NCBI RefSeq assembly: GCF_964204645.1 | Contig: NC_134026.1 | Location: 31,096,150-31,160,149 of the forward strand | DNA length: 64,000 bases | Direction of reading: 5' to 3' | Source: Tubulanus polymorphus | Lineage: Eukaryota > Animalia > Nemertea | Shown: positions 1 through 64,000 of the stretch, piece after piece | Numbering within the stretch: the stretch's first letter is position 1 | Layout of the letters: each line of letters opens with the position of its first letter | Translations under genes and position numbers: made by a program | Notes under the pieces: generated by a model | What the model saw: only the letters and a program-made list of their open reading frames with translations | Told to the model about the DNA's origin: nothing | Database searches by the model: none

Positions 1-779
1 AACAATTTTACCCTGGTGGCTTAAAACAGTTCAAAATAAAAACATTAAAACCTACAAATTCACTCACTCTGGAAAGCGTATGGTTAACTAATTAATCTTA
101 ATTATTATTAGAAAACTAAAATCATTGCCAAATTTTCCTCGTCTTTAAGAGATTTCTTCAAACATTATCAACTACTTTTTTCACAAATTTTACATTTGAA
201 ACAAAGCAGGGTCTGATTTAAGCAGAGATGAGAAACTCAGATTCCCTCTGGAACTCTTAGTATCAATTAATCATTACTTTCACTAGAAAACTAGAATTTT
301 GCTAATTTTGCCTTGTCTTAAAGATTTCCAAACACCTCGACATTACATACTAAGTATTTTGACGTTTTTCCTGGCAGCTTCAACATAATTATACAATCGG
401 TAACTAATCAATAACATCAATAACTTTCTAAAAAGTAAAATGTATGTACCAGATTTTAGATAGTAAGTCTACCCCAGTATAACAATAAACAGTCGCAGCA
501 GTGATTGAGCGCGGCTAGTTGAAAGGACGGGTCGATCTTTCATCACAGTTATTCAAAGCATTCTATCATATCGGTTATTTTTTTAAAATGTTTTCTATTT
601 AGTTAAGGTTTATGGTTATTTGTTTTGTTCATTACAATAACTGAGTTGATAGAATGCTTTGAATAACAACAGAAAAGATCTCGGGTTTTCGCTATACTTA
701 GGGAAGGTTGTTCGATAAATGAAGAACCTTGTTGATAAATATTTGAAAAAATGCCTTTTCATGTAAATAGAATATTAAT

Positions 780-1950
780 TTGTTGTTTGTTTGTATTGTT
801 GTTTATTCTACTTATCATTTATTGGTTTTTTTTTATTTTTTAGAATTAATTTATGTACTTGTAGTTTGTAGTTATGTATTATTTATACTCCTCTATTTAC
901 AACTGCAGGCATTTTTTCACTGTAAAGTTCTGGGCCCATTTTAAGAAAGCGCTACTGATTCACTGCCACTCCTTAATAATCATTATACACCCGATTTGAA
1001 GCTAAGTGATTATTCACGAGAGCCATCTCGTGATATGGATTTACCCATTACAATTAAAGAAGTTCAAACAGCTATAAACAATGTTAAAACGTTAAAAATT
1101 AGTCCTAGCTATAACTTTATGCCTTGTTATTCCTAGCTTTACCTCTCAAATGTAAATAATGGTCTCCTTTCAGATAAAGCTTTAGTTTTCAAATACGTAG
1201 ATATGATCATCAAACAGATTGATGGAGGCTTAAATCGAAATCTACGATTTGTTTTAAAATTTTTCAAATTGGTTACCTTCGAAAATATCAATGCCATCAA
1301 ATTTGTACATCTACAATTCAGCAAATAGTTAATATTTGTACATCAACACTGGTCTAACGTTATGTTCTATGTTTCCTAACTATGTGATATCTACACGGAC
1401 TTATGTTTAACTATGGTAAGTTGGAAGATTAAACTCACAATTCATGTTGAAAGTGTATCTCAGTTTAGGAGTTAACTCAACAAACCTACGAGTCAAAACT
1501 AGGCACTCAACATGACCATTTACCCCTAGTGACAAACCTAACTTGTCTTATCTATCGACCAAGGATCGAAGACCAAAATCGTGCATTAATGGAGCTTAGC
1601 TTTTATTAGACTCTCACATTGCATAAACATTATCAAATAGTTTCCTCGAAAACACCATATTATCCATCAGACTGGTTTGAAAAAGGTGATAAGCAAAAAA
1701 ATCAATACTTTACTACAGAAATCCGCTATTGTCTTCGCCGCTCCTGGATCTCAGTGTTTATAACATGCACTATTATCTATGCTGCTCCTAATAAGATACA
1801 CTATTGTCTTTGCTGCTTTTAAAACAGTGTTTATCCTGAATCAGTGTTTATGAGATAATCCATTAGCTTTGTCACTTGAATCAGTGTTTATAAGATTCAC
1901 TATTGTCTCTGCTGCTCCTGATATCTAATGTTTTATAGAAATCAACCACC
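780..1950 (+). repeat. Left arm of a diverged inverted duplication (partner ~7930-9345); contains a degenerate non-LTR RT-like stretch
   Basis: CCGATTTGAAGCTAAGTGAT (~991) is the reverse complement of ATCACTTAGCTTCAAATCGG (~9149). The GGGCCCATTTT and AGTGTTTATAAGATTCACTA/GCTGCTCC blocks are also mirrored. The + frame reads DMDLPITIKEVQTAINNVK, resembling the LINE ORF2 region upstream of RT. Confidence 0.7.
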
Positions 1951-2394
1951 GATTGTAGAAGAATCCATCATTGAGTGATTAATCCGTTGCTGGATCCTCA
2001 ATTTTTCATCTGGGCTTCTGCAGTTTTCATCAGCAAATGGGTCGATCAGTATTCATCTACTTGTGAGTGTCTTCTTCAGGCCAATTTTTCCGAGATGTAG
2101 TTTGGCTGAAACAAAGTGAAGAAAGCAAAACATTTCAGACAGATTTATCATAATTTACGTGTCATTTCAAATTACAAGCCAACCTGTTTTTCACAAAGTA
2201 AAATTCATTGACGTCAATTGCTGATTTAAACCCCAATAATTAATTGCAGTAGTAGGACTAGTTCATCACTGTTTAATACTAGTGAAGATAAAAGTTCAGC
2301 CATGTGGACAGGTAAATAGATTGCGATGATAGCCACTTATGAAATGATATTCATTTGAGGACTGAAATTTCTATATACAGGTAATTTCATGTAT

Positions 2395-3320
2395 ATCAAC
2401 TTACCTTAAAAGATTGCTGGGTTCAGTTCTGGCCTTTTCTGTGCACCGTTCCAGTTTGTAGATTTTGGATTGGTTGATGCAATTGGTTGATGCATTTGAT
2501 TCAAGCTTGGATGTTCAGTGGGCGGAGCTTATCTGTAGATTTTTGATGAGTCATTGATTTAAAGCTGGGTAGTTTCATATAGATAGGATTTAGCTGAAAT
2601 GAGCAAACAAATATATCCTGTAATGACAAAATATTTCATTTAGAATTTATCGACATAATTCCACATATATCAAGTTACCTTTTATGATTGCTGGTTTCAT
2701 TATCGGCGATTATCTTATTAATTGGTTAGTTAATGAGTTGTATTCTAGTTGGCCTCATCTGTGCACTGTTCCAGTTGGTCGATTTTGGACGAGTAGTTGA
2801 TCTCAAGCTGGGTTTTTTCTTATAGTTGAAATTTAGCTGCAATGATTAAAAGAAGATATCCTGTAATGAAAAAATATTTCATTTAGAATTTATCGAAATA
2901 ATTCCATGTATATCAAGTTACCTTTTATGATTGCTTGGCTATCGGCGATTATCCTATTAGTTGGTTAGTTAGTTGGCCTCATCTGTGCACTGTTCCAGTT
3001 GGTCGATTTTGGACGAGTAGTTGATCTCAAACTGGGTTTTTCTCATAGTTGAAATTTGGCTGCAATGATTAAAAGATATCCCGTAATGACAAAATATTTT
3101 ATTCAGAATTTATCGAAATAATTTCATGTATATCAAGTTACCTTTAATGATTGCTATGTTCTTAATCGGCGTGGATCATCTTAAGTTTGTTTGTTGATAA
3201 GTTGGATTCTTGTTGGCCTCATCTGTGCGCTGTTCCAGTTGGTCGATTTTAGATGAGTAGTTGATCTCAAACTGGTTTTTTCTCATAGTTGAAATTTAGC
3301 TGCAATGATTAAAAGAAGAT
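2395..3320 (-). repeat. About four tandem ~220-270 bp units, each an exon+intron-like module
   Basis: Recurring AGTTACCTTT (minus-strand AAG|GTAACT donor) and AGCTGCAATGA/AGCTGAAATGA (minus-strand CAG| acceptor), with shared internal sequence TGTTCCAGTTGGTCGATTTT. Confidence 0.75.
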
Positions 3321-3969
3321 AAATAGAAGCGAGAAAATTTTGGTGGTTCATAATGTGAGGACCCATAGGTCGAAAAGTACATCGAGATGAGTCGCAAAAA
3401 ACGGCAACACTTCCAGGAAGGATTGAACTTTTATATATTTCAATTCCAAGTATGCAAATTCTCATATATGAAAACGTACCATTACTTAGTGCTAAAAAGC
3501 AGGGTTTTTACGTGTTTTTCAAGAATAAGTCCCCTAAAAATAACTTGATCACTATGAAATTTTTGTTGGCTCGAGAACTCATTATAAGCCAAACCATGAC
3601 ACCAAAAATCAACAGCCAATGTTTATGCCTTGTTGACACACCGGTACTCTATTCATTTTCAATGAAAACTGCTTCTCCAGACCATTTGCATAGGTAAACC
3701 TACGGTTCGCCAAAAATCAACTTACATTTCAAGTTTGCTGGGTTCAGTATCGGTTAAAATGTTCTAAGTTCGTATCAAATATCAAATTACCTTTTATGAT
3801 GGCTGGGTTCATTATCGGAGGATCTCCTAAGTTGGTTGGTTGAGTTTCATCCAAATTGGCCCCTTCTGTGCACTGTTCTCTAATCGGCAGATCTTAGTTG
3901 ATGAGCTCTCGTTCGACTTTTTGAGTTGGTGTCCCTTACGATCGTGACACACCTGCCAGGAGCGAAACA

Positions 3970-4360
3970 GGCGGGAATTGAAGTACAGATATAGTTGGTT
4001 GATCGTCGGTCGATTTTACATCATTTTTTTCGGAATCGAAGTACAGATATAGTTGTGTGATCGTCGTTCGATTTTACATCATTTTTTTCGGAATCGAAGT
4101 ACAGATATAGTTGTGTGATCGTCGGTCGATTTTAAATAATTTCTTTTCGATAATTTTACAATATTTGGTCTTTTTTCACGTAGTCCGAAAGGTTACAAGG
4201 TTGAAGATGATTTTGTCTAAACGTTTTTTTCGAAATCGGAGTACAGATATAGTTGTGTGATCGTCGGTCTATTTTACATCATTTTTTTGGGAATCGAAGT
4301 ACAGATATAGTTGTGTGATCGTCGGTCGATTTTACTTAATCTTTTTTCAAAATCGAAGTA
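3970..4360. repeat. ~57-bp tandem repeat, about 5 copies, interrupted
   Basis: GAATCGAAGTACAGATATAGTTGTGTGATCGTCGGTCGATTTTAC recurs. Confidence 0.85.
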
Positions 4361-4597
4361 CTTCTTTGTCTTCTTGGGTTTCGTCGAAGCTGAAATTGAG
4401 AAAAAGAAAAACATTTTGTAGTCACACATTTCTTCATCATTAATCCTAATTTACATGGGTATCAACTTAACTTTCAAGATTGCCGAGTTCAGTGTTCTTT
4501 TTTCGGCATCGTCTTCTTTGTAGTCGCCTTCAGCATCTTCTTCATCTTGGGAGTCCTGAAATAAAAAAAAAGAGAAGAGCGATGAAAACCTGGTACG

Positions 4598-5392
4598 GAA
4601 CAAAACTAATGTCCGAAAGCTTTACAGCTCTCCGTCGCCGGTCACATGCCGAGAACACCAGACAATGAGCCAGCCAGGAATATACTGCCCTCTACACGCC
4701 CTCACACAGAACGCGAAAACCAGAATGACAACGCCTCACATTCCCCATCTAACTGCAGGGTGTACTGGGCGACGTCAGTAACTGACAAACCTGTAAAATT
4801 GCACGAAACACAAATAGCGCAGTACAACCAGCTTGACCGGGTTGAGATTCAGGATCTCAACTAGCACCCAAAAGCGTGACAAGAGACTTCATCCACTGAC
4901 CGAGGTTGTCACAAGGACACAATGAAACTAGCACTCACAAGCCGACGAGAGACTTCATCCACTGACCGAGGTTATCACAAGGACACAATGAAAACTAGCA
5001 CTCAAACTAGAAATCAAAGAGCGTGACAGTAGAATCATCCCTCAGCCGACTCAGAATACCAGAAACAAAGAGCGTGACAGTAGAATCATCCCTCATCCGG
5101 GCGGTCACAAGGACACAATGGATGCTAGTAGCGTGACAATCCAGTATAACCGCTCCATTTGTATCCCGCGCAATCCCACAGATATGCCCGTCATTGACAT
5201 CACTCAGCACACTTTGTAGATAGGTGGGGGCAGTGAGGCCTCGTCATCCTGGTTTTCGTGTTCCGTATGAGGGTGTGTAGAGGGCAGCCATTTCCTGACC
5301 GACTCTTTGTCTGACATCCTCGACACGTGACCGGCGAAGGAGAGCCGACGCTTTCGGACATTAGTTTTGTTCCAGCAAACGTTGAAATTCGA
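4598..5392. mobile_element. Inverted pair (4598-4770 +, 5212-5392 -) of short non-LTR retrotransposon-like 3' fragments
   Basis: ACAAAACTAATGTCCGAAAGC...CTGCCCTCTACAC is mirrored. The minus copy translates RKRRLSFAGHVSRMSDKESVRKWL, like the RRLxFAGHVxRM motif C-terminal of RT in RTE-type LINEs. Confidence 0.6.
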
Positions 5393-7314
5393 CAGAGAAA
5401 TCGGCCCTGAAAAATAAAACGGGTTAATTGCTGAAAAATAGAACGGATTAATGAACACATAACAGTACAGGACAGCACGGAGACGAACAGTAACACATAA
5501 AACATAAAGACGTCGTTCCTCAGGAAGCAGGAACAGGAGCAGGAGCGGGAGCGCAGCGAAAATCGCCAGGAGGAGAATCCACGGTAGCATGTTCACAGTG
5601 TGAGTGTGCAGAGGTGAATGGTCTATGCTTGTGTACACCAGTGGTCAGCCAGTGACGTATTCAATAGCGCGTGTCAGAATGATATCAACAACTCTGAAAA
5701 ACGGCAATTGTGTCTCTATTGTTGAATGGATTTACATTGAGAGCTTATAGAAGTTGAATGAAAAGGTTCAATTGCCGGGTTGAATACACGCCAGTAGCCA
5801 GCTGAACAATATCGTGGAACTTTAATAAGGCCATAAAAATAAATTTCTTTGATTCTCAACAGCTCCCCTCCTAATTTAGCTGCCGCCTGTTTTTTTTTCT
5901 TAAATTTTAGAATGATTTATTGAAATCAAAGAATAAAAACGTTAACATTTATTGATGAAAACCTCTAGCTTCATTTCTCATAAATCCATAGATACCCCGA
6001 AGTGGTGGCATTAAATAATTCCAAGTTCAAGGCTAAACAAAAATGATACTTTGTTTCTTCAGTTCATTTCTATAGCGGCCGGGTCTGTTATGGTAAAATA
6101 GATCACGATTCTAAAAAACAGTAATGTCCAAGGTAGATGGGCGGCCGGGTCAAGTTTTAAGCTCAGCAGAGCGGAGAAAAAATTTTGTTGAAGTTTTGTT
6201 GAAGTGAATAAATTGTCTAACAAACTTCATACACAGTGTACGATCGATAATTCTGTAATGTACAAAAAGGTTAATCCCAGTACAAGGGTGAAGGGTTCAT
6301 CTGAAGTCATGTGATGCTTAGCCGCAACAGGATCTGTCTTCTGTTCGTGGACACCAAGACGATAAACTAGCATATAAAGTACAACCACTTAGTTTCATCT
6401 TATGAGGATTTTGTTCCCCGGCATAAAGGACGATCCCCTACATTATAGTTCACACGATGTAAGTGGAATGTATTCATGATTAATCATCATTTCATGCTGT
6501 TATCACAGAGATCCCGTACCTGTAGGGCCGTATTCAGGGGGGGGGGGTGCGAACGCTCCTAACCCCAAAAGTTCGAGTGCCGCTTCATATTTTCCATGCG
6601 TTATGTGTTGTTTATATGTCTTACAATTTATGTGGTTGGTATCCTGTTGTTTTGTCAACAATTTTAAATGTTAAATGTTATTCCAATTTGTATAGGCCTC
6701 ATCAGTAGTACGCACATGGGTCAAAGATCATGATGGCATGGTGGACCCATTGCATAGAATGATTCTATGCAATGTTTCATCATGGGATTCCTCAAATGCA
6801 AATGATTTGAAAAAATAAACGTTACATTTTAAATCACGAATTTTCTAAATGAGTCGATCTTAGGTTTTTTGATTTCATAGATAAGTTTTCTGTGGGTTGG
6901 AAGCATTATTGATTACATTGCTATGAGGTGATGATCATCAAATCAAATTTTCAGATTATGAAAAATAATTTAGATTCTGCCGTACATGGACAATGTCAGA
7001 AAGCCCTCAGAATACACCTTAGAGTGCCTTAAATAGATGAAAAAAAATTTAGACAGGGCTGCATACCCATAGACAGGGCTGCATATGGCCCAGCCGTCAA
7101 TAGACAGATTTTCATAAAAACTCCTTGATTCAATTGAGGGGAGAAATATTAGGCTTTTTTTAATCACTCGGAGCACGGATCTTCTGAAATTACTGCCAAA
7201 AACTTCATGCTTACCACTCATGATTTGAAAAAAAAATTTTTCTTTAATTTTGATACTAGATTAAACGGTCAAGTCCATATAAAGAATTTCGTTTCTTGTT
7301 TATCTCTGTTTTAG

Positions 7315-7812
7315 GTTGTCGAGTGTTTAATAGAATTAGGGGTTGATTGTAATCAAGGTGAAGGTCAGGATACTCCGATCTGCTACGCCTGTCGACATCA
7401 GAACGAGGCTATGGTACAGTATATATCGATGTATCGAGTATCAGTGACTCCAGTGAGAGAGCAAGCCAGTCCAGTTTATATCTACTGAAATCCATAAATC
7501 TGATCTGGCTGAGCTCATTTTCATCTTAAGATCAGTTTTAGATAAGAACATGCTATGAGTGTCCCTAAGACCAATCGCAGAAGCATCTTGTATCTAGATC
7601 TTGACTGGAATTAACCCTACACTGATTTATAGCTAGAAATTATCAAATTTGCCAAATTTAAAGGTTAACTTTCTTTGAGGTCCGACTGTGTAGTGGTTGT
7701 ATATATTTTCAGGGTATCAATGATGTACAAACTGCGCTGAAATTAAGTTTAGATTTAGAAGCTCATAATATTACAGGCATGCTGCTTCATCATATGGGAT
7801 TTGATAAAGAAG
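7315..7812 (+). pseudogene. Two in-frame LRRK2-like ankyrin-region exons (7315-7452, 7713-7812); apparently an orphan gene fragment
   Basis: Both are bounded by AG/GT. The join reads VVECLIELGVDCNQGEGQDTPICYACRHQNEAMVQY...GINDVQTALKLSLDLEAHNITGMLLHHMGFDKE, resembling the LRRK2 ankyrin region. No further intact exons were found. Confidence 0.6.
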
Positions 7813-7929
7813 GTATCTTACGATCAAGTTTATTCCATATGCTAGGTGTATAATGGTGACGTCACGTCAGTGTTTTATCATGCGGTAACTTTGACAATTT
7901 GAAATGTTCAGAGATATTTCCACTTGATG

Positions 7930-9345
7930 AGGAACTAGTGAATCGTCGTATAAACACCGACTCAGGAGCAGCTAGTGAATCTTATAAACACTCGAGGAGC
8001 AGCTAGTGCCTATTATAAACACTCGAGGAGCAACTCGTGCCTATTATATAAACACTGACTCAGGAGCAGCAAGTGCATCTTATAAACACTTTGATGAGCA
8101 GCTAGTGAATCTTATAAACACCGACTCAGGAGCAGCTAGTGCATCTTATAAACACTAAGGAGCAACAGAGACAATAGTGGACTTCAAAGTGTAGTAAAGT
8201 AATGATTTATTTTTACACTTCACACTGGTCTAGTCAGAAATGTAGTTCACGAAATTTACCAGATTACAGTCTACTTAGGTAGTGGTATAGAACAGAGTAT
8301 GAATTATTTAATGAATGAAGTTAGGATAATTAGGGTTCTGTGGTCTTAGAAGGAACTATCTACCTTTGAATATTTCAATAAAATCCCTTCCATATTGATT
8401 GGGTGAACTATTTTCGAGAGGACTAATGAATTTGTATACAGTCCATCTGTTTTGTAATCTGATTTAAGTTCCTTCTTAGTCTCATAAAATCTAGCTGCAT
8501 GATTTTGATCTTTGCTCCCAGATAGATTAGTTTAAGTTAGGTCAGTGACGCTGTTTAAATGATCGCGTCCACTGCCAAGTTTCGACTCATGTCGGTTGAG
8601 TTGCGCCTTAACAAAGATATGATATGAATATGATATTGGGAACTTAAGATGATTTTTTTTTATACTTAGTTGAGCATAACTTTGAATGATTTGTGATACC
8701 AATGACATATAAACCTGGATGAATTGGTTTTTTAGTCCTCTATCAACCAATCTTAGAAATAGTGGTTCATTTTATATTTCCTTAGTGTGAAATAATGTGC
8801 TTAGCCTGAACCTTAATTAGTCAGGATTTTAAAGAGTTGTATGTGCGAAAATATGTCGACATAAAATTTTAGACTTTTAGATGCAATAAAAAAGTTGACC
8901 AATGAGTTGACTATTTCGATTTTCACCTAGAGTTCTAACTTGTCGATGATCGGACCTGTTTACTTGAAAACCATAACTTCATCTTAAAGGAGATTTTTGT
9001 ATTCACATAAGAGAGGTATAGCCAGGAAGAAGTTGGTCTTAAGTGAAAGCTAAGAATAACTTTCAACGTTTAATTAGTTGATAGCTGTTTTCACTTCCAT
9101 CGTAAATGTGTACATCCAAATCACGAGGTTGAGTGGCTTTCATAGATGATCACTTAGCTTCAAATCGGTGTGTTTCATTGTAAACGATTATTTACATACA
9201 ACAGTGAATTGATAGCGCTTTTCGAAAAATGGGCCCGGTAGAAAAAAAAGTGCTTGATGATGTAAACAGAGGAGTATAAATAATACACAATACAAAATAC
9301 ATAGTACATTAATAAATGAAAAATAAACACTTAAATGATAAATTC
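7930..9345 (-). repeat. Right arm of the inverted duplication, including a short GGAGCAGCTAGTG...TATAAACAC tandem array (7930-8180)
   Basis: Reverse-complement similarity to 780-1950 at several collinear blocks. Confidence 0.7.
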
Positions 9346-11674
9346 TTTGAGTATAATACCTGTCACTTAGCAGCGTATAATAGTTGTCATCAGTATAAAA
9401 CGACATGTTCATCATCATAACTCTTCAATTGTTAATAGTTTAGTTTATAGCAAATTTTTCACCATTGTATAGAATCAAGTGGTTCATGCGATAGCGATTT
9501 AATTAAGGTCCTATCGTAAAATAGAGTAGAGTTTTTTTATAAATGAGGATATATGAACATTAGTAAATTGTCCTAGTTTATAGTTTATATGTCCATTATG
9601 GTTGGACTTTTTTGAAATACAGTCATCGTGGTTGAGGAACTTACATTATAATTCTTAATAATCTGGCATTTTCTATAATTGTTGTATGGAAATAAATATG
9701 ATTCACGTTAAAACATTTCAATCGTTTCATAAAGTTTTTAGCAACAATCAAAAGGTTGATTCAAATGAAGCCCTTGGGCTTGGCCCTGTTTTGTTTATTT
9801 CATCGTTGTTTCTACCATGAGTTTTCTTCGAAAAGTGGATGTATTAGGATCGTATCGGCATGGGCCTGGCATCGAATTCATGTTATTACCAGACGTGAAA
9901 CATCGGATTCTACTTTTTTAAGAGATTGTTTATTTCTACCGATCTTCATCCATCCTCGCTTTCCAGGGGTCCGGTATCACTCCCGAGCTTCCACCAGCTC
10001 GGGGAACAGCTTTAGCGTAGTGGGTTCGGATCCCTTGACGGGTGAAGATGATCTTCACCATAGTAGGGTCCAAAAAAGTTCGGCTTCCACTTGTACCTTC
10101 GATTTCTGTTGCAGTCGTCACATTGGCTCCCTCACCGATAATCATCTAATTTTTCTGACTTTATAAAAACGAACTTTCCGATCCATAATTCGGGCAGTTC
10201 GCTTATTGGACACTATTACCACCAGTGGCCCACGAGAGCAGTTTGTCTAAATTTGGCGTGCATATTTTTAACCGATCATCCGCCCCGCTAGCCATGAGGC
10301 TTGCGTGAGGGTGAAAATACTATCTATTAATATTCTGACACTAAATACACCTTTTTCCATACACTTTCTAAACTTCCTGCCACGAAGTGACGTCTAAGGC
10401 TAGCTTCATGTCGACGCCTAGACCAACGCAACCGGCCGGATAATCGCCGATCAGCGCCACATAAACACAGCGTTTTCAAACTTCGAAGCATTTTCAAACT
10501 TCAAAAGAAAAGATGCCATTGACCGCAATTCAAGAATGGCCAGTGACCTACCTGCAATACCTTTTGAAATCATTCCCCGAAGCTTTTGTTATTTGTGATG
10601 CAACCAATCACCGGCTACGAATTTTAAGGGGGTCAGTTAAAAACTGGTGGGCGCTCCTACAAGTTGTCATTACACTTGGAAATTCTACACGGCGAAGAAG
10701 TCTCTGTCGCTGGATATTGCTCAGATAGGACACGTTTTAGAAAAAGAGAATTTACATTAAATTGTAACAAACGCGGCTGAGCTGATAAACTATTTGTTAT
10801 TAATACAACTGGTTTTTGGCAACAGGACACGGAATTTAAAAATGACTTTAAAATTGACTCTTGGATAAAAGGATTAAATTTTCAAATTGCTGCTCCATGT
10901 TCCGCGTTACAAGGTTGCTGTAAGGTAGGTGGAACATTTATTTAACATTAGCGGTCGAAATTATGTTTTATAGGTTTAGATTTAGGAAAAAATAGTTGCA
11001 CTTTAGGTTAGGGTTAGGTTAGGTTTAATTAACAGGTACCCCAGTGTTACAGCTTCATGGAAGATTCAACAGACTCGCCTACTGATGAAAAACAAGGGCG
11101 GTCCGAATTGAATAAGGTAGGACATATTTCAGCGTGGACTTGTCAACTAGAGTTGATACGTCCATGATTTCAGTGAGAAGAAAAAGACCCCCGGGCCACG
11201 GAAGATCGAACCGGAAGTTGAATGATGATGACAGAGTGGCTTGAAAAAATTCAGGTGCGACTTGTATGACATGTCTAATAGTTCTTGTAGATTAATAGAA
11301 TTAATAGAACGTATGTTAGTTTTAGCTAGTTATTTGACCCCCCAATTAAAACATAATTTCAACCGTTAATTCTTAGGTATTTTGAATATATTTCACAATT
11401 ATCCAACGTCCCCACCCAACCCTCACCCCTCCCCTTAAAACGTAGCTTCCACGGTTTTGTGGGTTAAGCGTGACTTTGGTAGGATGAGGAATTGACGATT
11501 TGGACTTGACAACTTTTTTTTACAAAATAGAAACACCTAAACGTTCCCATGTAGAGCTAGGGGGTTGGACTATCAACCCCCCAAAACACATACAGATAAC
11601 AGTGATACAAATATAAAACAATAGACAAATATTCGTATATAATATTACACATTAAAATGATAGAATTAAATTTT

Positions 11675-12055
11675 TCACGCGCCATTTTATTTTGAAGTCA
11701 TCTCGCGCCATTTTATTTTGAAGTCATCTCGCGCCATTTTATTTGGAGGTAATCTCGCGCAGTTTTATTTTGAAGTAATCTCGCGCCATTTTATTTTGAA
11801 GTAATCTCGCGGGGTTTTATTTGGAGGCAATCTCGCGCCATTTTATTTGTCTTTTTGCGCATCCCGCATACATCAACTCACTCAGTTATGTATTGTAATA
11901 TATGTATTGTATTATGTATTGTATTATGTATTGTACCATGTATTGTATTATGTATTGTACCATGTATTGTATAATGTGTTGTACCATGTATTGTACCAGG
12001 TATTGTATTTTGTATTGTAATATGTATTGTACCATGTATTGCACAATGTATTTGT
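11675..12055. repeat. 26-bp tandem repeat followed by a TGTATTGTA-type simple repeat
   Basis: About 7 copies of TCGCGCCATTTTATTTTGAAGTAATC, then (ATGTATTGTAYY)n. Confidence 0.9.
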
Positions 12056-12124
12056 AATCACCCTGCTCACTCTAATTAGTGTCAGTCTGCTTATACTGTT
12101 GTTTGTCCATTGACTTTACTCATT

Positions 12125-12262
12125 CACCTGATGTAGCCTCTATAGTAGCGAAATATTGATATTCAGTTTATGTTCTTTGTACAAGAAATTAATTAATTAA
12201 TGACTCATTAAACTGATGAAGCTTCTATACATTAGTAGCGAAAGCTCGTGAGTCAAATAAAC
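12125..12262 (+). ncRNA. Penelope-type minimal hammerhead-like motifs, one near-intact (12201-12255) and one degenerate (~12128-12155)
   Basis: TGACTCAT..CTGATGA-A-GCT...AGC-GAAA-GC-TC-GTGAGTCA followed by AATAAA. The upstream copy has CTGATGT..GC-GAAA. Confidence 0.5.
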
Positions 12263-12707
12263 CTATATTGTATACTTATACTTGTCTCGTTATAATTATT
12301 CTAAACCCGGTTTATACCCCAGGCTCCTCTACGGAATAAGGGAACATCGTGTTTTAATTCCTGATTCGGACCCACTGTCGCAGCCTTCGTGGACACAGAG
12401 GACAACTCGGGCTGGATTCGAACCTTGAAAGCAGCAGGCCCATTTCTCTTGGACATTGAGGAAAACTTCTAAGACTATGATTCGATTTTCAGCCTTCTTG
12501 AACAAAGAGAACTTCAGTGGGACAATACTCACAATTCGAACTTGTGGAATGAACCTGTTTTGGAATTTTCTGCGGAAGCTTAATTTTTCTAGAGGAAAAT
12601 AAATCATTTTCATATCGATAACTATTACGACGAGTGATAGGAAAAATTCCGAAACATTTTCATTCCATCACGAGGAGACTGAAATTGACTGGTGACTAAC
12701 GTACGCC

Positions 12708-12863
12708 GGGCGAACTTCGGTTATGTCGCCGAGTCGACTATCTACTCGAACTAAGTGAAACCGAATTAGTCGGAACTATAGTCCGGAAATACTTCGGAAA
12801 TTAAGCGCATTCGGTTATTAGTTCCGACAACTAGTCGACTAGATACGAAAACCGAATTTGGCC
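12708..12863. mobile_element. Small palindromic MITE-like element
   Basis: Imperfect TIRs GGGCGAACTTCGGTT / AACCGAATTTGGCCC with internal symmetry (AGTCGACTA). Confidence 0.5.
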
Positions 12864-13843
12864 CTTACTGAGGAACTAGGATTCTGACCCGGCGGACACT
12901 GACCATCAGCCAGGAACAAGATAGTCCCGACCAGTCTGGACCAGTGTGTGGTCGGCGGATAAGAGAGGATCACTGTACAAGCTTGGAAGGTCTCCACTGA
13001 AGGCGCTGCGATGCACTAATCTCGGTAAGTGGACTTTATTAGAATAAAAATGACACTAGTAAAGGCAGACGTCGGTCCGCAATAAAATTAAATTGTTGTT
13101 GGGTAATAAACTAATTTAAAGTTGAATTAAACAATAAAATAATTTGAATTGGAATTGAATTTCAACATTCACCCAAACTTTTGGGTGACATTCTACCCGA
13201 CGGAATATATAGACTGGTTGCCTGTCCGATTCTAGAGACCGGTAACCAGTCTAGTTCTCGGGGAGCGGTACCGGACCCTGGAAAGCGAGGATCACTGGTT
13301 TAAAGACGATTTGTCCTTTACGAGTTTTCGAAGAAAATCACAATCGAGCAAAGATAACTAAATTTAGAGATTCTGTGGTGTAAATCGGACTCAAACCAAG
13401 ACGACTTGCAGTTTGATATAAATTGAGAACCTAACGACAGAAATACCGCTAGTAAACCGTATAGTGCTGCCACCAATCATCGTGAACGGGTTACCCGAGG
13501 ACACCGGAAATAATTTATCTGTCAAATTCAGCGCATGCGTACATCGCCGTAAGTTATTTTCGAAATTTACAAAACTTTCTATTTTCGGATTTCGAGTTTT
13601 TTACAATCATCAAACATTTTAAACGTACCATTGGTAAGATAGGTTTTTATATTGAAGGTTTTCAGACTGTTTAAACCGTCACTGAGTCGATACTCCTGCT
13701 GAACACTAACGACAGCGGGTTCACGACAGCTCCACCGCAAAAATAAAATAATATAGGTCACCATTTTCTTACACACACAGGAAACGACAAAATACCAGCA
13801 GCAGTTAAAACCGAAAAGATAGGACGTGTTCAGTACAACTCAA

Positions 13844-17265
<3,422 letters not shown>

Positions 17266-19018
17266 CCGAGAAACTTCTTTTAGTTCATCAGAGCTCCTTT
17301 AGTTTAGACATTCTACTGAAATAATTTGCTTTTGAAAATAGTTTGAATATTGGTTTAAATGTATAAAGCTGTTTCATATACTGGTAATGTGTATGTGTCA
17401 TCTGATAACTGAAATTGTATGGTGCATTTAACAGGGTCAATATCAATTAGTGCCTTCTCGAAAATAGGTTTATTAATTATTCATTCATAATAATTATCAT
17501 CAATTGCAATATCGATTTTTATTAAAACATTTTGTAATTTTGTACATAAATGTAATCATTTTATTATCGAACATCAGTTTTATTAGTTTTTGTATTTATA
17601 AAAATAGAATGATAAAAATCTGTGATGAATTATACTAATTGACTAAAGAAAGATAAATCATGTTTCTTACAGATCAGGGATAATCAGATCACGCTGAGAA
17701 TATCTTTTATGATTATTATGATTTAATCTTTTTTTGTCTGCGAAGGTTAATGAAAATATGTGCGAATTTTAGATTTCCTGATCTGTAAGAATTCTGATAA
17801 ATTCCTGGTCGAGATTTCGAGGCATTTATTCACATCATACAAAATTGTCTCAGTATTTTGAATGAAAAATATAATTTGAAAGTAAGATTCTTGTTTTAAA
17901 GAAAGGTGGCTTGCTATATAAATGATTGATGTTGCTATATGTGTTGTTGTTTTTAAAATGTTCTTCCTGGTTACAAAAAATGATGCCAATTATAAAGTGA
18001 TATATGAATTGTAACATGTGTATTTTAATATCTAATTTATGAATATTTTTATAGAAGAAACAATGATTTTTATGTATTGAAATAAATCTTGTATTATATT
18101 TGAAGAAATTGTTAATAGTTCGGATTTTGTTTCTCAAATCGTTTCATCGGAACAACTAACAGTGAAAACAGATGCGGACGCTTTGAGATCTGACACATCA
18201 CACATAAGTGTGTTGAATGCGAACTCTGCTGTCCGACCAGTCACATCCTTCAATTTAGACTATCAGTTATGAAAAGGTTATGTTGAAATGTGTCTAATGT
18301 CGGGTGATTTTTATCAAAAATGTCACAGGCGAAGTCCTGAATACATGTGCAGTTCGGACGATGTGTTTTTGAAAGCGTGCCAATGTCCCAATGTCTGATC
18401 TGTAGTTCATTTTCCAATAAAAATGTCTCGGGTGAAGTTCTGAACACATGTGAAGTGTGGACGATCAATTTTTACATCACAAGACCCAAACATGAGGAAG
18501 CTAGCAGTATTTATTAAAAAAAGCACACAATTGTGTGTATAATGATATGTACGAACTTTATAGAAGAAAAAACTGTTACTGCACATTGTATTTGTACAAC
18601 TGTAAACTGTTTAATTTTTGTATCCTGTGCTCGAAAAAAATGTATAATTTCTGGAGCAATAAATTTAAATCTGAATCTGAATTTTTTGAAATTGCGCTGA
18701 TGTGTAATGTCTGATGTCTGTTGTTCATTTTCCATTCAAAGATGACTCAGATCTGAATCCCTGAACCCGAGAGACACATGATAAACAGCGGCCATTCAAT
18801 TTACACTCATAATGCGAGACAAGTTTCTTACCGATAAAACAGTTTATCACATACTCAAACACAAAATTCATAAATAGAGAAATGAGATTATATTTTTCAG
18901 ATTTCGAATTCAAATTAGAAATAGATAGAATTAATTAAAACAAATTGAATTGATAAGTGAAAATGTTTAAGTTTCGATCCATTAAACGATAGATTTATAA
19001 TGTCTCGTTGAATTACGT

Positions 19019-19380
19019 TTAGGAGCCTCTGAGACTCTTTCTCAACCTCGACAGTAAATTATCGGCTGACAATTGTTTTTCTTCCTCGGCCGCAGCCATT
19101 GCCCACAGTGACACAAATATTCCACATAGTGGAACAACCAATTTTGTAGACAATTCTCCTAAAAATACATACACTCATTGACACTAGCTTCTACGCCTAC
19201 ACACGGCTGGAGCTAACAGAATATTTTATATGAGAGTCTTTCTTTTCCGCGGTTCCTTCAACAAGAAGGATATTCCAGGAATACTCGATAGAAAGATGGA
19301 ATATTCGATATTCCAGAAAATGTTAGAAATATATTTGTTTATGTCTTAAAAGCAAAAACTGTAGTTTACTTACTGATCAT
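19019..19380 (-). CDS. Candidate spliced 48-aa secreted microprotein, join(19374-19380,19019-19158); upstream UTR exon 19531-19610
   Basis: Canonical YnCAG/TAG acceptors and GTAAGT donors, gccATG start. The splice gives MIRELSTKLVVPLCGIFVSLWAMAAAEEEKQLSADNLLSRLRKSLRGS*. Confidence 0.55.
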
Positions 19381-20343
19381 GGCTATACTGATAAAGTGTA
19401 AACCCTGAAAAAAAGTGTGAAATATTTATTGAGTTTGGACCCATTTAGCCGTCTGCCCAAGAATTTTCGTTTGTGAAAATTATCACAAGAGACAAAACCA
19501 GAAAACTGGAATCATAATTCATTTACTTACCGGTACGAACGTGCGTGCCTGATGGAACTAACTGAATTCAGCTTTTAATCTCATCCTGTGAGAGTCTGTT
19601 TTTTATAACCCTGGAGAGAGATAAGGGTTCAGAGTATTCTAGTAATTCAATATGACGATGTCAATTCATCGTTTGTTCAGTTTTAGTGAATGAGAGAAAT
19701 TTGAAGCCAGTTTCAATCGTTGAGTATAATGGTTTAGTACTTGGGCAAATTCAGCTGAATCGAGCACTATTTTTTGTGCTTTTTATCGGATGGATTTTAC
19801 ACTGAATTTATCATCCATATGTTAAATTTATTTCTTATAAAATCCAGTTTCTAAAAGTGTCCTGGTAAAATGTATAATACACTGGTGTTTTTAGTTCATT
19901 TTCAATAAAAATGTCTCAGGTGAAGCCCTGAACACATGTGAAATGTGGACGATTAGTTTTTGAAAGTGAGCTGATGAAATGTCTCTAATATTTGGTGTTT
20001 GTAGTTAATTTTCAATTAAAATGTTCCAGGTGAAGTTCTGAACACCGGTTCGAGTTCTTGCATGTAAAAACACGATCGATGAAGCCATGGACCGTAAAAC
20101 GTTTTAGAGTCCATCGTGGTGATACCCACCCACAGTGAGCTGGAAGTAAAGACCACTTGAATGACAAGCAATTTTCCAGTAACAACTGAAATAAACATTT
20201 ACCATAGTTACAGTACTTCACATCAATTATTTAAGTGAATTTTACAGCCACTCAGTAATCAAGCGTCTCACTTTATTAGTGTAAATATGCGTATGTTGTT
20301 AAACCAATGACTATCCAGATATGAAACGTATTTCAATGACAAA

Positions 20344-23300
20344 ATGGTGAATTTGTGGATTATAACTCTGATCGCAATTTCATTAACTGATTTTTGTCAG
20401 GCATGTTCGTGCAATGTTACTGCGACGATAGGTAATTCTTTTGTTGCGAAATCTTTCGTTTATCCACGAATTTGAAATTTACTCTCTTAAAAAGTGCGAA
20501 AAGCAAAAAGTGAAAATGATGATTTACTTGGAAGTAACTGATCGATTCGAATTTCAGGCGTTCTCGTAGATAAAAGTAATGATTTTGGGAAAATGAAAAC
20601 AGCAATTCGCAAAGCGTTAGAACCAACATCATGTGAAATGAAACTGGTACTGAAAGAGTTGAAATCATCAACTGATAATGAGGCTGGTATAACTAATGAA
20701 GGTCGGTTTAATATCTCCGACATCGATGATTTTGATGTCTTAAAACTTGTCTTAAAACGTTTCTTTTTAAAGAAGATTTTTGCCTGTTTATGTTAAGTCA
20801 CTGAGTTCTAATATTGATATTTCATTGCGGGGTGCGGGCAGTTTGTGATTTGGATAAAAATGGAATTTCTGTTTTGATAATGGTCACGAAAACCAAACCA
20901 GCTTCGTTATCACTATTCGAACAAATTCAACTTCCGGTTTTACAAATATCCTGGATTAACTACGTAAGTTCTTATAATGGGTATTGAAAAAAATTCTATA
21001 ATTCAAAAATGAATTTGATTATGATGGTCACATTATAAGTGCATTATTTGTTGCTCTCTATACAGGATGGAATCAGTGGTCGATTGAAACCAGGAAAATT
21101 TACCAGACAAACTGTGTTTATCCCTCAAATCCAGCTAATTGAAGTGGTTCAAGCTGCCATTGTCAAAGAGAAATGGAATCAATTGGTTTTATTCTTCGAT
21201 TATTCATCCGGTAAAAATTCCGTCGTCAGCCGCGATCGCCCATGGAGAGCGCCCAATTCGGGCCGGGTCAAATTTGGCCCGTGCCAAGATTAGGCCTTGG
21301 CCAATCGTTCAAGTACTGGTGTAAACTGGGTTTGAGTTTTTGTTTGACATGAGCCAAATTTGACCGGATTTTTGAACCAGAACCAGAACCAGGACCAGAC
21401 CCGTGCCAAACAAATAATCACCAATACGTAATTCCTTGTGGAACTAGCTGATTGGTTCTGGAAGTGACTAACCTCACTCATTAGCATGGATCAGACTCCG
21501 GGCCATTTTCATCCGGGTCAGGTTTTCTCCGTGTGATCGCGGCTTCAAATCAACAGTATAAGTCTTATCCGTTCTCAGACTTTATGCTTTTTTCAATTTT
21601 CGAAGCACTGATTTCTTTCCAAAAATATGGGAGGGTGAAGGGAAAAATAGAAATTAAAAAGATTCATAATAATACACGTTTTAAAATGGAAGGGATCAGG
21701 AAATAGATAGAAATAATTTTTTTTTATTATTTGAGTATTTTCCACAATTAACCTCGGAAGAACTGCAGAAGAAAATTTCATTGCATAAATAAATTGTGCT
21801 GCATTTCATTCAAATAATTGGAGAAATAACGAAAATACAAAGGGCTAAAAAATTCCATGTTGATGATTTTTGCAGAATTTGAGGAGCGATGATTAAAGTT
21901 ATTAAAAAAGATCTAGCAGTCGTTTATAGGCACAAAATATAGAAATTACATTTCGAAACTACTAAATATCACTAGAGTCGAATAAATTTCTACTTACAGA
22001 TAACATTATCGATATAGTCAACAGCATGAAACGATGGATTTATAAAAATATGATTAAAATAATGTCGTTTAATATGAACAAAACGACTTATAATAAAGAC
22101 ATCAAAAGACTTATCGAAACGGAAAATAGATTTCTTCTTATCTGCAGTCTTCAAAATATACAGCGTATATTCGGCTGGGTAAGTGACTTATCTGTACTCT
22201 CAGAGGATATAAACAGTCAAACTTACATCAGTCGATGTCATCAGATCAAGTCGTCACATTCAACTATCACAACTATTCTGAGTCTCAATTTGTATTGCTA
22301 ATTCAATTTACTAAATGTAAATCATCGTTTGGATAAGTCGTCACATCTACGACCAGCGAGTTTCACTGAATCTTCCAAACGTTTTTCCAACCCATGAAAT
22401 TCCATAGTTGCTATATATCTATTTATTGTAGGTTCACCAGCACGGTATATATAAATGGCATTTAACCGATAACTATTGGTTGATAGTTGGTGACAACTAT
22501 AATCACGCGATAATTGAAGACTTTCTTCACGACGGAGATAACGTGTTGGTTATTGATTATGCAGTAAACAAGAAATCGTTTATAAATCAGGTATTTATAC
22601 ATCAAGTATAACTGTTTTCTGTTTAGCTGAAACCGTGTGGGAATGCTGGATATTAGCGAGGGTTATTTCATATAGAATTAAAAATCTCTTGTCTTGGGGC
22701 TATAGTTTTCTTCTTCTTGCAGATGCATCTTTTAAAACATCTTGAAAAATGTTCCATCTTACGGTAGAAAGTGCTGACTTCATAAAAGTTTCTTAAGAAT
22801 CTGGATATAACTTTTTTTTTCATAAATCTTCTCTAGTTTTTTCTTCTTATAGATATTTCAATTGGATGATTTTCCTCAAATCGAATAAAAAGCTGAATTC
22901 AAAGCTAACCGGTTTTTTCTCGTTCCTATCGATGAGTCTTGAAAACTGCCCTCGAAAATACCTGGTCCTGGACATAGAAAACATTTCTGATCGGTTATGA
23001 ATGGAAAATAAATTCGACAAAAATCATGATCGAAATTAAAATGTCTTCGTCCTTTTGTTCAGGTTGTGTGGATTGTAGCATCGGTGCAAAGGGCTTTAAA
23101 CGAAACGATAAAATCAGGAGTGACCGAAATGAATAAGAGTTGTAGATATTCACAAATCGCGTGGCCAATTGGAAAAACTATTCTAGACAATATTGAGGTC
23201 AGTTTGCTGCAGGGGTGTTTTGTTTTAACTAATCTTACAGAACGTATGAATGACAAACGGCAAACTGCACAATACTGCAGTAAACCTCGGCTTACTTGGA

Positions 23301-26300
23301 GAAACTGTGACCACACGCAAAATTTGAAGTTAAAGATTGGAAAAAATTCATCTGGAATTCAGAAAATAATTTCTTTTTTTGTTCGAGTTGTTAAAAGTCT
23401 GAGTTGACAATGTCGGAGTTCAGTGAGGTATTACTGTACTGATTCGAGTTCAGCCGACCGTTTACTGGAGAATAATGCATTTTGGCGAATAGCTCTGCTT
23501 GCATGCAAGCAATTTCATTATAACGTCATTTTCTATATCGGAGATTAACTTTATATGAATAATTGGGTTTTTTTTTCCCACGACAGACACCTGGTAGAAA
23601 CGATAGTCAACAAGAAGGCAGTATAGACGTCATGACGGCATCAGTCAGACAACATCCAACTTTCAGCACAGTTCATAGAATTAGAAATATAAAGCAACTG
23701 GAACGTCTGGAAGTTCTTTATCCAATGAAAACATACGGATTTTGCAATAGAACTTTCCATGTTATGTCTATTGAGGTGAGTTTGTGACAACAAGGTTTAA
23801 AGTTGTTAAACTTATAGTTTCTTTCCCATCGATTATTGCCACATAAAATTTATTTCTTCTTTTAGATCTTCTAAATTCATAAATCGAATTAATCTATATT
23901 TATTTTACAGTATTTTCCCTACCACTTTTTCAATTTCAAAACCGGAAAATGGGAAGGAATAGTAATAGATTTACTGATCGAATTATCTAAACGTATGAAC
24001 TTCAGGTAACTTTCTCCACGCTTATCAAGCTCCACACAAAACATAGCAAATTAGCAGTTTTCAAGCGTCATTTTAACCCCTGTGAAGCTGGCTCCCGGTT
24101 CCCGGTTCCCGGTTCCTTATTCGGCTCCCGGTTCAAAAGCATTTTGAATCGGGAGCTGAACCAGTAGCCGGCTCCCGGTTCCCGATTCGGCTCCCGATTC
24201 AAAATGTTTTTGAATCGGAAGCCGAATAAGGAACCGGGAACCGGGAGCCAGCTTCACAGGGGTGTCATTTTAACACTTCTTCATTTTATTTGTTGTATAT
24301 AGTTATGTCATATCACCAGCACCTGATAACACATGGGGTGTGCCTAAGAATGGAACGTGGAATGGAATGATCGGAGCTCTTATCAAGAAGGTATGTAACT
24401 TTATTTAGAGGAAGTAATCCCTAGTTAGTTACCTTATCGTTGGTGGTAAGCTTTTTATAATCGGATGGGCTTATACCAAGAAGTGGTTTGTGAAAATATC
24501 CGATCGGGGAACTAAACCACAGTCAGGTTTAGAGAAATCCCACAATAATCACAATAATCCCACAAAGACTAATTAACCATCCGGATTGATGGCTGATATA
24601 GTCTTTAGCCGAAATGTTGCACTACTGTGTCATTAAGGGCTTCACATCTTTAGCTGAATTTATAGTGGGATTTCCCTCGTTTATTCATCTTACACGGGAA
24701 TTTATGTAATTCATCGACCGGGATTTATCAACCGAATATTCATCCACTGCTGTAGAAATGATGCTGGACTATATTTGCAGGAGACAGATATGTTAGCTGT
24801 TATATTGACTGTTACTGCTGAACGAAATGCAGTCCTCGATTATACAACACCGTTTCTCGATGATAAAACAATAATGGTCATAAAGAAATCGACATCTGAA
24901 AACATTTTCTTGTTCCTGTCGCCATTCTCGAATATGGTCTGGTATTGTTCCATTATTGCAGTACCAAGTAAGCTGGTAAACTTGTATTCTTTAAACCCCA
25001 AATTGGGACGGTTTCGACTTTATTTTACATCGTGAAGCCAATAGATCATTGTCAACATGTTCAGAATCTTCTAGTTATGGGTTATGTTTTTGTTTTCCAG
25101 CTATAGGTTTATTGCTGGCGCTATTCACGAGAATAACTCCGCACCGTGGTAAACAGAAGAACCACCCGCTGAAAGAACCAAAACATTCAATTTGGTACAC
25201 ATTGGGTTCGATTGTACAACAAGGTAGGGCCTTGGAAACACAGATTATACGTATCTCCCAATCTATGAAATCGAATGCTCAATGACTGATTCATTTTTCC
25301 CTTTTCAATGTCGTCAATTATTTTTGGCCGTATTTTGATATATCAGGGAAAGTTAATTGATTGTTTAATTGTTTCAGGTGGAGTACATCTTCCTGAAGCG
25401 CTTTCCGGACGGTTATTGGTAGCTCTTTGGTGGGGGTTTGTTATCGTCCTGTTGGCGTCGTACAGCGGCAGTTTAGTCGCGTATTTGTCATTACAAAATG
25501 ACAAACCTTTCATATCGAAAATAAATGAATTACCGGAAATGAGAGAGAAAGGTTACAAATACGGAGTATTGAAGGACGCCGCTCTGCAGAATATATTCCA
25601 GGTAAGCAACACCGCCGCCTGGATTTCAACCCTTACTCGTATTCGATCCAGTTCTACCGTTACAGATCGAATTCAGTTTTAATGTTTTAATCAATTCAAT
25701 GTTTTAACTTCTGGATCAAGCTTCACAGTCATATGGCTCAGATTTACAATTATATAAGCTCATTCTAAGCTAACATTTTAGTTATATAGCCAATCTTACA
25801 ACGTAAGACCAATTCAAGCTAAGTTTGGTCTAAAACAAATTAAAAAACTTAAAACCAGTCTAAGGCCTTCTTAGTTCTAAAGCCAATCTAACATTCTAAG
25901 ACCAGTCTATTTAAGATTAAAGACGATTTGATGGACTTTGTCATGGCTGTCCAGTTATATTGAACTCACCACGGTGTCCTGATTACTGTCGCCCTGAATC
26001 CAACAACATTCGTTTCTATGATGGATTTTTCGTGTTTAACAGACGGCTACAGATGGAATCTATGAAGAAGTCTGGACCGGAATGAAAGACGATGAAAACA
26101 ATTTCATGCCGACAAATTACGACGGAATGAAACGTGTTTTAAACGATAAATACATTTATCTTACATCGAAATATTTGCTGGAGTCACGAAATATGAGTTT
26201 ATTCCCTAAAGACGAACAGTGTTCATTAACGCAAGCGAAACAAGAGTTTCTAGGGACGTATTACGCATTGGGATTCCCTCAAGACAGTCCACACGTGACA

Positions 26301-27112
26301 CGATTCTCTATGGAGTAAGTATGCCTCCCCCTAGGCCCCCGTAACCAGCAGATAATGGCGCGGGACAACGGTGCTTTCTGTTGTTTACAAGTCACGTCTG
26401 CGTTTAGAAACTGAGGAGTGTCACAGATTCAAAAATAAAAAAACCCATGTCTAGTTCTTTGATGAATGTTAATACGTTGACCTTCGTGTACCGGTACTAA
26501 AAACTAAAACATTTTTCTGATACCCGAGAAAATCCCAGCTTCCTTGCTGCAGGGGATTAGAAATCTTGGACCTCTCTTACGAATGATTAACACAACCCAC
26601 GAGTTATGGTTAGAAAAATTGCTGGTAAGATTCAAGAATAGGGGACTAGTGGTTAGGATTAGGGTTAGGGTTAGGTTTAGTTCCCTAATCATCATTAATT
26701 ACTATATACATTACTATAATTACTATATACATTACTATCATTATATATCATCATTATCAATTACTAATATTATTACTTAATTGATTACTATCACTACATA
26801 TATATTGCTATAGTCCCCTATTCTTGAATCGCACCAAATTGCTTTTTTTTCATTTTCAGGATATTGCGAATTTTGGAAATTGGATTGGTCAATTATTGGA
26901 AATCCACGTACAAATCGGGCTATCAATGCGACTCAACGAATCATGTGAACCAACAAGACATCAGCCTTCAGAAAGCGCAGGGGGCTTTCTACATGCTGTT
27001 CATAGGACTGTTTACTGGATTACTGGCTCTCATTGTTGAGAAGATCGTTTCCGTTTGTCAGAAGGATAAAGTGAGGGCGGTACCAGAGACGAACCAACAC
27101 AGACATAAATAA
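20344..27112 (+). CDS. Divergent ionotropic glutamate receptor / IR-like ligand-gated channel
   Basis: Signal peptide MVNLWIITLIAISLTDFCQA; S1 (WEGIVIDLLIELSK, GTWNGMIGAL, VTAERNAVLDYTTPF); M1; pore WYTLGSIVQQG; M3 LASYSGSLVAYL; S2 (YGVLKD, YALGFPQDSP, ILEIGLVNYW); M4 GAFYMLFIG. N-terminal-domain exon boundaries are only partly resolved. Confidence 0.9.
21228..21546. mobile_element. MITE; a related terminus starts at ~63860
   Basis: AGCCGCGATC...GGAGA / TCTCCGTGTGATCGCGGCT inverted ends. AAGCCGCGATCACACGG occurs again at ~63862. Confidence 0.6.
24076..24263. mobile_element. Foldback MITE with 9-bp TSD (Mutator-like)
   Basis: ACCCCTGTGAAGCTGGCTCCCGGTTCCCGG... is mirrored at the 3' end. GTCATTTTA is duplicated at 24067-24075 and 24264-24272. 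Confidence 0.85.
26624..26835. mobile_element. MITE with 8-bp TSD, GG..CC termini and internal TTAGGG repeats (Merlin-like)
   Basis: Perfect 20-bp inverted pair GATTCAAGAATAGGGGACTA / TAGTCCCCTATTCTTGAATC; AAATTGCT flanks both sides. Confidence 0.8.
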
Positions 27113-27795
27113 ATAAATTATAGAAATATGATGTTTATTCTACTTCTACTAGGTTATATACAACTCCTTAAAATTACACTTTTTACTATTTACATAATTA
27201 TTTACATCATCGTAACTAGTTACAGTTTCTCTTTTACAGATAAAAACACAACTTTTTAAAATTAAAAACAATCTCTGTTGAGACACGTGAATAAAATGAA
27301 CACAGTTTAAAATGAGTAGAAATGAAGAATTCTAAATGATTCGCGTTTGGAATTCCAGTTTGGAGTTCATTTACACAGTAGACTCTGCAACCTGAGTCGG
27401 ATCTTTCGGGACCATAAAAATATATCCGATTTTAGTGATATCCGAGTTGGATGCTATGTATTTCATATATAGTGCCATAAAAAATATTTCATCCATCATC
27501 AGAGTTGAATGAATCCACTCCGGCGGAGTCTACTGTAATGTTTGCTTAAGGCAACAAATATCCTCCTATTTGGATATTTAGAACCTCCTATTTATAACAA
27601 TTACGCTGAACCTAACTGGGACAAACTGAGACCAGTGGCTAAACGGGTCCGAGTTCAGATTCAGATTTTGTCCGAGTCAGTCATAAGTCTGAAGATACCA
27701 TAATCTATAAATGCTTGGTTATCGTGGTCTATCACTGACGGGTGGAATCTTACAGCTGTTGATTTATTGCACTTGAAACGCTATCGTGTGACTGT

Positions 27796-30700
27796 CTATA
27801 TTCCTTGAGTGATTGTAAAATCTGACATGTCCTCCGATGGTTTCAATACTAAATTCTGAAGCGAAAATAAATCAGTTTCATTCATTTATTAATCCGCAAA
27901 ATTGTTTTAAATTTTAATTAATGAATTTTCGTTCAAAGTCTCAGATTGAAAACTATAATTTACAGTTCATTAAGGAACTCGACAATAAAAATAATGGAGT
28001 TCAACTCTCACATGAGTAAGGTCGGTCATCATTGACTTTGTTTTTCTAGGGTTCATACTAAACTAGTGGAGGAAGAACAGAGCTGAATTTCATAAACATT
28101 GGGGAGCAAAATAATAATCTTTGTGAACATTTTGAAATTTGTCAGTTATTACCACAGTTCTTCAATCTTTGTAACACTGAGGATTTACCCGTGGGGTTAA
28201 ACTTTGATATCCAGGCTATGAAACCAGGCCCAGCAGGTAAAGGATTAACCCCTAGGGGTAGCTTTGATACCCGGTCTATGAAACCAGGCCCAGCAGGTAA
28301 AGGATTAACCCCTAGGGGTAGCTTTGATACCCGGTCTATGAAACCAGGCCCAGCAGGTAAAGGATTAACCCCTAGGGGTAGCTTTGATACCCGGTCTATG
28401 AAACCAGGCCCAGCGGGTAAAGGATTAACCCCTAGGGGTAGCTTTGATACCCGGTCTATGAAACCAGGCCCAGCGGGTAAAGGATTAACCCCTAGGGGTA
28501 GCTTTGATACCCGGTCTATGAAACCAGGCCCAGCAGGTAAAGGATTAACCCCTAGGGGTAGCTTTGATACCCGGTCTATGAAACCAGGCCCAGCAGGTAA
28601 AGGATTAACCCCTAGGGGTAGCTTTGATACCCGGTCTATGAAACTAGGCCCAGCGGGTAAAGGATTAACCCCTAGGGGTAGCTTTGATACCCGGTCTATG
28701 AAACCAGGCCCAGCGGGTAAAGGATTAACCCCTAGGGGTAGCTTTGATACCCGGTCTATGAAACCAGGCCCAGCGGGTAAAGGATTAACCCCTAGGGGTA
28801 GCTTTGATACCCGGTCTATGAAACCAGGCCCAGCAGGTAAAGGATTAACCCCTAGGGGTAGCTTTGATACCCGGTCTATGAAACCAGGCCCAGCGGGTAA
28901 AGGATTAACCCCTAGGGTTAGCTTTGATACCCGGTCTATGAAACCAGGCCCAGCAGGTAAAGGATTAACCCCTAGGGGTAGCCTTGATACCCGGTCTCTG
29001 AAACCAGGCCCAGCAGGTAAAGGATTAACCCTATCAATGAAATCTAGGGTTTGCTTGGTATTCTTAAAACAATCAGGTCGAATGAATACTGTTAGATAAT
29101 GGACTCAATCAATAATCTCAATGGATCAATCGTATATTTACCTTTTCATTAGCAAGATGTAGTAAACAAACAAATGCGATCGGAACGCTTAAATTCTTCG
29201 CCATATTTTTGGAGACTTTATTCGGTAGAACGTCGACGAGTTCGCTGAATGTGTGAGTTCCGTTGACGCTATCGTTTAAACGAGGCGTTTGAGGAGTTTC
29301 ATCATTCTCCTGTTAAACATAAAATACAACAGTCAAATTAACTCCGACAACAAGAATCAGGGTTCGTCGTACACTTCAACCGGAATTCCAGGAGGTGTAT
29401 GAACCCTGAAGAATTGAACTAGAAATCTAGCAGCAGACAGTGTGCGCGTTGCCCCAGATCTCACGGGACCAATAAATTCTCAATTCGAGGTACCCGGCGC
29501 ACCCGCAGCAGGGATGGGTCATTATCAAGATAGATTGAAATAAGAAAACATGTTTGGTGCATGCTATAATCCGAGATAAGAGTCTGTACATAGGGTCAAA
29601 ATTTCTTCAAGAAATCGGAGGATATCGAACTGATAAGAGAATAATTTATGATGTAAATGAAATGAAATGAACGCTATCAATATAAATAGCTACCTGTACC
29701 TTGTCACCCTCGGGGGGAACCATTAAAACATTCCACATACTGTGCTTCAATTTTTTCACGTCCATTTTTTTCGCAGCTTTAGCGTAAGCGATATCGATTT
29801 TACTGACCTGTAATCAAACAAATTTAACTCGTATTATTTTAAACTGGAGACCAATAACAGGAACCGAATCCTCAACTATTCGAATCCAGGTTTCATGAAA
29901 AAGTTAAGCTCTAATTTTTGGTTTAATTACTGAATTGATTACTTCATATTTTCAATAAGAACAATTCAAACTCAACCGTTTCAAAATTGGATCCTGATCT
30001 TACTTTTTTTGGTTGTTCGAGTAAATTATCTCCGGTTAACATCGAAGAACCTTCACCAGCGCCTCCGACATCATCACCTAGAAAATTATCGGCGGTTTGT
30101 TGACTTAAATCGGACATCTGACTGAATTCACCTCCAGCAGTGAAATCAAAACCACCAGCATCGTCATCATCATCTTCCACTGCAGCAGTCTGTATTCAAT
30201 AGAAATATACATTCAAAATAGTTATGTAGTATTTTCACCCCTCCCCCTGAGAACTGGAAATCACGAACTTACATCGGCTGGACAGAAATTATCGCGATCA
30301 TTCGCGTTATCATAATCATAATCAGCGACACTAGCGTCGAGATCTTCAGTTGAGTTGTACGTCTGTCGTCGAATCTATTTCAAATATAATTAAAATTAAT
30401 TTCTAGGAAACGCTTTTCAAGATCTAGTTCCACAGTTGTGATTTAGAGATAGTTAGAATAACATTGACCAGGTATAAATCAAAGCCTGTCTATAGGGAAC
30501 GCGTGCGAGACCAAGCAAGAACTGTTCACTGTAGACATTTTTTTACTTTAGTTTATTTTCAATGAGTTTTAACTCTGAAATCTCAACTGTGGAACAGGAT
30601 ACTGGATCCAGTTCCAGAGTTAGAGTTAACTCTGATTGAAATCTTAACTTTCTAATCTTCTAACTTTTTATAATGTGATTTTAGAATGTAAAGTGCTGTG

Positions 30701-33700
30701 GTTTAGTTCTTAGAAACCGTGCTACCGGGTATATAAGAAAATATATTATCATTATTATTATAACTACATTTACAGCTGATTACCGGTAGTAGAAACATGT
30801 ATTTCAATACTTACTAAAACTTTCGGTTTTCCAAACAATCTGAATAGTTCACAAGGGTCGTAGTGTAAATCATCTGGTAATGTTAACATCGTGGAACTGT
30901 ATTTATTTAACGTTGCTTTATTCACAGTCGTTGCTGCCCTCGTTTTCTTGAAATAAACTTCAAAATCAACTGCCTCCGAATCATAATCTATTTTAAACGC
31001 TGCCTTTTTAGTTTTCGGTTTCTTTTCTTTCGACACGTCTGAAATATTCAAGTAAAAAAAAATTGACCACTTCTCCCTTCTGACGATCAGCAATAACTTT
31101 CGGTAATTTACGTACCTTTAGTCTGTCCCTTGACCTTCCAATGCGAAGGTCCAGCCCACGTTGTAAGCAATGAAGAATTGAAGTATGAATATTCACTAGG
31201 TTGCGTAGATAGAACTTGTATAAGTTCTCCGACTGTTCCACTTCTATCAAATCATCGAAACAAATACAAAATACAGTAGACCGTTATTATCTCAGATATC
31301 ACAGGACTGATCAGTTTTCTGCGAGTGAATTGCGAGGCTTGCAGAGTCCAGTGAACAGATTCAGAACTTACTTGATATTACTAACTACACTATTAACCAT
31401 ACGAGCCTCTTGACTATCACAACGTATTTCATCAGATTCACCGAAAACTTCATCACCTCGATCTAAAAAATCATATCAAACATGACGTGAATCTACTAAA
31501 CGCGGCTAGGATGGTGATTTTACACCGAGGATAAATTGAATTAGAATAGAAATCGGGACTCAAAAATAGAGATAAACTTTAAAGGCCAGGGTAAAAAGAA
31601 GTACTAATAACTTCAAGGACTTTTTCGGCAATTTTTGACTCGAAAATAAGTACTCTCCAGTTAAATGAGGGCCCATAAGGAAGCATTTTCGCAAAGCCTT
31701 TGCCGGAATACTAGTCATGTAGACCAATCATATATACCAGGCTAATTCCATAACACTTTCCTTCAGTCAAATTTGGAAGGACTTTTTTATCAAAAGGAAG
31801 GACTTAGAGCCAAAGAGAAGGACAAAGATGATGTTTGTCCAAACTTTTTCCAAAAGAAGGACAAAGAAGGACTTGGAAGGACCGCTGGAAACCCTGTTTA
31901 GAACTGCCGTATTATAGCCTAAAGGTCAACCCCTGTTTTGGGCTAATCAATTCAAGTTAATGTAGTATGAACTGCTGTTATAACTACATCAAGTTGTTGT
32001 TTGTTCACTCACCATCAGCAGCACCGTAATCCTCATCATCCGTGTAACCCTCGTGAGTAGGTTGATACTGGTGAGGATCGTTAGGAATCGGTTCGGGTTC
32101 TGCTTCCATATCGAACGCGTGACTGTCGGTTTTACCAAATAAAACACTCGACGAACCCTACACAAATAAATGAACTAAATTTAACTGATGGACCGACATG
32201 ACTAGACTGTTTGATACTGATTTAACTGAGGGACCGACATGACTAGACTGTCTGATACTGATTTAACTGAGGGACCGACATGACTAGACTGTCTGATACT
32301 GATTTAACTGATGGACCGACATGACTAGACTGTCTGATACTGATTTAACTGAGGGACCGACATGACTAGACTGTCTGATACTGATTTAACTGATGGACCG
32401 ACATGACTAGACTGTTTGATACTGATTTAACTGAGGGACCGACATGACTAGACTGTCTGATACTGATTTAACTGAGGGACCGACATGACTAGACTGTCTG
32501 ATACTGATTTAACTGAGGGACCGACATGACTAGACTGTTTGATACTGATTTAATGCCGTTCTCTTGTTAGTCACTTACGAGACAATTTTTATCCCAGTTC
32601 GTAAATGTGAAATCAGCGAATGCTGGACACACTTGAACATCTTCAAAATCACGTCCTCGGAACTGACCTGAAAATAAATCACATTCTTAATCACAGGTTT
32701 ACAGGGTTCATAGTTGTAAGGCTAACTGGTTGATGTGGAACTGGATGTATAACTGGTGGTTGTGGAACTCACTGGACTCTGTCGATATATCGAGAACTTT
32801 TTCGTGTTCGTTAATAGTTCTATGGGTTGTTGCCATGACGACTGCGTTTGAATCGAGCTGTAGCTGAGATGAGTTGTCGACTGTGTATAGATGATTCAAT
32901 AACAGACCGGTGGTGCCACCTTCATCGAACGTCGAAGCCATTTGATGAAATAACGGATCAACCTGGAAAACATTGTAAAACCATAAAAATGATTCGGTTA
33001 TAAATAGAGTCGGCTGTGCTTCTGTCTCCAGACTGCGTGTCTAGGAGCTGATTGCATCACACGCCACGTATCATAAAATATCTAACTCCAATTCATATAA
33101 TAATGAGCCATCCGTGCTCCGGCTACCTCGGAGTAAACTGATTGGATCCGAAGCAAGCGCCGTCTACTGGAGGAGAATATTACTTAAAACTCACCTCAAA
33201 TTCCAGATCAAATTTTTTCACTTTGATATTTTTGAGATTTGTTTCTACTGTTTTACCGGACTGAAATGAGAACAATATACAATATCAAACATACTCGAGA
33301 TTGATATATCAAGAGTGAAATCTCAAAATAAAAATCTCAGATATCAAGTTTTCTTATCCTGCCGACAATTGAGGAGTTCAACTGATTTTACCAGGAACTC
33401 GATCAATCAATTTGAAGGTCAAATTTGCGCAGTGTTGTCATCATAGATTTTCTGAAGTTCAGGCCCCGAGTTACAGTTAGCCAAATGAGGAACCGAGCGA
33501 GGGGAAGATTGAGGTTTTCTTACCCTTCGAAATCGTTTCTGTTTCTTAGCCACTTGTTGTGAACAATCCTCCTGATTATCAACTTCATTCCCACCATCTT
33601 CCGCATTATTCGAATCTACGATAAATCAAATTCATCTTGTGAAATATTTTAAGACCAAGATTTTAAGGGGCCACGCATCCATGAGAGGGACAAAGTCAAA

Positions 33701-35038
33701 TTTTCACTATGTAGATTATGCTCAGAATTATGATCTTTATTGATGAGGGAATTTTTTAGAAATATTCCAATGAATTAAGAGAGAAATCACGGGTGAAATG
33801 AAAACAAACCTTTCTGTCCGAGTCCACCTAACATTTTATACGTATCTGAGTGTATCGCATCAACTCTTCCCGCGTATATTTTAGCACTAGCGTCTAACGT
33901 AGAACTAGCAACCTGTATAATTATAATCCATTCATTACAAATCAACCGAACGCAATTAAACTTTTCACGGACCTAGAAATGTTTAAAATTTAATACCTGA
34001 AAATTGCTCATTTCTTTTTTCTTGATCAGATCAGCCATATAATCGATAAGATGAAGACCAAATGCATTTTTCGCATTAATTTTCTGTAAAAGAGAATTAT
34101 TTTCTAAAATATTTTCAGCCACATTTGAGTTGATCAGAGTAGTCACTAGTGTTATCCACAATGCCTCTTGCACTAAATCTAAGAACTCAAGTGGTTGAGG
34201 GAACCTGACTGGTTTGAAGGATGCTCTGAATGGAGCTCAGTTTGGGTTGAAGGAATTTAACTTACATTTTCAGCTGATAATTTGATACAGTTTGTATAAT
34301 GTTCAGATAGTTGTGCGTTACTGAGACCGTGGAGAGGAGCCGTTCGAGATCTGAAACAAATCAAACTCCAGTCATCACAGTGTCACATTAATGAAGTCAT
34401 CTCTATTTTTGAGTCCCAATTTTGCAATTCAATTTACAAAAGTGTAAGTTATCATTTTGATAAATCATCAGTTGCAAGTCGGGCCGGTTCCATAGTCGTG
34501 GCTTAGACTTAAGACCAGTCTAAGACCATCTTAGTTCTATAACCAATCTAACAACTTAAGACCACTTTTCGTCTTTTAGACTTAAGTCTCGACTATGGAA
34601 CCAGCCCCTCAAGTCTTGTCGACTTGAGTTCAGTTAAACTCGAGTTAAACATCTCTATTTTCTAATCTCAATTCAATCCAAATGACGACTTACACTTAGT
34701 AAATTATACGTCTAATTCAAGTACAAGTCATCAATCAGTCACAGACATCAGCTGTGAGTTTCATCATACCTGTCAGTAGGACTGGATCCAGGGCTGCTCA
34801 GGTGCATTCGTTGAAGTTCTAAAACTTTCGATCGGCGTCGAGCTTTTTTCTCCGCGATGTCGTCGTTCTCCCGGGCGACGCTCGTCGGGGACGACATCGA
34901 CCCGGAGCCGCCGCCCGTGAACACCGACACATGACGTCTCGTAGAGGGCGACACGTAATCCTGTCGAGGAGTTACAGTCTGAACGTGTGAAACACTTCCT
35001 CCCCCTGTCGGTGTTTTAAATACACTATCAGCCGCCAT
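27796..35038 (-). CDS. NCAPH: Condensin complex subunit 2 (kleisin, Barren/CAP-H), multi-exon
   Basis: [12 protein letters not shown]; [31 protein letters not shown]; [24 protein letters not shown]; [25 protein letters not shown]; HCLQRGLDL-region exon; [18 protein letters not shown]; [17 protein letters not shown]. Confidence 0.96.
28200..29032. repeat. Intronic 60-bp minisatellite, ~14 near-identical copies
   Basis: Consecutive 60-nt lines repeat almost exactly; each unit contains the palindrome ACCCCTAGGGGT. Confidence 0.97.
32180..32552. repeat. Intronic 41-bp minisatellite, ~9 copies
   Basis: TTTAACTGAKGGACCGACATGACTAGACTGTYTGATACTGA. Confidence 0.95.
34481..34608. mobile_element. MITE family A (~130-190 bp); other copies ~37890-38075, 48549-48697, 57063-57200, 57932-58195, degenerate at 25713-25952
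   Basis: GGGCC(A/G)GTT(C/G)CATAGTC(A/G)TGGCTTAGACTTAAGACC...GACTTAAGTC..GACT(A/G)TG(G/C)AAC(C/T)GGCCC. Confidence 0.85.
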
Positions 35039-35194
35039 CTATAACAATCACAATAAAATAAAGCAGTTAGTTGATTTGAATTGCGTTCATTTGAAATTGA
35101 AGCCAAATTTGGAGCTTTAAAATCATCAAAACATAATAAAATCATTTACAATCGATTCTCATTAATATCATTCTCACTTTTAGATGGTTTTATA

Positions 35195-35639
35195 CCTGTA
35201 GATTATTCCGTAGAGCGATATTTTAACGGTTAAACTAAGTATCGCCCGACGAACAATTCAATAGCCGCGCCCAGTATAACCCGCTCGCTGAACCGTCGAT
35301 CATTGATTTATTCCACAATGAAACGATCAGATTCTACAAGTGGGTTTTTCCATATAATTAGAATAAAATATATCTATATTCAGCATAAATTTAGCACTAA
35401 TTCCTGTTCAAAATCAGTTTCTTTTACATTAACAAAGCACCGTTTCGTTGAATCAGTTTTGTAATTAGTATTGCGTGGGGCTAATTCGGTTGGTAAATCA
35501 TGACTCTCTGTAACCCTAACCCTAGCCGTAACCCTAACCCTAGCTAACCAAATACACCCGAGTACAGAGAACGCGGATCCCGATCTCGGACTGACGAGAC
35601 GGACTGGGACTCGGAATACGACACGGACTAATAACCAAC
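35195..35639. promoter_or_regulatory. Bidirectional promoter region NCAPH/DDX56 with a short (TAACCC)n tract
   Basis: Head-to-head genes. The NCAPH 5'UTR exon donor is at ~35195 and the DDX56 ATG at 35640. TAACCCTAACCC repeats at 35510-35545. Confidence 0.6.
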
Positions 35640-38600
35640 ATGGCGGACGAAGAGAAATCTCGTGTTTTGCAATGGAATGAAATGGATTTAGACGACAGAA
35701 TTCTCCTGGTAAAGTCTTAATACGATGTAACAAACCAAGAACAGACAATCATAGCTGTTACATAATTAGAAAACACAGTTATTCAATGTCAGGCGATCTT
35801 AATCTGGGCATCCATTTTTGACTGAAATTGAAACTCAAATCCAAGTCAAATCATCAATTCAACAACTTCAATCATTCATTCACACAACACAACTTCAAAA
35901 CAAAATGTTGGCCTACAACGTTGCATGCAGGTCCAGCATTTAGCATTTAGGGCAATGGAATGAGCAAGTTGGACTACTACACTTGCCAGCCCACCTCAAA
36001 CTGTTTTGCCTTTTTTGGCAATTAATCTGCCGTTTTTGGCGTGACAGATGTTGATGATTGTGATAGATTCTATAGTTGTTTATTTTATAGGCGATATCTA
36101 AATTAGGATGGGCCGAACCGACGATGATCCAAGAGAAAGCGATACCTTTAGCTCTTCAGGGTAAAGATATTCTGTCTCGAGCTCGAACTGGATCCGGAAA
36201 AACTGCTGCATACGCGATACCAGTTATACAGAAAATACTCAACTCTAAACAGGTGGGAGACGAATCTTAGAATAATATAGACCCAGTTTCACCAAATAGT
36301 CCTGCTAAAAACTAAAGTTTTCGGTTACACATTTTTGCTGCAAGTTCAAACTTAACCATTTGATTTGAAGCTTAAATTTTTTCACGAAACTGAACCCGGG
36401 AGCAAAGGAAAATTTCTGAATCCTTGAGAAGAGTTCCTGCATTCTAGAATCCAATCATTTGAAATCTTGATATTTTTAACAGATGTTGATGTTATATTTT
36501 TTACAGTTAGCTACGGAACAGACTGTAAAGGCGTTCGTGCTCACCCCGACGAAGGAACTGTCGCATCAAGCTTACAAAAATATCCTTGATTTAACGGCGA
36601 ATTGTTCTAAAGAAGTAAAATGTATCGATATTTCTGGTCAGATTGAGTTGGACGCTCAGAGACCGATGTTAATGGAACAGCCCGATGTCGTAGTCGGTCC
36701 GCCCAGTCGTATATTCGCGCATTTAAAAGCCGGAAATTTGAAAGTGAAAGAATCGTTAGAACTTCTGGTCATCGATGAAGCAGATTTAGTTTTCTCGTTC
36801 GGTTACGAAAATGACGTCAAACAAATATTGAAATATTTACCGAAGATATTTCAGTCGTTTTTGATGTCAGCGACGCTCAGCGAAGACGTGAAATCACTGA
36901 AAAAACTCGTTCTTCATAATCCGGTGATCTTAAAACTGGAGGAGGCTCGACTTCCGGAAACCAGTCAACTTACGCAGTATCATATCAAGTGAGTTTATAC
37001 GTGAACATATCATTTAGGACTAACTTTAGAGAGACCTGAACACTGGGGTCTTACAGATCAAACAAAATAGGAGGAAATCAGGGAATTTTGCTCAGTAGGA
37101 TAATCGGGCAATTTGAATTTTTAGTATCTTGTTCTTGCTCTGGTGATGAGTGACACAAACAGCCCTCACTGAGGATGTCTTATAATTCGATCAGGGAATT
37201 CAAATTCTAACCTCTTATCTGTAAGAGCCCTATGAAAATGTGTTTATTATAACCAATTGAATTTAGAGAATAGTTTTAAACTATTGCGTTATTTTTGCTC
37301 TATGTTTTAGATGTGAACAAGAAGACAAGTTTGTACTGATTTATGCGCTGTTTAAATTGAGATTGATTTTGGGTAAATCTCTAATCTTCGTCAATAGTGT
37401 TGACAGATGTTATAAATTGAAACTGTTTCTGCGACAGTTCGGAATTGGTACATGCGTTCTGAATTCAGAACTACCCGGAAACTCTCGGTACGTACCGATA
37501 TTAGATACGTTTTAAATGTTTTAGGTACAAAAGATGAATTTGTTTTGATGGTATTTATTACAGGTGTCACATTGTAAATCAGTTCAACGATGGTTTATAC
37601 GATGTATTGATTTCCTCAGATGAACGCGCCGACCAGATTCAACAGAAAGGCAGTCAGAAAAACCGTAAGAAAAGGTACCTATCATTTTATATTAACTGAT
37701 GTTTGAAAAATTATTCTGACATTCTCAAGGAACCTTAGCGGCAATTGATTTCAAATACAGTGAAATGTGGTCGCCTTGTATGCCTCGGATTATTGCGTGT
37801 CCCACACGACAAAATGTTAAAGATTGTCCTAATTTAATCCTTGTGATGACCAGCCATCATCACTCTGGAGAATTTACTTGCTGCCCTCTGGGCCCAGTTC
37901 CATAGTCATGGCTTAGACTTAAGACCAACTTAAGGCCATCTTAGTTCTATAACCAATCTTACAACTTAAGACCAGTGTAAACTAAATTTGGTTCTTTAAC
38001 CAATCTAACAACTTACGACCAGTCTTAAAATCTAAGTCCATTTTTGGACTTAAGTCTCAACTGAGGAACCGGCCCTCTCCGGTCAAATTTACTAGCTGCC
38101 TCAGGGAGTAAATTCATTGGTCTTGTGAAATCGTGATTAGAGTCTCTTCTTGCATTAAGTATTTTATTTTTTCTTAGGAAGAAGGATCTCGAATCAGGAG
38201 TTTCACGTGGTATCGATTTTCAGAAAGTTTCGAACGTAATAAACTTTGATTTTCCGATGGATGTGGATTCGTATATTCACCGAGTTGGACGGACCGCTCG
38301 CGGCGACTGTAAAGGAACCGCTCTATCATTCGTCAGTTTAGACGAAATGCCGCGTCTAGAAGAAATAGAAAATACATTATCTGATAGCACGCGTGAGTAC
38401 AATACACAATAAAACTAATTATATGCAAATATATTCACTGATAAAACTAATTATGCAGATTTATTCATGTGTTTGTTTGTGTTTGATTGGTGGAATTTTC
38501 ATTTATTTCAAGCGGAAGGGACGAGTTTGTTTAAACCGTATAATTTCAAGATGGACGAATTGGAAGGTTTTAGATATAGAGCAAAGGTTCGTATTACAGT

Positions 38601-39877
38601 CAAACTTGACTTAGTCACATTACGGAAGTCATTTGAGTCTCAATTTGTTGTATTTCCAATTCTATTTACTCAGTGTAAGTAGTTTATGTAATTGATCGTC
38701 ACAATGACTTAGTCAACAGGGTCCAGTTCCACAGTTCTGAGTTAAGATTTGACCCTGGGTTAAAACATTGAAAATGAACTAACTTTAACTCAGAGTTAAC
38801 TCTGACTCAGAACTGTGGAACTGGGTCCAGTTTGATAGAATCATTATTTAATGTAACTTTCACTATAATCATTGTATGATGTTAAATGTTTGTAGGATGC
38901 GATGAGAATGGTGACTACGATTGCTATTAAACAGGCTCGAGTCAAAGAAATAAAAGCTGAACTATTAACGTCAGAAAAATTGAAAGTACGTCCTTTAAAA
39001 TGGAATATGAACTCGTTGTCGTTTTTGTTGATGTTAGGAAAGATTTTATGAAGTGAAACGATGTTTATATCTTTTCAGTCGTATTTTGAAGATAATCCTC
39101 GAGATTTACAGGTTTTAAGACACGATACAAACTGTAATCCAATTAGAACTCAGTCTCATATGAAGAATGTACCGGATTATATTAGTAAGTTATATCATTA
39201 TTTACCACAAAAGAAAGCCGTAGGCTGATTTACATACTGTGACAGGTCTTAGATACACTTAGGCAGGACAGTATAGACTTTATTTACAGACAGCCTCTTA
39301 GTTTTGATATTTCAATGTCCTTTGTGAAGAACGCACCTCAAATTATCAAGGTGCTGCCATTAAAAGTCCTATCTTGTCTCTCTTGTTTATGTCTTCTACG
39401 GTTTTGTTTAAAAGTATTTAGAATTCTTCTCTTATTTAAAAGATTTGTGTACTTATAAGTTTCCCTGATTGTACCCTGTTGTGGATGGCAGCGTCAGGGT
39501 TGTAGATTCACACTCTTCAGTCTGGGAGAGGCTCAGTGTTTTACCAGTGTTAGTCATATCGACGACAGTATTTTAATGTATCTCTATTTTGACCAACTCA
39601 ATGGCTGTTTTTCTCTCGTGCAGTTCCGCCGACGCTACAGAAATTAAAACGACCGATTTCTTCGACTAAAACTGGAGTTTGGAAAAAGAAGAGTAAAGAA
39701 CAGGAACGAAGACCTACTCGAGGAGAATTAAAATATCAGGTATGTTTTAACTCCGTGTGAAACCTTTTAACCCGTCGTGAAGCACACGCTCAATAAACTC
39801 CTCTCTCTTTTCAGAAACGAAAAGCCGATCCTCTGAAAAGTTTTGAATTCAGAACAGAAGCCAAAAGAAAGAAATGA
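35640..39877 (+). CDS. DDX56: DEAD-box RNA helicase DDX56/Dbp9, multi-exon
   Basis: [32 protein letters not shown]; LTPTKEL; [14 protein letters not shown]; MSATL; [10 protein letters not shown]; [10 protein letters not shown]; [12 protein letters not shown]; [15 protein letters not shown]. Confidence 0.97.
38720..38827. mobile_element. MITE family B; related copies ~30420-30640, 50025-50145, 50482-50585, 58592-58700, 60559-60615, 63756-63840
   Basis: GGTCCAGTTCCACAGTT...AACTGTGGAACTGGGTC termini, flanked by CAG on both sides here. Confidence 0.8.
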
Positions 39878-40081
39878 TGTTTTTAATAACAAAATAAAAT
39901 TGATAAATTTCAAATTTGATCGAGTTGCCTTTGACTGACTAGTGGAATGTGGACTCCTCCTGGTGGAATGTGGACTCTATCAAACAGATGAGACGAGAAG
40001 ATACATTAAACAGAATCTCTTGAGAGACAAAAAGACAAAAATGTTTTTAAATAAAAATTTCCGAGTTTATTTGTTAACATT

Positions 40082-41847
40082 TTATGCTAATATTTCAACC
40101 ATTTGGTTAATGATACTGTCTAATCTATCGGCAGGAATAATCATAACGGTTCTGTACGAGTCGAATTCCTCGTCCTCATCGTCCCAGTCTCCTCCGACAG
40201 CGGTATCCTTCTCACTGTTCACGCAATACGAGAAATTAAATATCGCCTCCTGAAATAACAATGATGAACAAATTAAACTGAATCTGAAGACTCTGGAAAA
40301 ACCTCTCAAAAACATAAACAGGGAAGAGTGGAGATCTAGGAAGCTAAGAGTCTAAAGGAACAGTCGGGTTATTTTCCAGGTCACATTCCTGTTCAGCGAA
40401 AGAAACATTTTGCATTTGGAATACAATAGATTCAATTTCAACGTGAATGAGTTTAGTCAAATTTGCAGGTTTCAACGACATTTATCTTGACAAAAAGGCA
40501 GGAAAGGTAAGGGGCTGGACCGCCTGACATTACCACCTAAATTTCGTCCTTGATTAAAGTAAAACCTGAATCTACCTGGAAAAAGAGTTCCTCCTCCGCG
40601 TTTTGGAAGATCAGTTCCAACGATTCATCTTTCTTTTTCATCTTCGATTTTGTGTCCTTTAAAACGTTCGTTTTACTGATCATTAAAAAGTTCTTGAATT
40701 CGAATTTCATTTTCTTCTGATTCGCTTTCTCAATTTCCTTTCTACAAAATTAAGCGATCATTTTAACGATGACGATAAGACGTATTGAGGATATTTTCAG
40801 AAACTGAACGAAGATTTTCTACTAACTTTAACGCTTGAAACGAAGGTAAAGCTATTTGTGGCGGGATATTGATGAATCTTTCGTTGATTAAAAATCCTAA
40901 ACATTGTCGCGAATCGCTGAAATAATTCTTAAACTGATCTCTTTTATTACAATCATTGCACCTTTCTGTTAACGTCGAGACCATTTGTTTTACGAAATCA
41001 GCGTCCTGTAATGGAATAAATGAATTTGATAATTTACAATCAAAGAGCATCCGATTTACTTGGTTTCCGATTAGCAAATAATCTCTACCTTTTTGACGGT
41101 AACATTGATTACAGAAATGACACCGAAAACTTCATTAGAATCGCTGATATCTTCATCATCTTCTTCTTCTGATAATTCACATTGCTATAGAATATAAGTT
41201 CAGGTTTATTAAGCGTCTGCTCAAATCTCGTTTTAATGTTCACTTTACAATGATGATACAGACTTACTTTTATGATACTTCCGACATAATTTTGGGCGAT
41301 TATCATATCTGACATTTCTGTCAGGTCAATATTGGCTTTGATAAACAGCTGAAAATAAAACAAAAAAGTTCAAATATAAATCATTTATAAGCTTTTTAAA
41401 TCTTTTAAGCCGTAAGGAATGTAAATAATTTAAGCCTTCAATAATTTTGATGGGAATTTTTAAAATGGTTTTCATTCAAAGACTTTAATTTACCTGTTGT
41501 AATAGTCTACGGATGCCATGGAAATCACTGTCATCTGCTGTTCTCGCTTCAAAATCAATTTGAATCTCCTGCAAAAAAGTAGCACACGATGGATTCGAAC
41601 CCAGTTGATAAAACGCCACTAGTTAACATATGAGACTAGGGTCGAATCCCATAAATATTCCATAACAACATGATTTAATATGGAATTTGGATCGATGGAT
41701 TACCTTTTCCAACATTTCGTCATCACTGTTTTCACTTTCATCGTCATCCTCACTGTCATTTTCCTCCACATCTGGGTCGTTAGTCTCTTCATTTTCCAAT
41801 TTTTTCATTTCATCCTCGACCGCTCGCTTTTTCCTGGGCGCAGCCAT
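40082..41847 (-). CDS. BCCIP: BRCA2 and CDKN1A-interacting protein (BCCIP/Bcp1), multi-exon
   Basis: Acidic N-terminus; IQIDFEARTADDSDFHGIRRLLQQLF; EMSDMIIAQNYVGSIIK; LGFLINERFINIPPQIALP; FQNAEEELF; VGGDW. Confidence 0.96.
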
Positions 41848-42104
41848 CTTGTTTTTATAAATGTGGAATCTATTTCTGAAACAATGGTTCCAAAGTTATC
41901 CGATATTTGTTATATTTTTCAATCAAATTTTACTAGAATTGTCGGTAATTAGTTTTTTTTAATTTTACTGTTCAATTTGATAAAAGACTTTCTCAAATCC
42001 TAACTGTGCACAGAAACGCGTGCTTCCTAGCACATCATCGTGCCAGCGTTATAGTTTTAGTTTTAATAGTAGAAAGGTCCCGAAATAGGTTATTTCTATT
42101 TTAA
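41848..42104. promoter_or_regulatory. Short bidirectional promoter between BCCIP and the PNK-like gene
   Basis: Divergent ATGs at 41847 (-) and 42105 (+). Confidence 0.6.
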
Positions 42105-45100
42105 ATGAATGAATTAGTTTTCCTATGGGGCCCATCAAATGTGGTAAGAAATATAAGATGGAAGAAATATTCTATACGCTATCATGCCATGGCTTATGAG
42201 AGTGTCCGTAGTTTATTCTGGATTTATGTGTGGCCAAAACGAATGCACCCAGTAGTTTTTCAAATGCCACCTAGATGGCGGCAAAGTCTGGTCGAATATT
42301 TTTTCGGAATCGCTTGCGGTCAAACGCCGGGACGATTAGAAAATAATTGATAATTCACGAATTTCGTTCTCATTTTCAGGGGAAATCGATTCACTGTCAT
42401 TCTTTATCGGGTTTGAGTTTATCATCGACGAAATGGTTCGCAGAAAATCCCGAATCAGGATTGCGTTCATTTATTATGCACGCAACATCACTAATCAAAG
42501 AGGTAAAAATGCATTTTTGTTGCCTTTTTAATGTTTTTCACTTTGTTTTGTTGAAACTTTAGAACTCTTTGATTTTAGAGTAAGAAAGTCATTATAGATG
42601 ATGACACCACATTGAAAGTTCGTAAAGCATTTATTGACTTCATAAAGAAGAAGGTATTTAAGAGATTTTATGCCAATGATGATAGTGAAAATTATGAAAT
42701 CTGAAGTATATGTTGTCCATGATTTCAGTTGGATATAAGATGCAAGTTTTCGTGCATCAAATGCTTCCCAAAGTTCGGTACAGATCAACTATTATGGGCT
42801 AGAGAATTCAGGAGAGCCGAGATAGCAAACGAAAGCATTGAAAGAGTCCATATTACTATTGACGATGGCGTCTTAGACTCGTGGAAATATAACGATAGTC
42901 AATTACATTGTTTACCAGGTTAAACATACACATGATATTCAGAATCGTTTTGTAAAAAAAAATATTTCAATCCTTTTCAAAATTCATCTGTTTGATATTT
43001 GTAGACTGTCCATCGAAAACCGAGGAAAACTTAGAGATTACAGAAATAAAGTTGCCTTTGATCTTTCATTCGTTTTATAAGGTCATCCATTCTCCTATTT
43101 GAATAACGAACTCATAGATCGTCATATGTCACGTACTAAGTATGTTTTGTTGTATGTTTACAGGCAGATAAACCATGTTTATTAATTGAACGCGAATGTT
43201 TTATAAATACTGATGCTTCAAAACTTAAAAACATCATTTCTCATTGGTTGAATTTAAACCCTATAGGATGGATAGTAGTAATTACTCCTTATTCACCAGG
43301 TATAGTATATATCTTGCACATTTTGAGATGAAATATAGTGGAAAATGTTATGCAGAATGAGTTTGTTTACGGTGCTATTTCAGGATCAAGTTTTCAATCA
43401 CGTTTATCAAAACAGAATGAAGTTCTTAGACATTTTATCACGCAGGTAAATGAGGAAAGTGTTTGTCGATTCTTTCGATATTATGAATTTTCAAATTGAA
43501 TGAACGGTTGTTTTTTAAATACAGTTAGAAGTTCCGATTTATGAAGTGAGTTTAGATGAAGCAATCGGAAAGAGCTCATTTTTACAGCCTCCACAAAGTG
43601 GATTATTAGCATTCATTCATAGATTGTTCCTCATCAATTTACATCATAAGGTAATTAATAATTATCACACTATAGACTCCTTACTAAATTCGGTGCATTT
43701 ACTGAAAAGGTTCGCTTGTTAATTCACTACTGAACAAGGCAGGACCAATTGTATTTACAGTAGATATGTCCAGTAATTGTCAGTAATCATGATTTTCCTC
43801 TAATAGAGAATTGTTTATACTTCAGTACACGTTGCTTCTGTGTCAGTCTCCAAATCTCATCAAATGTGCAATAAATATTGGAATGAAATACATGAAGGTA
43901 AAATAACGAAATGAAAATATTCCTGAACGTTCGAGAAAATTGCATTCACTCGATATTTTACCTGTTTCAGAATGAAAAAGTGTTAAAAGACCCTAAACTG
44001 GTATGTCTTGAAATAGAAAGCTCAATTTCAGTCACTGGATTCGAGAAATGGGTCATAGTTTTCACAATTAATGTTACAGATAGTGTGCAATCAGGCATTT
44101 AATAAACCTGCAATACCCGAGATGTTGTCAAGCATAGAAACTAAATGGATGTTGGATACAGAGCCAGATTTAACTATACCTCTACAACATCTAAACAGAC
44201 GGCAAACTGAAAACAACTGGCTTCATATCCACCACGATGTTGGACACGGGATTTCTGTGCATCTATTCTGCAAAGATGAAATGACGTTAGGAAGGTATGA
44301 TGAAATTTCTCGTCAAGTTCAGATCACCAGCATTGAACACGAAATAAGATTTAGATTGAATATTTTTTCTGATCTGATGCAGATTCACTGAGAAGCACAT
44401 CGAAACGAGTACTCCAATACATGAATCAGGAAGTAGACTAGTACCAGACACAGCCGACCGAGTGGAGTTTCTCAACCCGACTTTTGATCAAGATGAAAGT
44501 ATTCTAGAAACGACGACATCTGAACAACGTCCCCGTGAAAACAGATCAATAGAATCATCGAAACCTAAGACAGTTGTTTTATCATCACCTAATAAACGTC
44601 AATTACCGGCTTGGATGAATACATCGCCTAAAAAACATAAATATGTCAAACGGTAAATATAGGTCCCACACCTGAAGAGTAAAACTTCAAGGTCTCTTTT
44701 TTCTTGCTGGTGACAAATGGCACGAGAAACTCCTTCAGAAGAAACAGAGGGAATTGTGGTTCCCTGATTTTTATGAATCCAGCACAGTCATGATTAGGTG
44801 CAATGAGGGTGGATTCTAAAATGCATGAATGTTACACAAGGTTTTGATGAATCTTTGATTCAATTGTTTTCATATGGATTTATTTTTTTAGAGGAGTTAT
44901 AACAACTAAATATATCCTGACTCCTGATGAACTTGTACAAGTTGCTAAACAAGTATTGGACCAGGTAAACACTGAATTAATGTTCAAATAATCAATGAAT
45001 GTTTTTATTTTGATTTGTTGTTGATATTTGTTTTAGGAAAATAGTGATGAGGAAATGACGGAAATGCAGCAGCCTGTTACAGATGCACCAGATCAGCAGC

Positions 45101-45636
45101 AGCCTGTTAAAGATGCAATGGATCAGCAGCTCCCTGTTACAGGTGCAATGGATCAACAGCTACCTGTTACAGGTGCAATGGATCAGCAGCAGCCTGTTAA
45201 AGATGCAATGGATCAGCAGCTCCCTGTTACAGGTGCAATGGATCAGCAGCTACCTGTTACAGGTGCAATGGATCAGCAGCTACCTGTTACAGGTGCAATG
45301 GATCAGCAGCTCCCTGTTACAGGTGCAATGGATCAGCAGCTACCTGTTACAGGTGCAATGGATCAGCAGCTACCTGTTACAGGTGCAATGGATCAGCAGC
45401 TACCTGTTAGAGGTGCAATGGATCAGCAGCTACCTGTTACAGGTGCAATGGATCAGCAGCTACATGTTACAGGTGCAATGGATCAGCAGCTACCTGTTAC
45501 AGATGCACCAGATCTAGCAAACAGCAGTAAACATAGACTTGAAGAAGATAAGACGGATCAAAACCAGAAACTGAATCCAATCTCGAATAATGTAAAGAAA
45601 CAAACTGAAATCGATTTGTCATTTTTAGATTTTTGA
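42105..45636 (+). CDS. Uncharacterised polynucleotide-kinase-like protein: P-loop kinase, degenerate HAD-like domain, Ku-binding/CYREN-like module, 10-aa repeat tail (14 exons)
   Basis: Phase-consistent GT-AG exons 42105-42143, 42380-42502, 42579-42653, 42729-42918, 43005-43081, 43164-43299, 43384-43445, 43525-43650, 43826-43897, 43971-44000, 44080-44294, ~44382-44652, ~44892-44964, 45037-45636. Motifs: ELVFLWGPSNV|GKS, KKVIIDDDTTLKVRKAF, QPPQSGLL, CAINIGMKY, KRQLPAWM, TKYILTPDELVQVAKQVL. Confidence 0.8.
45065..45513 (+). repeat. Coding 30-bp tandem repeat (AMDQQLPVTG), ~15 copies
   Basis: In frame within the last exon of the PNK-like gene. Confidence 0.9.
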
Positions 45637-45728
45637 TCTTTTTATTGCGATTTTTATATTTTAATAAAATATACACAGGAAAGTTTTAAATGCAAGTTTT
45701 GGTAAATTGAATGAGGGTTGAATCGAGG

Positions 45729-47718
45729 TTAGAATGATTGAACAGATTTTAAACAGCGATCTTTGAAAAACACATGATTCTTAGCTTTGATTTGTTTGGC
45801 GACTGATTTGAAGAAAGACGTCAGGGCTGGAGTGTTTTTCGGTCTTTTTTTCATTGGTTCATCATCATCTTCATCATCCCTGAAACATTAGAGACATCAT
45901 CACTATAATCATCTATACTGGAATTGATGTTTTGACAAATATTGAATTAGTCCAATTTGCTGAGACGAGCATCATGTTGATAACAAATCAAAATGATCTA
46001 CATCGATGGTAAAATAAATTAGAAATTGGGACTTCAAAAAGAGATGACTTCAGAAATTTGACTGAGTTTGACTCGTGAACATACCAATGAACAGGAACAC
46101 ATTTCTTCTCTATTGCGGAGTATGCTGTAGACCAACTTATACGCACAAAATGTGGAAAACCAAATACTGGATCAATACTGTCGACCATGAACTTCTTAGT
46201 TTGTGGATCTGGAAGGAGAAAAATTTATACTGACGAAATATCAACTTAAAATCAGCATCAAATTAATAGATTTTGAAGAAGGGGACATTCATTCCTAAAG
46301 ATGGATGTATTTTAGGCATTATTTACAAAGAAAAGATGGTCAAATTTCGTCCCCTCTTCTTTAAACACGTATATGTACTTTATAAATGGGAATTTAAACA
46401 GTACCTGCAGGATAACCCGAACCAAAACCACCTTCTGGAACTTTGATCTTTTCACCCTCAGTAAATTCCCATGATTTGGTGGCCCTATCTCTCGCTACCT
46501 AGAAATAAATGTTTGTAATAATCAAAAATACGATCGTCATAAACTATAGGAAATAATATCGAAATATAACTTACTTTAGCACAAATACTGGCAGCACTGA
46601 CTATAGGGTAGATACTATCAGCCTTTTTAGCTACTGTGATATTCAAATTTGGGAATATTTTCGATAGTTTCTCCTGATATTTCTCGGGAGGTCCAACTGT
46701 ATCTACATAAACCTATAACGTAACAGATAATCTATCACTGAGTTCTCAGTGTAACATCTAATGTAATATCTAATGTAATACCTAGTTAAATATCTAGTGT
46801 AAAATATCTAGTGTAAAATATCTAATGTAACATCTTGTGTAATATCTAATGTAATACCTAGTTAAATATCTAGTATAATATCTAATGTAAAATACCTAGT
46901 GTAATATCTAATGTAATATCTAATATAATGACTGGTGTAATGTCTAGTGTAATACCTAGTGTAATATCTAATGTAATGGCTGGTGTAATATCTAGTGTAA
47001 TACCTCAGTTAGATTGACACCTCTTTCAATGGACCTCTGTATGAGACCAATAGCTGTATCATGAGATATCGCATTCAGATTATATTTCGCTCTGGAAAAT
47101 AAATAAGAAATAGAGAAAATAGAGACGACTTCTTGAGTTTGAATGTGGAAACTTTGTAAATCTGACAACCTTTTCAGCATACTAGTTGATATATAGTGAG
47201 GTGAGAGTATATCAACTGTCCAACCAATCATTTCTTCTGCTTCTTCTAATTTTGTAAATAATTCTTCGCGTTGTTCTTCAGTCAAAGTCTTTGAATCTGT
47301 TATAATGAAAATATATCGAATATTGCTATTTCAATTCGAATTCGGTCAAACTTGTGACACCTATCAACATCATATATTCTACTCACCCGCAAAACCAATT
47401 TCTTTTAATTTGTCGTTGCTTGCAACTGGGCAATATGATATTCCATACACCATCGGGCCTAAAATCAAAATCATACATCATTAATATAGCGTCCGGCGTT
47501 ATAGGACCCGAACATCGACAAACTTTCCACCAGCTGGTGCTGCCATCGGGCGGTATTAACGAAAATTAAACATATATATTTGCTTATTTACCTAAAACTG
47601 GACCCCTTCCAGCTTCATCAATACCCAGACAACACGGTTCAACCTTACATATCTCCGGAACATCACATTCTAATTTGAGATTTTGAGTATTATTATCCGT
47701 GAAACGTTTTATATCCAT
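45729..47718 (-). CDS. RNASEH2A: Ribonuclease H2 subunit A, multi-exon
   Basis: [18 protein letters not shown]; [13 protein letters not shown]; [12 protein letters not shown]; [13 protein letters not shown]; [21 protein letters not shown]; GSGYPADP; C-terminal PIP-like LTSFF. Confidence 0.97.
46748..47003. repeat. Intronic ~13-bp degenerate tandem repeat
   Basis: (TGTAATAYCTAR)n directly abutting a RNASEH2A splice donor. Confidence 0.85.
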
Positions 47719-47859
47719 CTTCATTCGGAGGAAAGTCCAATAAAATTCAATTCAATTCAAACCGGAAGCAGGAAGTGTTCAACTGGTTGAACTAAAAACC
47801 GAAACGAAACTACATTGAATACTATTTTCTGGAAAATTTCTGAAGAAAATAATTTGAAG
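47719..47859. promoter_or_regulatory. ~140-bp bidirectional promoter RNASEH2A/VPS51 with ETS-like sites
   Basis: Divergent ATGs at 47718 and 47860; ACCGGAAGCAGGAAGTG at 47761-47777. Confidence 0.6.
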
Positions 47860-50800
47860 ATGAATCCAGGTAAATCCAGGAGTGTCGGTATATAGTGATC
47901 CCTGCGGGAGGGAGGGGCTGCTGCAGCTGGTGGGGCGAGAAGAGAGAACTCAGTCTCTTATCCATATCTTCCCCTACCCCCTAACTAAATAACTAAAACC
48001 CTTACCTTTATTATTGCCTTGGCTTTTGTGTTTTCTTATTCATTTAGATTCAGGCTAGTTACCCCCTAAATTGCAGTTGAGTTATACACCCGCTAAAAAA
48101 GTGACCCCTTTTTATCTGATCCTTACCCCCTAAACTGCAATTTAACCAACAACCAGTTGAGCAGTTTTCAATATATATACTCGATGTCTAATTTTGCCGC
48201 AGGTGAAGATGAAGACAGTCAGAGTAAACGACGTAAACATGGAATGCTTAAGATGTATTACGGAATAGCAGACGATCAGAGCGGAGCGTCTGCTTCTATT
48301 GATCCGTGCGATATTAACGGAGCTCATTTCAAAGCTGATATATTCTTGAATAAACTCCTCCGCGAGAAGAGTCTCGCTGAGTTAATGGATAAAGAGTCTG
48401 AGATGGTTAAGAATATTAAATCCCTAGACAGTGATATGCAGACATTGGTTTATGAGAATTACAACAAGTTTATCAGTGCTACTGATACTATTAGAAAGGT
48501 CAGGTTACAGATTATTCACGGGCTTTGACGCAACCTTGTTTATCCCCAGGGACGAGTTCCATAGTCATGACTTAGACTTTAGGTCTAAGACCAGACTAAA
48601 CTCATTTTGTTTCTATAACCAATCTAACAACTAAGACCAGTAGTCAAGATTTGAGATCATTTTTTGGACTTTTTAAGTCTCAACTATGGAACTGTCACCT
48701 GTATCCTAGTAAGACAATTACTTGGATATTTGGGGTAAACAAGTTTGTGTCAGGACCTTTTGCATACTCCAAATGCTTTTTATCCAAATGGCTTTTATTA
48801 AAGTCTTCTTGCCGTTATAGATGAAGAATGATTTTAAGAAGATGGAAGATGAAATGGATCGTTTAGCTACGAATATGGAATCAATAACAGAATTCAGCGG
48901 TCGAATTAGTACAACATTACAGGATCGTAGACAACAGATCACTAAACTAGCCGGAGTTCATATACTACTTAAAAAGGTTCAATTTAACAATCTGAAGCAC
49001 GTCTCTAAATGTTTTTCTTACACGTTTTTGTAAATGTTTCTTTCTCTGATTTCAGCTTCAATTCCTATTTGAATTACCAGCGCGTCTTAAAAAGTGTATT
49101 GAAATGAAAGCTTACAGTCAGGCAGTGCGGTATGATATCTACTTGTATATTACCTACTGCCGTATTACCGGTATTACTGTATTGTATTCTGATTTCTATC
49201 GTATTTTCCAGATATTACACGAAAGCTCAGAAAGTTTTATGTCACTATCAGGACATGCCTTCATTTCACGGTATACAACAAGACTGTAATGAAATTGTCA
49301 AAGAACTGCGATCGAAATTGAAAGAGAAATTCCGCGATAAAGAGGTGGTGTTTTACCCTTGGAAAATTCTAGTATTTCGCTTTCTATCAGTATTGTAAAC
49401 ATGGATATTTTATCTGATCATTTTTCAGTCAACTCCGAAAGAATTAGCTGAATGTGTCGATTTGTTGCTACAATTGAATGAACCAGCTGAAGAACTATGT
49501 GAGGAATTCTTATCTCAGTAAGTGTGTTAGTTAACAGCCAATTAACCAGCCAGCTTACTTCATAAACTATTCAACCAGCCAGCTAACTGCACAAACCAGT
49601 CCGTCAGCCAACCATCTAGCGAGGTGACCACCAAACCAGTTGACCAGCCAGACATCCATCTTTTTATTTTTCAGTGCTCAGCAGAAAATAGATGAAGATC
49701 TTCAGAAGTTGGAGTATCAGTTAAAATTACAATCAGGAGAAATAGAACCAAAAACTACAACTGAAGTTGAACGTCCTTCAGATGTTTATCTAGACGTCAA
49801 TTTACCGGTGGTAAGATCAATATTCATTTCGTTTATGATTAGAATGAAAAATATTCACAAGAATTTTACAAAATCATCGAAGCAACTTTTCTGCCTATTT
49901 CAGAAAGAGCAGCCAGTGGTGTGTTTTATATTGTATTTATTGGGCATGATTCATAGAAAGTAACAAATAACGTCACCCTTTTAGATAAAGAATATTCCTC
50001 GTATTATTTAATAGTGTAAAACTCAGGATTCAGTTCCACAGTTTGCTGGTTAAGATTCAACCTTGAGTTATGATTAGTTCATAACCGATGTTTTAACTCT
50101 ATTGAGTCTAAAATCTAGAACAGGTAAAACTGTAGAACCGAGTCCTGGGTAAAACTAGTTACTAATTGTGTTTGTAGATGTTTAACTTTGTGAGTTAAAG
50201 ATGGTGGAAATTATACTTAATCATTGCACGATTTAGAATTGTTCCAGAAAATGCATGTCACACCTTGTTTTGATCATTTTAAATGTAGTTTAGTTAAAAA
50301 TTTTAGATATGATACATTAATTTTACATAGAAATCCAACAAAAATTAACCATTAACCAATTCATAGTTATATTCATACTTTCACTTATTACTAATACATG
50401 TGTTATTTTTATGTGCACAGCTTTAAAATGTTCACCTTTTTCTGTGTGTGATGATTCATCTTTTGGGCCCATTTGCTGCCAGGACCCAGTTCACAAACTT
50501 GTCCGGTTAAATTTGACTCCAAAATTAGAATTCATTCTCGATGTTTTATCTCTGGAGTCAAATTCTAACCGTGGAACTGCATCCATGTTGATAGATACCA
50601 CAGTAACAGTTTTAATTGTTAAGTCAGTTATCCACTTATTTACTCTAGCCTACTTTTAGGACAACTAAACCTCTGAAGGTTCAATAGAAATTGCTCTAAC
50701 GATTCTATTTTAGAACTGTTTAAAATGTTTTACTTCATTGTAGTTGATTTTAACAAGAATTTTCTTTCTGAAATGCTGTAGGATATTTTGGAGTTTATTG

Positions 50801-53800
50801 ATATCGGTTGTAATGGTTTTCTCAGTAACGTGTGTCTGGTGATTGCTGTTTACAATGATATGTTCCTCAAAGGAGAAAGGTATGAAATCAATCTCTCCGA
50901 TCCTCCCCTCCCCCCTCCCCAGTCCTACGAATAGTCAGTGAATATTGAGATGATGTCTATTTATGTTACAGTGAATCTTTTGATGGCATCGCTTTGAAGA
51001 AATTAGTTATATTTATAAATGGATTGATGGAAAGATATTTCTCTTTTGTGGAAAGACGAGTTCAACTTGAGGTAAGATTAATTTCTATCAACTGCTAGGA
51101 CACAGGGCTCTTATAGATCAGCAGAAAAAATCGGGGAATTCCAAATCTGATTTTCCCTGCATCAAAAATCTGAGAATTGACCATCGACCCATCGCCTTTT
51201 GGGCCGACCACGCTTTCTGGCTCCTTCAGGGATGCCCTGGAAAATGGTATTGGCCATTAACCCTTGGGCTCTCATCATGTGGCCAGACCAGAACATCTTC
51301 TTTGGTTTGAAAACAACTAGCTGATTAGACTGCCTCTTGAGTCTAGACCTGTTGAAATCTATCCTGATTGCAAGTAGCAGTTTTATTTATTTGTTTGTTT
51401 ATTTCACAGAAAGCGACAGGTGATAATACGATTCTAGTTCGAGCTTTAGATCGATTTCACAGACGTCTTCAAGCGATGAATAAATTGCTACCGGATACGG
51501 ATTTCTCTCGAGCTGGGATGGATATTGTACGGAGAGCCACTCGCGACCGCGTCGAACATTATCTTCAATCCTGTCGACAAAACTTTTCTGGTGCGTTATT
51601 CACATCACGTCAATGTTACATATGTCAAAGAAAAAGGGTACATTGTCAAAAACAATAGATAGATAATGTCAGAAAAGGATATTTTCTGTAGAAAAATGCA
51701 GAATTTTGTTTAAAATTCTGTAAACAAATCTAATTTTTCCTGCTGAAAGCTACTGCCACAAGAATTAAGTTTTCTAAGTGATTTGTGGTAGAAGATTTGA
51801 TAAGACACTCAGATCTTACCCTCGGGTTTTCATTTCTACTCGCTATGATTCATTATTGAATAATCATTTGTAGATTGTTTGACTGACATCAGACAAACTC
51901 TCGCCGCGCCTCGACTTGTAGCTAAAAACGAAGGTTTATCCGGTCTGGCGGAATTATTGAATATGACCATCAGTTCAGTTGTCGATCAAGTGAAATCAGT
52001 TTTAGTAAATCTTCAAGCGTTTATAGCGTCTGATATCACGTTCGCGATGAAGTCATATTTTCGAGGTCCGTTTTGCACGGAGGATGTAAGAGAAGGTCTC
52101 GTTGTCAGCTTTATAAAACACATTCTACAAGTATGTAAGGTAAGGTCTATAACCGTTGATGAAGTTCATCTTGTAATGATATAAGATCAGGGTCCGATCT
52201 AAGCACTTGTCCGATTGCCCGGGACAAGTATATTCTCATCAGGGCAAGTAAGTTATCATTATTACTTGTCCGCTGGGCTAGTGCAATTTCATTTCACATA
52301 ACTTTTTTCCCACTCGATACAACGGATGATAGTGCCACCAATCAGACTGCCTGTGTAGGGCAAGTAGCTTTTGGAGGGGGCAAGCGAAATTTCAGATATG
52401 CTTGCCCCCGGGCAAGTGGCTTTCATTCCTTAGATCGGACCCTGAAGATGCAACACAGTTCCTCTGTTATCAGTCTATTGATTTTCTCTGTTGATTTATT
52501 ACAGGAATTTTGTCAAGGAACCGCTGATAAGGGTTCAGCTGCTCCTGCTTTACTATTGATTTTATCGCGGTTGTGTCAAGATTTAGAATCATCCACCATA
52601 CATTACCTTGTAAGTACCTCCATCTGTTTTTGATTGGACTCCACAGATTCGGGAATTATCTCCTGGCTCAGAATACACTCTACCTATTCCAGAATAGTAT
52701 AATCTGTATGTAAACACGTAAACAACCAGGGCCCAGTTGCATAGTCAAGGCTTAGACTTAAGACCCGTCTAAGACCAACTTAGTTCTATAGCTAATCTAT
52801 TAACTTAAGACCAGTCTTAAGATTTAAGACCACTTTTGGACTCAAGTCATGACTGTGCAACTGGCCCCAGGGGCTGGTTGCATAGTCATGGCTTAGACTT
52901 AAGACCCGTCTAAGACCAACTTAGTTCTATAGCTAATCTAACAATTTAAGACCAGTCTTAAGATTTAAGACCACTTTTGGACTCAAGTCATGACTACGCA
53001 ACTGGCCCCAGGGGCCGGTTGCATAGTCATGGCTTAGACTTAAGACCCGTCTAAGACCAACTTAGTTCTATAGCCAATCTAACAACTTAAGACCAGTCTT
53101 AAGATTTAAGACCACTTTTGGACTTAAGTCATGACTGTGCAACTGGCCCCAGGGGCTGGTTGCACAGTCATGGCTTAGACTTAAGACCAGTCTAAGACCA
53201 ATTTAGTTCTATAGCCAATCTAACAACTTAAGACCATTCTTAAGATTTAAGACCACTTTTGGACTTAAGTCATGACTGTGCAACTGGCCCCAGGGGCTGG
53301 TTGCATAGTCATGGCTTAGACTTAAGACCCGTCTAAGACCAACTTAGTTCTATAGCTAATCTAACAACTTAAGACCAGTCTTAAGATTTAAGACCACTTT
53401 TGGACTTAAGTCACGACTGCGCAACTGGCCCCAGAAGCTACTAGTGGTAGTAGAGAGATTGACATTGGTCTCTTGGTCTCTACGAATTCGGGAATTTTCT
53501 TCTAGTGTGCTCGTTCGACCAACATACGCTCTACCTATTCCGGGATAGCATAATCTCTCAATCTGATAGAGAAGCCGGTAGAGAGTTTTGTAGGTTTTGA
53601 TTGGTCTCTACCTACGTTCTCTTTGAATGGTCTCAGTCGCATCTGTCTCGACCAGAATATACTCAACCTATTCCAGAATAGCTGAAAGAGAAACAGCCAG
53701 TAGGGAGTAGAAGGATAACCACACTCAAACGTGGTGAACGGATAACAAGATAAAAAACCCGCTACTCTACAGACACCTGACGATGATCTCTAGGGTGAGA

Positions 53801-56800
53801 TCGAAACGTCGTGTATTTTATATATTTCAGATTGTTCGAATAAATAAATTCTTGTTTTTAAATTCTTTTAATCTGTAGATAGTGGGTTTTTATCTTATTA
53901 GCCAGTAGAGAGTCTGTAATCTGGAAATGCTATTCTTAAACTGGAATACGTTCAATCAAAACCTGCTTAAATTATTATATGTTCAATGATGAATTCTGAG
54001 TTAAATTCTCCTCTGATTTTATCTTTATTTATTTACAGTTGACTTTGACAGAAGAATTGTTCTCGTGTATGACCGATCATAAATTCAACGTAACGCCTTT
54101 AATTGATTTGACGAACGATGCTAAAGGAACTGCTCAATTATTACTGGATCATTACGTTCATATTCAAGGATTTACAATCTCACAGGTAACAGTAGCGCCA
54201 TCTACACAAACTATTCATAAACTATCAGCTAATTAAGCCCCCCTCCATCCTCTGAGCTTCAATCAGCAGATTGCAAGAGAGGAACCAGGATTTGAACCGC
54301 AGGACGGTGGATTGATGAGCGGTTTATGGTACCCACTCTTTCAACCACCCCACCCACTCACTCACTCACCCATACACCCACCCACCTCACCCACCCACCC
54401 ACCTCAAACACCCAACCACCGACCTCACCCACCCACCCACCCACCTCACCCACTCAGCTACATCTCTTGTATTGTCGTCATATTTTGTAGATGATTCGTA
54501 AAAGTGTTGAAACGAGAGACTGGCAAAATACGATCGAACCGCGTAACGTTCGAGCCGTCATGAAACGTATTGTTGAAGATATCACGGCAACAGACGGACA
54601 AGTTGGTCAGTTATACGAGGAGGGGACGCGGAAAGAGAATAGTGACTCGAGTAGGAAAACGTATAGTGTTAGTAAACCACCTCGATCGCAATGGAGTTAT
54701 ACACCCAGGTATAATATATACCACACAACTTCAATACCTACTAAATCACTCTATTTTCATCTGTGTGGGATTGATTTATTTGGATATTTCGCTTAATCTA
54801 TTTGAACACATACCTCAAATCGGTTTAAAGACATCCAGTGAGACAAGTATATCCAACCCAACTCAATACTACAGTGAAACTTTAAAGCCTAACTCACCCA
54901 GTCCTAGTTCATGGTACTCTATACTATCAAACTGACCACACGGGTGTTAAGGTTCTCAGTGAAAGCTTACTAGGACATGGCCAGCTCAAGACTTTTCACT
55001 ATCTGGGACAAAACATGAAATCATTTTCTAATTTCCTTTTCTTGTTTTCCGTTCACCCAGTCCTGGTAGTGTGGTTGTCTCCAGAGTTGTACATCAGAGA
55101 CTAGGGTTGGAGTTGTCCAGGACCACTATGTAACACTGGGTTCACCCAGTCCTGGTAGTGTGGTTGTCTCCAGAGTTGTACATCAGAGACTAGGGTTGGA
55201 GTTGTCCAGGACCACTATGTAACACTGGGTTCACCCAGTCCTGGTAGTGTGGTTGTCTCCAGAGTTGTACATCAGAGACTAGGGTTGGAGTTGTCCAGGA
55301 CCACTATGTAACACTGGGTTCACCCAGTCCTGGTAGTGTGGTTGTCTCCAGAGTTGTACATCAGAGACTAGGGTTGGAGTTGTCCAGGACCACTATGTAA
55401 CACTGGGTTCACCCAGTCCTGGTAGTGTGGTTGTCTCCAGAGTTGTACATCAGAGACTAGGGTTGGAGTTGTCTAGGACCACTATGTAACACTGGGTTCA
55501 CCCAGTCCTGGTAGTGTGGTTGTCTCCAGAGTTGTACATCAGAGACTAGGGTTGGAGTTGTCCAGGACCACTATGTAACACTGGGTTCACCCAGTCCTGG
55601 TAGTGTGGTTGTCTCCAGAGTTGTACATCAGAGACTAGGGTTGGAGTTGTCCAGGACCACTATGTAACACTGGGTTCACCCAGTCCTGGTAGTGTGGTTG
55701 TCTCCAGAGTTGTACATCAGAGACTAGGGTTGGAGTTGTCCAGGACCACTATGTAACACTGGGTTCACCCAGTCCTGGTAGTGTGGTTGTCTCCAGAGTT
55801 GTACATCAGAGACTAGGGTTGGAGTTGTCTAGGACCACTATGTAACACTGGGTTCACCCAGTCCTGGTAGTGTGGTTGTCTCCAGAAATGTACATCAGAG
55901 ACTAGGGTTGGAGTTGTCCAGGACCACTATGTAACACTGGGTTCACCCAGTCCTGGCTCTCTGTCGCTCTACGATCCTAGTGTCTGTGGTACATCAGAGA
56001 CTAAGGTTCTTGGTGAATCTATAACTCAAACTTTACTTATCTCAGACCATTTTTGCCACTGGTCCCAGTTTCTGTGAGTTAGACGAGGATAACTGTGTAT
56101 ATTGTAGGCTGTCTATCTACCATACTGATAATATATTGTAATGTAATGTTGTATTATATTGTAGCACTATAGACAACAGTCTCATGTCAAACATACAGAA
56201 ATTGTTCTCAGAGAAAATTGAAATATTCAGCGCCGTAGAATTTTCCAAAGTATCCGTTTTAACTGGTATCATTAAAATAAGTCTGAAGGTAAGAAAAACC
56301 TATCAATATTTCATCATTTTTTATTTGTTTATAAACGGTAGTTTAAGATTTAATGAATATTTATTTGTGTTTTTTAGACGTTTCTGGAATGCGTTCGATT
56401 AAGAACCTTCGGTCGATACGGTTTACAACAAATACAAGTTGATACACATTATTTACAGTTATATTTATGGAGATTTGTATCTGATGAGAAGTAAGTACCA
56501 GGTTATGTGATACCTGCTCATTAACGTCAACTGTGTGTGAACCACTGTTCTATTTTAGCACCTATGGGGCTATAGAGTGTTACGAACCTCAAACTGATGG
56601 AGCTCGGTGTGGTTTCAATAGATTTTGACTCATTTTCTCTGCAGCATTTCAACACTCATTTACTTCCATTCCGACAACGCTATTATAAGTAGCTTTATTA
56701 ACAGAAGATTAATGTTACGGTATATAGATATGCTTAAGTCTTTTGACAAGACATTATTAGCAATACAGTGGATAAACAATTACCTGATACCTGATACCCT

Positions 56801-57703
56801 CGCATAGTTAGGATAGGATAAGATTGTCAATTTGTATAGGGTTTTTCAAATTACAGAATTATTATCAAAGGCGCTCCCCTGAAACAGGTGATGACTTGAA
56901 CAGAGATGTCTCGAGCTGTCGTTGTAATCCTGACCGGAGAGAGGGTTGGTGTTAGGGGATTCCGTACGATGTGTACAACTGTCTCAAAAGCACGACCCAC
57001 TGAAGTTGGGTTTACTGGATTTTCAGTATCAGATCCTGGCTCTCCACTCTTGTTCCTGTTCTTGGCCCAGTTTCACAGTCATGGCTTAGACTTAAGACTA
57101 ATTTAAGACGATCTTAGTTCTATAACCAATCTAACAACTTAAGACCAGTCTTGAAATTTAAGACCATTTTTGGACTTAAGTCTCAACTGAGGAACCAGCA
57201 CCTGGTTTATAATGAAACATGATGAAATGTATCTGATACCTGATTTTTATCGTTATTTTAGTTTGGTTCATTTTCTATTGGATGAAATAGTTGGAAGTAC
57301 AGTACATCGATGCCTGGATGCCGTTATGATGGAACAGAGTGTAAGTTTTAATCCCTGTCATATTTCATTGTTTTATCGCGATGGATATTGAAATCATAAA
57401 ATACCTTATGCTTTATGTTAATGATATGCGAATGTCAAAGGCTTAATAATTCACATTTTTTGTACACGAAAAATCGAAATCGGTTTTTTGGTGAAAATTC
57501 TAAATCCCCAATAAACTGTTCATGCATTTGAATAAAGAATTATCTCTGATTTATATCATGCGCACCAATTACATCCTCGCTTGCCAGGGCTTCGTCAAAC
57601 CAATCCCTGGCAAGCGAGGGCTGCTCATTTCTACAGGATTCAATGAATATATAAGATGAATTTTATTTTGTAGGTGATTGATTTGATTTGTGAACGAGGT
57701 TGA
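47860..57703 (+). CDS. VPS51: Vacuolar protein sorting 51 (GARP/EARP subunit), multi-exon
   Basis: MNP|[13 protein letters not shown]; [30 protein letters not shown]; LQFLFELP; [12 protein letters not shown]; [11 protein letters not shown]; [14 protein letters not shown]; [21 protein letters not shown]; ends ICERG*. Confidence 0.97.
52188..52444. mobile_element. Non-autonomous TIR element with 5-bp TSD (hAT5-like)
   Basis: Perfect 16-bp TIR CAGGGTCCGATCTAAG; AAGAT on both flanks; internal GGGCAAGT/ACTTGTCC repeats. Confidence 0.85.
52729..53433. mobile_element. Head-to-tail array of five MITE family A copies (~141-bp period)
   Basis: Five complete TIR-bounded units joined by CAG. Confidence 0.92.
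53773..53814 (+). ncRNA. Minimal type I hammerhead ribozyme within a Penelope-like remnant (~53709-53899)
   Basis: ACAC-CTGACGA-T-GATCTC(TAGGGT)GAGATC-GAAA-CG-TC-GTGT: stems I and II, palindromic ACGT stem III and GUC cleavage triplet; AATAAA downstream. Confidence 0.8.
54345..54455. repeat. C/A-rich simple repeat (CCACCCA)n
   Basis: Low-complexity tract in a VPS51 intron. Confidence 0.85.
55052..55955. repeat. Intronic 89-bp tandem repeat, ~10 near-identical copies
   Basis: TTCACCCAGTCCTGGTAGTGTGG...ACCACTATGTAACACTGGG recurs at 55052, 55141, 55230 and onward. Confidence 0.97.
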
Positions 57704-60700
57704 GATGACGTCACGAAATGAAAGAGCTGCATTCGAAACGATTTATAACTTACTCTCAATGTGAAATATTCATCATCTCCCAGAAAAAGTTTCATTATTC
57801 TTTTCAGAAATATCTTGACTTATTCAGTAAAACTTCTGGTTGTGCAATAACCGCCAGTTGGTATTTGACTTCAGGGTTGAAACATGAATCAATGATAAAG
57901 AGAACTAGATAACTATGGATTACTGGATCCAAGGGTCAGTTCTAGTCATGAGTTAGATTTAAGACCAGTCTAAGACCGTTTTAGTTCTATAGCCAATCTA
58001 CAATTTCATACCAGTCTCAGCTCATATTAGTTCTATAACCGATCTAACAACTTAAGGCCAGTCTAAGCTCATTTTGGTTCTATAACCAATCTAACAATAC
58101 AGTCTAAGCTCTGTTTGGTTCTATAACCAATCTATCAACTAAAGACCAGTCTTAAGATTTAGACCACTTCTGGATTCAAGTCATACTGTGCAACCTTGGA
58201 GTTATTCCAAGGTGCAACAGGTTGTTTGGTTAGTAGGTGTATGTAGTACAGAAAGTTTTGAGACAAAGGATTTTTTTCAAGCATCAAAGAATCGAAGTAT
58301 CATGATCTATTCTGTAGTGTTTGTAATATATGAGTGAATTGATTGTCTGATTACAATGAATACGAATTTTAAATTCCATGTTTGAATAGTTTGTTCAAAC
58401 ATTAAAAATACTAGGTCTCTCTATTGTAGCGAGCTGAGGACGATGTGGTAACATATGTGAAACGTTTGCGTGAAAATAATATCTGTATAATAAATATTAA
58501 TATATTGAAACTGAGTTTGAGTTATGATATGGATTGATGATGAATCACAGGGTCCCAGTTGCTTAAAGGTTAGCTGAAGATAGCCGTGTGGACCTGGCTC
58601 CACAGTTGCCGAATTGCGATTTGACTCGGAGTTAACTCATCGAAAATGAACTAATTTAAACTCAGAGTTAACTCTAACTCACAACTGTGGAACTGAGTCC
58701 TGAGTTGGTGGTTAACTCTAACTCAATTGATCATTTCGTCCACTCTGAATTTTCGAGCCTAGGCTTGAGTTGAGTCGCCTAGAACGGTATTCATGACTGT
58801 AATATTAAGGAACATGCATCTCTTAATCGTCTCGAGGGCTCGTGTTGCCAACGAAGGAATGCGATCTTGCATTGTCAACTACATGTATAGGGCACACGCC
58901 TCCATTCACAGCGGGTATCATGAATAGAAGATCCACTAACTCATTACAGTTTGATCAATGTTGTCATGAAATATCGTTATTGTATCCACGGGAACTAATC
59001 TTTATAAATATCATACGAAATAACAGTGAATTCTAGTGGTTGTTCACGTACTACACTCTGTCACCAATTTGCCTGGAGATGGTTTGACTTATGAGACACT
59101 TTTTATGGTCTATTAGTAAAAAGAAGAATTCTAAAGAAAACCTTTCCATGACATTATAGTACGATACGTATATAATATGTACGGCAGGGTCTAGAATAAG
59201 AAGACAGTTGTTGTTTGAGAAGATCATATCTTTAACAATAATAATGACGATACCTTTGATAATACTTAACATATGCGGATCTTGAGGATTGTATTTCAAT
59301 CTAAATGAAATATGCACCAATTTTGTTGTTTGTTAGACGTTCTACTTTTTCCTGCTCCAAACTTATTTTAGTTTGATCTAAAACGACGAGTCCATGGTTC
59401 GTTTTTAAGTTTATCAGTAAATTGCGTACGTGTATCATATCAAAAAGAAGTTATTACTACTAAATTGTACTCGGTAGCCTATAGCGGGGGACAAATTCAT
59501 TTCATAAATCATCGAAAATTCAAACGCGAATGATAAATTACGATTTGAAATATTCAAACATTGTACTGATGCTACGTACGTTCCACGTCGCAGCTGGAAT
59601 AAAGTTTGACAGTTTTGCGGATTATATTTCCATCTTTCTCATGCAAAACGAAGGATTTGCACATGAATATGAAAAAGGGTTGAATCCTTCTTTCATCGCG
59701 TCGTCGTTATAGGGGCTAGCGCGCGGGTAAAGCTTAATGGATAGAGGTATAGAGATCATTAATTCACTGGCGGCAGGTTGTTTTCAGAGCTGCGATGACG
59801 ATTTTCCTTATTTACAACCTGTTGCAAATCGTTACCTGCATATAATTCAAACCTATAGTATTAATTCACAAACCGCTCTCCATTTCACGTTAATGTTCAC
59901 GTTTTCTTATTCGGTTTTAGCTCGAACGAAATAAAATCGTTTTATATCATCGAAATTGCTCAGCGTCGGCCATTAAAAATTCCAGATGTCGCCCATAATG
60001 GAAATGTAATTTTGTTTTATACCGGAGGTATTGACCAGGAATAAATGATGAGTATTTTTAAAATTCGCATCTATCAACCTGCATTGAACGAGGGGGAGGG
60101 GGGACGGTAATTATACTAACGATAAAAACCTAGAAACCTTAATGCGTGTAGGGCCTACAGACAACAGCTGATCACACGAACACTAAGTCAACTGTATTCA
60201 TTCATTTTTGAATGTATTATCATTGAATTTGCATCAAGATGAACTAAAATTCGAGTATAGTTTTTACTGCAGTTAAATGTGAGTCCTCAGTCAATCCTCC
60301 ACATCAGCAGCTTCAAGGAACTTCCAACGTGTCACCAACCGAAAATTCTCATATGCGCAAAGCCTGTGTGATGCTCTAATGAGTTTTGTATTTGTCTTAC
60401 CTTCTGGAACGGTAGTTTTTGAATCCGTTGGATTTGAGGGGGGGGGGGGGTGTAGGGCATCCTGTGATTTCGTTCACCATGTGTTACTATACAGAACCAC
60501 GGACCATCGATGCAGTTCCTGTGACGACCGATCAACCGTACCACAAAACCTTAACATCTGGCTCCAGTTTCGCCGTTGTGAGTGTGAGTGAGTTAAAAAT
60601 AGTGGAACTGGACCCTGGATCCAGTTTCTTGAAACAGTTTATGCCCAAAACGGTTAAATTTGAATTGATGTCCTCATTGAAAATTTACGTTATAGCAATT

Positions 60701-61493
60701 AAACAAAGAATTTCAATTTTAACTTTACATGAAAATGAACTGGATGCGCCCAATTTAACTAAATCGTTTGATTACCCAAGTTGCCCTTATTTCTTGTTTT
60801 CGATCAGAAAAACAATTCCATTTAAAGTTGAAACTGTCCATGAAATTGGGCCCACACTTTTTGATTCTGCGGTTTGATTTGAACCGCAGGCAGCAATGAA
60901 TCATCGAACGACGTTTTCTCTTTTTTTCACAGATATCAAATTCTTCCATAAAACACGTAGTATTTGTAGAAGAAGATCATTTTGCATACATTTACAAAGC
61001 TGAATTAACGTGACACTATAGGAATATAGATTTATAGATTTTGATCAGGACGCCAATGATGAACCACACGTTTGAGCCTGACAAACGAATTAGGTCCATT
61101 TAGAATTGAAGTATATATATATATATGTGTATAAATACATTTTTTGAGCCATTAAACTATTCGTAAAGCTGGATCAATGCGCGTGCGTCAGTTAATACAG
61201 TACTGATGGTAAATTGAATTTCATAACCGAAACAGGTGCTGGTGCTGCACATAATATACACACCCTATACTCAATCTATGGTCTGGACATTTTTCATTGA
61301 ATTATATTAAATTCAGTCATCAAACAAATGACAGTATTTGTTTTGAGGTAGGCCTATACGTGTGTTCGGCGATGAAAACAGGAGGTAAGAAATGCATTGA
61401 ACCGCAGCCCGCCGGGGTTTATCAATCTTTATATTTAATTTCGTGATGAATCAGTAAAAACCCACAATCATGTATGAAAAAAAAAACTAAGAG

Positions 61494-61672
61494 AGCAGTG
61501 ACGTTTTGACTCAAGAGCCATTTTCAAAACTATGCGAGTAGTGACGTTTAGACTCAATTCTCTGAGCCATTTTCAAAACTATGCGAGTAGTGACGTTTAG
61601 ACTCAATTCTCTGAGCCATTTTCAAAACTATGCGAGTAGTGACGTTTAGACTCAATTCTATCAGCTATTTTC
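61494..61672. repeat. 49-bp tandem repeat, ~3.5 copies
   Basis: GAGTAGTGACGTTTAGACTCAATTCTCTGAGCCATTTTCAAAACTATGC. Confidence 0.9.
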
Positions 61673-64000
61673 AATGCAGTTTCAAAAATCAGTTTTTAAA
61701 ATAGGGCTAATATAGAATAGAGTTGAAATTGAGTCGAACGCTCTCTTCATAACTGTGGAATCTTTCTTCAAATGAATTCAAGCCAGTCACTCGTCATTTC
61801 ATGAAGTCAGCCGGAGATTTAGGTGAATAAAAAAAAGAAGAATTTTATGAATTACTAAATCAAAAATATACTTAAAGTTACACGTTGGCATATTTTTTTG
61901 TCAATGTCAGATTAACTACTGGGGATTCTATGGATGCATTCTATTAAACCCAGCATGATTTAAACGGTTTGTCGTGTGGTAGGTCTCGTGTATATTGTGC
62001 CTGTGATCGTGAGCATGACTAAATCCAGTAGTCCCTGCATCAAACAGATGTATTCCACAACCTGACACCATTCCTCTTATTGCTATAATTACGATCAGTT
62101 TTAACTATGTCGTACCGACATGTCGGTACCCGCTTCATTATATAGATCTAACAGCTCAAATCAATCCATTGATACATCGATTAATCGGGTTTATAATGTA
62201 CAATAGTTTATATGCGCAAGTTGTATAAATGGGTTCCCCTGTTGGTAGAAATCCCGGGCTGTTTGACTCCTAAGGTCTGTATAAAAATGACGGACCCAGG
62301 ATCGTGACCTATCAGTTGTTGGTCTCTGTTGAGAGATAGCACCGGAGATGGAAATATCACAGTTGACAGTTTTTACAGGTAAGTTCTCAATTTTAATTCG
62401 TCTTTTTAAACTCACGAAATTGTATTTAATAATCGAAGACTTGTGGCGTACGCTACAAAACATATATTTCTTATAAAGAAGTTGGAACTTTTATTGGGTA
62501 AGGGTAAGCAGTGAAATAGGTTACGAATTGGAGATAAGTTGAATATGGCAATTAATTTTATGATTCTTATCAAATTTATATTTTTTTCATTAAGAAGTTT
62601 CCAATGCGATATATTCCAAGTAGCTTTAAAATCACTTATAGAAATATTAGAAAGTCGAAAAGTTGAATAAACTGCACTAGCTCAAGGAAACATTTCGAAC
62701 TATGTTATTCTTAGTGTGCAGGGATTTTCAATATGATCTTTACAACACGGACTAAAGAGTGTTTCATCAATGGTTTTCAAGAAGTTTAGTTGGGTTCTGA
62801 AGCAGCATTAAACTAATTGCTCCTCGATATTAACAAGTTTCTGCACTTCAGTTTGATGAGTTCGAGAGGGTATAAATTTACTATTCAATTGTATGAAATG
62901 TTTGATAATTCATAAACCATTAATTAAAATGTGATCTGTTTAAATTTGGGTCCTGGGGCTGCTGCTGCACACGTGGCAAGTTTGGTCACATATGTGCGCA
63001 TATATACGCGTCAATGTTAGGGCTGGACTCTGATTGGACCCTGCAAGTTTAATCCATATGAACAAAATCACTGCAAAATGAATTCAATATGATTTATTAC
63101 CAAATGTTACCGGACTCATGTGACCACGTGGTCCACAACAGTCAATCGTACAAACGGTTTTATATACGTACACGTTTTCATCAACTGATTTCATCTAATA
63201 TCAGACGAGAGAATAGAAAAAAGAGTCCGAAATGTTTCCTTGAATCTATTTTCTAATTCGATTTTTGACCATTATCGCTACAGACATCTTCATACGTATA
63301 ACTAATCATTGTGTTGTGTATAACTGTAGGATTCCTGGAAGATTACATTAGTATCCATATTCTAACACTGTTCCTAAATATGACTATTAGGATTGAGTCG
63401 AAACGTTGAAATGAACTATCAGCTACAAGGAAACATTTTAGGACACTTTTCTTCCATATTTTGTTGTGGGATTTTATATTATCGTTACAACATGGACTCA
63501 GCAGTTGGACTCGTTTCATCGAAGGTTCTCAACTAACGCGTATTTGATTGTAGAGTTTACTGGAAAATACGGAAAAGGAATTATTAGTGTATCTGTCGCT
63601 TTTTGATCTCAAATAATCTTCATTAGAACAACGTGACGTCATATTCAGCTTTGATCGATAACGAGTTAGAGTCAGATAAGTAATTTTTTAAGTAAATCCT
63701 GATGAATCGATAATATTGGCTTATAATAAATGTTCCAGGAATGTAGTCAATTGACGGCCAGTTCCGCAGTTGTTGAGTTTAGATTTGACCTTAGAGAGTT
63801 TACTCATTTAAAATGACTCGACAACTGTGGAACTGGATCCTGAGTTCAGAGTTAACTCTAAAGCCGCGATCACACGGGCGTTTTTGCCCGTCCAAAAACA
63901 TCGGACCAGGCCCGAGCCAAATTTTAGCACGGGACAAATGAAAGCATTTGAATCGCAACTGGTTCCGGAAATGGCTTTGCTTTGTTCGAGCCTTATTTTG

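Follow-up and report, generated by a model that had tools for sequence, protein, structure and literature searches.

Several known kinds of small gene product and transcript resemble the locus described here. Toddler/Apela are reportedly secreted signalling peptides, conserved in vertebrates and with a known receptor, which are produced from RNAs first annotated as non-coding. Cecropin- and andropin-type antimicrobials, as well as the seminal peptides of insects, derive from precursors of about 50-60 residues that combine a signal peptide with a cysteine-free helical peptide. Long non-coding RNAs that are divergent from, or antisense to, a promoter are spliced transcripts with short exons, lying head-to-head with a neighbouring gene and having no detectable conservation. 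Finally, PMC11674832 describes an sCDS class of insect smORF genes, typically of 70-80 aa, that have fewer than 100 codons, a single N-terminal hydrophobic helix and an ORF whose GC content equals or exceeds that of neighbouring coding exons, and that are easily missed by annotation; for its Drosophila member CG34250 (54 aa) there is both conservation among dipterans and proteomic detection. According to PMC4359375 and PMC11674832, 32% of the annotated small-ORF proteins of Drosophila have a predicted membrane helix, and most small ORFs on its non-coding RNAs show poor translation and carry no bioinformatic markers of function.

Here, we analysed a minus-strand locus lying within a window of 64 kb (the whole stretch of DNA under analysis). 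Five public runs (X1-X5) carrying one organism label were mapped as contigs on the region, over the stretch 18900-23400. Run X4 is RNA-like, with four intron-skipping joints that have canonical ends, and none of these joints occurs in X1-X3; the RNA evidence consists of the contigs of this one run, from one sample. A preliminary description of this DNA had proposed three small minus-strand exons with strong splice signals; these exons, with GT..AG signals, are indeed present in the sequence at the predicted coordinates. A 249-nt spliced X4 contig (depth 34.2, 0 mismatches) joins 19022-19157, 19374-19403 and 19530-19611; both of its joints read CT..AC on the plus strand, i.e. GT..AG on the minus strand, and it matches the two introns predicted between these exons exactly, including the junction 19374>19158. 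The prediction is thereby confirmed: the minus strand gives rise to a spliced RNA with these exon junctions, apparently an unannotated one. The features of the transcript, in its own 5' to 3' order, are as follows.

20130..20699, minus strand: upstream exon, with its 3' end at the demonstrated donor 20130 (808-nt X4 contig joining 19582-19609 to 20129/30-20699)
19611..20129, minus strand: intron A, 519 nt, GT..AG (X4 joint 19609/20129, ends CT..AC, cut +1)
19531..19610, minus strand: non-coding leader exon, the first of the three exons in the preliminary description (sequence and spliced X4 contig)
19405..19530, minus strand: intron B, 126 nt, GTAAGT...CAG (X4 joint 19403/19530, cut +1, depth 34.2)
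19374..19404, minus strand: 31-nt exon holding the start codon (sequence and X4 contig)
19159..19373, minus strand: intron C, 215 nt, GTAAGT...TAG (X4 joint 19157/19373, cut +1)
19019..19158, minus strand: coding part of the last exon (sequence; RNA contig over 19022-19157 only)
18974..19018, minus strand: presumed short 3' UTR (sequence)

Read in the sequence, the exon 19610-19531 has an acceptor ending in CTCTCTCCAG and the donor CCG/GTAAGT, and the exon 19404-19374 has an acceptor ending in TTTTTTTCAG and the donor TCA/GTAAGT, while the third exon begins at 19158 after an acceptor ending in GTATTTTTAG and extends to a TAA at 19021-19019. The last base that the 249-nt contig covers, 19022, immediately precedes the stop codon, so that the genome alone provides this codon and the 3' end. 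In the presumed 3' UTR 18974-19018, the sole poly(A)-signal-like hexamer is TATAAA at 18999-18994. The contig ends at 18974/18976 were considered as an RNA 3' end and rejected, as they belong to the DNA-like runs X2 and X3 and start at a GATC site.

The remaining runs were read as follows. X1 is DNA-like, with a uniform depth of about 33 and long contigs that are colinear with the genome through introns B and C. X2 and X3 gave short, patchy, unspliced contigs, of which 3 of 10 in X2 and 1 of 9 in X3 (where another starts 2 nt away and has 10 loose letters) start exactly at GATC, against 0 of 8 in X4. We therefore take X2 and X3 to be restriction-ligation (Hi-C-like) DNA libraries rather than RNA, and an interpretation of their unspliced cover as intron retention was rejected on the same ground. 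X5, guessed to be RNA, has no contig on the region. The sequence of exon 3 is identical in DNA-like contigs of the two samples S1 and S2.

Scripted joining of the exon coordinates yielded an intact frame of 48 codons encoding the same peptide as had first been proposed from the letters. Its ATG (19380-19378, context gccATGa) and the in-frame stop upstream of it (TAG 19560-19558, 17 codons away) are both present as claimed. The ATG lies 7 nt before the donor of the 31-nt exon, and the frame crosses the next junction in phase 1, so that the third codon is split and the coding part of the last exon comprises the final two bases of that codon, 45 whole codons and the TAA. This last exon encodes a predicted hydrophobic signal or anchor segment followed by a polar tail of 22 residues. 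If intron C were retained, the frame would be closed by a TGA at 19177-19175, 6 codons upstream of the acceptor. The start codon of the 48-codon frame is thus shown to be supplied by splicing. The leader exon 19531-19610 itself contains an 8-codon upstream ORF (ATG 19584-19582 to TAG 19560-19558).

The transcript does not begin where it had been thought to. In a second X4 contig (808 nt, depth 9), 19610 is spliced to the donor 20130 (TGG/GTGGGT) and is hence an acceptor in use; the exon 19531-19610, previously taken as the first, is therefore internal and the transcript start lies further upstream. The upstream exon ending at 20130 had been overlooked; it falls within the 5' end of the opposite-strand receptor-like gene or adjoins it. 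The 808-nt contig is colinear to 20699, skips 20702-20841 (plus-strand GT..AG) and extends as far as 21048. Because its introns have both orientations, it merges RNAs of the minus and plus strands that overlap or abut; the start of the upstream exon is consequently not fixed by it. Donor 20130 is 214 nt below the predicted ATG of the neighbour (20344), and the upstream exon may run antisense across the neighbour's first exon. Its longest ORF (83 codons, low complexity, antisense to the neighbour) was judged unconvincing. A third X4 contig (345 nt, depth 14) is unspliced over 19582-19926.

A repeat family with units of about 80-110 nt flanks the small transcript, with copies at 18292-18488 and at 19883-20045, the latter within intron A. 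Its depth in X1 (about 34,000 versus about 33 for single-copy DNA) suggests of the order of a thousand genomic copies. It is also abundant in the RNA-like X4, and causes many false 'joints' that connect 184xx with 199xx.

The neighbour on the opposite strand contributes two features to this region.

20344..20431, plus strand: predicted first coding exon of the neighbour, with an ATG and a hydrophobic signal-like start (sequence reading)
20702..20841, plus strand: neighbour intron, GT..AG, between exons 20558-20701 and 20842-20963 (X4 joint 20699/20840, cut +2)

A further intron, 20432-20557 (predicted donor 20431/20432), was predicted by eye and is unspliced in X4, whose 808-nt contig runs from 20130 to 20699 without a break and thereby spans both the first exon and the first intron predicted for the neighbour. 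Plus-strand exons at 24658-25682 match the ligand-binding and channel families of ionotropic glutamate receptors (iGluR), as well as kainate and AMPA receptor structures. The 5' exon 21039-21293 has no PDB match and no homologue in the protein collection; with no relatives detectable for the 5' exons, we infer rather than observe that the exons at 20.3-21.3 kb join those of the iGluR at 24.6-27.1 kb. This 5' part of the neighbour (20344-21293, plus strand) could be a very divergent amino-terminal domain or a separate gene. The head-to-head arrangement with an iGluR-like gene that had been announced therefore holds as regards an opposite plus-strand gene, whose receptor identity comes from the later exons and whose 5' linkage is presumed. 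The candidate small-peptide gene and the plus-strand receptor-like gene have a common upstream region, this receptor-like gene being presumably the 5' part of the downstream iGluR-type gene.

Downstream of the small transcript lies a plus-strand WBP1-like gene ending near 17.1 kb. More generally, the window is AT-rich eukaryotic DNA (GC 0.32-0.46 per 2 kb) with short exons and many minisatellites, and its Pfam-supported exons belong to a DEAD-box helicase, Vps51, RNase HII, condensin subunit 2, BCCIP, the WBP1-like gene and the iGluR. Two minisatellites (15185-16049 and 16251-17029) lie inside or adjoin the WBP1-like gene (plus strand, exons 13861-14112, 14912-15142 and 16058-16318); one has a 48-nt unit repeated 18 times, the other a 27-nt unit repeated about 22 times with higher-order periods of 54 and 81 nt, and both are open in several frames. 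Other regular arrays were found at 28180-29031 (60 nt x 14, 97% match), 45066-45507 (30 nt x about 15) and 55051-55956 (89 nt x 10, 99% match). The 30-nt array falls within an open frame of 199 residues (45037-45636), as a 10-residue repeat that may be coding.

Our tentative interpretation, held with slightly less than even confidence, is that the 48-codon frame of the spliced minus-strand RNA is translated into a small protein of the secretory pathway by way of a predicted N-terminal signal peptide. Translation would start from the ATG that splicing brings into frame, and the hydrophobic core (residues 9-26), after a short n-region, would carry the product into the endoplasmic reticulum; given the short length of the product, this targeting would be post-translational. 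Signal peptidase would then cut after residue 26 and release a linear, cysteine-free peptide of 22 residues, acidic then basic. Without cleavage, one would expect a micropeptide that spans the membrane once, with this tail again facing the lumen or the outside.

The main alternative, which we consider only slightly less likely, is that the promoter region of the receptor-like gene gives rise to a divergent or antisense transcript that is non-coding, its 48-codon frame being due to chance and either untranslated or translated but functionless. The position of the upstream exon speaks for it, since this exon ends at 20130 and shares one X4 contig with the 5' exons of the neighbour, a layout typical of non-coding divergent RNA. 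The fact that the start codon arises through splicing only speaks against it. We compared the two explanations with regard to the length, the codon usage and the predicted product of the frame.

Dinucleotide shuffling produced a frame of at least 48 codons in 454 of 5000 sequences for the minimal spliced transcript (296 nt), in 542 of 2000 for an unspliced leader from 19926 (612 nt) and in 964 of 2000 for the model including exon 20699-20130 (866 nt). The length of the frame alone is thus within chance (9-48% of shuffles), which speaks for the non-coding explanation. The number of ATGs upstream of the start (1 in the minimal leader model, 5 in the 612-nt one and 9 in the 866-nt one) likewise favours an absence of coding when the longer leaders are considered. 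In the minimal transcript (exons 19610-18974), however, the 48-codon frame is the longest, and the leader contains a single upstream ORF of 8 codons.

Codon usage was scored with a log-odds model trained on the 956 Pfam-supported codons of the window, which separates true-exon chunks from chance frames no more than moderately well (AUC 0.77). The 48-codon frame scored 0.061 and the other two frames -0.14 and -0.14, a ranking that counts against a chance origin. Of 111 chance frames, 21% reached the same score, and of 28 true-exon chunks, 39% fell below it; the likelihood ratio is near 1, so that the test is uninformative, a point in favour of the non-coding explanation. The GC content of the ORF (0.44) exceeds that of the introns (0.33-0.35) and of the 3' flank (0.24), but the non-coding leader exon reaches 0.425 too, and the raised GC is therefore not specific to the ORF.

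The predicted product provides the one feature that favours coding. By simple rules, its N-terminus fits the classical n/h/c layout of signal peptides, with a predicted cleavage site. The n-region (residues 1-8) contains Arg, Glu and Lys, for a net charge of +1 with the free amino end not counted. The h-region is an uncharged run of 18 residues (9-26) with a mean Kyte-Doolittle hydropathy of 2.18 and 11-residue windows up to 2.47; such a run is long for an h-region and would fit a membrane anchor as well. Small residues at positions -3 and -1 of the cleavage site are expected from the von Heijne rule, and alanines 24 and 26 occupy these positions ahead of the acidic tail. We applied layout rules to the 193 ATG frames of 35-90 codons in the 64-kb window. 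A strict rule, which was devised after the peptide had been seen, retained 4 of the 193 frames, one of the four being the real last membrane segment of the iGluR, and two looser rules retained 7 and 16. Only 2-8% of chance frames in the window thus combine a hydrophobic start with small residues at -3 and -1 ahead of a polar tail, which favours coding over a chance frame. Set against the Drosophila base rates given above, of which the poor translation of small ORFs on non-coding RNAs supports the opposite conclusion, this rarity raises the odds of coding several-fold without settling the question.

The functional labels that had been attached to the peptide fared less well. The 22-residue tail has a mean hydropathy of -1.14, is acidic then basic with a net charge of +1, and contains no cysteines. 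The 'basic amphipathic end' ascribed to it is weak, since besides this low charge its best 18-residue helical moment (0.42) was matched in 959 of 5000 shuffles. The tail accordingly lacks the clear net positive charge and the amphipathic helix of an antimicrobial, and no family match supports any of the labels. In neuropeptide precursors, the mature peptide lies between dibasic sites, often with a C-terminal Gly for amidation; here the sole dibasic pair, Arg-Lys, is inside the tail at 5 residues from the end, and there is no Gly-dibasic motif. From the preliminary description, the spliced transcript, the intact frame and the head-to-head layout are thus retained, whereas the neuropeptide, antimicrobial and toxin labels are not.

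Protein searches used the 45 exon-3 residues as query. A word-indexed search of proteins of 24-79 aa gave no candidate, phmmer found 0 hits (E<=0.001) among 1.84 billion representatives, Pfam gave 0 families and the ESM Atlas no usable match. With tblastn of the peptide on the window, only its own locus was recovered (next best E 0.12), hence no paralogue, in tandem or elsewhere in the window. The collections searched thus contained no protein similar to the peptide. One metagenome match (L001, 38% identity), the only one of 595 pattern matches to pass tblastn, lies inside a long intronless gene-like frame, and its exact agreement with the query is limited to one word of 8 residues; it was judged by eye to be due to chance. 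The candidate small-peptide gene appears to be lineage-restricted. The lack of any homologue, family or paralogue in the collections searched is also what a non-coding transcript would give, and as these collections did not return the peptide itself either, it says little on conservation. In Rfam, the stretch 18500-20800 matched only SCARNA7, at 15.9 bits versus a gathering score of 65, so that the introns hold no known small RNA.

A more elaborate version of the coding interpretation would see here a young, lineage-restricted gene for a secreted peptide that originated on the divergent antisense RNA of a gene of the ionotropic-receptor type, with a common promoter region, co-expression and a peptide acting in the same sensory or synaptic setting; we regard this combination as improbable. 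Finally, it is very improbable that the three exons form the 3' or an alternative end of a larger minus-strand unit, for instance by read-through from the condensin-subunit gene at about 30.7-34.2 kb, with the small frame in an untranslated region: the acceptor 19610 is in use, no 5' end was found in the X4 contigs and the nearest upstream Pfam-supported minus-strand exons (30773-34236) are indeed those of the condensin subunit 2 family, but no joint leads to anything above 20699 within 18900-23400, the upstream exon carries no convincing ORF, and three introns after the main stop codon would normally mark the RNA for nonsense-mediated decay, as introns in that position do.

If the 48-codon frame is translated, the locus would be an unannotated and apparently orphan secretory-peptide gene in an insect-like genome, of the sort that is routinely lost to annotation cut-offs and of which some prove to be hormones, immune effectors or membrane regulators. 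It would also illustrate neatly how a coding frame can arise on an RNA associated with a promoter, as its upstream region is common to an iGluR-type gene. If it is untranslated, the locus adds one more spliced divergent non-coding RNA. The practical value of the result is chiefly a correction of the annotation.

Compared with the systems described at the outset, the locus is nothing new in kind: as a candidate, it belongs with either the small-ORF genes or the long non-coding RNAs, both of them well known. With the promoter-associated divergent or antisense long non-coding RNAs it shares the head-to-head position, splicing, short exons, the lack of detectable conservation and an upstream exon in the 5' region of the neighbour; what sets it apart is the secretory-type N-terminus of its frame, and no more than 2-8% of chance frames in the window show this layout. 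With the cecropin/andropin-type effectors the predicted precursor has in common its size, its signal-peptide plan and a cysteine-free tail, but this tail differs by its net charge of +1, an amphipathicity not above that of shuffles, the lack of a family match and the lack of tandem paralogues in the window. The resemblance to genes of the Toddler/Apela type lies in a short spliced RNA with one small frame led by a signal peptide and a predicted peptide of a few tens of residues; no sequence similarity was found for the present peptide, whose function is only putative. In PMC11674832, CG34250 has the support of conservation and proteomics, whereas the present frame is predicted from sequence and RNA contigs; the present ORF is also shorter than is typical of the sCDS class and may follow a long leader. 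The present frame is nevertheless like the members of this class in counting fewer than 100 codons, in having a single N-terminal hydrophobic helix, in an ORF GC content at or above that of neighbouring coding exons and in being easily missed by annotation.

Follow-up and report, generated by a model that had tools for sequence, protein, structure and literature searches.

Background

In animals, the restoration of DNA ends with 5'-phosphate and 3'-hydroxyl groups is, to our knowledge, credited to PNKP alone. Phosphatases of HAD subfamily IIIA carry an RKPxPGM stretch. Passages of PMC5449630 ascribe the recruitment of PNKP to its FHA domain and phosphorylated XRCC4/XRCC1. For phage T4 Pnkp, passages of PMC3592404 supply the domain limits used here and state that the phosphatase requires Asp165 and Asp167. 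The minimal core of the APLF-type Ku-binding motif (KBM) is given in passages of PMC4831024 as R-x-x-P-x-W, with a hydrophobic residue before the Pro; the same source notes that R-x-x-P-x-W occurs in more than 600 human proteins and that validation is needed. KBM carriers named in the passages are APLF, WRN, MRI, XLF and PAXX; abstracts add Pol lambda and RAG2.

Here we describe a gene of the nemertean Tubulanus polymorphus, located in a window of 64,000 nucleotides (the whole stretch of DNA analysed; contig NC_134026.1, positions 31,096,150 to 31,160,149), whose predicted product joins a PNKP-type kinase fold to a degenerate HAD fold and bears a Ku-binding-motif-like peptide in its tail.

Gene structure

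The gene occupies positions 42105-45636 of the plus strand and comprises 14 exons that encode a product of 695 amino acids. Its introns are GT..AG throughout, and the joined exons form a single open frame of 695 codons, with an in-frame TAA immediately 5' of the ATG at 42105 and a stop codon at 45634-45636. The features of the locus are as follows.

40447..40507, plus: first exon of the NCBI model (MSLVKFAGFNDIYLDKKAGK), within a BCCIP intron (BCCIP on the minus strand)
41849..42104, unstranded: head-to-head spacer between BCCIP and the gene (BCCIP start codon at 41848, minus strand; BCCIP Pfam match)
42105..42143, plus: exon 1, start codon and first half of Walker A (MNELVFLWGPSNV); upstream in-frame TAA, X4 joint to 42380, homologue N-termini alike
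42380..42502, plus: exon 2, Walker A GKS at 42380-42388, strand 2, candidate base column Lys within 42425-42436, conserved GLR at 42458-42466; joints 42143/42380 and 42502/42579, alignment, residue tallies
42579..42653, plus: exon 3, VIIDDDT with Walker-B-like Asp at 42588-42608, conserved Arg of KVRKAF at 42615-42632; 5' joint seen, 3' intron from GT..AG, frame and identity to the NCBI protein
42729..42918, plus: exon 4, remaining kinase core, invariant Trp, WAREFRR at 42795-42815; X4 record 28
43005..43081, plus: exon 5, end of kinase domain and linker; GT..AG, frame and identity to the NCBI protein
43164..43299, plus: exon 6, first HAD-fold strands, LLIERECF at 43179-43202 at the DxDxT place, WIVVITP at 43269-43289; 3' joint, DSSP, motif tally
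43384..43445, plus: exon 7, HAD-fold helix; joints on both sides
43525..43650, plus: exon 8, LEVPIY strand, QPPQSGLLAF at 43585-43614; joints, near-invariant P, G and A columns
43826..43897, plus: exon 9, TLLLCQSPN at 43829-43855 at the place of the GD motif of active HADs, then A..aGv; joints, alignment
43971..44000, plus: exon 10, micro-exon of 30 bases; joints 43897/43971 and 44000/44080
44080..44294, plus: exon 11, end of the HAD fold and small beta-sheet element; joints, DSSP strands
44383..44652, plus: exon 12, helix, disordered linker, Ku-binding-motif-like NKRQLPAWM at 44591-44617, then basic stretch; joints
44892..44964, plus: exon 13, conserved helix TKYILTPDELVQVAKQVLDQ at 44905-44964; joints, conservation, pLDDT
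45037..45636, plus: exon 14, acidic start, coding minisatellite at 45066-45507, stop codon; TRF, predicted disordered
45663..45668, plus: AATAAA, likely polyadenylation signal; sequence only

Splicing was examined in X4, a public run whose kind is given as '?' on record and which is stored as contigs, informing on the presence of spliced forms and not on level or 5' end. Among the joints listed, spliced X4 contigs support 10 of the 13 introns. The first, 42143/42380, is present as a GT..AG joint from 42142 to 42379 (cut +1) at a depth of 23.4, and record 27 spans 42012-42142 plus 30 letters past the joint to 42380. The further joints are 42502/42579, 43299/43384, 43445/43525, 43650/43826 and 43897/43971, and in the 3' half 44000/44080, 44294/44383, 44652/44892 and 44964/45037. 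Introns 3-5 are absent among the X4 joints listed and are supported by the reading frame and the NCBI model; the exon 4 stretch 42727-42916 is contained in record 28, a 428-letter contig. The NCBI model of the gene is LOC141899192, annotated as "uncharacterized protein" (P0001). Our 695-residue model is identical from residue 14 onward to residues 21-702 of P0001, which was also retrieved, at 98% identity, by exon 4 alone as query. An Rfam scan of 40000-46000 gave no match. The gene is real and spliced.

A first-pass annotation, made from the letters alone, had proposed a hidden spliced gene in which a Walker A motif is assembled across intron 1. The X4 contigs contain that junction and the N-termini of homologues agree with it; all of the peptide segments quoted were found in the sequence. 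The span first proposed, 42105..44000, was correct at its start and fell short at its end, four further coding exons reaching 45636.

The NCBI model begins elsewhere: residues 1-20 of P0001 are encoded by the exon at 40447-40507 and not by the 42105 exon. The joint from 40507 to 42380 was not found among the X4 joints listed, and the peptide of the NCBI exon fails to align with the N-terminus of the family described below. The 42105 exon is supported by homology because family members open with hhhhhGPPxxGK[ST], which matches exon 42105-42143, unlike NCBI exon 1. The exon at 40447..40507 is probably an alternative or mis-called first exon, and it conceals the P-loop of the protein. On the BCCIP side X4 contigs stop at 41845, and gene-side contigs start at 42012; we infer that the spacer 41849..42104 is likely a promoter common to BCCIP and the gene.

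An unnamed family of invertebrate animals

We searched 1.84 billion cluster representatives exhaustively with phmmer (HMMER) at a cut-off of E <= 1e-3. This search recovered 40 proteins (the query and 39 others), 29 of them at E <= 1e-10. Word-indexed homologue searches matched the protein itself only, and the relatives emerged from the exhaustive HMMER search alone. Identity to the query ranges from 23-36% (25-30% among the 18 best), lengths are mostly 450-800 residues, and the better alignments cover most of residues 21-503. Thirty of the 39 non-self matches were looked up, and species were named for 25: 15 molluscs, 2 annelids, 2 echinoderms, 2 hemichordates, and one representative each from a nemertean, a brachiopod, an amphioxus and a coral. 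Vertebrates, insects and nematodes are missing from these 25 named matches; the homologous cluster representatives span eight phyla. A quick ML tree gave support values of 91 for nemerteans, 99 for molluscs, 99 for hemichordates and 85 for echinoderms, a pattern that vertical descent would give.

All looked-up homologues are labelled uncharacterized, hypothetical or unnamed. Pfam, NCBIfam and PHROG returned no family above threshold for the Tubulanus protein, the matches being weak or repeat-driven, and single exons searched against Pfam gave noise only. In the literature covered (listings, abstracts and passages of PMC6264785), no named family of animal proteins with a kinase followed by a dead HAD domain was found. 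By sequence similarity, the product is no orphan but belongs to a family of invertebrate animal proteins that has neither a name nor a Pfam model of its own. The first-pass annotation had proposed a distinct, intron-rich animal PNK paralogue; the gene has 13 introns, and none of the homologues looked up bears a functional name.

The N-terminal kinase domain

When exons 1 and 2 are joined, they encode G-P-S-N-V/G-K-S, which conforms to the Walker A motif GxxxxGK[ST]. A profile of the family, searched against 177,635 PDB sequences, gave the mouse PNKP kinase domain as best match (E 5.4e-4); the next match, an unrelated one, had an E of 0.084. The AlphaFold model, which has 291 residues at pLDDT >= 90 and carries NCBI exon 1 at its N-terminus in place of the conserved 42105 exon, matched mouse PNKP at all of Foldseek ranks 1-7 (E 9.2e-5 to 1e-3). 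With VIA, the P-loop kinases that match model residues 1-172 include 1yj5_A (PNKP residues 364-508) at Z 10.4, rmsd 3.4 and 140 aligned residues. hhalign gave a probability of 90% against a 9-sequence phage Pnkp profile (reversed control 0.1%) and 7.6% against the single T4 Pnkp sequence. These comparisons support a PNKP-type P-loop kinase fold for domain 1, as the first-pass annotation had proposed; the AAA_33 assignment that went with it (PF13671) has sub-threshold matches only, on N-terminal residues of 5 of the 40 members (best 23.4 bits, in P0009, against a gathering cut-off of 27), and no match at E <= 10 on the Tubulanus protein. Searches of the PDB by phmmer with P0001 or its N-terminal part did not return PNKP and gave eIF3a repeat noise; matches to a haemagglutinin stalk and RIB72D (E about 0.65-1.4) were dismissed as chance. 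The ESM Atlas supplied leads below the tool's bar, namely feature scores of 0.85-0.88 to PNK3P clusters and a TM of 0.44 to a giant-virus AAA_33+PNK3P cluster.

Structurally, domain 1 matches a fungal GDP-bound kinase best (9drz_A, Z 11.8), with PSTK (Z 9.8) level with PNKP; fold therefore does not settle the substrate class. The Tubulanus protein keeps the Walker A, the Walker-B-like Asp and two conserved arginines; the family profile aligns its exon 3 VIIDDDT region to 'VVIDNTN..R' of PNKP. At the candidate catalytic-base column after strand 2, Tubulanus has Lys (S-S-T-K-W), in a column that sits one residue off the PNKP/T4 Asp in both alignments and whose assignment is uncertain by one residue. 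The presence of Lys at the candidate catalytic acid makes kinase activity of the Tubulanus protein doubtful. Across the family, 14 of the 29 members that could be assessed have a degenerate Walker A, the remainder of the protein still being conserved, and loss of the motif in many molluscan members suggests that the family may not depend on catalysis. Where the Walker A is intact, 13 of 15 members have Asp or Glu at the base column, vs 5 of 14 where it is degenerate, a tally that counts kin sequences and not independent events; several lineages appear to have lost the Walker A and the candidate catalytic acid together.

The HAD-fold domain

The second domain is invisible to sequence profiles. 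Pfam (Tubulanus protein and 40 members) and the PDB profile search returned nothing for it, and Pfam HAD_PNKP (PF25109) matched neither the Tubulanus protein nor any of the 40 members, the T4 positive control scoring 2.8e-59. Compared by hhalign with the phosphatase profile of phage Pnkp, domain 2 gave 0.2% (reversed control 0.4%), and Foldseek with a homologue that lacks the kinase found nothing at E <= 0.001 (best 0.22). Searched exhaustively with VIA, this kinase-less homologue matched GmhB at Z 10.9 (137 aligned), HisB-N at 9.8 and the mouse PNKP phosphatase (residues 175-330) at Z 9.5 (rmsd 2.6, 124 aligned), and nearly all of the best 50 matches bear HAD-superfamily titles. Residues 177-319 of the Tubulanus model align to HisB-N at Z 9.7 by VIA; DSSP assigns strands 180-184 and 211-216 to the exon 6 region. 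A Rossmannoid HAD core fold is thus supported for domain 2 by the models.

In the alignment, the nucleophile Asp, Lys and GD motif of HADs are missing at the corresponding places. D-x-D occurs in none of 37 members and Q-x-E in 23 of the 37, and the Tubulanus protein has E-R-E. The degenerate HAD-like domain of the first-pass annotation is therefore upheld both by fold (Z 9.5-10.9) and by the motif tally. Having no nucleophile Asp, Lys or GD motif, domain 2 is predicted to be inactive as a phosphatase. The family consensus at the exon 8 stretch QPPQSGLLAF is PPxPGlLAflQ, and the conservation of this surface argues that the HAD-fold domain is still under selection. The small beta-sheet element that exon 11 adds has DSSP strands at P0001 337-381, with pLDDT above 85. 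The small domain that follows the HAD fold extends over P0001 337-400; the matches in the fold searches all fell to domains 1 and 2.

The C-terminal tail

The tail peptide K-R-Q-L-P-A-W-M (within 44591-44617) fits the R-x-x-P-x-W core in the form R-x-L-P-x-W-M that is conserved in the family. Of the 32 members whose sequence reaches the site, 22 have R-x-x-P-x-W and 29 have hydrophobic-P-x-W-[ML]. On both flanks of the peptide pLDDT is under 50, which predicts a disordered region. The fit of R-x-L-P-x-W-M to the Ku-binding core suggests recruitment by Ku to DNA ends, and the peptide probably tethers the protein to Ku.

Downstream, exon 13 encodes a helix (residues 490-512, pLDDT about 94) with the conserved pattern t.Y.m.e.EL...A..ilkq. 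A reading of the conserved [ST]-x-x-E before this helix as a CK2/FHA site was set aside for that of a putative helix N-cap. The exon 14 minisatellite, as delimited by TRF, consists of 14.7 copies of a 30-base unit at 45066-45507 and encodes DQQLPVTGAM; a Pfam DUF3203 match falls on this repeat only and was set aside. Three points go beyond the first-pass annotation: the wide distribution of the family in animals, the Ku-binding-motif-like peptide, and Lys in the Tubulanus protein as the residue at the likely catalytic acid.

Proposed function and alternatives

We hold, with confidence evenly divided, that the gene encodes a protein with a PNKP-type kinase and a dead HAD-fold domain that is brought to DNA ends by Ku via the tail peptide. 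The peptide would bind the Ku80 vWA domain in the manner of an APLF-type Ku-binding motif, and the protein would arrive at double-strand-break ends by a route other than the FHA domain and phosphorylated XRCC4/XRCC1 of PNKP. In members with a Walker A and an acid beside the PNK catalytic Asp position, the N-terminal domain would phosphorylate 5'-OH ends. The HAD-fold domain, in which an aspartyl-phosphate intermediate should be impossible, would act in binding or as a scaffold. With Lys in the acidic column, the Tubulanus protein may bind nucleotide but have little or no kinase activity. A wider claim, that many invertebrates from corals to amphioxus have a second, unrecognised PNKP-like end-processing factor with reversed order, dead phosphatase, its own Ku docking and no FHA domain, is tentative, and we incline somewhat against it. 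Such a factor would give end joining a further path by which 5'-phosphorylation or recognition of DNA ends is recruited, parallel to that of PNKP.

The loss of motifs raises the alternative that, at least in Tubulanus, the protein is a pseudoenzyme in which both domains are non-catalytic binding modules with an adaptor role only. This would account for the absence of HAD motifs in 37 of 37 members, for the Lys at the Tubulanus base column and for a Walker A that is degenerate in 14 of 29 members while the rest of the protein is conserved. Tubulanus nevertheless keeps the Walker A, the Walker-B-like Asp and two arginines, and retention of D/E in 13 of the 15 members with an intact Walker A suggests catalysis in many lineages; since the base column is off by one in both alignments, another residue could be the base. 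We regard an adaptor of this kind as unlikely, though a serious contender. An RNA-end or tRNA kinase-type factor (in the manner of T4 Pnkp, Pnkp1, Trl1 or PSTK), whose tail peptide binds a partner other than Ku, is improbable. It would share its kinase-then-phosphatase order with the RNA-repair enzymes T4 Pnkp and Pnkp1, and there is likeness of fold to PSTK (Z 9.7-9.8, 21-23% identity), C. thermocellum Pnk (Z 9.6) and the Trl1 kinase (Z 8.5-9.0). However, mammalian PNKP, a DNA-end enzyme, is the closest relative by sequence, domain 2 is nearest to GmhB, HisB-N and PNKP-type HADs without profile similarity to T4-type phosphatases, and the conserved R-x-L-P-x-W-M matches the Ku-binding core.

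Fold comparison also brings up small-molecule enzymes. The best domain 1 match is the GDP-bound kinase 9drz_A (Z 11.8); further down, at Z 8-9.4, come gluconate, adenylate and APS kinases and PFKFB3, and baculovirus 'Nrk1' takes ranks 2 and 4 in a viral library. A small-molecule kinase for nucleosides, nucleotides or sugar-phosphates, joined to a degenerate HAD domain and having nothing to do with nucleic-acid ends, is nonetheless very improbable: the sequence profile finds PNKP alone, Foldseek ranks 1-7 are all PNKP, and a metabolic kinase would not be expected to have a long disordered tail that carries a conserved short peptide. The possibility that there is no functional gene here, only a chance frame, pseudogene or annotation artefact, could appeal to the lack of a long single ORF and to the disagreement of the NCBI and 42105 models on the first exon. 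It is refuted by 10 of 13 introns spliced in contigs with the 695-codon frame intact, by 39 homologues in eight phyla and by 291 residues at pLDDT >= 90.

If the preferred reading of a PNKP-type kinase with a dead HAD-fold domain is true, the family would be a second animal protein made from PNKP's two domain types, differently wired, and a natural case of a kinase coupled to a pseudo-phosphatase module. Should the Ku link hold, it would be an unrecognised accessory end-joining factor across a large part of the animal tree.

Comparison with known systems

By VIA, the kinase occupies model residues 1-172 and the HAD fold 177-320. Both domains align in order to T4 Pnkp (1rrc_A; model 1-310 vs 2-298, Z 9.4, 224 aligned) and to bacterial Pnkp1 (4xru_A, Z 9.5), so that the T4-like order of kinase then phosphatase, noticed at first pass, holds over the two domains. 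In the viral library, phage and baculovirus two-domain kinases came out on top, baculovirus 'Nrk1' ranking 2 and 4. The FHA domain, which the first-pass annotation had expected to be missing, has no Pfam match in any of the 40 members; a reading of 'TLGR...' as FHA was dropped, there being no Pfam match and only four short strands there in the model.

HAD subfamily IIIA enzymes (E. coli GmhB, 2gmw; HisB-N, 2fpr) provide the best folds for domain 2 (130-137 aligned, rmsd 2.8-3.1), and their RKPxPGM stretch is resembled by PPxPGlLA of the family, which differs from them in missing the nucleophile Asp, Lys and GD motif. Mammalian PNKP (1yj5, 3zvl, 3u7e-h) is the nearest solved kinase by profile and Foldseek, the Walker A, the Asp of VVIDxxN and the next Arg all being kept, and its phosphatase domain (175-330) resembles the HAD-fold domain of the family at Z 9.5. 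The order in PNKP, however, is FHA - phosphatase - kinase, whereas the family has the kinase first and no FHA domain. The family is also without the phosphatase motifs, the Tubulanus protein has Lys beside the position of the PNKP catalytic Asp, and in place of the FHA route to XRCC4/XRCC1 the tail bears the Ku-binding-motif-like peptide.

With the APLF-type motif of APLF, WRN and MRI/CYREN, this peptide shares the core, the hydrophobic residue before the Pro, the disordered setting and family-wide conservation. It differs in that the basic patch is mostly downstream and not upstream, the upstream part being weak here (N-K-R), and in that the protein bearing it is PNK-like, a type missing from the carriers that the passages name. 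T4 Pnkp (pseT) and Pnkp1 likewise combine an N-terminal P-loop kinase and a C-terminal HAD-type domain in one chain. T4 Pnkp needs Asp165 and Asp167 of its DxDxT motif, which are absent in the family, and the phosphatase halves show no profile similarity. Unlike T4 Pnkp and Pnkp1, the animal gene is divided by 13 introns, and its protein has an extra small domain and a disordered tail of 300 residues.

Gene structure and splicing

The region around the PNK-like gene is AT-rich eukaryotic DNA in which introns are short. Joining fourteen exons at canonical GT..AG sites yields a single open frame of 695 codons. The ATG at 42105 is directly preceded by an in-frame TAA, and an AATAAA lies at 45663, 3' of the stop codon. 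The gene had been ended at 44000 in the first-pass annotation; this is too early, since the same GT..AG splicing logic carries the exon chain on to 45636.

Features of the PNK-like gene (window coordinates; all on the + strand)
42105-42143, exon 1
42380-42502, exon 2
42579-42653, exon 3
42729-42918, exon 4
43005-43081, exon 5
43164-43299, exon 6
43384-43445, exon 7
43525-43650, exon 8
43826-43897, exon 9
43971-44000, exon 10
44080-44294, exon 11
44383-44652, exon 12
44591-44617, Ku-binding-motif (KBM)-like peptide K-R-Q-L-P-A-W-M
44892-44964, exon 13
45037-45636, exon 14
45066-45507, species-specific coding minisatellite in the last exon (14.7 copies of 30 bases, 93% matches, encoding DQQLPVTGAM)

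Splice joints were taken from X4, one of four public runs compared with the window, which consists of contigs and for which the kind of library is not recorded. These contigs skip introns with GT..AG ends. The joint 42143|42380 is present at a depth of 23.4, and one contig (record 27) spans 42012-42142 plus 30 letters past the joint. Nine more introns of the gene are among the joints listed, making at least 10 of 13; introns 3-5 are absent from that list, and exon 4 sits within a longer contig (record 28). X4 also shows the introns of the minus-strand neighbour gene, BCCIP, as spliced joints. At the N-terminus of family proteins a hydrophobic strand precedes GPPxxGK[ST] (in Lineus, for example, MTELVLLVGPPLVGKS), and this start aligns with the exon 1 proposed at first pass rather than with that of NCBI, which gives independent support for use of the 42143|42380 junction. 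The earlier proposal that the Walker A motif is split across intron 1 is thus borne out by both spliced contigs and family alignment.

When exon 4 was the sole query against 5.8 billion proteins, the one match (98% identity) was the uncharacterized NCBI protein LOC141899192 of Tubulanus polymorphus (P0001, 702 aa), which from residue 21 on is identical to the 14-exon model. Its residues 1-20 derive from a first exon at 40447-40507, which lies within a BCCIP intron, on the far side of that gene. The resulting N-terminus reads ...KKAGKGKS, a non-canonical P-loop, whereas exon 1 at 42105 gives GPSNVGKS. The peptide of the NCBI exon does not align with the family N-terminus and the canonical P-loop is destroyed; the exon is probably mis-called, or a minor alternative first exon.

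Genomic neighbourhood

BCCIP (start codon at 41848) and the PNK-like gene stand head to head, with their transcript contigs less than 170 bases apart (41845-42012), a spacer that looks like a shared bidirectional promoter. A stretch of tRNA-derived (SINE-like) appearance, whose minus strand holds a …GGTTCGAATCC-type box, lies in the BCCIP intron at 41570-41650; a search of Rfam at the gathering threshold found nothing in 40000-46000. Other minisatellite arrays with long open frames on both strands lie at 15152-16095, 16253-16751 and 28062-29104, and are probably non-coding repeats, not genes.

Neighbouring exons identified by Pfam
36480-36992, +, DEAD-box helicase exon
46992-47330, -, RNase HII/H2A exon
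48097-48528, +, VPS51/Exo84 N-terminal exon

Members of the family

In word-indexed homologue searches P0001 retrieved only itself, the DQQLPVTGAM minisatellite having probably swamped them; the same repeats account for spurious matches to Pfam (DUF3203) and PDB (eIF3a). A phmmer search of 1.84 billion representatives returned 40 proteins at E <= 1e-3, of which 29 reach E <= 1e-10, with identities to the query of 23-36% (25-30% for the 18 best) and lengths mostly of 450-800 residues. The better matches cover most of query residues 21-503. Species were looked up for 30 of the 39 non-self matches, and 25 received a species name: 15 species of molluscs, two each of annelids, echinoderms and hemichordates, and one each of nemerteans (Lineus), brachiopods, amphioxus and corals. 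Every one of these records is labelled uncharacterized, hypothetical or unnamed. None of these 25 is from a vertebrate, arthropod or nematode, an absence that a single-sequence search cannot prove. In a quick maximum-likelihood tree with several long branches, nemerteans, molluscs, hemichordates and echinoderms each form a group.

The kinase domain

Pfam found no domain in the kinase part of the window's protein; in 5 of 40 members the N-terminal ~100 residues gave a sub-threshold AAA_33 match (cut-off 27 bits, best score 23.4). When all PDB sequences were searched with a 25-member profile, the best match was the mouse PNKP kinase domain (E 5.4e-4, the next unrelated match being at 0.084), in an alignment spanning Walker A to 'VVIDNTN..R'. 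By hhalign, the family matched a profile of nine phage Pnkp sequences at 90% probability, versus 0.1% for a reversed control, the confident portion being the kinase domain. An AlphaFold2 model from a 40-sequence alignment (pTM 0.62; pLDDT >= 90 at 291 residues; ordered core ~30-410) is, like all the models here, a prediction, and carries the NCBI exon 1 version of the N-terminus, not the conserved form. Foldseek against PDB placed mouse PNKP at ranks 1-7 (9.2e-5 to 1e-3) and T4 Pnkp at ranks 8-10. For model residues 1-172, VIA-align gave the fungal kinase 9drz_A (Z 11.8), PNKP 364-508 (10.4), PSTK (9.8) and C. thermocellum Pnk (9.6).

PMC2831316 gives Lys15, Ser16, Asp35, Arg38, Asp85 and Arg126 as required in T4 Pnkp. 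The window's protein retains Lys and Ser in Walker A, the VIIDDDT Asp and two conserved arginines. In PNKP and phage alignments alike, the catalytic Asp falls one residue off a family column that is mostly D/E. Where Walker A is intact, this candidate column holds D/E in 13 of 15 members, Lineus, Patiria and Branchiostoma supplying examples, and the exceptions are the window's protein (Lys) and that of Dimorphilus (Tyr); where Walker A is degenerate, the column holds D/E in only 5 of 14. These counts come from related sequences and so are not independent events. The pattern suggests that the kinase works in many lineages and that Walker A and acid decayed together in several molluscs; activity of the Tubulanus protein itself is doubtful.

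Many molluscan members (P0003, P0013, P0014-P0018, P0020 and P0022) lack both the Walker A Lys/Ser and the acid, yet the HAD-fold domain and an R-x-L-P-x-W-M peptide are still conserved. These losses look like a lineage-wise shift to pseudokinase.

The second domain

The motifs noted at first pass in domain 2 are present in the sequence and family-wide. At the DxDxT site the family has yKFEVPaLfiQWEg, with E-R-E in Tubulanus, and further motifs are GRiiiI.DG, PPxPGlLAflQ and tlYiY...H...A..aGv. D-x-D occurs in none of 37 members; judged by its motif content, the domain cannot act as an aspartyl-phosphatase.

Sequence methods (Pfam, family profile against PDB, hhalign) did not recognise a HAD domain. 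A natural kinase-less Saccoglossus fragment, P0025, was folded with 46 sequences. Foldseek with this model gave nothing at E <= 0.001. When 48,161 chains were searched exhaustively by VIA, nearly all of the 50 matches listed had HAD-superfamily titles; the leading ones were GmhB (137 residues aligned at Z 10.9), HisB-N and a HAD-like phosphatase (9.8 each) and mouse PNKP phosphatase 175-330 (9.5, rmsd 2.6, 124 aligned). Residues 177-319 of the window's own model matched HisB-N at Z 9.7. T4 Pnkp and Pnkp1 align with both domains in order (Z 9.4-9.5), and phage and baculovirus two-domain kinases came out on top in a viral library search. The predicted structures thus agree with the HAD fold and the kinase-then-phosphatase order put forward at first pass.

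The C-terminal region

After the HAD fold come a small conserved beta-sheet-plus-helix element, a disordered linker and the KBM-like peptide, 3' of which is a second conserved helix (t.Y.m.e.EL...A..ilkq, pLDDT about 94). R-x-x-P-x-W occurs in 22 of the 32 members covering the site, and hydrophobic-P-x-W-[ML] in 29. In coral member P0034 (Acropora cervicornis) a SWIM-zinc-finger-like insertion (Pfam SWIM, 3.4e-4) lies at the P-x-W site; it may reflect a fused gene model or be genuine variation.

PMC4831024 and PMC8224183 describe R-x-x-P-x-W as the minimal core of the APLF-type Ku-binding motif, with Trp-dependent binding to the Ku80 vWA domain. The former also cautions that the core occurs in more than 600 human proteins, so it is conservation and the disordered setting, rather than the pattern by itself, that argue for Ku. 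From this one conserved peptide, we infer that family proteins may be recruited by Ku to DNA ends through their tail. Rival readings would give the family a role at RNA ends, make it a pure pseudoenzyme adaptor, or take it for a small-molecule kinase.

At the level of titles and abstracts, no description of a family of this kind was found in the literature. The evidence supports a conserved, unnamed family of invertebrate animal proteins that combines PNKP-type domains, the second a dead phosphatase, in the order of phage T4.

Follow-up and report, generated by a model that had tools for sequence, protein, structure and literature searches.

LOC141899192 of the nemertean Tubulanus polymorphus, a candidate long relative of the Ku-binding protein CYREN/MRI with a polynucleotide kinase-like head

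Introduction

CYREN/MRI (C7orf49) is a vertebrate regulator of non-homologous end joining (NHEJ), 157 amino acids long. It has been studied as a small disordered vertebrate protein, and its opposite effects on end joining lack an explanation. In a 64,000-nt stretch of the Tubulanus polymorphus genome (contig NC_134026.1; hereafter the window, to whose first letter all coordinates refer), a gene with a head resembling polynucleotide kinase (PNK) continues into a tail that carries motifs resembling those of CYREN. A reading made from the sequence alone had taken the product for an end-healing kinase recruited through Ku, or for a longer ancestral form of CYREN. Which of these, if either, does the locus encode? 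The answer we find most likely is a Ku-binding, multimerising adaptor of the CYREN type with a pseudoenzyme head.

Gene structure and transcript support

Inspection of splice sites first yielded a single open frame of 13 exons (42380-45636). To these the contigs of run X4 (a run whose type is not on record) added a first exon ending at 42143, giving a model with all 14 exons in frame and no internal stops (Table 1). In X4 contigs 12 of the 13 modelled introns are spliced out at GT..AG boundaries, and run X1 covers the same DNA without breaks. One X4 contig of 1113 nt (43162-45162) spans eight joints, so that the exons for the HAD domain, the Ku-binding motif (KBM) and the second conserved block, together with the start of the last exon, lie on a single spliced contig; the proposed fusion of the tail thus held up as far as the HAD exons. 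The sole joint covered by no X4 contig is that between the kinase and HAD exons (43081>43164). These exons are joined in the RefSeq model of LOC141899192 (P0001), and in the homologue P0026 all parts are on one 2295-nt contig.

From its residue 14 our model is identical to P0001 from residue 21 of the latter. We rejected the RefSeq first exon in favour of 42105-42143, which both the X4 joint and the homologous N-termini support. Exon 1 and the start of exon 2 encode a complete GxxxxGKS Walker A (42129-42388) in this RNA-supported model; the RefSeq model is left without an intact P-loop because it uses a different first exon. The residues of that RefSeq exon match a frame near 40450, inside the BCCIP span. 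Further along, the disordered tail contains a 30-nt tandem repeat, none of which was seen in the homologues when the alignment was inspected by eye. Pfam matches to DUF3203 and eIF3a both arise from this repeat and were rejected.

Table 1. Features of the LOC141899192 gene and its neighbours, in window coordinates.
Feature	Position	Strand	Evidence or remark
Whole coding span, 14 exons, 695 aa	42105..45636	+	In-frame model; 12/13 joints in X4 contigs
Exon 1, coding part	42105..42143	+	Joint 42143>42380 in X4; homologous N-termini
Exons 1-5	42105-42143, 42380-42502, 42579-42653, 42729-42918, 43005-43081	+	
Exons 6-10	43164-43299, 43384-43445, 43525-43650, 43826-43897, 43971-44000	+	
Exons 11-14	44080-44294, 44383-44652, 44892-44964, 45037-45636	+	
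Predicted PNK-type P-loop kinase fold (P0001 about 8-168)	42105..43081	+	Foldseek, VIA, profile
Predicted HAD IIIA / PNK 3'-phosphatase-like fold (P0001 177-323)	43164..44097, end approximate	+	VIA
Third conserved subdomain (P0001 about 325-411): strands, hairpin, long helix	44100..44450, approximate	+	
Putative APLF-type Ku-binding motif RQLPAWM, Met after Trp	44597..44617	+	22.0 bits, homologue profile
MuD-like block TKYILTPDELVQVAKQVL: short extended segment then helix	44905..44958	+	37.5 bits, homologue profile
C-terminal motif IDLSFLDF*	45610..45636	+	16.4 bits over 7 positions, homologue profile
Tandem repeat, 30-nt unit (10 aa), 14.7 copies, disordered tail	45066..45507	+	
BCCIP (Pfam BCCIP)	40082-41847	-	Head to head with LOC141899192 gene (42105, +)
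RNase HII-family gene (RNASEH2A-like)	45692-47751	-	Tail to tail with LOC141899192 gene
DEAD-box helicase, upstream	about 36091-39230	+	
VPS51, downstream	from 48097	+	

A family of uncharacterized homologues

A phmmer search with P0001 residues 21-503 against 1.84 billion representatives (E up to 0.001) returned 39 homologues. Records were examined for 30 of these, and the 22 with names are all 'uncharacterized', 'hypothetical' or similar. They come from a nemertean, gastropods, bivalves, a brachiopod, annelids, echinoderms, hemichordates, amphioxus and the coral Acropora; no vertebrate, arthropod or nematode is among the 22, which, from one phmmer search with a divergent query, is not proof of absence. 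Word-seeded searches, also with the 31-row profile, retrieved only the LOC141899192 protein itself and are therefore uninformative on absence in vertebrates. A tree of 28 rows built on the folded part of the proteins groups the molluscs (100/99) and the hemichordates (100/99), as expected for one vertically inherited gene; it leaves the spiralian base open and places Tubulanus on a long branch. In the mostly open-access literature searched, we found no description of a long, invertebrate or PNK-fold CYREN, nor of the LOC141899192 family. The family is real and conserved, and apparently undescribed; for many animals whose records all read 'uncharacterized' it points to a candidate factor in NHEJ.

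Some members depart from the common layout. In the distant P0036, which HHalign matches to A1 across both folded domains (E 6e-31), the KBM is present and the second block absent. In Acropora P0034 (residues 474-510) and in P0040, an insert with a SWIM-type zinc finger pattern separates the folded head from the tail motifs, recognized in P0034 by Pfam above the cut-off and in P0040 by eye; the two cluster in the tree (96/97), and theirs may be an older domain layout. P0032 from Dimorphilus has an intact Walker A and the C-terminal hydrophobic-acidic motif, yet has lost the KBM and the block.

Conservation of the tail motifs

The three tail motifs occupy exons 12-14 and were all located where the sequence-only reading had placed them. 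In exon 12, NKRQLPAWM (44591-44617; KBM at model residue 454) is followed by a basic stretch, and its RQLPAW was correctly recognized there as an APLF-type Ku80-binding motif (A-KBM), R-x-L-P-x-W, by sequence. The KBM core is present in 28 of the 30 homologues that reach this region and, counted over all 39, reads [LIV]PxW[ML] in 27 and RxPPxW in one more; the 11 that lack it comprise nine that are short or end earlier and two long proteins (Dimorphilus and Acropora). The full R-x-[LIVP]-P-x-W, with its Arg, is found in 21 of 39, and among 31 aligned rows Pro is kept in 29, Trp in 28 and Met in 24. The pattern of the second block, encoded in Tubulanus by exon 44892-44964, occurs in 25 of 39 homologues and by eye also in Acropora and in the Diadema isoform P0047. 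The C-terminal pattern occurs in 14 of 39, some others have a looser variant, and IDLSFLDF* is a shortened version of the family end D[LF]S[FI]LD[DE]IF.

Motif conservation in homologues, a point that the sequence-only reading had proposed to check, is therefore seen across phyla for all three. The mean share of the commonest residue over 30 homologues is 0.64 for the KBM, 0.58 for the block and 0.45 for the C-terminal end, against 0.14, 0.22 and 0.17 for linkers and tail and 0.36 and 0.45 for the folded domains. Among 11,700 shuffled homologues, 0.8% contained the KBM core, 1.9% RxxPxW and none the second block. RxxPxW is reported to be carried by over 600 human proteins (PMC4831024) and, taken by itself as a sequence pattern, is weak evidence, being common by chance.

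Comparison with CYREN/MRI

Pfam contains an MRI model; our Pfam scan of 47 proteins, 12 exons and 6 fragments, the filters of which drop weak matches, gave no family named MRI. The bioRxiv preprint 10.64898/2026.07.22.740027 describes the MuD of MRI as residues 49-81, a strand (53-57) plus a helix needed for multimerisation and NHEJ, naming 54-YCMN-57 in the strand and V64, L66, I68 and L69 in the helix. It further reports that Met after the KBM Trp raises the affinity of MRI for Ku80 over 30-fold and that both MRI motifs, the KBM and the C-terminal one, contact the Ku80 vWA domain.

We built profiles from homologues only, using pattern-selected rows (25 for the KBM, 25 for the block, 14 for the C-terminus) and leaving out the Tubulanus protein, whose scores are given in Table 1. 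Human MRI was represented by the eight MuD residues named above and by two short peptides from PMC4831024, those of the KBM and the XLF-like motif, and not by a full CYREN sequence; we chose the register. On the KBM profile MRI scores 15.2, WRN-nA 15.3 and WRN-cA 8.1 bits, which fails to separate MRI from WRN-nA. On the block profile the MuD residues of MRI score 19.9 bits, a value reached in 0 of 400,000 random draws, and slid by 1 or 2 (four registers) they fall to between -12.5 and -21.8 bits; the parallel that had been drawn between the second motif and the CYREN block is borne out by this comparison. The C-terminus had been called loosely CYREN-like, and here too the profile agrees, with +4.7 bits for the MRI peptide (P 4e-4) against -16.5 for XLF, -5.5 for WRN-X and -18.6 for PAXX. 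The spacing from Trp to Tyr is 28-60 in 24 of 25 rows and 8 in one; it is 38 in MRI and, shorter than that, 20 in Tubulanus. Two hemichordate rows read YCMNE where MRI has 54-YCMN-57. At all three motifs the published residues of human MRI agree with the family profiles, and the order and spacing are alike; since register and rows were author-chosen, the scores are strong hints and not a formal homology test.

Could such a likeness have arisen by convergence, in an independent Ku-binding factor outside the ancestry of vertebrate CYREN? The KBM is a short motif shared by the unrelated APLF, WRN and MRI (PMC4831024), the SWIM-like insert in P0034 and P0040 implies that modules move, the Pfam scan with its filters gave no MRI family, and neither phmmer nor the word-seeded searches (which retrieved only the query protein) produced a bridging vertebrate sequence. 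We nevertheless consider convergence quite unlikely, given that it would have to produce three motifs in one order at like spacing, one of them not Ku-binding, as well as the hemichordate YCMNE at its MRI place and a C-terminal profile that prefers MRI over XLF, WRN-X and PAXX. Homology of the LOC141899192 family with CYREN is, as far as sequence goes, very probable.

A second alternative is that the tail motifs bind a partner other than Ku and that the protein has its role elsewhere than in end joining, perhaps in repairing RNA ends or in nucleotide signalling. Such roles are known for kinase-phosphatases of the T4 order, the top fold matches of the head include RNA kinases (Trl1, bacterial Pnkp) and T4 Pnkp, and, as noted above, RxxPxW is common by chance. 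Against this, the conserved residues are the ones that define an A-KBM, including the Met reported to raise affinity; the A-KBM is accompanied by MRI-type MuD and C-terminal motifs; and no ligase neighbour or RNA-repair context is present within the window. We judge a non-Ku role improbable, and Ku binding by the family, inferred from its motifs, to be highly likely.

With CYREN/MRI the Tubulanus protein shares the succession of an A-KBM, a strand-helix MuD (about 38 residues on in MRI) and a disordered tail ending in a hydrophobic-acidic-IF motif; the AlphaFold2 model described below has the block helix at 490-509 (pLDDT about 90 at 491-500). It differs in that about 450 residues with three folded units precede the module, and in its longer tail. 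CYREN is small and mostly disordered, with an N-terminal KBM; this protein has 695 aa, a folded head of about 400 residues and an internal KBM, and for this reason we class it as a long CYREN relative and not as CYREN proper. WRN and APLF likewise carry a KBM of the same type adjoining a folded nucleic-acid domain (PMC4831024), but none of their nuclease, helicase, FHA and PBZ domains was seen in the Tubulanus protein, and the C-terminal motif of its family fits MRI better than WRN-X. With conserved motifs in CYREN order spliced to HAD exons, the earlier suggestion of a longer ancestral form of CYREN is the reading that fits best.

Fold of the head

AlphaFold2 run on the 31-row alignment gave a model (pTM 0.61) in which most of residues 31-410 are folded with confidence; a single-sequence model had a pLDDT of 33 and was unusable. 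Foldseek placed mouse PNKP first for the predicted model (E 2e-4), followed by T4 Pnkp over both domains. VIA-align matched the predicted kinase part, residues 8-168, to polynucleotide and RNA kinases at Z 9.3-9.8 (rmsd 3.0-3.5 over 122-146 residues), among them 4gp6 (Z 9.8, rmsd 3.4 over 140) and the T4 kinase 1ly1 (Z 9.4, rmsd 3.0 over 122), and to fungal kinases at Z 11.6-12 over looser ranges; profile matches to PNKP kinase had E values of 0.016 and 0.0026. The second predicted domain, residues 177-323, aligned with HAD IIIA phosphatases (GmhB 2gmw, Z 10.7, rmsd 2.7 over 143), and an Atlas feature search returned PNK3P clusters at 0.84-0.86, a lead only. Phage PNKs and NRK-1 were matched in a viral structure search. 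The third subdomain has pLDDT block means of 78-95 and a conservation of 0.32.

In the model the kinase precedes the HAD domain. This is the order of T4 Pnkp, with its N-terminal kinase then phosphatase (PMC2831316, PMC3592404), and not the mammalian order of FHA, phosphatase and kinase; no FHA domain was seen in the Tubulanus protein, the N-terminus of which starts at the kinase strand. Mammalian PNKP thus resembles it in the kinase fold, where it gives the best Foldseek and profile matches, and, as a lead only, in a PNK3P-like HAD fold, but has the opposite domain order, an FHA domain where Tubulanus has Ku-type motifs instead, and the phosphatase motifs and general-base Asp that the Tubulanus family has lost. 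The closer parallel in layout is with T4 Pnkp and other phage, viral and bacterial kinase-phosphatases (Pnkp1, baculovirus NRK-1), in which an N-terminal P-loop kinase is likewise followed by HAD and both domains aligned in one run at 8-12% identity. From these the Tubulanus protein differs by its extra subdomain and CYREN-like tail, and its family by having no equivalents of DxDxT, Lys258 and Asp278.

Catalytic residues of the head

The description of the protein as an end-healing kinase was not supported, as it stood, by comparison with the homologues. The T4 phosphatase requires Asp165, Asp167, Lys258 and Asp278 (PMC3592404). In the 30 rows with residues at these places the HAD DxD is found in none (the family has mostly QWE, Tubulanus ERE), and the GD motif and the Lys at the motif-III place are likewise lost in all 30. 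The residues required in T4 being missing throughout, the HAD phosphatase is predicted, from sequence, to be very likely dead.

For the kinase the evidence is mixed. Tubulanus retains Walker A and VIIDDD; a strict Walker A is found in our model and in 13 of 39 homologues, with a partial one in five, and most rows have Asp at the Walker-B-like place. The column of the general-base Asp (T4 D35, mouse D396; author-chosen register) has Asp in 0 of 19 rows. One place on, 15 of 19 rows have an acidic E or D; Tubulanus has no acidic residue at either place. HMMER gaps this loop differently, likewise without a conserved Asp there. Asp35 is described as essential in the T4 kinase (PMC2831316), and mouse PNKP D396N is reported to retain 23% activity (PMC2764422). 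GK[ST] is lost in Littorina, Lymnaea and related gastropod rows that retain the KBM and block, and several molluscs with all three tail motifs have a degraded P-loop.

These residues bear on the possibility of an active 5'-polynucleotide kinase with a dead phosphatase half, recruited to Ku by the CYREN-like tail as a second end-healing route beside PNKP-XRCC4. The complete Walker A, the Asp at the Walker-B-like place, the PNKP and other polynucleotide kinases at the top of the structural and profile matches, and a D396N mutant that is not fully dead are all in its favour, and Walker A, the neighbouring acidic residue and the D396N activity make some kinase or NTP-binding activity possible. The general base that is essential in T4 is however missing from every row, with no acidic residue at that position or the next in Tubulanus itself, and the molluscs have degraded their P-loop while keeping the tail intact. 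Whatever the family has in common as its function cannot depend on kinase activity; such activity of the head appears doubtful from its residues, and an active, Ku-recruited kinase unlikely. That the head is without meaningful catalysis we consider probable.

A proposed mechanism and its implications

We favour, with moderate confidence, a long and likely ancestral relative of CYREN/MRI in which the tail docks Ku and multimerises and the PNK-fold head serves as a non-catalytic DNA-end binding unit. The KBM would enter the Ku80 vWA pocket, probably tightly because Met follows the Trp; KBM classes are described in 10.1101/2023.12.12.570754. The second block would dimerise or multimerise the protein as the MRI MuD does, giving multivalent Ku contact on both ends, and the C-terminal motif would occupy a second Ku80 site. 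The head may grip or read overhangs, or ends bearing a 5'-OH or 3'-phosphate, and leave them unhealed; it would thus protect DNA ends or gate their processing.

Vertebrate CYREN would then be derived by loss of the head. Parsimony favours such a loss, since the long form occurs among spiralians, ambulacrarians and amphioxus, and a cnidarian protein combines the head with the block. CYREN is reported to inhibit NHEJ in S/G2 at certain breaks and to promote it in G0/G1 (PMC12970561), and an end-reading head would provide a physical basis for such selectivity. DNA-PKcs is described from many of the phyla concerned, namely echinoderms, molluscs, annelids and cnidarians (PMC8549938). The boldest form of this proposal, an ancient animal end-joining factor in which a T4-order PNK was turned into a DNA-end sensor with Ku-binding and multimerising motifs, and of which CYREN is the decapitated remnant, we put forward tentatively, as having a little under an even chance. 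If it is true, the chemistry of DNA ends would be read directly on Ku in invertebrates, and the head would point to the kind of end, by chemistry or overhang, to which CYREN-type regulation first responded.

The long form conserved among spiralians, echinoderms, hemichordates and amphioxus would give CYREN an origin and tie it to a fold that handles DNA ends. Its deep conservation marks the residues that are important: the KBM with its Met, the MuD (described only in 2026) and the C-terminal motif. It also offers a folded, testable protein with which to ask what CYREN-type regulation senses.

Genomic neighbourhood

BCCIP, which has a role in homologous recombination, lies head to head with the LOC141899192 gene. 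The two start codons are 258 bases apart and X4 contigs reach 41845 and 42012, which makes a shared promoter likely in this genome. On the other side, 56 bases separate the LOC141899192 stop codon at 45636 from position 45692, up to which a spliced contig of the RNase HII-family gene extends. The upstream DEAD-box helicase we take to be DDX56-like. An intron of the RNase HII-family gene holds a 12-bp tandem array of 20.8 copies (46748-47002).
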